40,204 bases of DNA, taken from positions 1 through 40,204 of IMG/VR virus record IMGVR_UViG_3300008255_000228; one strand, 5' to 3'. The notes below the pieces were generated by a model that was not told the DNA's origin, did no database searches, and saw only the letters and a program-made list of their open reading frames with translations. The first letter of the stretch is position 1. Every line of letters starts with the position of its first letter. Positions 1-40,204 of this stretch are shown one piece after another. The translations under genes were made by a program, and so were the position numbers. Source of the stretch: a virus (Duplodnaviria; Caudoviricetes).

Positions 1-35
1 TGATGTTCAATATTTAGCTTCAACGGATACAAACG

Positions 36-428
36 ATGGACAAGAGTAATCTTGAATTATCTTCTCCAGTAGAAGATGGATTATTGGTACAAAATCTACC
101 AACCAATATAGAGTTAATGGTGGAAACTAGCTATCGTAGTCGTAAGTTTTTCCTAACAATTTTGTCTGTGTTAATTCTTGTTCTTTTTTCACTGATGTCT
201 ATTTGGTTTACTGCAATAGCGGCTATTCTTCCTTCTTTTATTGGTGGACTTCTGGGTATTTTATCCCTATACTTTACAGGTAACGTAGCTAATAAATACG
301 TTCTAGGAAAGGTAATTAATAACAGCAATCAAATCCAAGCAACAAATGCTGTAAACAAAACAACAAGTGTTCCAGAGGTTGTAACTAAACCAGAAAACGC
401 TGTTGCAGACAAGGTAGCGGAGGCGTAA
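36..428 (+). CDS. membrane protein with two predicted TM helices (possible holin)
   Basis: Basic RSRK followed by two hydrophobic stretches and a polar tail; the holin role is inference only. Confidence 0.45.
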   Translation: MDKSNLELSSPVEDGLLVQNLPTNIELMVETSYRSRKFFLTILSVLILVLFSLMSIWFTAIAAILPSFIGGLLGILSLYFTGNVANKYVLGKVINNSNQIQATNAVNKTTSVPEVVTKPENAVADKVAEA

Positions 429-430
429 TT

Positions 431-634
431 ATGGCATTCACGGCAGCAGAGGAAGCAAGGATTGCAGCAATAGAAGATAGTATTGAAAAATTATTGGTTA
501 TGATTGGAAATCTTGCATCAAAATCACAACTAGAAAAGTATATAAACATTAACCAAGCAGAAGTTTCGACCCTCTCTGATACTGTAGATTCCCTACAGAG
601 TCAAATCACAGTCATTCAAGGAAACCTGCCATAA
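431..634 (+). CDS. small coiled-coil hypothetical protein
   Basis: GGAGG RBS upstream, heptad-like pattern, tightly packed with neighbours. Confidence 0.7.
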   Translation: MAFTAAEEARIAAIEDSIEKLLVMIGNLASKSQLEKYININQAEVSTLSDTVDSLQSQITVIQGNLP

Positions 635-652
635 TACGGATACGGAGAAACA

Positions 653-1528
653 ATGGATCTCATTAAAGCAACTGATGCTCACATGGTGCGCAAGAAGTTT
701 GGTCTACCTCGTGGTTCACATTTTTACCCCTCTGAGGCGTCAGTTAAATTCACTGACCTACACGGAATTGAAAGAGTAGAAGGCTCTTGTTTAAGACAAC
801 AGTATTATCGTATCACTGGAGAGGGAGCATCTTCTGGCACAGACCCATACAGTCAATGGATATTTGCCCTAGGTAGTGGTGTTGAACAAATTCTCATTGA
901 ACAGTGGAAACAGATGGGAATTTGGGTTGCCAATTCTGTTAGATTCTATGACAAAGAGCATAATATTTCTGGTGAGCTTGATGCTGTATTAATTGACCCA
1001 GAGAACGGCCAACTCTTTGGTGTGGAAGTTAAATCCTTCTACGGTTATTACGCAAAGAAATCAATTTGCGGAGACAAAAAAAATGAGGGAAGACCAAAGG
1101 GTTCTCAGCTTCTACAGTGTCTTATTTATGTAGATTTGTGTAAAAAGCTAGGAATCATCGACTATTTCAAGATGATCTACTATGCTAGAGATTCTGCTGA
1201 TAGAGCAGAGTTTGATATTAATATTTCCGTTCAAGCAGATGGCAAAAGGTATCCATCAATTAATGGGGTTATTGATTATCGATTCGAGATAGATGATATC
1301 TATATAAGATATGCAGAACTAGAAACGTATCTTGAGAACAAGCAACTTCCACCAAGAGATTTTAGCATTAAGTATAGTGGAGAATTGGTAGAGAAATTAA
1401 ATGCAATTGGAGAGATAGCTAAAACAAATTACGAGAAGTGGAAGAAATCGCCAGCGAAGAATCCCATCGGAGATTGGCAGTGCAAATACTGCAGTTTTAG
1501 TGAACATTGTTGGAAGGAAAACGAGTAG
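653..1528 (+). CDS. Cas4-like PD-(D/E)XK exonuclease
   Basis: N-terminal Cys (SCLRQ), GELD..EVKS catalytic motif, QxxxY, C-terminal CKYC...C cluster; GGAG RBS. Confidence 0.8.
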   Translation: MDLIKATDAHMVRKKFGLPRGSHFYPSEASVKFTDLHGIERVEGSCLRQQYYRITGEGASSGTDPYSQWIFALGSGVEQILIEQWKQMGIWVANSVRFYDKEHNISGELDAVLIDPENGQLFGVEVKSFYGYYAKKSICGDKKNEGRPKGSQLLQCLIYVDLCKKLGIIDYFKMIYYARDSADRAEFDINISVQADGKRYPSINGVIDYRFEIDDIYIRYAELETYLENKQLPPRDFSIKYSGELVEKLNAIGEIAKTNYEKWKKSPAKNPIGDWQCKYCSFSEHCWKENE

Positions 1529-1593
1529 TTAGCCTAGCCTTTTGTAATCTACAAAACATATCTAAATCCCCGTAAACATTTAACAATTATCTA

Positions 1594-1621
1594 TTGCATT
1601 CTCAGGAGAGAAGAGTAAACT
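1594..1621 (+). promoter_or_regulatory. possible sigma70-type promoter for the primase-helicase
   Basis: TTGCAT-N16-TAAACT in one of the few intergenic gaps. Confidence 0.3.
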
Positions 1622-1659
1622 AGGTACAGTTTTAACCAATCAGACGAACGGAGAATCCG

Positions 1660-4125
1660 ATGCAAATAAAGAATTTTCAGGAAACAATTGAATTAATTAA
1701 GCCATACCTAGGCAGCTATCTTGAGGAGAAGGGTATAAATGTCGATAACAAATTTAACTGTATCCACCCAAAGCACTCGGATTCGACCCCAAGTGCCAAT
1801 CTTGTTGGAGATAATAAAGAGCGCATCTATTGTCATGGCTGCGGGAGGCATTTTGATATTTTCGATGCTGTTGCCATTCTAGATAAAAAGCCAGCAGCAG
1901 GAATAGGCTGGGTTCAAGATACCTTAAAATGGTTGTGCGATAAATATAACGTAGAGTTTGTGTCTTCGAATATGTCAGAAGAAGATTCTTATAGACTAGA
2001 CGTTCACAGGGCATACCTTGCAGCTTTTGAAATTATCACAACAGATACACTTAAGTCGGCTAACCAAGCAATCACTGCGTCTCTAGAAGAAAGAGGGTGG
2101 TTGAAGGCTATCCCAGGACTCCAGGAATGGGGTATCGGGACGGTCTCTAATCTCTCGGACTTTCAAGAAGCACTAGAGGACCAAGGTTTCGACAAAGAGT
2201 TCTTAGAGGAAATTAATCTGCTGAAAGCAAACGTCTTTGCTCCAAATAACCTTATCTTTACTTGGCTTGATGAAAATCGTAGACCAGTTGGTTTTACGGC
2301 AAGAAGGGTGGATTATAAGAAGGGAGACGATGAAGGGAAGTATATAAACTTAAAAACCTCTGGTCTTAAATATAATCTATTTAACAAGAGTAAAAGATTG
2401 TTTGGATTAGACGAAGCTATCTCAGCAGAAAGACCTCTGTATATCTTCGAAGGACAGGCCGACGTTATTACTGCCCGAGTTCACGGAATGATGAATTGCG
2501 TAGCTCTTGCAGGCTCATCGTTCAGAGATGATCACGTAGCCCTACTAAGGTATCTTGGACTAACAGACATTGTTCTATGTCTAGATGGTGACAAAACAGG
2601 TCAAGAGAAAACTCAACAAATAGTTGAAGAAAAGCTGGCCGGACTTAAAGACATCAGAGTGCGCGTAATTACTATGCCTCCTGGTTATGACCCAGACTCA
2701 TTTATTAGAGACAATAGTATCTCAGAGTTCTATGGCCTAAAAGCTTGGACAGCCTTTGAGTGGAGATTGAACAAGTATCCAGACGACGCAGACGACGAAC
2801 AAATCTGCGAGCAGATGATCCCATTAATCCTCAATGAGCCGTCCAGAATCGCCCAGGAGACGATGGCGAAGGTTCTATCTAACCGTACCGGCTACTCCCT
2901 ACAGACGATTACAGCGCAAATAAACGCTATTATGGACGAACGATCTAACAAGAAGAATGAAGATAGGCAGCGAGTACTAGATAAAATCATTCACGAGATG
3001 AAGAAAAACCCCTCAGAAGCAGAGCTTATTCTAACGGAAGGTCAAGCTCTTCTTACCGAGGTTTCTAAAAAACACAATAGCGAGATTCTATCTAAAGAAC
3101 ATTTTCTAGGAAGATTAGATGAACAAAAAGTAACAGAAGAAACTGCCGCTATGATGGGTAAGTGGTTCAATCTTGGACACGAACTAAAGGAGCTTGAAGA
3201 TGCTCTTCGTGGAGATTGGAGTAATGGAGTTTGGTTTTGTTTAGGTGGTAAACCCAACCATGGAAAGACCGCCTTCTTAACAAAACTAGCTTATGAAATT
3301 GCTAAAAACAACGAAGATGCAATCGTTCTATACCATTCCATTGACGATACTGCTGAGCAAATAATACCTAGACTTGTTTGTGTTGCTGAAGGTTCACAAA
3401 GCATAACCATGAACATGGTACATCAACCAACATATTGGTCTAACACTGTTGGGATTCCAGATCTGATGGAAAAAAGAGCTTCTGGTTATTCATTAATTCG
3501 TGAGCTTGTGTTGCAGGGTCGTCTGATTGTGAAAGATATCGAACAAGGTTCTTCGCTTGTATTTGCTGAAGCTCTTATTTCACACTATCAGGAAAGATAT
3601 CCAGATCGACGTATTGTTTATATCTTAGATAACTTTCATAAACTTAATGACTTTGCAGGAGCAGACGAACGTGTAAGGTTTAAATCTCTCTCTCAGGCTG
3701 CCAAGGGTCTAGCTCTAAGAAAGAAGTGTTGCGTTATTACTACAGTTGAGTACACAAAACTATTGCCCGGTATCAAGCCAAATAACAACAATATTGCCGA
3801 AACTCAGCAAATTGAATACGACGCTAACCTTGTATTACATCTTTATAACGAAGTAGCAGATATTCCAGATAGGTTTACCGTCTGCAACAAGGCTACAAAC
3901 TGGAAAGGTGATCCAGTTTTCTATCCAAGACCAGAAATGATTATTGGCAAAAACAAAGTAACCGATATCAAGGAAACTTTTTTCCTGGACTTTTACCCTG
4001 GCTCATCTGACTATAAACATGTAAGCAGAGAGATTGTTCTACAAGATTCTAAAGCAATGGAGGACTTTAGGAAGGGCGGATATAACAATAAACCAAAAGA
4101 TGAAGTGGAGAGTATGTTCTCATGA
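1660..4125 (+). CDS. fused DNA primase (DnaG-type zinc finger + TOPRIM) and DnaB-like helicase
   Basis: CIHPKH..CHGC zinc finger, FEGQADV and LDGD TOPRIM motifs, Walker A GGKPNHGKT, ILDNFH, IEYDANLV. Confidence 0.9.
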   Translation: MQIKNFQETIELIKPYLGSYLEEKGINVDNKFNCIHPKHSDSTPSANLVGDNKERIYCHGCGRHFDIFDAVAILDKKPAAGIGWVQDTLKWLCDKYNVEFVSSNMSEEDSYRLDVHRAYLAAFEIITTDTLKSANQAITASLEERGWLKAIPGLQEWGIGTVSNLSDFQEALEDQGFDKEFLEEINLLKANVFAPNNLIFTWLDENRRPVGFTARRVDYKKGDDEGKYINLKTSGLKYNLFNKSKRLFGLDEAISAERPLYIFEGQADVITARVHGMMNCVALAGSSFRDDHVALLRYLGLTDIVLCLDGDKTGQEKTQQIVEEKLAGLKDIRVRVITMPPGYDPDSFIRDNSISEFYGLKAWTAFEWRLNKYPDDADDEQICEQMIPLILNEPSRIAQETMAKVLSNRTGYSLQTITAQINAIMDERSNKKNEDRQRVLDKIIHEMKKNPSEAELILTEGQALLTEVSKKHNSEILSKEHFLGRLDEQKVTEETAAMMGKWFNLGHELKELEDALRGDWSNGVWFCLGGKPNHGKTAFLTKLAYEIAKNNEDAIVLYHSIDDTAEQIIPRLVCVAEGSQSITMNMVHQPTYWSNTVGIPDLMEKRASGYSLIRELVLQGRLIVKDIEQGSSLVFAEALISHYQERYPDRRIVYILDNFHKLNDFAGADERVRFKSLSQAAKGLALRKKCCVITTVEYTKLLPGIKPNNNNIAETQQIEYDANLVLHLYNEVADIPDRFTVCNKATNWKGDPVFYPRPEMIIGKNKVTDIKETFFLDFYPGSSDYKHVSREIVLQDSKAMEDFRKGGYNNKPKDEVESMFS

Positions 4126-4310
4126 TAAAACTTATTGAATTAATCTGTACGAATAAAAAATGTAAAAATCAGTTCGAAAGTTGGCATGATTCAAAAGAAG
4201 AATCTTTCGAAAAATGTCCTGTCTGCGGAAAAGCGACAGAAGAAACCATTGGTAAGGCTATTCACGGTATGCATACTTCTAGCTGGGGATCTTGGAAAAT
4301 CAATGATTAA
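4122..4310 (+). CDS. FmdB-like zinc ribbon protein
   Basis: CTNKKC..FE..CPVCG; ATGA overlap with the helicase stop. Confidence 0.7.
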   Translation: MIKLIELICTNKKCKNQFESWHDSKEESFEKCPVCGKATEETIGKAIHGMHTSSWGSWKIND

Positions 4311-5274
4311 AAATATACTCTTAGGAATTGCCGCCGTATTGACTATCCTTCTTCTATCTGGCCTTGCTATTAAACAATGCCAAACAAATAGACAATTACA
4401 GTCCTTGATTCAAGAAAAAAATAGTAAGCTTATGGAGGCAGATTTAACAATTGGTCGAGCCCAGACAGAAATAGTTTCACTGAAGAAAGTCCATTCTATT
4501 GCCTTGGCAAATATAGACAAGAAGTGGAAAGAAGAAATTAAGAAAAGAGAGGCTCTTGTAGTTTTATATGTAGAACTACAAGCAAAATACGAAGCAGAAA
4601 AACTCAATATCAAAGTAAAAACAAAAGTTGTCTACATTGATAGAGTCACAACAGAACCAGTTGAAATACCTGTAGGTAAGCTTTTTATTAAAAAAGCAAA
4701 TGGAGATCTTGAGGAAGCTATTTCTTTACCTTGGAAATATTCAGATTTTAGAATAGATCTTGAAGGCGATGCATTAAATCAGACCTTAAGCTATAAGCTT
4801 CATCAAAGATTTAGGTTACAGTTTATTGAAACAAAACTTCTGACAGGAGCTAGAAATCATTATGCAAAACTTTGGGAATTGGATGACAAAGGAAACAAAC
4901 TAAAAGAATTAACTGTTACAAAGTTTGAAGTTATTAGAGGAGAAGAGTTACCAGATAAAATGTTTTGGTGGAACCCTAAACTAGATCTAGGTATTCACGG
5001 TGGAATAACTACTAGCGGTGACGGAACAGTATTGTTTGACCTCGGCCTCTCTACTTCTTCTTACGGAAAAACACCTAACGATATTTTTATTCGATTCTTT
5101 AGACTTTCTGCCCAATACTATCTCAATGGATTTTCTGTTGGTTTTTCTCCAGTACAATATAACCTTGGTCGCCATCTTCCTCTTGTTAGTAATCTTTGGA
5201 TTACCCCAAACCTTAGTTATGCACCAGTCGATAAGGTTGGTATTTTTTCACTGGGTCTATCGGTTGTATTCTAA
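4303..5274 (+). CDS. membrane-anchored protein: N-terminal TM, coiled coil, beta-rich C-terminus
   Basis: Start re-called at ATG 4303 (MIKNILLGIAAVLTILLLSGLA); amphipathic beta pattern ending LGLSVVF. Confidence 0.65.
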   Translation: MIKNILLGIAAVLTILLLSGLAIKQCQTNRQLQSLIQEKNSKLMEADLTIGRAQTEIVSLKKVHSIALANIDKKWKEEIKKREALVVLYVELQAKYEAEKLNIKVKTKVVYIDRVTTEPVEIPVGKLFIKKANGDLEEAISLPWKYSDFRIDLEGDALNQTLSYKLHQRFRLQFIETKLLTGARNHYAKLWELDDKGNKLKELTVTKFEVIRGEELPDKMFWWNPKLDLGIHGGITTSGDGTVLFDLGLSTSSYGKTPNDIFIRFFRLSAQYYLNGFSVGFSPVQYNLGRHLPLVSNLWITPNLSYAPVDKVGIFSLGLSVVF

Positions 5275-5618
5275 TGCCTATCCACTACTGCGACACAATC
5301 TATGAAAGTGATCCCATTACAGATATCAACCCTCTTCTTCTAAGAAGATACAAAAAAGAAAATATCTTAGTAATATGTACAAGAGATGGAATGGTAACTA
5401 GAATTAACGATAGAATGGCAGAGTTCGAAGAAGCATACCCAGATCAGTCACTTAATGTGATTGGTATATGGGAACTAGAACCTTCATTTGTTGAAACAGG
5501 TTTTGTTGACCTAGATTTTGTCTTTGATCACTATGTAATAATTATCGTTGGGAAAAATAGAGTTCACAAAAGATACGAACCTATTATAGAGCAGATTGAA
5601 TCAGCATGTATAAAATAA
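5274..5618 (+). CDS. hypothetical protein
   Basis: TAATG stop/start coupling. Confidence 0.7.
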   Translation: MPIHYCDTIYESDPITDINPLLLRRYKKENILVICTRDGMVTRINDRMAEFEEAYPDQSLNVIGIWELEPSFVETGFVDLDFVFDHYVIIIVGKNRVHKRYEPIIEQIESACIK

Positions 5619-6316
5619 CAATCAAAAATATTCTTACCTATACGAATTGTCCAAGAAAGACAGCCTTCTCTTGGAACGAAACAGAAGAAAAGGAAGACGA
5701 TTATAAAAGTGTTTTTGGATACATTGTTTCCAAAGCCTATACTTATTTAAATATTCACAATAAGTTCCCAACATGGAATCTTGTAAGGAGCTGGGCCGCA
5801 TCCAAACTCTCGTTTGCTACCCCACTTAGTTTAACTGAAATAGACAGAATCTATTCTCAAATCTTTAAATGGTATGAAAACATCTTCTTGACCGAGCTCA
5901 ACAAGACCGGCCTTCCTAATGTGCCCATCCTTCTTCCTCTTGGTACATCTATTGTGCTATCTGATTCTATCCCTCTTTTGGTTACGTCCCCTCTTATGAT
6001 AGGAGACATCTACGAAGCGTCTGGTAAAGACTTTTCTAAGTATACGGGGATAAGCCTCTATAGAGATTACACGTCACACATAAGAAGCTGGATATTTTGG
6101 AAGGCATCAGGAATCTTACCTAAGAAATATTTTCGTCTTGTTTTAGGTAAGGAAAGTGTTAAACTAGTGAAAATAAACATAGTTGAGAAAATACTTACAG
6201 AAAAAATAGAGCCATTAATTAGACATACTACCTTAGGTATACAAAATAGTGTATGGTATCAATCGGTATCAGAACAATGTAGTACATGTAAGTATTTCAA
6301 CGAATGCAGATTTTAG
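5606..6316 (+). CDS. degenerate Cas4/AddB-like nuclease-fold protein
   Basis: TYTNCPRK and CSTCKYFNEC four-Cys frame; no clear ExK catalytic motif. Confidence 0.6.
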   Translation: MYKITIKNILTYTNCPRKTAFSWNETEEKEDDYKSVFGYIVSKAYTYLNIHNKFPTWNLVRSWAASKLSFATPLSLTEIDRIYSQIFKWYENIFLTELNKTGLPNVPILLPLGTSIVLSDSIPLLVTSPLMIGDIYEASGKDFSKYTGISLYRDYTSHIRSWIFWKASGILPKKYFRLVLGKESVKLVKINIVEKILTEKIEPLIRHTTLGIQNSVWYQSVSEQCSTCKYFNECRF

Positions 6317-6326
6317 GAGGAATATT

Positions 6327-6470
6327 TTGTTAAAAATCAAAGATGCAACAGGTAGAACTAAGTTCATTCTTAGAGACGATGATGAAGCTCCTGTATCAAT
6401 TGATGAACTAGTACTTAGAGACTCTTCTAAGAAAGAAGAAAAAGAAAAAGAAGAGAAGGTAGAAGACTAA
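6327..6470 (+). CDS. small charged hypothetical protein
   Basis: AGGAGG RBS before TTG at 6327 (start re-called from 6249). Confidence 0.6.
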   Translation: MLKIKDATGRTKFILRDDDEAPVSIDELVLRDSSKKEEKEKEEKVED

Positions 6471-6770
6471 ATGGAAAAAGACTATTCAATAGCAGACGAA
6501 GCGAATGGGAAAGTAGCCTGCTCTCGTTGTGGCTGTGTCTGGTTAACTCACCAAGAAGCTTCTAAATATACCTATGAACTGCTTGCGCTTGGTACGAGAA
6601 TGAGACAGTCTGGACCTGTTACCTTTAACCTTTTTACTTGCATTAAGTGCAATAACAAAATGACACTTGTTGGCACTTCTATGACCACCAGAAAAGAGAT
6701 CAAAGATCTTTATTTTGAGTTCTCAAAAGTGCTAATGGAAATCAACGAAAATGAAGCTGATAAGCTCTAA
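6471..6770 (+). CDS. zinc-ribbon hypothetical protein
   Basis: CSRCG and CIKC pairs. Confidence 0.65.
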   Translation: MEKDYSIADEANGKVACSRCGCVWLTHQEASKYTYELLALGTRMRQSGPVTFNLFTCIKCNNKMTLVGTSMTTRKEIKDLYFEFSKVLMEINENEADKL

Positions 6771-7035
6771 CCGATTTTACCTGCCTGGCACAGATAAAAA
6801 ATGGTTACATATTGCTACTGTTACAAATTCTGTAAGAGAATATATGTGCTTTGCAGATGTAGCCACTTCGCAAATCTATATTGAAGAAATCACAGGCGGT
6901 TCTCTTTCTTTTATCGAAGACGAAAGTTTAGCAAAAGCAATTCATAACTTTCTTGTATACAAGAAGGTGTTATTAATGGATCGACCCCTTCTTTCAGACG
7001 CAGATTGGTTTAAAAAACAAAATGAAAACAAGTAG
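6751..7035 (+). CDS. hypothetical protein
   Basis: ORF tiles within the operon. Confidence 0.65.
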   Translation: MKLISSNRFYLPGTDKKWLHIATVTNSVREYMCFADVATSQIYIEEITGGSLSFIEDESLAKAIHNFLVYKKVLLMDRPLLSDADWFKKQNENK

Positions 7036-7579
7036 ATTTCAACAAGAATTTAGATCTAATGCAAGCAAACTTCACAAAAAAATAGGAGACGCTCTTCGAT
7101 CTCCTACCTCTCCTTTTGCTGGCTTTAAGATCTATCAAGAATACCCTGTTTCTAGAGTAAATGTTTCATACAGAAATAATGCGCATAAATTTGACTGGGT
7201 AATTCTAGATCTTAAGATCGTTATTGAAGCTCATGGAGAACAACATTATAAACCAGTACAATTCGGAGGTATCTCTATTGACGAAGCAATAAGCAACTTT
7301 AAGCTTCAGCAAAACAGAGACAAAATAAAACAAGCAGCAGCAGAAGAAACAGGCTACACTTGTATTAGTATTCCATATAGTGACTTAAAGTTAATTAACA
7401 CAGATTACATTTGGAATCTCTATCAAAAAAATAAAATTATTGAACAAATCCAAGAACCACCTAAAGAAATAAATGAATACAAAGAAGCTCAAAAAGAAAG
7501 AGCAAAAGAATATAGAAAAGAACAATATGAGAAACAAAAAGAATGGAAAGCTCAACAAAAACTCTTACAGGAGGAGTAG
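7022..7579 (+). CDS. DUF559/Vsr-like endonuclease
   Basis: QEYP..FDW..IVIEAHGEQHY..RDKIK..IPY pattern. Confidence 0.7.
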   Translation: MKTSRFQQEFRSNASKLHKKIGDALRSPTSPFAGFKIYQEYPVSRVNVSYRNNAHKFDWVILDLKIVIEAHGEQHYKPVQFGGISIDEAISNFKLQQNRDKIKQAAAEETGYTCISIPYSDLKLINTDYIWNLYQKNKIIEQIQEPPKEINEYKEAQKERAKEYRKEQYEKQKEWKAQQKLLQEE

Positions 7580-7581
7580 AA

Positions 7582-8277
7582 ATGAAACTAATTGACATTA
7601 GGGAAACTATCCCAAAGCATAAAACACGACAATGGAGTAAGCAAAAAAATGTAAAACGCATTGGCGTTCACACTACCGCTTCTAATAATCAAAATCCTAA
7701 TGCAACCGCGTCATATCATAGTACCCCTAGTAAGGATAATCATATTTCAACAAAAGGCGCACCAGGTCTTTGTTATCATGACTTTATTGCTAAAGACGGA
7801 ACAGTGTATCACTGCAACAACTACGATGATGTAGTCTGGCACTGGGGTCTTTGGAACAATAATTCTGTTGGCGTATGCCTAGCGTACAAAGGTCAAGACG
7901 GCCTTTCTCCACCTGACGAAATGATGCTAGCTCTAGAAAAGCATCTAGTTGTTCTATGTCTTTATCTTAAAGTTCTTCCCTCTAATGTTTATGGTCATAG
8001 AGAAGTTCCTGGCATGTTTACCATCCTTGGTAACGGTTCAAAGAAGTATAAAAAAACCTGTCCTGGCATGGGAATCGATTTAGATAAGCTACGCTCTAGT
8101 CTTACAAAAAATCTTCAAAGAAGATTAGCTGCAGAAGGTTTATATAATGGCGCCATTGATGGCTTATTCTGGGAAAATTCTCAAAGAGCACTTAATGCCT
8201 TTGTTCCAGAAAAAGCTATTGCTCAGAATCTTGACTGGTTTACAGCAGAAGACGAAGAACTAGGTGAAATGGAATAA
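7582..8277 (+). CDS. N-acetylmuramoyl-L-alanine amidase (endolysin) with C-terminal peptidoglycan-binding domain
   Basis: IGVHTTA, YHDFI..DG, VVWH, YGHRE, KTCPG; LQRRL..GLY.GAIDG binding motif; start re-called at ATG 7582 after GGAGGAG. Confidence 0.85.
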   Translation: MKLIDIRETIPKHKTRQWSKQKNVKRIGVHTTASNNQNPNATASYHSTPSKDNHISTKGAPGLCYHDFIAKDGTVYHCNNYDDVVWHWGLWNNNSVGVCLAYKGQDGLSPPDEMMLALEKHLVVLCLYLKVLPSNVYGHREVPGMFTILGNGSKKYKKTCPGMGIDLDKLRSSLTKNLQRRLAAEGLYNGAIDGLFWENSQRALNAFVPEKAIAQNLDWFTAEDEELGEME

Positions 8278-8876
8278 TGTTTACCCGCGCCCGCCTTTGG
8301 TCCCCTGTTGAGCTGGACTACATTAAACTAAATATTGACAAACCAGTCGGACAACTCTGTATTGCTCTTGGCAGGGGTACTGGCGCAATTAAATCAAAAA
8401 TAGCAGAGTTGAAAGGAGAAAAACTTCCTGTTAAAAAATCAACTCGATCTAAGATTGGAAAAAGAAAAGACTGCAATAATTTATTCTTTCGTTCTGGCTG
8501 GGAAGCTAATATTTACAGAATGTTTAAACTAGATAAGACTGTAGCTAAGATAGAATATGAACCACAAGATTTTACCTTTTGGCAGTTTGGTCATCACAAG
8601 GGCACAGTGGTCTATACACCAGACTTTAGAGTTACCTATAAGGATGGGTCCTGGATATGGATAGAAGTCAAGGGCGGCCTTATGAAGCAGCCAGATCGCA
8701 CAAAAATCAAAAGGTTCCGCAAGTATTATCCAGAAGAGTTTAAACATTTAGTGGCCATCACTCCCGGCCTCTCTTCTAAGACTGCGCAATTTTTTACCAA
8801 CGAAGGAATTAAAATCCTTTATTATTACCCTGACTTAAACAAAAAATATAAAAAAACTATTGATAATTGGGAATAA
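8277..8876 (+). CDS. PD-(D/E)XK endonuclease (T7 endonuclease I / DUF1064-like, possible resolvase)
   Basis: FRSGWE, YEP, YTPDF, IEVKG; short N-terminal HTH-like region. Confidence 0.7.
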   Translation: MFTRARLWSPVELDYIKLNIDKPVGQLCIALGRGTGAIKSKIAELKGEKLPVKKSTRSKIGKRKDCNNLFFRSGWEANIYRMFKLDKTVAKIEYEPQDFTFWQFGHHKGTVVYTPDFRVTYKDGSWIWIEVKGGLMKQPDRTKIKRFRKYYPEEFKHLVAITPGLSSKTAQFFTNEGIKILYYYPDLNKKYKKTIDNWE

Positions 8877-9464
8877 ATGTTACCTAGATATAAATCTATT
8901 CGTCCTAAAAACTGGACAAAACAAGATTTAGAAAAAGCCACAAGAGAAACAATTCTTTTTATAATAGACCTATGTCTTGGAAATCCTCCAGCAGAAGGAA
9001 ACGAATGGTTTTATCAGTCTTTTCTATATAGAAAATCAAAAAGAGAAAGACTTTTTGGAGTACCAGAAGATCTAAATAAAGTTAGAGAGAAACTACAATC
9101 AGCGTGGTGGATAGAAGAAGATGATATTAAGCAACAAATAGCTAAAATTATTATTGAAAAAAAAATCAGCACTGCTCACAATATACAATTCTTACTGGCT
9201 AGAAATATGGTAAAATGGTTAATAGAACAAAGAGTGTTCTCAAGGCAAACAGATTGGGAAAGTAAATTACCTACTGAAGAAACAGAATGGGTTGAACCAA
9301 ATATGAATTTAGTAAGTCTAGCTTCTCTTTGCACGCCTCATTCTGATATCTTCTATACGTATCTTTTCTATTTAAAACACATAGTTAGATTGACCGAAAG
9401 AAATATGTGTGATATTGTCTCACTAAGCCCAAAAATCTTGAACATGCATTTAAAGGAGCTATAA
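8877..9464 (+). CDS. hypothetical protein, possibly a divergent sigma-factor-like HTH protein
   Basis: EEDDIKQQ resembles sigma region 2; the C-terminal LTERNMCDIVSLS resembles an HTH; weak. Confidence 0.4.
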   Translation: MLPRYKSIRPKNWTKQDLEKATRETILFIIDLCLGNPPAEGNEWFYQSFLYRKSKRERLFGVPEDLNKVREKLQSAWWIEEDDIKQQIAKIIIEKKISTAHNIQFLLARNMVKWLIEQRVFSRQTDWESKLPTEETEWVEPNMNLVSLASLCTPHSDIFYTYLFYLKHIVRLTERNMCDIVSLSPKILNMHLKEL

Positions 9465-9465
9465 A

Positions 9466-9924
9466 ATGAAATTTTCTTCACAACAAGAACAAGTAAAACA
9501 TAAGCTTGCTATGGATGGTAAACTGAATCCTGTAGCAGTAGAGAAACTTAAATTTCCTGGACTTAAGGGACTTTTTCTTTCAGTGCCTGAGGTTGCAAAG
9601 AAAACTTCTACAGAGAAGGTTGTCAAAGACCACAAACTAAAGAACTTTGCTACTCTGTCTCGTAGAAATTTAGCCGAGGCTCTAGTAGATATTCTTATAG
9701 AGAACAAAGGGGTCTATGCTATAGAATGGAATGTTTTGGCAGGAGAAGTAAAGCTTAGCCAAGCTAATTTCGATCAAAGACGCCCTACTACAGAGGAATC
9801 TAAGACGGCGCTAGTTGACTTTCTTACTATGATTATTCGTTGTCGAGCAGGTCTTCAGAATCTTCGATGGACTCTATCGGAAGAGAAGGTTCGTTTTGAA
9901 TATCTTCCACGTTACAACTTGTAG
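9466..9924 (+). CDS. hypothetical protein with an internal repeat
   Basis: AAGGAG RBS; last + strand gene. Confidence 0.7.
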   Translation: MKFSSQQEQVKHKLAMDGKLNPVAVEKLKFPGLKGLFLSVPEVAKKTSTEKVVKDHKLKNFATLSRRNLAEALVDILIENKGVYAIEWNVLAGEVKLSQANFDQRRPTTEESKTALVDFLTMIIRCRAGLQNLRWTLSEEKVRFEYLPRYNL

Positions 9925-10381
9925 TTGTAAACTCTTCCGCATACTGCTCTTGAAAGCTTTCTGGAGCAAAACTAATAAAAAACTTCCTATGTCTCTCGTT
10001 AAGCTCCTCTTGTTCTAGTACTTCTTTCTCAAATAACAATGAAGTTGTAGCACTAATAAAAGTGTTTAGATTGTATAGCTTCATTGATTCTTGAGAAGAA
10101 ACAGCTGCTAAATTCTTTAACACTTCTACAAGCGCCCGAATCATCATCTCTTGAATACTATTCAATCGATATGTAGCGTCAAGAAACTTATGAAGTTGCT
10201 TATTGGTTAATCTACCTTTAGCAGAAAAAGACAGCAGAGACTTCAATTGCTTAATCAATCCATCTCTTGCTTCGCGGGTTGGATCAAAAGGATCAGTGCT
10301 ACTACTGTCTTGATCTGCTAAGGTGTTTTGCGCAACTATATTATCCTCAACCAGAGGTTTATTAAGATTATCTTTATTCAT
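9833..10381 (-). CDS. hypothetical helical protein
   Basis: GAGG RBS; last gene of the - strand block. Confidence 0.7.
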   Translation of the reverse strand: MNKDNLNKPLVEDNIVAQNTLADQDSSSTDPFDPTREARDGLIKQLKSLLSFSAKGRLTNKQLHKFLDATYRLNSIQEMMIRALVEVLKNLAAVSSQESMKLYNLNTFISATTSLLFEKEVLEQEELNERHRKFFISFAPESFQEQYAEEFTTTSCNVEDIQNEPSLPIESIEDSEDLLDNE

Positions 10382-10389
10382 TTCTTCCT

Positions 10390-10608
10390 CTATTCTACTT
10401 CGGCAGGTTCTACATCTTCTAGGTCAAAACTATAAATTTCTTCTTCTTGGTCTACTGTTGCAATTATCCCTTCTTGAATAATTGAGGTTGCCACTCTCTC
10501 AGCATCTTCTGGAGAGTCAGCAATGATAGTCATTGAAACAGTAACCTTAAATCTATTCTCCAGTACTACCATATCCTCCTCGCGATTTGTCGTCCTTAAG
10601 TGTTTCAT
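10390..10608 (-). CDS. small acidic hypothetical protein
   Basis: ORF tiles within the operon; start may be internal (MVVLENRF, after GAGGAGG). Confidence 0.6.
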   Translation of the reverse strand: MKHLRTTNREEDMVVLENRFKVTVSMTIIADSPEDAERVATSIIQEGIIATVDQEEEIYSFDLEDVEPAEVE

Positions 10609-11005
10609 ATAACACCTCTCTTATTTCATGTCGAATAGTCTTACATAGTTTTAATTGAGCTATTCTACTTCCTTTAGGTATCTTAACATGTTCTTCCAAA
10701 ACAAGAAGAGGTAAAATTAATTCATCATCTGGTCCGCAATAATCTTGATCTATAATCCCTACTGAATGAGGTACCATAACACCATACTTACGTGGTGTAC
10801 TGGACCTAAGATAAACTTCTAAATGATATCCAGGCTCTACCTTAGCAATTAAACCAAATCGAGCCACTACAACAGGAGGCCATGCTAAATTGGATAAATC
10901 TGCATCAATAGATTCAACTGTTGTTAAGTCCATACAAGCGCTATAAGGAGTGGCAAAATCTGGAATAACAGCATCAGGATGTTTTTTATAGAAAAATACA
11001 GTCAT
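10553..11005 (-). CDS. dut: trimeric dUTPase
   Basis: All five motifs: ACMDL, RSS, GIIDQDYCG, RIAQL, RGGYGSTG. Confidence 0.92.
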   Translation of the reverse strand: MTVFFYKKHPDAVIPDFATPYSACMDLTTVESIDADLSNLAWPPVVVARFGLIAKVEPGYHLEVYLRSSTPRKYGVMVPHSVGIIDQDYCGPDDELILPLLVLEEHVKIPKGSRIAQLKLCKTIRHEIREVLYETLKDDKSRGGYGSTGE

Positions 11006-11854
11006 TTAATCCTCGAATACATCAGCGAACAATTTAGCAGTTGGTGATCTTTCGCACTTTTGCAACTCAATGCAACAAACTAATTCAGAGTCTCTAGCCT
11101 TTGCATTATTAAAAAACTTATATAACCCTGTCTTTTCTTTAGGGATCTTTTCATCTCGTTGATTTAAGTCTCCCATTAACACAATCTTACTTCCCTCTCC
11201 TATGCGACTACCAATGGTTAGAGTTTCCATAAAGTCACAGACCTGCATTTCGTCTGCAATTAGAAAAGTATTTCTAAAAGAAGCGCCGCGCACTAACTGA
11301 AGTGGAACAATCTCAATTCCATTTTGCTCAATCAAGTCACGAACATTCATTCTTCCGGCAAAGTTTTCTAAGTTAGTAACAAAGTTAAGCAAGAAAGGAG
11401 AAAACTTATCAGTTACGTCTCCAGGGAGAGTACCAAGTTTATACCTTCCTACTTCAGACATTGGTCTAGTAAGGATGGCTTTAACAAACCTCTTGTCTTG
11501 AATTTTTTGTAACATGGCGGCTAGACTAAGAATAGTTTTACCTGTGCCGGCGCGGCCAGTTAGACATACAATTGTAATATCGTCATCAAGCAGAGCATCA
11601 AGAGCAAATACTTGTTCCCGATTGCGAGGCTTCAAACCCCATGAATTTTCTGCATTAAGTTTTTGGATTCTACTTCCTTTTACTTTAGCAAGAGTCGTAT
11701 GTTTAGGATTAACGCTACTTTTTAACTCTAAGTACAAGTTAGGATAAATGGATATTCTTTTGTCCCAAATCTCTAGTTTTTGTCCAGAATATAGATCATT
11801 AATAAAAGCTTCTGGGGCTTCAAGTTCACGAAAACCAGAAAATATATTTGACAA
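11006..11854 (-). CDS. phoH: PhoH-family ATPase
   Basis: PRNREQ, GRAGTGKT, LPGD, RGASF, DEMQ, GDLNQRD; TTG start after GGAGG. Confidence 0.9.
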   Translation of the reverse strand: MSNIFSGFRELEAPEAFINDLYSGQKLEIWDKRISIYPNLYLELKSSVNPKHTTLAKVKGSRIQKLNAENSWGLKPRNREQVFALDALLDDDITIVCLTGRAGTGKTILSLAAMLQKIQDKRFVKAILTRPMSEVGRYKLGTLPGDVTDKFSPFLLNFVTNLENFAGRMNVRDLIEQNGIEIVPLQLVRGASFRNTFLIADEMQVCDFMETLTIGSRIGEGSKIVLMGDLNQRDEKIPKEKTGLYKFFNNAKARDSELVCCIELQKCERSPTAKLFADVFED

Positions 11855-11864
11855 GTAGTGCCTC

Positions 11865-12512
11865 CTAGACGAGCGGAACTAAAACTATTCCTAACTCAGA
11901 TGCCATTTCTTGACTTAAGTTACCATTTTTTGCTTTATAGTCATCTTTGTATATCACTTTAGAAATACCTGATGCCGCCATTACTTTCACACATTCCCAG
12001 CAAGGAAAAGTATTACAATAGAGAGTACACCCAGCTACCGATATCCCTCTAGAAGCTGCATTTGTGATTGCATTAACTTCTGAATGGATAGTTCTTACGC
12101 AATGGTTATCTACAATAAGATGTCCTCCCTGTCTAACATAAAAAGGAAAACCCTTATATTTCAAATCTCTTTCCTGTTCAATTTTTTCTATTGCTGAGCG
12201 ATGTAATTGTAGTTTTTCTTTAGAAAGAACATGTGAAACAATATGCAATTTCATTTTAGCATGAAATTCATACTCTTCTTTGGTTATCTCAACTTTAACT
12301 TTAGATACAGAACACTCTGCAAAATAGGGTGGGTCATCACAATGGGGAGCACCTGGCGCCGATCCATTATACCCTGTAGATATAAGCCTATGATTTGAGT
12401 CTACAATAACCGCGCCCACATGCTTCCTATTGCATGTTGCTCTCTCGGATACCTTATCTGCAAGATCCATAAAGTAATGATCCCAGTCTTGTCTTTTATC
12501 TTCTACTCTCAT
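11865..12512 (-). CDS. dCMP deaminase
   Basis: ATC.R.HVGAVI, TGYNG, IHSEVNAI, PCWEC. Confidence 0.9.
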   Translation of the reverse strand: MRVEDKRQDWDHYFMDLADKVSERATCNRKHVGAVIVDSNHRLISTGYNGSAPGAPHCDDPPYFAECSVSKVKVEITKEEYEFHAKMKLHIVSHVLSKEKLQLHRSAIEKIEQERDLKYKGFPFYVRQGGHLIVDNHCVRTIHSEVNAITNAASRGISVAGCTLYCNTFPCWECVKVMAASGISKVIYKDDYKAKNGNLSQEMASELGIVLVPLV

Positions 12513-13121
12513 TTATCCAATAACCCTTCTCGCTCTTTTTTCATAGAGCCAAACCACAATAAACTTAGGCATTGAAAAGAAATACATAGGCCCTGAAACA
12601 GCAGTTGCAAAACCTTTTGCTCTATCAAGAATTAAACTACGAATCAACGTCAGATTTGATTCTCTAATGTTTGAATCAGAAATAAGTCTATTAGATTCAA
12701 TCATTCTATTCCAAGCATATGCTTCGGCATCTAACTCAAACAATGCTCGAAATAGAGCGCCGCCGACTGGAAGAGGAAGAAACGCATAAAGCAATAGGTA
12801 AATAGGGAAACCTAAAAGAGGATGAATACCTAAACCTAACCATCTACTATGTTTTACGTGCCTGGATTCATGCCATAAAACTGGAAGAATTTTATATTCA
12901 ACTAGTTCTTTTGGAATAAAAATATGATTAGCAATCGTAGTGAAATAATCTTCTAGAAAGCTTCGCTTCCATTCTTTGCTTTTTGCTTTACTGAAGGTAA
13001 AAAGTAGAGTTGCAAAAGCACCCAGACTAGCTAAAGCTTTTATAAACCAACCATCTTTAGTATGAAGAACTATACTCTTATCGATTTCTCTTAATTCAAT
13101 TTGAAGTTCTTGTAGTGTCAC
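12513..13121 (-). CDS. membrane protein with HExxH motif (putative zinc metallopeptidase)
   Basis: HESRH, downstream FELDAEAY, hydrophobic segments; start re-called at GTG 13121. Confidence 0.55.
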   Translation of the reverse strand: MTLQELQIELREIDKSIVLHTKDGWFIKALASLGAFATLLFTFSKAKSKEWKRSFLEDYFTTIANHIFIPKELVEYKILPVLWHESRHVKHSRWLGLGIHPLLGFPIYLLLYAFLPLPVGGALFRALFELDAEAYAWNRMIESNRLISDSNIRESNLTLIRSLILDRAKGFATAVSGPMYFFSMPKFIVVWLYEKRARRVIG

Positions 13122-14329
13122 TACTCGTCTCCAAATCGGATAGGGACCACCTGTTCGCATATGGTATCTTCAGTTGCTATCCAAGCTAACTGAACCGGAA
13201 GGTCAAAATAAGCAAGGGACTCTGCGTAGTCATCGCCACCAGCTAATGAACCATTTCTAAGAATTGGTTTGCCATTCCAAGTCATAACACCCCAATGATG
13301 AAAGTGACCAAACAAGAAGGCATCCCACTCATGTATTCCATACCAGCCTGCATACTTAGCGATTCCTGCGCCTGTGTCGGCCTGTACGGGCGCTTTGTGT
13401 CTCATTAAGACCTTCCAGCCTCGTACGTTTCCAATAGCATAGTCGCCGTATCTGTTCTTTATAGTAACATCTAGATCTCCACCCATTTCTATATCTAAAT
13501 CTATGAGTAGTTCTAGTTGTTGATAAATCATATTGTCCCAATTAGCCTCAGGAGAGGTATGGGCTGCACCATGATTACCTTTGGTTGTAATAATACGAAC
13601 CAAGGGAAAGGTTCCGCGAAAGACATTTATGATTTGCCAAAAAGCCTTAGTTGCAGCTTTAACCTGTTCAACCGCATGGGTCTCAAGTTCCATTGCTTGA
13701 TGGCCAAAGATACCTTCACCGTCAACCATATCGCCACCAAGAAATAAAACAACTTCATCAATCTGATCGATTTGATCTTCTGTTAGAATAGAAAGAATCT
13801 TGTTTGGAACAGAAAGAATCCTTTCAGAAGCGATTTTGACATTAAAATAATCTTCTCCAGTTTCGGGATCTGCTAAGTGTCTGCCAAAATGAGTATCAGA
13901 AAGAAAAACACAAAGACTTTTCTTGTTTCCATGTGCTCTTTTTGCCGATTTTGAACCAGTTCTTTCAACTTCCTCTCTAATCTCATACAAAGATTCTAAG
14001 AGTTCGTTAACAAACCCTCTTCTGCCTTTAGTGAGTTTTGCTTTTTCATTAGGATCTGGTGTAGCCGTTTTACTAAGAGTAGTAAGTGTGGCATGATATC
14101 TATTCTCAAGAATTCTTGATATGGCTGCTTGTTCTTGTTTAGTGAAAACACCCTGAGGTTCACCAAAATCTACAAACTTACACCCAAGTTTTTTTGATTG
14201 TTTTTGAATGGCATCAGGGGATCGATCATAACCAATCTCTGTCCATAGTTGCGAAATTTCTCTACTAGATAGAGTTGCTCTAACTTTTTCAAGTAGAAGT
14301 CTTTCGTCTTCGCTCCAAAATACTGACAT
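13121..14329 (-). CDS. calcineurin-like metallophosphoesterase/nuclease with N-terminal HTH-like region
   Basis: SDTHFG, GGDMVDG, GNHG, GHFHH motifs. Confidence 0.85.
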   Translation of the reverse strand: MSVFWSEDERLLLEKVRATLSSREISQLWTEIGYDRSPDAIQKQSKKLGCKFVDFGEPQGVFTKQEQAAISRILENRYHATLTTLSKTATPDPNEKAKLTKGRRGFVNELLESLYEIREEVERTGSKSAKRAHGNKKSLCVFLSDTHFGRHLADPETGEDYFNVKIASERILSVPNKILSILTEDQIDQIDEVVLFLGGDMVDGEGIFGHQAMELETHAVEQVKAATKAFWQIINVFRGTFPLVRIITTKGNHGAAHTSPEANWDNMIYQQLELLIDLDIEMGGDLDVTIKNRYGDYAIGNVRGWKVLMRHKAPVQADTGAGIAKYAGWYGIHEWDAFLFGHFHHWGVMTWNGKPILRNGSLAGGDDYAESLAYFDLPVQLAWIATEDTICEQVVPIRFGDE

Positions 14330-14333
14330 GTAA

Positions 14334-14492
14334 TTATGCTCCTTGTGTGGTTAATTTCATCTTTTCTAGGAAGCTTACAAACTTCCAAACAAGATAACCA
14401 ACTAAAGAGAGTCCAAGTCCTATGGATAAAATCTTACCCCAGATGAGAATGGATGCTCCTAAGTTGAATAAAAAATCTAGCATATTGTCCAT
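14334..14492 (-). CDS. 52-aa membrane protein (not in the ORF track)
   Basis: Hand translation MDNMLDFLFNLGASILIWGKILSIGLGLSLVGYLVWKFVSFLEKMKLTTQGA fills the gap exactly. Confidence 0.65.
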   Translation of the reverse strand: MDNMLDFLFNLGASILIWGKILSIGLGLSLVGYLVWKFVSFLEKMKLTTQGA

Positions 14493-14496
14493 TTTA

Positions 14497-17142
14497 CTAT
14501 CCATTAAATCTAATCAATTCTGTTTTAGTAAAGCCGCAGGTTTGGACAGGAAGCTCTACTCTGTAGTCGTTACTTTCAAATACAATCTTTACTTTTGTGT
14601 CTCCACTAGACTCTTTTATTTTAGAAACAATCTCTAAAAATTTCTTCTCATCTTTTACTGTAATATACACTGTTTCTAATTTAGAAAGAACAGCTACCGG
14701 ATGCACTGTAACTCCCTTAACTACAACAGTTATTGCCGATCCAGTGTCTCCTCTAGTTACTTCTAGTGATGCGTTTATTACAATAGGGGTGTTAGGATCT
14801 AAAACATGCTTATACTTATTATATCCTGCTGAATAAATAACACCAGCGATGGACCCAGTCTTATCCTCTAGCTGCATGTATGCCATCTTCTGTTTCTTTT
14901 GCTTAGTAGTGTGTTCTTTTAGAACACTTGGCACTGCAATAAGTTTAATAGAAGACTTGTTTTCTAGCTCTCCTACATTAACTGCATCAATAATATCCTC
15001 AACAGTCCACGTAGTGTCTACTGCAATACCATCTAGAGGATGTCCTGTAACAAAATAACCTAACAACTCTTTTTCTTGTCTAAGTATCTCGTCATCACTA
15101 AGCTCTACGTTCTTTCTAATTTCTGGCTCAAGCAATATCTCTGGACAAACTGGAGCCTTTTTCTTTCCTGGTTTCTTCTTTCCTTGCAGTCTTAGATTTT
15201 TCTTAACAGTAAGAGTTAGATTCTCCCACACTTCAATCTCTTTTAATCTTTCTTCGTACTCCTTGCTCTTTGCTAAATAGGTTTCTAATTTAGCTTCATA
15301 AGACTTAAGGTCCTTCTTGTACTGAAGAACGTCATCAACATACAACAGAAGAGAACTTCTTGTATAACCAAATTCATCGAAAGCACCACTTAAAATAAGG
15401 GAATCAAGTTTTTTCTTGTTAATCTTACTCGTATTAACGCGGTCGATAAAATCCTTAGGCGAAGTAAATGGTCCGTTCTTTTCTCTTTCTTGAATAATTT
15501 CTTCTACAGGTTTTCCTAGGTTTTTGATAGCTGATAGCCCAAACCTAATATTACCCTTCTTTGCGATATTGAATTGAAACATTGATTCGTTAATAGACGG
15601 ACCTAAAATCTCTATACCTATGGCTTTACAATAGGAGATATATTTAATTACCTTGCTAACTTCATCTGAATCACTAATCAAACAAGCGGTCATAAACTCA
15701 AGAGGATAGTGAGTCTTGAGATAGGCCATTTGGTATGAAATGTAACCATAACAGGCAGCATGGGCGCGATTGAAGCCATATGCAGCAAAGGCTTTGATGT
15801 CTTCCCAAATTTTATGAGCATCTTGAATATCTATATTGTTTTTAGCCATACCGGCTTTAAATTTCTGCTCCTGCGCAGCCATCTCTTTTTCTTTTTTCTT
15901 GCCTACCGCTCTTCTCATCAAGTCGGCTTCGCCCATTGTGTAACCAGCTAGCTGCTTACAGATTTCTAAAATCTGTTCCTGATAAATAAGCATTCCATCT
16001 GTATCACCAAGAATTGGTTCTAATTCTGGAACTGCAAAGATTGGACTAGCTTCGCCTGCACGTACTTTTAAGTAGTGTTGAAGCATGTCAGAAGATAGGG
16101 GACCGGGACGGTAAACGGCGACAAGAAGAGCTAGGTCATCAAGCTTATTTGGCTTGATTTTTATAAGCAAGTCCTTCATTCCTGAAGAACCTTCTAGTTG
16201 AAAAACGCCATCAACATCACCTTCTTGGAGCTTTCTATACACCTCGTAATCATCTACCGGAATTTGAAGGGGTTCTATGTCGATGTTGTGGCGTTGTTTG
16301 ATAATGTCTACACATCTTTGAATGGTAGTTAGGGCGCGTAAGCCAAGGAAGTCAAACTTAATTAAGCCAACCTTTTCTACTGTGTTCATTTCGAACTGTG
16401 TAGTAGGAGCACCATCCTTACCCAGGATCAAAGGTAGGGTTCTTGTGATCTTATCCTTACTAATTACGATTCCACTAGCATGAGTACCAAAAGATCTAAT
16501 TCGATCTTCCATCTTCTCTGCCCAAATTAGAATCTCTTGTTCTTGAGGAACAATACCTGCTCGAATGTTTTTTAGCTCTGGAACCTTCTCGTAACACGTC
16601 TGAAGCGATTGAGACTTACCTTCAATAGGATCCAAGGTAAGCTTAGCAAGCTTGTCTCCTAGTGCATAAGGAAGTCCTAGCGCTCTAGTGACATCTCTAA
16701 TTGACGCTTTAGATTTCAAACTACCAAAGGTACCTATATGAGCTACCTTATCTCGTCCATACTTTTGTTCTACGTATTCAATTACTTCATTTCTTCGTAA
16801 TTCGCAGAAGTCCATATCAATGTCGGGCATTGAGACTCGGTCTGGATTGAGGAATCGTTCAAAGATGAGTTTATATTTAATTGGGTCCAAGTGTGTAATT
16901 TCGAGTGCAAATGCAACAAGAGATCCAGCAGCCGAACCGCGACCTGGCCCAACAGGTATCTTGTTACGAAGTGCCCAAGTGAGAATATCTGAGACAACAA
17001 GGAAATAACCTGCGAATCCCATAGTGTTGATAATGCTGATTTCATATTTTAACCGCTCCTGATACTCTACAAGATGAGCTACACCTCTTTTCTTGAGGCC
17101 CTTCTCAGATCTAAATTGAAAATAAAGCTGTAGGTCGGTCAT
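14497..17142 (-). CDS. dnaE: DNA polymerase III alpha (DnaE), catalytic part without PHP domain
   Basis: GPGRGSAAGS, FERFLNPDRVSMPDIDMDF, HASG, KFDFLGL, YGFNRAHA, C-terminal OB fold; start re-called at ATG 17142. Confidence 0.95.
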   Translation of the reverse strand: MTDLQLYFQFRSEKGLKKRGVAHLVEYQERLKYEISIINTMGFAGYFLVVSDILTWALRNKIPVGPGRGSAAGSLVAFALEITHLDPIKYKLIFERFLNPDRVSMPDIDMDFCELRRNEVIEYVEQKYGRDKVAHIGTFGSLKSKASIRDVTRALGLPYALGDKLAKLTLDPIEGKSQSLQTCYEKVPELKNIRAGIVPQEQEILIWAEKMEDRIRSFGTHASGIVISKDKITRTLPLILGKDGAPTTQFEMNTVEKVGLIKFDFLGLRALTTIQRCVDIIKQRHNIDIEPLQIPVDDYEVYRKLQEGDVDGVFQLEGSSGMKDLLIKIKPNKLDDLALLVAVYRPGPLSSDMLQHYLKVRAGEASPIFAVPELEPILGDTDGMLIYQEQILEICKQLAGYTMGEADLMRRAVGKKKEKEMAAQEQKFKAGMAKNNIDIQDAHKIWEDIKAFAAYGFNRAHAACYGYISYQMAYLKTHYPLEFMTACLISDSDEVSKVIKYISYCKAIGIEILGPSINESMFQFNIAKKGNIRFGLSAIKNLGKPVEEIIQEREKNGPFTSPKDFIDRVNTSKINKKKLDSLILSGAFDEFGYTRSSLLLYVDDVLQYKKDLKSYEAKLETYLAKSKEYEERLKEIEVWENLTLTVKKNLRLQGKKKPGKKKAPVCPEILLEPEIRKNVELSDDEILRQEKELLGYFVTGHPLDGIAVDTTWTVEDIIDAVNVGELENKSSIKLIAVPSVLKEHTTKQKKQKMAYMQLEDKTGSIAGVIYSAGYNKYKHVLDPNTPIVINASLEVTRGDTGSAITVVVKGVTVHPVAVLSKLETVYITVKDEKKFLEIVSKIKESSGDTKVKIVFESNDYRVELPVQTCGFTKTELIRFNG

Positions 17143-17143
17143 A

Positions 17144-17368
17144 CTATTCCGTCTCAACCTCGAAAACATAACCCTTTTCATATCCCGAATAAGCTTCTTT
17201 AACTACAATTGATTTGCAACAAGGGCATTCTTCATTCACCTGTTTGTATGACATGATTGCATACGTAGGACCTTTTTCTTTATGAGGAGGGTATTGACTC
17301 CAGTAGGTAATCTCGAATCCAGGATTCTCTCCTATGTAGTCTCTCGTATACTTTTGAAATTCAGTCAT
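17144..17368 (-). CDS. hypothetical protein
   Basis: GAGG RBS; CPCC motif. Confidence 0.65.
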   Translation of the reverse strand: MTEFQKYTRDYIGENPGFEITYWSQYPPHKEKGPTYAIMSYKQVNEECPCCKSIVVKEAYSGYEKGYVFEVETE

Positions 17369-17531
17369 AATTTACCTCTTTGGTGCTGCGCATCCACGAC
17401 CGCTACCTCTTTCTGATAGAGGTTTTTCTTTATCCCTTACTCTTTTTAGGTCAATCTGATAACTGCTAGTTTTTCTTTTGATAACTAAGATCTGTCAACA
17501 GGAATTTTTCCTTAAGACTATCCCGTAAATC

Positions 17532-17837
17532 CTATTCCTGATGAATCTTGTTTTTTGCTTCAACAGAATCAAACCTAGTTCTTCTTAAGTGAAGAGAATA
17601 GCCTGTAGTTTTCTTAACAAGAACTAAACATTCTTGTTTATTAACGTCTGTTTTTACCCAGATACCAATAGATTCATTCATTTCCATGTTTCCTGGATTA
17701 AGATAGTCTCCTATTTCTGTTTCAAGACTAGACAAGTATTCTTTTTTATCGTCTAAAGACTTTTGCATAGCACGAATGTCGGATTGTATTTTTTGCCACT
17801 CTTTAACCTTATCTGTTAATTCCTTGTTTGCAGTCAT
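17532..17837 (-). CDS. hypothetical protein with N-terminal coiled coil
   Basis: AAGGAG RBS. Confidence 0.7.
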   Translation of the reverse strand: MTANKELTDKVKEWQKIQSDIRAMQKSLDDKKEYLSSLETEIGDYLNPGNMEMNESIGIWVKTDVNKQECLVLVKKTTGYSLHLRRTRFDSVEAKNKIHQE

Positions 17838-17893
17838 GCACTACTCCTTGCCAACAGAAACAAAAGATTCGATTCTTCCTTTTCTCTATTAAG

Positions 17894-18067
17894 TTATGGT
17901 TGCCTTGTATCTTCTAATTCTTCTCCGGGATCAGGACCCATAATCTTATCTATTTTAGCAAGCATTGTGATTCTTTCTTCTTTCTTGTAGACATAAGCTT
18001 TGACAATCTTGTCTTGCTGAATAGAAAGATACCAGCCGTTTTGTGTTTCATAGATTTTAAATATCAT
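17894..18067 (-). CDS. 57-aa hypothetical protein (not in the ORF track)
   Basis: MIFKIYETQNGWYLSIQQDK...; ATGA overlap with the upstream stop. Confidence 0.65.
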   Translation of the reverse strand: MIFKIYETQNGWYLSIQQDKIVKAYVYKKEERITMLAKIDKIMGPDPGEELEDTRQP

Positions 18068-18804
18068 CGTTCAAAAACCTTATCAGAAAAACATTTTCGA
18101 CAACTCTGGCAAGCGTCTTTAGTTTCTAGCTTGCCCGCGTCAACAGGACAACACCTAAGAAGATCTTCAAAAGGAAGATCTTTCTTTTTCTGCTGCATGT
18201 TAAAAATAATTTGAGCACCAAGGGTATCTTCTCTACTGTCTGTTCTCAAGAAACTGAAGTAAATTCTTGGGTGCCTTGCTTCAAGTACCTGACTCTTCTT
18301 AATCTTACTCTGAGGATCGCTGTCAAGAGAGAACATAATATAGAGATTAGTGGCGTTTCTTGTTAACGCTAACGCTTCCTTAACCTTCTTAGTTACAACC
18401 CATAGAACAACATCTTCATGTTGAGTGACTAGACGATTGATAACTTCAATTGCCTTTGGAAACAAATCCCCTACTCCATTCCACCTTAAGAATGTCATCT
18501 TCTTAGAAACATATTGCTTATAGATTCTGTCTACAATGACCTGGGTTGGAGTTTTAAGAAAGTACTCATATAAACGTAAATTTTTAGCAAGAGAATTGTT
18601 CCATGTAATAGGTCTATTAAGTCTAGTCCCATAACAAACCTTAGAACAAATCTTGGTAGGTTGACATGTTTTAGAAATAGGAAAATTCAAACTCCAGCCT
18701 GTTTTAGTATTAAAGCTACAGATGTTTTCCTTAGGCTCTAGTGCTTTTAGTCCTTGAATCTCGACATCTTTAGTTTTCTGTATTAATTTTTGTACAGCAA
18801 TCAT
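18064..18804 (-). CDS. GP88-like Cys-rich phage protein (probable Fe-S, radical-SAM-related)
   Basis: C..CSKVCY, RWNGVGD, CCP..CQSCRKC. Confidence 0.6.
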   Translation of the reverse strand: MIAVQKLIQKTKDVEIQGLKALEPKENICSFNTKTGWSLNFPISKTCQPTKICSKVCYGTRLNRPITWNNSLAKNLRLYEYFLKTPTQVIVDRIYKQYVSKKMTFLRWNGVGDLFPKAIEVINRLVTQHEDVVLWVVTKKVKEALALTRNATNLYIMFSLDSDPQSKIKKSQVLEARHPRIYFSFLRTDSREDTLGAQIIFNMQQKKKDLPFEDLLRCCPVDAGKLETKDACQSCRKCFSDKVFER

Positions 18805-19118
18805 TAGTGATCAATACTTTCAAGCACATAAAATACTTCAAGAGCTTCTTGAAATGTATTTAATGTGACTTTTCCAAAAACATCCGTTTTTTTAAGATTC
18901 TCATATATCATAATAGTTCCAACTACATACTGATTATTAGAAATCTTTTTGATACCATTATTTTCTCCAAGAAACATTCCAAGGGTATCTACAACACTTT
19001 CTATATGTTGTTCAAATGAAATACCGCCCTCAGCGTACTGAAAAGCTTTCTTAAGTCTATTTTGTATCTTAATCTTAAGGAACTCCGCAGCTGTCTTGAT
19101 GTCTGGCATTAATTCCAT
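18804..19118 (-). CDS. hypothetical protein
   Basis: Start re-called at ATG 19118 after AAGGAG. Confidence 0.65.
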   Translation of the reverse strand: MELMPDIKTAAEFLKIKIQNRLKKAFQYAEGGISFEQHIESVVDTLGMFLGENNGIKKISNNQYVVGTIMIYENLKKTDVFGKVTLNTFQEALEVFYVLESIDH

Positions 19119-20090
19119 AACTTGTCTCCTTCCACTGTTTAAATTCTTCATAGTCATCTGTTTCTGTAATTGGAAAAACAGGTTCCTGATATTCGCCTAA
19201 CTTTAAAGTAACATTACATTTATTTGCTATATCTATGGTGTTATGAAAAGAAGATTCAGCCCCAATTTTCTTAGCTCTTCTTTCCATCTCTTCATGTCCT
19301 GCTACATAAAAGTGAGGACCATAAAGGAAATCAGAATTCTCTCTGTATTTTTGAATAGGAATGCTCATTTGCATTGCCATAATTAGCTCATGGAGTTCGT
19401 GGTCCTTGAGAGTAAGATAGTGGGCGTCGGCAGTAATAACTAAAGGAATAGACATTTTCTGTGCTGTTGTAATGACCCATGAATTATAGGTTGATTGAAA
19501 TTTATCAGCACTGTCCCATCCTTGAACTTCTAAATAGAAATCATCACCAAATATCTTGGTCATTCTTTCTATCATTTTAATCGCTTTGCCTTCATCATCA
19601 GTACAAGCGCGCGCTACTCCATTCTCATCCTTGTTGAAATTCAATTGCTTTGCAGTAATGCCACCAAGACATGCAGTTGTGGCCACAATATGACCAGAAA
19701 GATAATCAAGATTCTCAATAGAGATACGTGGCTTATAGTAAAAGTTGGTTAAGGAAGCATTGCTTACTGTTTCCATGAGACGCACATAGCCCTCATTATC
19801 CTTAGCTAGGAGCACCATATGCATATTGTCTCTAATCTTATCTTCGTTACTTAGTCCATCTGGACTCTCTGTTATGTAAGCTTCAACACCAAGAATAGGT
19901 TTTATTCCTGCCTTATTGCACTCTTCATAGAATTCAATAACCCCTGCCATCCATCCATGATCAGTAATTGCACAAGCCTGCATACCATCTGCTACTAAAT
20001 TCTTCACCAAATCCGGAATAAGAATAGCTCCATCTAGAAGGGAATACTGAGTATCCTTCAGTGAAGGTGGAGATGCGTAAAAGACTCCAC
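19075..20090 (-). CDS. dnaE: DnaE N-terminal PHP domain as a separate gene, interrupted by an 8-nt insertion at about 20053-20060
   Basis: AGGAGG-GTG-ESFTHLHLH* in one frame; TQYSLLDGA..ITDHG..KPILGVEAY..H.VLLAK..TADAHY..NT.DIANKC in another. Confidence 0.9.
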
Positions 20091-20149
20091 CTTCTTATTT
20101 CCTCCTAGACTTAAACTCCCATTGTTTGATGTGTTTTCCATATCTATTA

Positions 20150-20356
20150 TTAAGCTCCCTCTTCTATAACCATTTTCTTGCAATACAATTCTAGTTCTAG
20201 AAATGCATTACTAATAAGCTCATCTAGATGTTCAAGTTTTTCTACATGTTCTAGTATTTTAGGGTCTGTGATTTCATCATAAGATCTCATCGCCCCTAAT
20301 TCAGCTATCGGGCCGCTCTGTTTTAAAACTTCAAGAACTTCATTATATTGTGACAT
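20150..20356 (-). CDS. hypothetical protein
   Basis: AAGGA RBS; helical composition. Confidence 0.65.
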   Translation of the reverse strand: MSQYNEVLEVLKQSGPIAELGAMRSYDEITDPKILEHVEKLEHLDELISNAFLELELYCKKMVIEEGA

Positions 20357-20501
20357 CTTATTCCTTCGTCATCTCTTTCCATCTACGCAAGCTACTGTAG
20401 TTCAGCATATATCTTCTCTAAATAGAACAAGTCCTTTAATTGTTTCTCTATATGACTTAGAATTTTCTCATAATGTAGTTGCTCTTATATAGTCTACTAC
20501 T

Positions 20502-21092
20502 CTAATCGTCTATTTCTCCCACAATATGTCTAAGAATACCAACACTAGTAGCTATATCATGAATAGCTGAATGAGGTTGGTCATTAGATATACCAACTTC
20601 GATACACATGTCTTTAAGTCTTAAGGACTCTGGTAGTCTCTTGTTTTGCGTGATGTACCAAGAGGTATAAAAACTAGGAAGATCAAGAATGTGGTAATCA
20701 AATGGCCATTTCTTACCAACCTTGTCGTAAGCTTGGTGCAAAAAAGCATTGTCAAATTGAACATTAGTGCCAAAAAGAACTATGTCCTTTGGATCTACAT
20801 CAGAAAGATTTGTTTCAATAAACCTGTCTAGTTTTACAATTACTTTATTAAGGGTTGGCGCATCCTTTAAATCGTTTTCTTCGATTTCATGAATAGAGTA
20901 TGCGCTATAACCATTCTCTCCCTTACTATACATTCTGTCTAGAAAATCTGGTTTAACTAGAGATTCCATTGCGGCTATTCTCTTCAGATTCCTATCTAAA
21001 AGAATAACTCCTATCTGAACTATCTCATCCTTCGTTGGATCCAATCCCGTCGTCTCCAAGTCCAGAGCTAAGATCGCTTTCATCTGTGTCAT
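20502..21092 (-). CDS. DEDDh 3'-5' exonuclease (DnaQ/epsilon-like)
   Basis: DLETTG, NVQFD, HSAIHD motifs. Confidence 0.88.
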
Positions 21093-22590
21093 CGTCTTCT
21101 GGTCCTTTCTTAGTACTATATTGTGGTAACTCTAATATCTTCTTTTTTAACTCTTCTTTGAGAGCATTGTTCTGAGAAAGATATTCTATAAAATTAGGTT
21201 CTCCTTGAATCTTTTCATCTCCAAGAACGAACCAGGCTCCTGATTTCTCTACAAAACCATGAGCAGTACTCAAATCAACTATCTCCTGAATAGAATCAAT
21301 ACCCTTACCAAATTTGATATTGAACAGCACCTCTCTAAACGGCCATCCAACTTTATTTTTAACAACCTTGACTTTAGTTTGTACACCAACCTTGTCTTCT
21401 CCTTCTTTCAAGGTTCCGATCCTTCTGATATCTAGACGTTGGCTTGCATAAAACTTAAGGGCATTTCCGCCGCTGGTCGTTTCGGGACTGCCGAACATGA
21501 CACCAATCTTCATACGGATCTGATTAATAAAAATAACAAGGGTATTAGTTTTCTCTGTAATTGAAGTAATTTTTCTAAGTGCTTGACTCATTAAGCGAGC
21601 ATGAAGACCCACATGAGAATCTCCCATATCTCCCTCAAGTTCAGCTCTTGGAGTAAGGGCTGCCACTGAGTCAAGAACAATAACTGAGAAAGCTTTTGTT
21701 CTAATAAATGTATCTAGAACCTGAAGAGCTTCTTCAGCGCAATCTGGTTGAGAAATTATCAAACCATTTGTTTCTTCTGGTGCAATAACCCCTAAGGCTT
21801 TTGCGTAATTCATGTCAAGAGCATGTTCTACGTCGATAAAACCACATGTTAATCCGCGTTTTTGAGCTTCAGCAATAACGTGAAGAGCCATCGTTGTCTT
21901 CCCGGAATTGTGAACTATAAAACGTTCAGCTACATAGTTGTTGAAGGGAGATTCCATTCTAATGTCATAGGTATGTTTTTGACCTACGCTATAAATTTTT
22001 TCTACTCTAGTAGGTGTAGCGATAGTGTCGTTTTGGATCATTATTTGATCTCCTTCTTGGAGATCAGAAAGCGGAACATATCCTTCGCCAGTAAAAAACT
22101 TATGATCTGCCGATGCTTGGATAGTTTCACCAGTTGTTTCTAATTGGAAACAGTCTTTTACACCTGTATCCATCACCGCCATAATCTTATTGTGAATAAT
22201 ACAACCCCTACTATCAACAGAAAAAGCATAAAATTCAGAATCTATTGATGCGTAATTAAAATGGTAAAACAATTTTTCAATTGAAGTAAATTCATTAACG
22301 ATCCGTTTGCCATCTTTGCTTCTAATTTCATATTCAATGAAAGTATTTGCCGCCAAGCACGATTCTGGGCCATAAATTTCAACAATTCTACCCCTAGCGA
22401 AACCACCATTCATTGCCCAGTCTAACTTAATTGACTGAGATGAAATAAAATCGATATCAGGAAAATCAGCAGAACTTCTAATTACAGTGCCAACACCAAA
22501 CTGTTTAGTAAGACTATCAACAGCTAGTTGAATAGCTTTCTCGGCATCTGCCTTACCTGGATCAAAAGCCCCTGTCTTTTTCTTAGCCAT
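21025..22590 (-). CDS. recA: RecA recombinase with a mini-intein
   Basis: [11 protein letters not shown]|[47 protein letters not shown]. Confidence 0.96.
21907..22359 (-). mobile_element. 151-aa mini-intein in the RecA Walker A motif
   Basis: Starts CLAANT, has SADHKF block B, ends TYDI..IVHN before +1 Ser; no endonuclease domain. Confidence 0.92.
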
Positions 22591-23108
22591 TACTTATGTC
22601 CTTTTCCCGGTTCTCTCCATTTAGAACAAACAACACCAGGTCGCACTTCTATTTCAGTTCCATTTATTCCATAAGAGGGAAGATCATTTAGTTCTTCTGG
22701 AAGAAGACCTCGCCGAATCATTTCCATCGTATGACTCAATCCCATGAGGTTCCAGATGGCCTGATGAAGATGGTCTTCGTCTTCCATTCCTTCAAGGAAT
22801 TGTTGAAAGTGTCTAAAGCCACTATCTACAAAACTAGACAAAGGAAGGCCGCGCTCCCAGTTTCGCTTTTGGTACTTAAGTGCACCTTTTCTATAGATTT
22901 CAGCTACTCTACGAAGTGGGTGCTGCGGAAGAAGATAATACGCGCCCTTTCCCTCAATGCCTTGAGCTGCTTCCCTTACGGCACCAGTAGGGAATGTGTG
23001 TCTTTCTCCTGAGTCCTTAAGTTCAAAAGATCCTACAGTATTTATCTTTTTTGTTTCTTTAGGTAAACGAATATCCTCTCCCTTGTCTTTAGAAGGATTA
23101 CTACTCAT
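22590..23108 (-). CDS. dATP/dGTP diphosphohydrolase-domain protein (DUF5664-like)
   Basis: TGAVRE, KGALKY..RNWERG, RH, EDHL..AIWN. Confidence 0.75.
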
Positions 23109-23117
23109 TAAACACTC

Positions 23118-23630
23118 CTATTTGTATTCTTTTTTTAGAAAACTAAAAAGCGCTTTTTCTGTTTTAAAAACTTTATCAAAACAGCCAAAGAACCATCCGT
23201 TTATATCCTGTGGCTCAATACCTGTAACCAGGTAACAAGGAACACCACTATACACAGCATGAGAAGCTTCTGAAACAGTTCCACCCATAGGATCTCCGTC
23301 CCATTTACAAATTATAAAATCAGACTGTTCAACAAAGCTGAGATCCTGTTCAATAATTTCTCTCATAATGCCAATATACTTAGTAGGATTAGTAGCTTTT
23401 AGGGCTTTGTATTCTTTCGAAGACATGCCCTTTAAAAGTTCTTCATAATTATTTGGAATAATTGACTGAATATTGAGAGCTTCTAGTTTCTCCTCGAAAC
23501 GAACTCTCCAGGTAAGACCTTCGTCTTCTACTGCTTCCATTGGTCCTATTAGATAAGTTAAGTAATCCTTCTCTCTCTTAACTTTCTTCGGCGGGCTCCA
23601 CGGCGGCCTCCATGAAAATTTGTTCTTCAT
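23118..23630 (-). CDS. nucleoside 2-deoxyribosyltransferase-like protein
   Basis: YLIGPME, DL..VEQSD, GGTVSE. Confidence 0.7.
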   Translation of the reverse strand: MKNKFSWRPPWSPPKKVKREKDYLTYLIGPMEAVEDEGLTWRVRFEEKLEALNIQSIIPNNYEELLKGMSSKEYKALKATNPTKYIGIMREIIEQDLSFVEQSDFIICKWDGDPMGGTVSEASHAVYSGVPCYLVTGIEPQDINGWFFGCFDKVFKTEKALFSFLKKEYK

Positions 23631-23910
23631 TTATTTTCCTAATCCTTTCATCTTTCTTCTTTACTAGGCGTATTCTAAACCACTTAATTTCTAGCCCTAG
23701 TATGTATAGTATCCATTCTAGATTTATGTCTTCACCACCAAAGTTAATGTAGTAGTGATCATCAAATAAAAAGTTACATGCTGTTTGATAGTCGAATTTA
23801 TCCTGCGTAGAATAAGCCTGAGATAGTGTTAGATAATCTCTAACAGCTTGCTCGACTATTTTAAGAAGTAAAATTCTAACTTCATCTGTAAAGGGTTTAC
23901 CATTATTCAT
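23578..23910 (-). CDS. hypothetical phage protein
   Basis: IVEQAVRDY..A..FLF pattern; GAGGG RBS. Confidence 0.65.
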   Translation of the reverse strand: MNNGKPFTDEVRILLLKIVEQAVRDYLTLSQAYSTQDKFDYQTACNFLFDDHYYINFGGEDINLEWILYILGLEIKWFRIRLVKKKDERIRKINEEQIFMEAAVEPAEES

Positions 23911-23948
23911 ACCCTCGATCTTATTACAGATTATTAGTGTTATGCAAC

Positions 23949-26900
23949 TTACTTTTTACTTACTTGTAATATTTCACACGCTCCACCATCACAAAAACGT
24001 TCAATTTGTTCATTTTCAGTTACAGTTAGATCAAGAGCAGTCAGATTAGCAACTGCTTCAAGATATGTTGCTTGATCTATTTCTTGATAAGGAGCATGTT
24101 TATATCCATGTTTATGCGGAAGAAACGAAACACCCTTAAGTCTTGTTTCATAGTGCTCTAGCGCATGTTTGATCTGACTTTCTTCTTCTGGATTAAACGA
24201 AACTGTAATGCTTACTTGATTGTCAGCCCAATAAGCTTGATACATCGCAGCGTTTTCTAACTGCTCCCACAAGGAAACATCCTTTTTCCCTCTCTCAAAA
24301 AACTCAGCTTGAATCGGAAAATAAACAGCAACAGTATTTGGTTCATCGGGTTCTAAGTTATAAGTCTTGTATCCAGCTTTTTGAAGTGGTTTTAAATAAT
24401 CTGAATCAGCAGCAAATCTGATAACGTTAAAATACCATCGTGAGTGGTCATAGTGTATACCTGGAGTAACGCCTGGAAGTTTCGCAACTGTCCCTGAAGG
24501 CTTAACACTTGTTAACTTAATTGACTCTGGCACACACAACCAGCCAGAATAAATCCTATCTAGCTCTCTAAGATACTTGTATCCATTATCGCACCATTGT
24601 CTAATCTCTCCCTTGCTATGTCTATTAAATGCCTGAATGATACCTGATTGAGAAATACCAATACGTCGATTTCTCATCATTACTGCATTGGTTCTCTCGT
24701 CGTGAGTTGGAAGAAGAGTTACAGTCTTTGCATACATATATGCAAATTTAAGTGTTCTTTTATAGTCTTCGAACGAATCAATTCTAGAAGGAAATGTTTC
24801 TACAAGAGTACACATTTCTCTATCTTCAAGACTTTGTTCCACACATTGGAAGGTAAATATTCCAGTATGTTCTTTTGTTTCTTCATTGATGTTTGTTACA
24901 ATTCCAACAGTGTGAAAATCATCTACTGTTAGGTTGAAAACATCTTCTGTTTTTTCCAGACACTCAACAGAAACAACACGGTGGTTAAAATTATTAGCAA
25001 GTTCTTTTAAATGAGAGAAACTCGTAAGAGTATATTGGTTTTTTGAAGTGGATTTTGGTCTAAGTCTAAATGGAACTTTAGAAACTCGACAACTTTCTTC
25101 CCATTCTTTTTTCGTTGGTTCTCTGTTATAGGTGTTTTTGAAATTGAGATAGATAGAAATTTGATCATCAAGTGTCTTTTTTTGTCGTGTCTTAAAAGAC
25201 TTGTTAAGCCCTTCTTTTCTCGTTTCTATTCCCGATGGTTTACTATTAGAGCAGGAGAGAGAACAAAAACAACGATCTCTTTTTCCCCATGGAACAATAA
25301 ATTCAACAGAACAAGTTTCGCAAACCTTTCTTACAAAAAGGCGTCCCTCGATCCATACTGTTTCAAGATCAGTTATTCTGTCTTGTTCTAGATAGTATTC
25401 TTTGTCCCATTGTTTTTTCTGATCAGCCATCCTGCCAGAAAGAGATATACGTTCTTCTTCTGTGTGACTAGCTTTTAGTTTTTCAATAAATTTTGAGTCG
25501 GATGTTCTTTCTAGAGTTGTGTCTCCAATTTTTCTTTTTGTTTCTTTTGAATGTTTTTTCCCGAACATTCCATTGTTTTCACCAAAACGATCACAACTTG
25601 AATGAAGAGAAGAATGGTCTCTAAATGTCATTATCTCTAAGTTATCAGGGGCATTATTAAGAGAATTGTAGTCTTTGTGATGAACAACAATACCCCCTTT
25701 AATCCATCCATTTTGCTTAGCCTCTTGATAGAGAGAACTCCATTCTTTCTTGTGAAAGAACTTAGATATTAGTCTGTGTTCAAATATCTTATCTTTTTGA
25801 GAATCTAAAGTATCGCAATAAACCCTAAAGTATTCATTGCTCTTCTTTGTTAACCTCTCTAGTTTCTTTGTAAATCTAGGTAGGCTATCATTTTGTTGTA
25901 AGTTTTTTGCTTCTACTTTTGTTCCGTTACGCAATCTCATTTTGTGATCAGGCGTTACACAGAAAAAACTACCGTCATCTAGTGTTACTTTTACAAGAGA
26001 AGCATCTTTCCGAGTAAGTCTTGGGTTTCTGCCCCACTTTATTTCAACCTTTCCGTTGTCTGGATTAAGAGAATAGACAGGAACATCTTTTCCTTCTTCC
26101 GCTAGTTGCCTAATAGAGACGGCATTTCTTCCGTCCGCTGTGGCAATAAGGGTGTCTCCCCTAAAACAAGGGTTTGCGCCTGCAACTTTTCTATCTTTCC
26201 AGTCAGGAGGATCTATCATGCGGGAATAGGCGCGGGCGTTCTCTAACCACTCATATCCCGGTTCACCATTCTTAGCTGTTTTACTAGCAGCATTTGTATA
26301 GTCCATCCCTACAGCAGCAAAAAGAGAATTGTTACTAGCCCACCTATGGCTATTTAATTCTTCTTGATATAATTCTGGATTCTTTAGATCTAGAAAGTCT
26401 GGATCATCTAACTGGCCGAAAAGAATTTCAGCTGAATTATGGACCACTAAACCATTACCAACAACAAACTCATGTGCGTTTTCTACCTCAAGATCATATG
26501 TTTCTATATTTCTACCCGGAAGATCGGTTTTCAATACTTCAACAGGAAATTGAGCTAATGTTTCATTAAAAACTAATTGAACTAATTGATCCTGAAGGGT
26601 CAATTCGTCCATTCTTTTAAAAGTAAATTCGTCTGGAGATAAAAATACTTTAACTTTATGGTTTGGAGTTGCCTCAAGCTCTCCTAGCTGTGTAAGAATT
26701 CGAGTTGTCTGTTGAACTCCCTGCTTAAATACTTGAGAAACCTGATCCCATCCATAAGAAGTTTGAACAAAGTCTCCCTTTTTAACAGAGCTAATTGGAA
26801 TCAAACCTTTTTTAGTATGAACAAGTGTATCTTCTGGTAAACATCGCCTCACGTTACCAGAAACAACACACCTTCCAATGAAATTGAAAATATCAACTAT

Positions 26901-27695
26901 AGCAGTAGAGGTTATTGTTTCTCCAATTAGAGGATCTAAGGTTTTTTTTACGTTCTCTATAAGTTCCAAGAGAGGGGCAGGGCCGGATGCAACACCGCCA
27001 AAACTTTTAATTAGAGCGCCAGCAGGTCGAACCAAACTAGCGTCTATCGAAGCAGGCATAGTGTCTATTCCAACATAGGCATCTAGTACCCTTCTTAATA
27101 TCCCTACCCATCCCTCTCTGGTATCCTCTATAACATGTATATCTAGAGATGTTCTAGGGGTTTTAATAGTAACTGTACCAGCACCTCTAGTGTCACTACC
27201 AACACCTACCCCTAGCATAGACATATCCATAAGAAAACAAAATGGGTCAGAGAAGGATGTTTTCAGTTCAGCGGTAGAAGTGAAGGCGCAATTGTTCAAA
27301 GGCGCGCTTCCTTTTGCTTCGACATGCTCGGTGCCCATCATCCAGAGTCCTCTTCCCGGAGGAAGAAACTTCATATCCCACATTTGTTGATACATTTCTT
27401 GAGCAGACTTTTGAGCTTTTCTAGAATTCCAAGGCAGTCTTAAAGACTTGCAATGAGCTTCTTGAATTCTATAAGTACCTTCAGTAACACGAACCAAGGT
27501 TAACCAGAACTCTTCACTGCCATCCAGGCCAGCCTCTTGTGCGAGTCTTTGGTAACGTTTATGAATACCAGAAATGCTTCTTGCATAAGTTCTTTTATAA
27601 ACTATATAACCTATAGGTCCCCAAGAAGGTTGAAGGCCCATAAATTGTTTAATAAATTTATCGTTTAACCTAAAGGTACTAGCACTTAAGTCCAT
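23949..27695 (-). CDS. nrdJ: class II (AdoCbl-dependent) ribonucleotide reductase with two inteins; about 671 aa after splicing
   Basis: YKRTYAR, PPGRGLW, NNCAF, VVSGNVRR|SAEI, GANP|CVEQ, TSVKPSGT, C-terminal FCDGGAC. Confidence 0.93.
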   Translation of the reverse strand: MDLSASTFRLNDKFIKQFMGLQPSWGPIGYIVYKRTYARSISGIHKRYQRLAQEAGLDGSEEFWLTLVRVTEGTYRIQEAHCKSLRLPWNSRKAQKSAQEMYQQMWDMKFLPPGRGLWMMGTEHVEAKGSAPLNNCAFTSTAELKTSFSDPFCFLMDMSMLGVGVGSDTRGAGTVTIKTPRTSLDIHVIEDTREGWVGILRRVLDAYVGIDTMPASIDASLVRPAGALIKSFGGVASGPAPLLELIENVKKTLDPLIGETITSTAIVDIFNFIGRCVVSGNVRRCLPEDTLVHTKKGLIPISSVKKGDFVQTSYGWDQVSQVFKQGVQQTTRILTQLGELEATPNHKVKVFLSPDEFTFKRMDELTLQDQLVQLVFNETLAQFPVEVLKTDLPGRNIETYDLEVENAHEFVVGNGLVVHNSAEILFGQLDDPDFLDLKNPELYQEELNSHRWASNNSLFAAVGMDYTNAASKTAKNGEPGYEWLENARAYSRMIDPPDWKDRKVAGANPCFRGDTLIATADGRNAVSIRQLAEEGKDVPVYSLNPDNGKVEIKWGRNPRLTRKDASLVKVTLDDGSFFCVTPDHKMRLRNGTKVEAKNLQQNDSLPRFTKKLERLTKKSNEYFRVYCDTLDSQKDKIFEHRLISKFFHKKEWSSLYQEAKQNGWIKGGIVVHHKDYNSLNNAPDNLEIMTFRDHSSLHSSCDRFGENNGMFGKKHSKETKRKIGDTTLERTSDSKFIEKLKASHTEEERISLSGRMADQKKQWDKEYYLEQDRITDLETVWIEGRLFVRKVCETCSVEFIVPWGKRDRCFCSLSCSNSKPSGIETRKEGLNKSFKTRQKKTLDDQISIYLNFKNTYNREPTKKEWEESCRVSKVPFRLRPKSTSKNQYTLTSFSHLKELANNFNHRVVSVECLEKTEDVFNLTVDDFHTVGIVTNINEETKEHTGIFTFQCVEQSLEDREMCTLVETFPSRIDSFEDYKRTLKFAYMYAKTVTLLPTHDERTNAVMMRNRRIGISQSGIIQAFNRHSKGEIRQWCDNGYKYLRELDRIYSGWLCVPESIKLTSVKPSGTVAKLPGVTPGIHYDHSRWYFNVIRFAADSDYLKPLQKAGYKTYNLEPDEPNTVAVYFPIQAEFFERGKKDVSLWEQLENAAMYQAYWADNQVSITVSFNPEEESQIKHALEHYETRLKGVSFLPHKHGYKHAPYQEIDQATYLEAVANLTALDLTVTENEQIERFCDGGACEILQVSKK
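24846..26168 (-). mobile_element. 441-aa intein with HNH homing endonuclease in the NrdJ active site
   Basis: CFRGDT..VTPDHK; HHKDYNSLNN..NL HNH; NUMOD3-like GKKHSKETKRKI; CETC..FCSLSC; ends DVFNLTV..TFQ before +1 Cys. Confidence 0.9.
26436..26843 (-). mobile_element. 136-aa mini-intein in NrdJ
   Basis: CLPEDT..ATPNHK..TYDLEV..VVHN before +1 Ser. Confidence 0.92.
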
Positions 27696-27712
27696 ACAAA
27701 ACGCCTCCGCTA

Positions 27713-28138
27713 CTATTTATTAAGCTTATTTCCCGCAAGCATAGCGGTGACCTGCTGCACAAACTTAATTGTTTGTTGTTGCATTTGGATAACTTGTTGT
27801 AACCCTTGAATAACAGCATTATCTATTGGTCTCATTCGCTGAGAATTTGCCATATATTCAATATGATCTTTGGCAACTTGTGCTAACCCAATAAGGCTAA
27901 CTAAATTACTATTAGCTCCTAATGGTTTAAAATAGAGATTGCCATCTGGTTGTGTTCCAACAACAAATCCAATATCGAGATCTGGAATTTCGATATCTTC
28001 TATGTTTTTTTCAACGTTTTCATCGGTGGTTGGTCCTTCAACATCTACCAATTCATCAGCATCAGCGCTTTCATATACGTGTTCTTCGATAACATTACCA
28101 TCTTGATCAAAAGATACTTTTCCTCTTCCTTGTCCCAT
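27713..28138 (-). CDS. hypothetical protein (acidic N-terminus, Gln-rich C-terminus)
   Basis: AAGGAG RBS. Confidence 0.7.
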   Translation of the reverse strand: MGQGRGKVSFDQDGNVIEEHVYESADADELVDVEGPTTDENVEKNIEDIEIPDLDIGFVVGTQPDGNLYFKPLGANSNLVSLIGLAQVAKDHIEYMANSQRMRPIDNAVIQGLQQVIQMQQQTIKFVQQVTAMLAGNKLNK

Positions 28139-28149
28139 TTTTTAACTCC

Positions 28150-28710
28150 TTAGTGTTCGTTTTTGTTTGAGTTCAATCTATCTAACATTCTCCCACTAGC
28201 CATTGCTTTTGCTTCAACTGACAAGTTGATTGTTGCATTTTCAATAAGCCTTCTAGTGTTGCCAAGGTCAGATAGTACTTCTTTCCAAAAAGCTAATTCA
28301 ATTTCTGCATGAGTAATCGAATCCTTAGTATTCTTAATAGATTCCTCTGCTAGGATAGATAAAGTATCCTTAGCGGGTAGTTTCTTTTGTGAAGATTTAA
28401 ACTCTTCTACAAGCGCAGTATAGCTTGCTCTGTACTGTTGATTGTTTGCGTTGTTTAAGGCAGCAAGACGTGCTTCAGCTTCTGCCTTTAAAAAGGAAGC
28501 CTGCTGATGAAGATCAGAGAGCTTAGAATCAAAAGCAGTACAGGTAGCAGGATTAAGATCAGGAGGAATGTTTACCCTAAAGTACTCTTTCCATTCTTCT
28601 ATCAGCTTTCCGCTAATTAAGTATTGTGTTTTAAATACTTTAGCAAACTCATCATGAACGGTCTTACCGTCTTTTAGTTTGTGAAGTAAACTTATGGCTT
28701 CGCTAGACAT
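28150..28710 (-). CDS. coiled-coil protein, possibly a UvsY-like recombination mediator
   Basis: Long helical-hairpin pattern; AGGAG RBS; function is inference. Confidence 0.45.
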   Translation of the reverse strand: MSSEAISLLHKLKDGKTVHDEFAKVFKTQYLISGKLIEEWKEYFRVNIPPDLNPATCTAFDSKLSDLHQQASFLKAEAEARLAALNNANNQQYRASYTALVEEFKSSQKKLPAKDTLSILAEESIKNTKDSITHAEIELAFWKEVLSDLGNTRRLIENATINLSVEAKAMASGRMLDRLNSNKNEH

Positions 28711-28718
28711 GAATTCTC

Positions 28719-28895
28719 CTAAGGTTGGTCTATATTACGTATTCTGTTGGCACGGTCAAGTTCAAACTTGTGTAGGTTGACAGCATATTTATAAGGATAC
28801 CAACTATGACAAATTGGACATTCTACCTGTCCATCTTCATCCACTTCTACACTAACTAATTCCTTGCATAAAATACAGATAAGATCCTTTTTCAT
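28719..28895 (-). CDS. small zinc-ribbon protein
   Basis: CILC..CPIC; start re-called at ATG 28895 after GGAGGAG. Confidence 0.65.
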   Translation of the reverse strand: MKKDLICILCKELVSVEVDEDGQVECPICHSWYPYKYAVNLHKFELDRANRIRNIDQP

Positions 28896-29782
28896 TTCTC
28901 CTCCCACGGAATCTGACATTTTGTCATTGGATGATTTTTAGATAAAAGAACTCTTCTTATTTCTTTCTCAGTGTCATAAGTTATGTCTTCGTGGCCACCA
29001 TCCATTATTCTATGAGAATCATATGGGCACCCTGTAACAGCACCATTAGGCCATACATGAACCTTACTAATACCAGCGCCACACAACCTTCCAGTAGTTG
29101 CTCTATTCTTAGCATCAACAATACAGTGATCTAACTTAACTTTTGCTCTTTCTGTTTTATACTTAGCTGTTAGCCAAACTGACAAAAGATTGTCTAAATA
29201 TTCTTGGCTTTGAGCTTCGCCTAGTGGAGCTTTGTGATAGACAAAATAAGCATGATCTGCATATCTCAATCCCATCTCAAATTGCTTGCTGTTCACAAGA
29301 TCCTTCTTGGTAACTAATCTGTTATAATTGATTAGTGTTCTAGCAGCCTCAGCTTCCTCTCTAAGCTCGTCACAAAGCTTACCAAGAGAGGGAAAGTTAG
29401 AGAGCGAAACCATTGTTACAGGCTTCAGGAAGGCCCTTAGAGTAGGGTATGCTAGTTTGACCTGCCATCTGTTTAGATCAACAGGAGTATGGGCCGTTAC
29501 ACATAACTCTATTTCTTCGTCTGCGCATTTTTCAAAAGCCACCTTAATGGCTTCGATTAGCTCATGGGGTACATGATACATAGTATCAAGAGCTATTGTA
29601 AGTTGTGTGGTTCTAACGGTTTTAGTCTCAAATAAAGCAGTTAAAAGGGAAGTGTTAATTCCCTTGTAACTTGCCGACTCTGATTCTCTAACATAACATC
29701 CCTTGCAATTACTCATACAAGCAAATGTCGGTTGCCACATAATATGGTCTAGTGAGATAGTGGTATCTGAAATTGTATTCAT
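28892..29782 (-). CDS. radical SAM protein with SPASM/twitch-like C-terminus
   Basis: CMSNCKGC (CxxxCxxC) and CGAG...PNGAVTGCP. Confidence 0.75.
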   Translation of the reverse strand: MNTISDTTISLDHIMWQPTFACMSNCKGCYVRESESASYKGINTSLLTALFETKTVRTTQLTIALDTMYHVPHELIEAIKVAFEKCADEEIELCVTAHTPVDLNRWQVKLAYPTLRAFLKPVTMVSLSNFPSLGKLCDELREEAEAARTLINYNRLVTKKDLVNSKQFEMGLRYADHAYFVYHKAPLGEAQSQEYLDNLLSVWLTAKYKTERAKVKLDHCIVDAKNRATTGRLCGAGISKVHVWPNGAVTGCPYDSHRIMDGGHEDITYDTEKEIRRVLLSKNHPMTKCQIPWEEK

Positions 29783-29784
29783 AA

Positions 29785-31434
29785 TTATTCCAGATTCGTG
29801 ATACCGTTAATACGGTCTTTCCCAGCACTATCTTGTTTAAACTTAGCTTCTGCCTTAGAAGAAGCATATCTTGCACGATGTCTAGCCCATCCACGAATCT
29901 CTTCAATCTTCTCAGACATGACTTTAGCAATAGGCTTAGTTGCTACAATGGCATCAATCAGATCTTCGCTTGTTAGCTCTTTTTTTCCTGTTTGAAAAGC
30001 TCTAGCAATAGATTCTGTAACCGCCTTTTCAATCTCTGACCCTGTAAACATATTCGTTAGTTCGATGATCTTGTCCAAGTTAAGATTCAGTTTAGCAATA
30101 TCTCTCTTTCGTTTAGCAAGATGGATCTTTAAAATTTCCTCTCTCTCGCTAGCAACTGGCAAATCAACAAAGAATACTTCGTTAAATCTTCGGATAAGCT
30201 CAGGAGGTAGAGCCTGAATGTCGTTTGCTGTTGCAATCGTAACAACGCCCTTCATTCTCTCTTCCATTGCAGTTAGCAGTGTTCCAAACACACGAGATAG
30301 AGTGCCACCATCGGAGAAGTTTGAAGACTTAGTTCCAGATAGAGATTTCTCAATCTCATCAATCCATAGAATACATGGAGAAATTGCTTCAACTTGCGAA
30401 ATAACTTGACGCATCTTCTCCTCGCTACCTCCCACGAGACCACTCATTACCTTACCAACATCCAGTCTCAATAGAGGCAAGGACCAAGTAGATGCAATAG
30501 CTTTAGCTAACAAGCTCTTGCCTGTGCCGGGCACTCCTGTTAAAAGAACACCTCGTAGTGGTTCGACACCAAACGCCTTAGCCTCATCACTGAATTGATT
30601 AGAATATGTGATAAAATAACCTTTTGCTGAATCCAGACCGCCAACATCTGACATATCGGGACGAGTACCGATATATTCTAGAATGCCACCGCGTTCAATA
30701 ATCTGACGTTTTTCCTGCAATAACTGCTGAACATCAAGTCGAAGCAAATGGCGAAGACAAGTAAGAGCAGTGTTGTTGATTTCTGTTTCGGTCAGACCCT
30801 GAAGAGCCATCGCGAACTTTTGCAACTCCTCCTTCGTGTAATCTAGCTTACTTTTAAGCTTTTTACCTTTGTTGTTTTCCTTAAGAGATTCTAGGGTAAA
30901 CTCAAGGTATTCGTAGATGTTCTCATAACTAGGAAGTTCGAAGTCGATCACAGAGATCTCTTTTTCAAGAGTGGGATCGAGCCCAGATTTATTGCCAGCG
31001 GGACCATGTGCAAGCATAGGTGCTACAATAAGAACAACCTTTTGATCAAGAGACTTAATGATTTGTCCATAGAGATCACGCAGTCTTCTTGGAACAGGAG
31101 GTGTTAGAACTGTATGGAAATCCTTAAGAATAAAGATATAACCATTACTTTTACTAGAATCTTTGTGATTAGCAATAAAATCTAGAGCGGCTAATGGTTG
31201 TTGAGTACCTTTGATTGGTTCAATTTTTGCTCCTGGATTGAACTCAACGATACCAAAAGAAGTACTCCATGTAAAAAGTTTCATATTCTTTGGTTGAGCA
31301 AGTCGATCATAAACATCGTTGATGAATCGAGACTCTTCGTAAGTCTTACACCAGGCAAAGGGAACTCTCGCCTTGATTAAGGCGTCTAGGTGGTCAATTG
31401 AATTCTTATACCCAATCGCTGTTTTCTCTGACAT
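29785..31434 (-). CDS. AAA+ ATPase (Ycf46-like)
   Basis: DVGGL, GVPGTGKS, WIDEIEK, TAN..LPPEL, FFVDLP; degenerate N-terminal ATPase domain (LKDFH). Confidence 0.88.
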   Translation of the reverse strand: MSEKTAIGYKNSIDHLDALIKARVPFAWCKTYEESRFINDVYDRLAQPKNMKLFTWSTSFGIVEFNPGAKIEPIKGTQQPLAALDFIANHKDSSKSNGYIFILKDFHTVLTPPVPRRLRDLYGQIIKSLDQKVVLIVAPMLAHGPAGNKSGLDPTLEKEISVIDFELPSYENIYEYLEFTLESLKENNKGKKLKSKLDYTKEELQKFAMALQGLTETEINNTALTCLRHLLRLDVQQLLQEKRQIIERGGILEYIGTRPDMSDVGGLDSAKGYFITYSNQFSDEAKAFGVEPLRGVLLTGVPGTGKSLLAKAIASTWSLPLLRLDVGKVMSGLVGGSEEKMRQVISQVEAISPCILWIDEIEKSLSGTKSSNFSDGGTLSRVFGTLLTAMEERMKGVVTIATANDIQALPPELIRRFNEVFFVDLPVASEREEILKIHLAKRKRDIAKLNLNLDKIIELTNMFTGSEIEKAVTESIARAFQTGKKELTSEDLIDAIVATKPIAKVMSEKIEEIRGWARHRARYASSKAEAKFKQDSAGKDRINGITNLE

Positions 31435-31497
31435 TTCTTTCTCCTATCTAGTTGAATGAGTTTTAACAAAACGAATCTAACAAGTTCTTCAAACATG

Positions 31498-32112
31498 TTA
31501 ACTAACATTAGTTTTAGTAGCTGAAGCAACAATTTGCACCTCTGAAATACCAAGAATATCTTGTGCTATTCGGATGGCGCAAAGTTCGGAAAAGGAGATT
31601 GCGAAGTCTGCTAGCTCAACCGTTTGAGTTCCATCCTCGTTGATTTCAACTAGCTTACCATTCTTAGCTTTCAGTACATAGCTTTTTTTATCTAACTCTG
31701 AAATAAAATTCCTTAATTCTATCAGCTGTTTAGGTGAAAAATCAGGTAAGTCAGAGTCTTTCATTACCTTAACTTTTGTTACCAGTTTTTCTTTAATTTT
31801 CTCTATTTTATCTCTGTAGGAAATTAATAGTTCAGATGTTTCTTTTCTTCTTTCTACATTCTCTTTTACCTTTGCAAGGTCTTTTAAGGACGGAAGTTTT
31901 ACAATATTTAAATCAGGACTCTGTAAAGATTTAGAATTTACTTCTCCGAATGTGAATATGATTTTTCCTGATTTGACGTAGTCTTCTAATTGATGAGAGC
32001 TAGGACTAATTAGATCAAATTCTTGTTCAGTTAATTTTAACCATTTTCTAGCTGTTTGAATTGAATCTTTATCGCTCTCTTCTTTAGGTAGGATCGCGAT
32101 TACGAGGGCCAT
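31498..32112 (-). CDS. hypothetical protein
   Basis: AGGAG RBS. Confidence 0.7.
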   Translation of the reverse strand: MALVIAILPKEESDKDSIQTARKWLKLTEQEFDLISPSSHQLEDYVKSGKIIFTFGEVNSKSLQSPDLNIVKLPSLKDLAKVKENVERRKETSELLISYRDKIEKIKEKLVTKVKVMKDSDLPDFSPKQLIELRNFISELDKKSYVLKAKNGKLVEINEDGTQTVELADFAISFSELCAIRIAQDILGISEVQIVASATKTNVS

Positions 32113-32120
32113 TAATTCTC

Positions 32121-32738
32121 CTAGTTAGATGCAGCGCTTTTTTTCTTAATGCTTTTTAAGATCTTCTGTACTGCCTCATCTACTTTCTGTCGATTTTCGA
32201 CATCTGCAACCGACTCCAGAACTTCTTCGTATTCTGTTTTGCTAATTTCTCCCTGGCTAAGTAGCTGAGCTAATGCCATGGTAAGGCTGCCCGTAGTCAA
32301 ATATATTGGAGCAATCTTATTTGCTAGTTCCTGAAGCCTTAGTTCCTCGGCTACTTTTTTCTGTTCTTCTTCTCCAGCATCTTCGGTAATAAACTTACTG
32401 TCTAGTGTTAACAAAGCGTCACGAACTGAATATCCAAGAAGAAACATTCTGGTCATATCAATATGAGCAGTTGAATTAGATAAAAACTCTAAGATATCAG
32501 ATTCCCTGTTTAGAAAATAAATGAATCCAGTTAGAGCTAGGTCAAGAAAAAGAGGATAGTTTTTAAATAGATCAGAAGATTCATCTTCAAGTTGTTCTGA
32601 AACAAGAGTATTAACCTTTTTGATTAACTCACGAGCAGAATACTTTTCTCCCTTAGAATTAACAAGAAGAGTGGTAAATGCTTTTCTTGTTCTAGTGTCT
32701 ACAGGTTTAACAGCTTCAAGTAGCTTTTCAATATCCAT
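32121..32738 (-). CDS. hypothetical helical protein
   Basis: AGGAG RBS. Confidence 0.7.
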   Translation of the reverse strand: MDIEKLLEAVKPVDTRTRKAFTTLLVNSKGEKYSARELIKKVNTLVSEQLEDESSDLFKNYPLFLDLALTGFIYFLNRESDILEFLSNSTAHIDMTRMFLLGYSVRDALLTLDSKFITEDAGEEEQKKVAEELRLQELANKIAPIYLTTGSLTMALAQLLSQGEISKTEYEEVLESVADVENRQKVDEAVQKILKSIKKKSAASN

Positions 32739-32747
32739 TATCTTCTC

Positions 32748-33086
32748 CTATTCTTCTGTCTTTCTTTCTTTGGTTGGCATTTGAGATAGAGGTTCAACCC
32801 ATCTCCACTTAGTGTCAATGTTCATAATGATACTACCTTTTTCTGTTTTAAATCCTTTTACCTCTGACAATCTTATATACAAACCTTTCATTGGTTTAAA
32901 GGTTTTAACAGCCTCTTCAACATCCTTATGAGGAACCTGAACAGAAATGCGTACCCATTGTTTTCCATCTTCTATGTAAGGATCCTTAGTTATCATTGGA
33001 AAAGAAAAATATTGTCCATTACTATAGGGGCGCATTGTTATCTCTGCGCCAGGAGCTATAAGTCCAATGCCATGTGATGTAAACAT
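32748..33086 (-). CDS. putative SSB/PriB-like OB-fold protein
   Basis: Strand and helix spacing resembles SSB (IG....E.R...NG...F.......QW.....); no acidic tail. Confidence 0.4.
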   Translation of the reverse strand: MFTSHGIGLIAPGAEITMRPYSNGQYFSFPMITKDPYIEDGKQWVRISVQVPHKDVEEAVKTFKPMKGLYIRLSEVKGFKTEKGSIIMNIDTKWRWVEPLSQMPTKERKTEE

Positions 33087-33095
33087 ATTGTTTCT

Positions 33096-33584
33096 CTATT
33101 CATAATCAACTGTGGTTTTATCACTCTCGTGAAAATGGATTGGGTTGGGTTGATTATCTAAACCAGATATTAAAATAGATGCAGTTGGGTTCATAAAAGC
33201 AATTGCATAAGTAACCTTATTTACAATCACTGCTGAAGTAATACCTTCTACATCAAAACCAGCTTTGTATTCAAAGCTTGTTATTAAGGTTAGTGCACGG
33301 TCTTTTTTGTCTGCTCTGTAGATATCGATACTGTAAGAAACACAATCTGTTCCTTCCATTTCTCTACCTTTTACATAAGCAACAAAATCATAAAGGAATA
33401 CATCTTTCTTTTCTACCTTGGCAATAGTTTTTTCTTTATGATCCTTAAGTCCACTGTTTAAAAGAAGGTCTAGTTTTGTGCTAAATACATCAAATCGACT
33501 AATCAATTCTTCAATTTTTTCCACCGCTTCTGTTAACTTAAAAGTACAGTCAGTAGAAAACGAAGGCTTTAAGTCGTCGCCCAT
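33096..33584 (-). CDS. hypothetical protein
   Basis: Start re-called at ATG 33584, immediately after the upstream stop. Confidence 0.65.
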   Translation of the reverse strand: MGDDLKPSFSTDCTFKLTEAVEKIEELISRFDVFSTKLDLLLNSGLKDHKEKTIAKVEKKDVFLYDFVAYVKGREMEGTDCVSYSIDIYRADKKDRALTLITSFEYKAGFDVEGITSAVIVNKVTYAIAFMNPTASILISGLDNQPNPIHFHESDKTTVDYE

Positions 33585-33585
33585 T

Positions 33586-34146
33586 TTACCAACCCAATGC
33601 TTTTGGAATCTCATGCCTTAAACACACACCCAGCATAAGTGTTTCTGCACCAGAAAGGGGAACGGTATGGCTACGAAAGGTTCCATCTGGAGACTTTTCT
33701 GTGGCATTCAATATAACTCCTGCTCTATGTCCTTGTGGTGAACTAATATTTAATACCTTATGAATCTTGCCCTTGCTTTCGGTACCTGCGCCTGGGTCAT
33801 GAACCAATTTCATTTCCGGTTGTTGACCTTGAATCACAGTTAGCATCTGAGCCATGTCTGTAACAGAAAGAGCAACAGTGATTTTCTGTTCCCAGTCGTA
33901 AATATTCTTTCCGGTAGCAGAGGTAATGGTTAGAAATAAACATCCCTCTCTGGAAACAAGATCCTCTGGCTTTAGATTTGGATTATCTTGTAGCCATGAA
34001 GATGGAATCCACTTACCTTCATAGTTCTTTAGTTTTGTGCCAGCAACATAATAGTGTGGTGGCTGTACATTAAATTGAACTGCACCATGCTTGCCGCCCA
34101 TTCCCTTATAAAATGCCAATTGCAGGGGTCTAATACCGTTACTCAT
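33586..34146 (-). CDS. Whirly-family ssDNA-binding protein
   Basis: YKG, SREG, YDWEQK..ALSVTD, HDP..G...G...KVL and terminal P.ALGW match plant Whirly motifs as recalled. Confidence 0.75.
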   Translation of the reverse strand: MSNGIRPLQLAFYKGMGGKHGAVQFNVQPPHYYVAGTKLKNYEGKWIPSSWLQDNPNLKPEDLVSREGCLFLTITSATGKNIYDWEQKITVALSVTDMAQMLTVIQGQQPEMKLVHDPGAGTESKGKIHKVLNISSPQGHRAGVILNATEKSPDGTFRSHTVPLSGAETLMLGVCLRHEIPKALGW

Positions 34147-34495
34147 TTTTGTTTCCTCCTAATTCTTCTTCTGTTGTTTTTTGTAGCTTCTGCGCAAGGG
34201 TAGAAACAACTGGCTTTTGAATAAAGCTATCTACCCACGTTGTGATCAAAAGACCTTGCAACATGAAACCTAAATCAATTGTTGGATTTATTCTATACTC
34301 TCTTTCAAGAGTTATCTCATCAGGCTTAGTCTCTAATTGATTGAAACCTCCAATAGAGCTTCCAAGCATATAGCCTAAATTGCCATAAAAATATATTAGT
34401 TCTGGGATGGTTAGTTCAGCCTTATTAATAACCTTACTAACTGAGAGGAGTACTTTTTTAATCTTTTGCTGATCTGCTTCGATTACTTTTGTCAT
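34139..34495 (-). CDS. hypothetical protein
   Basis: AGGA RBS; tiles within the operon. Confidence 0.7.
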   Translation of the reverse strand: MTKVIEADQQKIKKVLLSVSKVINKAELTIPELIYFYGNLGYMLGSSIGGFNQLETKPDEITLEREYRINPTIDLGFMLQGLLITTWVDSFIQKPVVSTLAQKLQKTTEEELGGNKNE

Positions 34496-34655
34496 TATCT
34501 ATCCTAATCTGTGATCCGTAGGTGTATCTTTTACACAAGAAACATAACCTAAGTTGCGCCTCTTGTAAATTACTTTCTTCTATTGGATTTTTGCATCCGC
34601 ATTCGCAGATCCAATAGAAATCTGATTCAAGAATGTGTGAAAATCTAACGTCTAT
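34458..34655 (-). CDS. 65-aa zinc-ribbon protein with a probable ATA start (not in the ORF track)
   Basis: WICECG..LCFLCK frame fills the gap; no in-frame ATG/GTG/TTG near the 5' end. Confidence 0.45.
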   Translation of the reverse strand: MDVRFSHILESDFYWICECGCKNPIEESNLQEAQLRLCFLCKRYTYGSQIRIDNDKSNRSRSAKD

Positions 34656-35749
34656 TCTAGTTCAACTCCCATCAATCTATCTGGAATCTTAAGCTTAGGT
34701 TGATGCTTAATTGTCTTTTGCTTTGCTGTTTTTAACTGTGAAGTTGCAACAGTATTTGTAGTGCCGTTTTCAGATGATTCAAGATTAACGCTTTCTTTTG
34801 TGCTGGCAACCTTCTTTAAATAGGCAGAATATGCCTTTGGAGATAACTTGCCACTTGTGTTTGCTTTTCCTTCGCAACCGGTAGTTCCCCATTGAGAACA
34901 AGCATAAAATTCTCCATAAGTTCCTGAACGCTTAAGCATTTCATGCCCACAAAGAACACAGGTTTTTTTATACGAATTATCCATTTGAGGAATATTGTTT
35001 TTCATTGATAAGTAGTCCTCTACATTTTCTTCAATTAATTTTTGTAAACTAATATTCTTGCCCAAAATAAGATTATTAGTGAAGTTTGGATTGTAACCTA
35101 GTTTTGAATAATATTCACAGAAAGACCAAAGTTCTCCATTTAAAAAATAAAGTATACTAAGAGGCTTTCCTTCTACTAATAAAATAGTGACATAATCAAG
35201 AGGGTTGTAAGCAATTATCTTTGTTAGTTCAGTTTTATGTGGAGAAAAAAGATAGCCGTTATATATATCAAGCGTATCTTTCAAACTAAAAAGCCCACAA
35301 TTCATCATTACATCATCTACTATTTGTCTAATCTCTTTAATTGTTTGCCTTTCTAAAGAATCTTTAAAAATAGGTAATTTTACTAAAGAAGCTGAAGATA
35401 TTGTTTGAGGTTCTACAAATGGAAGCTTCGTAGGTGGATCAAATTTCATAGGCAAATCCGTAGGCATTTTGACATCAAGCAAACCAAAAGACGTTTTTAC
35501 ATTCTGCTGAGCAGGATGGGTCATTTGATATTCAATATCTATGTTTCCATTAGAAAATTCATGTACCACCACCTCAGGCATATATTCTTTCGGAAAAACT
35601 GTCTCTAATTTTTTCTCTATTAGTTTTTTAATTGAAGATTTCGATTGGCCTGTTAATGGTTGATTAAAAAATTGATCTAAGTTTTCTTTTAAATAATCAT
35701 TAATTAACTGTATCTCTGGAGAGATCTTGGTAAAAGGTAGGGTCTTCAT
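34652..35749 (-). CDS. hypothetical protein with a topoisomerase-type C4 zinc finger
   Basis: CVLCGHEMLKRSGTYGEFYACS.W...C; start re-called at ATG 35749 after AAGGA. Confidence 0.7.
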   Translation of the reverse strand: MKTLPFTKISPEIQLINDYLKENLDQFFNQPLTGQSKSSIKKLIEKKLETVFPKEYMPEVVVHEFSNGNIDIEYQMTHPAQQNVKTSFGLLDVKMPTDLPMKFDPPTKLPFVEPQTISSASLVKLPIFKDSLERQTIKEIRQIVDDVMMNCGLFSLKDTLDIYNGYLFSPHKTELTKIIAYNPLDYVTILLVEGKPLSILYFLNGELWSFCEYYSKLGYNPNFTNNLILGKNISLQKLIEENVEDYLSMKNNIPQMDNSYKKTCVLCGHEMLKRSGTYGEFYACSQWGTTGCEGKANTSGKLSPKAYSAYLKKVASTKESVNLESSENGTTNTVATSQLKTAKQKTIKHQPKLKIPDRLMGVELE

Positions 35750-35957
35750 CGTCATATCCTTGACCGGTAATATCAAATTCCCTAGAGATAAAGATGGTAT
35801 CACCGTCTTCGTCTTTTTCTCCTTCGCATTGTGGATTTCCACAAATAACTACCAGACGAGTACCTCCAGTAGAGACATGACCAATAGAAACATTCCAGTG
35901 ATTTTGTTTACACTTGTCGCAATGAACGCTGTACAGTTCTAAAACAGGTTTTTCCAT
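35700..35957 (-). CDS. zinc-ribbon hypothetical protein
   Basis: CDKC..CGNPQC; AGGAG RBS. Confidence 0.65.
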   Translation of the reverse strand: MEKPVLELYSVHCDKCKQNHWNVSIGHVSTGGTRLVVICGNPQCEGEKDEDGDTIFISREFDITGQGYDDEDPTFYQDLSRDTVN

Positions 35958-36017
35958 AAAATTGTGCTCCTACAGGAGCGAAGCAAGAGATTAGATTGTG
36001 ACTATTTATGGAATAGT

Positions 36018-36179
36018 CTATTTACCCTGTCCATCGAAAGGCAGGAAACAAAGAGGACATCGCTCAGGTTCCTCAAAAGGAAGTTTAACAAACTCTCCCT
36101 TACACTCTGAACACATACAAATTTCTACTTCAATTTCTTCCTCTTCTGTTTCTTTGTCTGAATAAAGTTCTTCTTCCAT
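36018..36179 (-). CDS. 53-aa acidic zinc-ribbon protein (not in the ORF track)
   Basis: MEEELYS..CSEC..CPLC..GK*; AGGAG RBS. Confidence 0.65.
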   Translation of the reverse strand: MEEELYSDKETEEEEIEVEICMCSECKGEFVKLPFEEPERCPLCFLPFDGQGK

Positions 36180-36187
36180 GTCTACTC

Positions 36188-36802
36188 CTATTTCTTCACA
36201 TATTTGTCAGGAAGGATATTGTCAATAATACCAAGCTTAAGAGCTTCTTCTGGAGTCATATAGTTATCTTTCGATCCAATTAGTTTAGCTACTACTTGTT
36301 TTTCAGTTTTACAATTAGAATGTTTCTTCCAGAATTCAATAGCCCTCTTGTATTCAATATTGACATGTTTCATTTCTGGTCCCAATTGATGAACATTTCC
36401 TTCTAGTCCATAAAAAGAAGGGAGGTGTGTCATGATGGTTGTATTGGGCATACAGTAGCGCTTACCTGGTGTGCCTGCTGCTAAGATCATAGCTCCCAGA
36501 GAAGCACAGAAGCCAACTCCGTAAGTTCTAACATCTAATCTAATGAAGTCGAGGATGTCGATTAACATCCAGCCTTCAGAAAGATTTCCTCCTGGAGAAT
36601 TAACAAAAACAGTAATATCATTGTCGCCCCAAGACATATCCATATGTTTAAGTATAACATCCTGGGTAATAGTAGTTAAGGTCCCTTCTTCGATACCGCT
36701 GTTAATGTAATAAATTCCATTTGCTCTCATAATCTCCTCAGGAGGAACTCCAATTATTCTTTCCACAGAACGTTCGTCCTGACTGGAGGGTTGATCACAC
36801 AT
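36188..36802 (-). CDS. clpP: ClpP-family protease
   Basis: NSPGG, CASLGA (Ser), MTHLP (His), DNYMTPEEA..GIID (Asp). Confidence 0.88.
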   Translation of the reverse strand: MCDQPSSQDERSVERIIGVPPEEIMRANGIYYINSGIEEGTLTTITQDVILKHMDMSWGDNDITVFVNSPGGNLSEGWMLIDILDFIRLDVRTYGVGFCASLGAMILAAGTPGKRYCMPNTTIMTHLPSFYGLEGNVHQLGPEMKHVNIEYKRAIEFWKKHSNCKTEKQVVAKLIGSKDNYMTPEEALKLGIIDNILPDKYVKK

Positions 36803-36810
36803 GTATGCTC

Positions 36811-37566
36811 CTATTGTTTTTCAAGAAACTTTTGAATTTCAAAAACACTAACTATATTTCCTAAACCATCATACTTTTTCTCTAAAACAAGAATACCAAT
36901 TCCAATATTAATTCTTAGATCTTCAGCGACCATAGAGGAAACAATAGCCACAAGTTCTCCTCTAGTGTTATAAACTCCACCACCAGAAGAGCCTCTGTGA
37001 ATAACGATATCAGTCATATAGAACTTTTTATTGAATGGATTTAAAATATATTTTGAGATAACTCCAGAAGTAATATATTTATCAAAACCTTTAGGGGACG
37101 ATACCGCAAACACTCTCTCTCCAAGAAAAGGATGGCTGTTGGCAATAGAAACAGACACACAACCATTTTTTACAATATGCATTGTTTTTAAAAGAGCTAA
37201 ATCTGCTTTCTCATCAATCTTAATGGCTCTAGCAATCATGAATCCGCCGCTACCCTTTAGAAGAATAGGAGCGTTTGGAATACCAATCATTTTAGATATA
37301 CCATGAACCACATGAGCAGCAGTTAGAAAAAGAGCAGGCTTTTCCGCTTCGCAAGAAATAGCTACAGCCGAAGCCCTAGTACTTTGAAAAACAACAGAAT
37401 ATGTAGCAAGATAAGGATTGCGCAGTTCAGGAACTACATGAGCAGCTAGTGGAACCGATGGTTTAATAGGTCGAAAAGAATTACAACTCATTGTCATAAA
37501 CAGCCAAGAACTCAAGATAAGAAAAATCGAAAAGAAACTTGTTCTGGATGTTTTATGAACTTGCAT
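36811..37566 (-). CDS. exported trypsin-like serine protease (possible lipoprotein)
   Basis: TAAHV, DLALL, GSSGGG triad; hydrophobic leader ending MSC. Confidence 0.85.
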   Translation of the reverse strand: MQVHKTSRTSFFSIFLILSSWLFMTMSCNSFRPIKPSVPLAAHVVPELRNPYLATYSVVFQSTRASAVAISCEAEKPALFLTAAHVVHGISKMIGIPNAPILLKGSGGFMIARAIKIDEKADLALLKTMHIVKNGCVSVSIANSHPFLGERVFAVSSPKGFDKYITSGVISKYILNPFNKKFYMTDIVIHRGSSGGGVYNTRGELVAIVSSMVAEDLRINIGIGILVLEKKYDGLGNIVSVFEIQKFLEKQ

Positions 37567-37590
37567 TATTAAACCTCTCTTCTAAAGACT

Positions 37591-37899
37591 TTACTCCACC
37601 TTACTCGCACTTTGACCAAAAGATTCTTTAACATTTACAATTTTTACTTCCCCAAATAGTCTTTTAAGAGGAAGCTCTTCCCATTCGGCCAATTCTACTT
37701 CTTCTCCCGGTGTATTAAACATATGGTCTTCAGTTTTTCCTTGTTTAATAGAATCAAAATCTGGTAGTGGTGCAAGCTTTGTAAGGTCTACGATATCCAC
37801 CCAGCCATCTTGATCATCAGCAGCAACTGCATTAATTACCTTACCATTAAACAAAATAACAATGTTATCAAATTCTTCATGCTCAGAATCAATATACAT
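37591..37899 (-). CDS. hypothetical protein
   Basis: Start re-called at ATG 37899 after AGGAG. Confidence 0.6.
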   Translation of the reverse strand: MYIDSEHEEFDNIVILFNGKVINAVAADDQDGWVDIVDLTKLAPLPDFDSIKQGKTEDHMFNTPGEEVELAEWEELPLKRLFGEVKIVNVKESFGQSASKVE

Positions 37900-38122
37900 T
37901 AGATCTCCTATCTTTCGTGGATCTTGGTCTAACGACCTTTCCGCAAGTTGAACACTCCATCTCTCTTCTTGCCTCTTGTCCTTTTTCATAGCGAACAAAT
38001 ACTTCTACAAGCGAACCATTGCAATTTCTCTTAGGACATAAGAGAAACCCGCCTAGTTCTTTTTGAAGATAATCTGTAGAGATTGGAATTGGTTGATTAG
38101 TTCTATGTTTGTTGGATGCCAT
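37889..38122 (-). CDS. zinc-ribbon hypothetical protein
   Basis: CPKRNC..CSTCG. Confidence 0.6.
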   Translation of the reverse strand: MASNKHRTNQPIPISTDYLQKELGGFLLCPKRNCNGSLVEVFVRYEKGQEARREMECSTCGKVVRPRSTKDRRSNVY

Positions 38123-38169
38123 TAAAAACTCGCTAGAACAGGAATGTAATCCATGTTACTAGTAAACCC

Positions 38170-38616
38170 TTAAAAAGCAATCTGTTTTTTACACTGACCT
38201 TCTAGTTTTTTCAAAAACTTATATGTTTTCAATACCTTACTGGTGTAAGTTTTACTACCAGGATTGTAATATTTTAACCAAGTTTTATCTTGTTTTTTCA
38301 TTCTTTTTCTTTTGTAAGTGCAAATTAAGGTGCCAACAGCAATATTAAAATCTATACCATATAGTCTTTTAACACTCTTACACCACCAAGCGTACTTACT
38401 GTAAGGACAGTGGACTTGCATTAAACCATAGTCATTTGTTTTACTTGTTGCCCGTTGTCTGTATCTTGATTCTCTGTAAATAAGAGAAGCGATAAGGATT
38501 GGATCTAACTGTCTCTTCTTAGAATACTTTATAACAATTGGAGCTATTTTGTTTGCATTGTATTGAGAGGCACCAGATTTGACCAAGACACAGGCTAAGA
38601 TAACTGCTTTGAGCAT
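38170..38616 (-). CDS. SLT-family lytic transglycosylase
   Basis: LIYRESRY catalytic Glu, GLMQV, NI..G, YN; hydrophobic N-terminus. Confidence 0.85.
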   Translation of the reverse strand: MLKAVILACVLVKSGASQYNANKIAPIVIKYSKKRQLDPILIASLIYRESRYRQRATSKTNDYGLMQVHCPYSKYAWWCKSVKRLYGIDFNIAVGTLICTYKRKRMKKQDKTWLKYYNPGSKTYTSKVLKTYKFLKKLEGQCKKQIAF

Positions 38617-38957
38617 AACCTAGTATTAATTTTATGAAGTAGTGTTTCGTGTTTAATTGCCACCCAACCTCCTGTGTTTTTATCTAGTTTCTCTTGCATC
38701 CAAGAAGGTAACTCTAAGAAAATTTCACTAGTGTTTCTATTGAACTTTTTAGTAAGCAAAGACTTTGCTATGTTTACATTGATACAGCTACCATCTCTTT
38801 TAGTAGTTGAAACTTTATGAACAAACACTTTGTAAACATCTTTACCTATTTGCTCTACAACAATACCCTTACATACTAGAGGCCACGATTGCCCTCTAAC
38901 GTTCCCAAACAAGAACACCTCTGTTCCTTGTTTAAGCCCTTTGCTTCTTTTATTCAT
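38595..38957 (-). CDS. hypothetical basic protein overlapping the RT stop (SH3/KOW-like pattern)
   Basis: LKQGTEV..KGIVVE..YKVFV; AGGAG RBS inside the RT 3' end. Confidence 0.65.
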   Translation of the reverse strand: MNKRSKGLKQGTEVFLFGNVRGQSWPLVCKGIVVEQIGKDVYKVFVHKVSTTKRDGSCINVNIAKSLLTKKFNRNTSEIFLELPSWMQEKLDKNTGGWVAIKHETLLHKINTRLCSKQLS

Positions 38958-39912
38958 CAGTGCTCCTTTGCTGATTTTTATCCAATAATTTATTTACATA
39001 AGATAGCATCTTAAACGATTGTGTCTTGTTTATTTCACTTAAATAATTAAGGATACCAAGAATACGACAAGATTCTTGGTTAGATCCTTGAATTTCATTT
39101 AACTTTAAAGGAACTCTTCCCAAGGAATTCCAAGTCATTGTTAAGTCCCTATGGATAATTGCCCTGTACTTTTGAATCTTTTTTCTCTCTACTTTAAGTA
39201 CTTTTTTTTCTCCGTTTAAAAGCACACCTGTAACCGTTTGTTTGTTTCCATTGTTAAACGAAAGGGCTGTTTTCTTATCATTAACTAAGAATCCATGCTT
39301 CCTAATTATTTTCCAAATTTTTAACTGTATTCCCTGAGGATATAAACCATTGCTAGAAATTGTTATGTCGTCAATATATCTAGTGTAAGTACATTCGCTT
39401 CCTACTAAATTTATAATCTCTTTATCCATCTCTATTCCACAATAAGAGGCAATATGAGAAGAGGTAGGGGAGCCCATGGGGACTACCCCCGTCTGAGGAT
39501 GTACAAGAAAAGATACAATTTTATTGAGAGAATGCTTTAGTATTTCAAGATTTGGATAGTCTATGCGCATCTGTATAATAGCTTTTTTAGCCATAGATCG
39601 CGTAACCATATTGAAAAAATCTTTTAAATCTAAGGTTAAAACCCAACGAGCATTTTGATGAAATGCTGCATTGTATATATGATTACGATCTTCTCCTCCT
39701 AGTCCATATAACCAGGAGGGATAAGAGAGCTTCTTGAAAAGTTCTTCTAGAAGATAACGCTGAACTTTCTTGGTAGGATTGTTTGGCACAGACAGTTTTC
39801 TCACTCCACCAGAGGGTTTAGGAATGTTAATAAATCTGTACCTTGGCTTACAGTTAAATATATTTTGATTCATTTCTTTATCTGTTTTAATTTTGAAGGC
39901 TATGGATTGCAA
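38950..39912 (-). CDS. retron-type reverse transcriptase
   Basis: IPKPSGGVRKL, NAAFH (region X), DLKDFF, PMGSPTS, YTRYIDD, VTG (region Y); start is TTG 39912 or ATG 39873. Confidence 0.92.
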   Translation of the reverse strand: MQSIAFKIKTDKEMNQNIFNCKPRYRFINIPKPSGGVRKLSVPNNPTKKVQRYLLEELFKKLSYPSWLYGLGGEDRNHIYNAAFHQNARWVLTLDLKDFFNMVTRSMAKKAIIQMRIDYPNLEILKHSLNKIVSFLVHPQTGVVPMGSPTSSHIASYCGIEMDKEIINLVGSECTYTRYIDDITISSNGLYPQGIQLKIWKIIRKHGFLVNDKKTALSFNNGNKQTVTGVLLNGEKKVLKVERKKIQKYRAIIHRDLTMTWNSLGRVPLKLNEIQGSNQESCRILGILNYLSEINKTQSFKMLSYVNKLLDKNQQRSTDE

Positions 39913-39938
39913 CTACCTAAAAAAACAACCAATTAGGA

Positions 39939-40204
39939 CAACTGTTAACATTTACAAGTTAACCAATTGCTGTTACTCATCTCATCTACTTCAAGTGTAT
40001 GCCTGTTATAAGTTTATAAAATATAATTTAAGGCTGTGATACCTGAAAGACTAAATCAAATCTTAGTCTTATACCTAGGAGGTCAGGTAATCGTTAGATA
40101 TTAGTCTAACTTAGAAGATCAAAAATTCTGTAAAAATCTTATAGTGTCTTGTTTATTTATTTATTGCTAAGATTTTTTGAAGAATTTTCAATCTTCTACT
40201 GAAA
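39939..40204 (-). ncRNA. candidate RT-associated structured ncRNA (msr/msd-like), probably cut off by the window end
   Basis: ORF-free region upstream of the RT with at least five inverted repeats, including an 87-nt hairpin at 40112-40198. Confidence 0.6.

Follow-up and report, generated by a model that had tools for sequence, protein, structure and literature searches.

Printed cases of natural translational bypassing comprise, in the accessible portions of the literature, T4 gene 60 and its homologues, the terminase of one Streptomyces phage, and the mitochondria of Magnusiomyces. The known kin of T4 gene 60 are given there as MobA-cassette homologues in myovirus Topo2L genes (10.1101/2022.08.31.505936; 10.1101/2024.12.09.627546). 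The large terminase gene of the Streptomyces phage phiHau3 carries two 10-nt gaps, and a 10-nt gap with a stop replacing the rare UUA was bypassed in E. coli, as determined by mass spectrometry (PMC10732093). Regarding the process itself, the T4 gene 60 papers describe P-site re-pairing without A-site-like monitoring, which leaves latitude (10.1101/2022.08.31.505936), and propose that forward movement is driven by pairing of the mRNA exiting the ribosome (10.1101/2024.12.09.627546). A literature search, confined for the most part to openly accessible papers, returned no report of bypassing in a phage dnaE gene.

The window, i.e., the whole stretch of 40,204 nt that was analysed, is an entire linear virus record with a completeness of ~21%. 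The record occurs in an aquifer metagenome run (groundwater phage), and the source is a bacteriophage. Its genes encode RecA and a class II ribonucleotide reductase, both with inteins, a primase-helicase, ClpP, PhoH, an amidase, and a reverse transcriptase; no tRNA genes were found in the window. The primase (Toprim) and DnaB-like helicase are fused in one 821-aa protein (1660-4125, +). The reverse transcriptase gene (38950-39912, -; Pfam RVT_1) encodes NAxxH, YIDD, and VTG motifs that we take to be of the retron type and has a structured, ORF-free leader of 290 nt (39913-40204); together they are likely a retron carried by the phage and truncated where the contig ends. Among cultured phages no close relative was found: the best INPHARED match to the window PHP protein reached 38%, and the best match to the PHP protein of the jumbo-type clade considered below (54%) was an uncultured record with an intact gene.

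DnaE is split in the window into a free-standing PHP gene (19075-20090, -) and an 894-aa polymerase core (14497-17181, -), which comprises NTPase/palm, finger, HhH, and OB regions in an intact frame. A gp88-like gene and small ORFs lie between the two (14497-20090, -), and a core motif was located downstream of the PHP gene in 7 of the 13 loci checked, the window's own contig among them. The 119 non-self homologues listed for the window PHP were PHP-only proteins of 243-349 aa, in a search bounded to 178-569 aa in which some homologues were possibly clipped by contig ends. A single PHP gene was found in the ~21% complete record.

At the 5′ end of this gene, on the minus strand, a Shine-Dalgarno-like AGGAGG (20101..20106) is situated 10 nt 5′ of a likely GTG start (20090-20088), with an anti-SD duplex of -10.2 kcal/mol versus -7.7 kcal/mol at an alternative in-frame ATG at 20141, which would lengthen ORF1 by 17 codons. 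ORF1 (20061..20090) has 10 codons, the GTG and those for ESFTHLHLH, whose C-terminal part is the HxH metal-ligand motif, and ends with the putative take-off codon CAC (20061..20063), the last His of HxH. It is followed by a coding gap of 8 nt, TGAAGGAT (20053..20060), in which TGA comes first (20060-20058) and the putative landing triplet GAT (20053..20055) is the first triplet past the stop to match CAC at two positions. TGA is the rarest stop in the contig, terminating 4 of 28 long ORFs. ORF2 (19075..20052) continues from ACT at 20052 for 325 codons and constitutes the remainder of the free-standing DnaE PHP domain. Gap ends were fixed by the resumption of the conserved frame, independently of codon match, and removal of 8 nt gives HLHLH/TQYSLLDG in three neighbouring registers. 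The sequence-only reading of this DNA had reported an 8-nt stop-containing insertion in the DnaE PHP motif, whose removal restores the DnaE N-terminus and which severs HxH from an otherwise intact PHP domain of more than 300 aa. This was borne out: coordinates and letters were confirmed, with the same bases in a Logan contig, HLHLH/TQYSLLDG was recovered, and the downstream frame of 325 open codons matched PF02811. The reverse transcriptase of the window was considered as a repair template and rejected, the junction sharing no word longer than 10 nt with the rest of the window.

All the PHP fold motifs are present, HxH in ORF1 and TDHG, GxE, and DAH in ORF2, which keeps the later metal-ligand positions, covers positions 6-162 of 164 of the Pfam PF02811 (PHP) profile, and gives an AlphaFold model with a TM of 0.75 to DnaE PHP structures. 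ORF2 alone models confidently (pLDDT 92; the alignment behind the model is of intact relatives), which speaks for ORF1 and ORF2 being made separately, with a 10-residue HxH peptide complementing a re-initiated ORF2 or with ORF2 working without its first strand. A genuine stop, and a DnaE that these phages already divide between genes, would also suit separate products. The resume point, however, has no start codon, the earliest possible one lying 14 codons on, at 20010, even though the intervening codons agree with intact relatives at an average of 12 of 15 positions (best 15; 43 proteins); we consider two separate products highly improbable.

The gap itself is real. A Logan contig of run X1 (5,580 nt, depth 9.2) crosses the gap site with zero differences, a support that consists of an assembled contig from what may be the window's source sample; run X2 gives no coverage there. 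Elsewhere the X1 contig departs from the window at two single bases, 22016 and 22920, through population variation or differences in assembly. A truncated-protein cluster has three members (JGI/IMG, ENA, and Logan), every one without the HxH start. In favour of an assembly error or a dead allele are the depth of ~9 in assembled contigs and a second stop in one relative, L101. Against it stand the identical bases in the second assembly, the Pfam-recognised genes of the window, in which no break was seen apart from the dnaE gap, and a stem, stop, and landing pattern common to dozens of diverged genes with constrained downstream frames. Error or recent mutation, both left open by the sequence-only reading, is very unlikely, since the gap recurs in relatives.

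That reading had also proposed to look for inserts in related phages, and gaps were found at or just after HxH in many of them. For the window's clade, 160 loci were fetched with an alignment of 54 PHP proteins, and besides the window's contig four were broken, with gaps of 7, 8, and 9 nt after His in L101, L103, and L113, respectively, and of 12 nt at a Tyr codon in L111. Three protein records (P0009, P0082, and P0117) have off-frame N-termini at the same codon, suggesting breaks there too. The start was mostly intact in the nearest listed relatives of the window (55-60% identity). Two pattern scans returned 12 matches, namely 3 true gaps in larger phages, 2 intact dnaE types in 3 loci, and 6 chance matches. 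A scan of the jumbo clade with a pattern ending at the last His yielded 94 loci and, after 12 distinct non-dnaE matches had been dropped, 58 distinct dnaE 5′ ends, 29 intact and 29 gapped. The gapped ones comprised 21 short His-site gaps (5-8 nt), two 6-nt Leu-stop-Leu hops, and six hairpin gaps (40-47 nt) after an Asp codon, so gap lengths over both clades were 5-12 or 40-47 nt. The hops, in L220 (3045-3051) and L241, are directly 5′ of the conserved Asp-Gly. One gene, L255 (3027-3110, +), has two gaps, one of 8 nt after His and one of 46 nt after a Leu codon, the latter with a stop and a 17-bp hairpin that holds the take-off codon on its 5′ side. Record G004, with a 41-nt gap, bears a tRNA with a CUA anticodon and a tmRNA gene (C1:103191-103264 and 50266-50616).

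A further pattern scan gave 25 matches, 8 of them jumbo-clade gap loci with no new gap sequence and 17 of them non-dnaE. A scan for TGA-led 8-nt gaps gave 0 matches, and viral contigs scanned with a single protein showed no relative. Two pattern scans of GTDB genome contigs gave 0 matches, so a prokaryotic chromosomal case was not found with those patterns. In jumbo-clade protein records, 37 of 120 were without an in-frame HxH start, not all of which need be gaps. Gap counts overstate independence because the loci are related. On a PHP tree of 195 sequences with 32 gap carriers, the gap state changed at least 20 times, compared with a mean of 30 and a minimum of 25 changes for shuffled labels; the state is thus more clustered than shuffled. 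Near-identical PHP genes differ in gap presence or gap type. The tree left out L101, whose frame is short, and L258, L227, L009, and L150 were removed as misaligned; L258, L227, and L009 have intein-like insertions inside the PHP domain, past the Cys of the G-x-E region.

A stem accompanies these gaps. In the window, a perfect 10-bp stem (-17.2 kcal/mol) pairs 20094-20085 with 20072-20063 on the minus strand; its 5′ arm (20085..20094) contains the likely GTG start, and its 3′ arm (20063..20072) corresponds to Leu-His-Leu codons, the last base being the first base of the take-off codon. Compared with shuffles this stem is moderate on its own (z -1.5; 16 of 200 fold equally well), and it is the richest in G+C of three perfect stems of at least 10 bp in the window; its weight comes from the comparison with relatives. 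The CCTTC-ACT-GAAGG hairpin described in the sequence-only reading does exist, but it is weak (-4.4 kcal/mol) and competes with the 10-bp stem, which had been missed. A helix of at least 9 bp (9-15) ending at the take-off codon was present in all 20 distinct His-gap 5′ regions versus none of 123 intact ones. Among 14 jumbo-clade sequences, all 168 stem cells were paired and 4 of 12 pairs had changed on both sides, a covariation that kinship among the sequences can inflate; 0 of 500 shuffles paired as highly, and slid controls were 38-57% paired. No consensus structure was detected in 19 intact jumbo clade-mates. Where the gap is at Asp, Tyr, or Leu, the end of the stem shifts along with it, and perfect stems were also listed in records G001-G004.

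We consider it probable that the window gap is a programmed translational bypass, as had been suggested from the letters, although our grounds are other ones: recurrence, the stop and landing pattern, and the 5′ stem. With His-tRNA on CAC and TGA occupying the A site, the ribosome would stall, move 8 bases along the mRNA, pair again on GAT, and continue translation from ACT; the predicted product is a single PHP protein of 335 aa. The initiating ribosome would open the stem, which may re-zip as its 3′ arm leaves the ribosome, thereby loosening the pairing at take-off and giving the ribosome a forward push, the mechanism suggested for T4 gene 60; one mismatch at landing would be tolerated by the P site. 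The 10 codons that precede take-off here are probably too few for a T4-like nascent-peptide signal, which counts against this reading. A single process of this kind, in which the peptidyl-tRNA leaves the mRNA at a stop and pairs again a little further on, could cover every gap length and frame. Stop-codon reassignment was rejected: all three stops terminate ORFs here, and most gaps shift the frame.

The stop and landing pattern was assessed in 20 distinct short gaps drawn from 24 loci. A stop was the first triplet in all 20, and in 19 the last triplet shared at least two positions with the take-off codon (all three in 2), whereas random fills did so in a mean of 4.7-5.8 and a maximum of 14 cases (20,000 draws per pool). 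The landing triplet was the first such matching triplet in 17 of the 20, against a random mean of 2.5-2.8 and a maximum of 11. Mismatches fell on position 1 in 12 gaps, position 2 in 3, position 3 in 2, and two positions in L254. The earlier objection that GAT is a poor match to CAC is accurate as to the letters, but it is not a flaw for landing, since 12 of the 20 short gaps mismatch the take-off codon at position 1 only. Downstream, the frame was open for 332-845 codons in the 14 gaps checked, and the 30 codons past the gap were constrained (pS 0.54-0.95 and pN 0.03-0.35 in 13 pairs of gap-bearing genes). Counting against bypassing are the few exact landings; the L254 landing, where GTC has one match and a better triplet, out of frame, starts one base before it; a competing near or exact match 2 nt past the landing site in several gaps, including the window's; the long gaps after Asp, where in 5 of 6 a sense codon rather than a stop is next to take-off (TTA follows take-off in the long gap of L195); and a second in-frame stop 42 codons downstream in L101, a low-coverage contig.

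The main rival, which we regard as unlikely, is that the gap is excised from the mRNA, as a micro-intron removed by a nuclease and ligase guided by the stem, or is skipped in transcription. The stem end lies at a fixed place relative to the gap, as excision would have it, and the freedom of position 1 in the last triplet would follow from a cut after base 1 of the take-off codon, which keeps the residue in 15 of 20 gaps; a cut after base 3 fits all gaps. Yet excision does not require an in-frame stop first, which all 20 short gaps have; the gaps (5-47 nt) share neither end sequence nor length; and the mismatches at positions 1, 2, or 3, depending on the gap, are not explained by a single cutting register, the base-1 cut failing in 5 of 20. 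Gaps of 5-12 nt would be too short for known ribozymes, and those of 5-8 nt also for known bulge-helix-bulge introns.

Ordinary recoding of each gap (-1 here, adding LKD/WKD, and +1 or readthrough elsewhere) would add a small number of residues behind HxH. The frame does open with a -1 shift at 20059-20058, gaps of 6, 9, 12, and 42 nt are in frame, and L181, next to a nuclease gene, has lost 1 nt in a T run. Recoding is nonetheless distinctly unlikely, given that three mechanisms would be required for one site sharing one stem, that the window site has no slippery run, and that the near-matching last triplet is left unexplained. Two or three extra residues between HxH and LDG were present in no intact protein examined, and one extra residue in five. 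The -1 frameshift adding LKD that had been put forward earlier could not serve gaps of 5, 6, 7, 9, 12, and 40-47 nt alike.

With bypassing as the preferred reading, the origin of the gaps may be connected with a nuclease. In the jumbo clade, a gene that we take to be HNH-like from its motif was located within 1.6 kb upstream of dnaE in 11 of 25 gap loci compared with 3 of 27 intact ones (Fisher p 0.012; loci with at least 1 kb of flank, no kin correction, and a profile derived from eight of the counted loci), and a Pfam search of these proteins returned no HNH name. In L194 and L251, this gene sits between dnaE and a conserved 535-aa gene that adjoins dnaE directly in the intact L226 and L234, and its end overlaps the 5′ arm of the stem. 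An HNH-like gene also lies upstream of the Leu-stop-Leu hop in L220, and remnants occur in L214, L241 (broken), and L264. The spread of the gaps was probably tied to that of a free-standing HNH-like endonuclease whose gene entered directly 5′ of dnaE; the gap would spoil the cutting site of the endonuclease in dnaE and outlast the decayed nuclease. In the published account of MobA, the associated gap similarly blocks self-nicking and outlasts the nuclease (10.1101/2022.08.31.505936).

No endonuclease was found beside the gap of the window or 5′ of the gene in L101 and L111, so the nuclease link is limited to the jumbo clade. In the window, a RecA mini-intein is located 1 kb upstream of the gap (RecA region, 21025-22590), and the ribonucleotide reductase gene (23949-27695, -) contains two inteins, one of which has an HNH domain; the gap in the window's clade could have been mobilised by an intein nuclease. 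In L198 and L227, an HNH-like gene lies upstream and the dnaE 5′ end is ungapped, which could reflect other protective changes or an inactive nuclease. In L181 (3990-4010), one base is lost in a T run just past HxH, beside the HNH-like gene; this may be an error or a form of the same protection based on -1 slippage.

Gaps in dnaE imply that many phage dnaE genes are miscalled. Twenty short and several long natural gaps at one site, with a covarying 5′ stem and relaxed landing, would mean that the signals required for bypassing are many fewer than gene 60 leads one to expect, and a 60-nt cassette would bring the force behind the ribosome's slide within reach of testing. We regard as evenly poised the broader proposition that a portable minimal signal, made of a stop and a stem between the gene's own start and its earliest conserved codons, carries ribosomes across 5-47 nt with only two bases re-paired; that homing endonucleases thereby break their own target in a replicative polymerase gene; that the signal was acquired or replaced repeatedly in two or more distant DnaE lineages; and that polymerase output may depend on release-factor or tRNA supply. 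If it holds, no natural system would be simpler than these genes for testing the model in which bypassing is driven by mRNA pairing behind the ribosome.

When compared to other systems, the dnaE gaps share features with each. Like phiHau3, they are short gaps in a conserved motif region; in phiHau3, however, the rare sense codon UUA leads the gap and a developmental role was proposed (PMC10732093), while true stops lead the short dnaE gaps (TGA rather than UUA in the window) and a covarying 5′ stem is present. The byps of Magnusiomyces mitochondria are likewise mobile, patchy inserts (10.1101/2022.08.31.505936), and the 40-47 nt dnaE variants resemble them in their GC-rich hairpin, A-rich 3′ part, and, in 5 of 6, position after a sense codon. 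In contrast to byps, dnaE gaps occur in bacterial phage, and the window gap is 8 nt long, stop-led, and without an internal GC hairpin. Classical stop-hopping, in which 9 nt are read as one residue (10.1101/2022.08.31.505936), resembles the Leu-stop-Leu hops of L220 and L241; the known cases described there are low-level, whereas the dnaE hops break up a conserved gene and are accompanied by a stem.

Relative to the T4 gene 60 type, the host gene is the dnaE PHP gene rather than Topo2L with a MobA cassette, the gap is 8 nt (5-12 nt being common) versus ~50 nt, and 10-14 codons precede take-off in dnaE (10 in the window, or 27 from the upstream ATG). The take-off and landing codons reported by Manning and Atkins are matched or wobble-matched, whereas CAC faces GAT here and landing is usually mismatched; these authors also describe the 5′ stem as not conserved between clades, while it is the conserved element in dnaE gaps. 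The mini-SD ~6 nt 5′ of landing has no room in an 8-nt gap, its position being occupied by His codons. The take-off hairpin with the take-off codon on its 5′ side is a weak 5-bp one in the window, strong gap hairpins occurring only in the long variants, and a nuclease is absent beside the window's gap. The window element consequently falls outside the T4 gene 60-type class by host gene, matched landing, mini-SD, and cassette. Common to both are a gap within a conserved metal-binding region of a phage DNA-metabolism gene, a stop right after take-off (TGA after CAC here, and 20/20 short gaps), a stem-loop 5′ of take-off, a free-standing, often lost endonuclease (here in the jumbo clade), and a hairpin held in the gap of long dnaE variants. 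To judge from its layout, the long gap of L255 is the closest likeness to T4 gene 60. The gap element is real and selected and, by analogy, probably works in the manner of T4 gene 60 bypassing.
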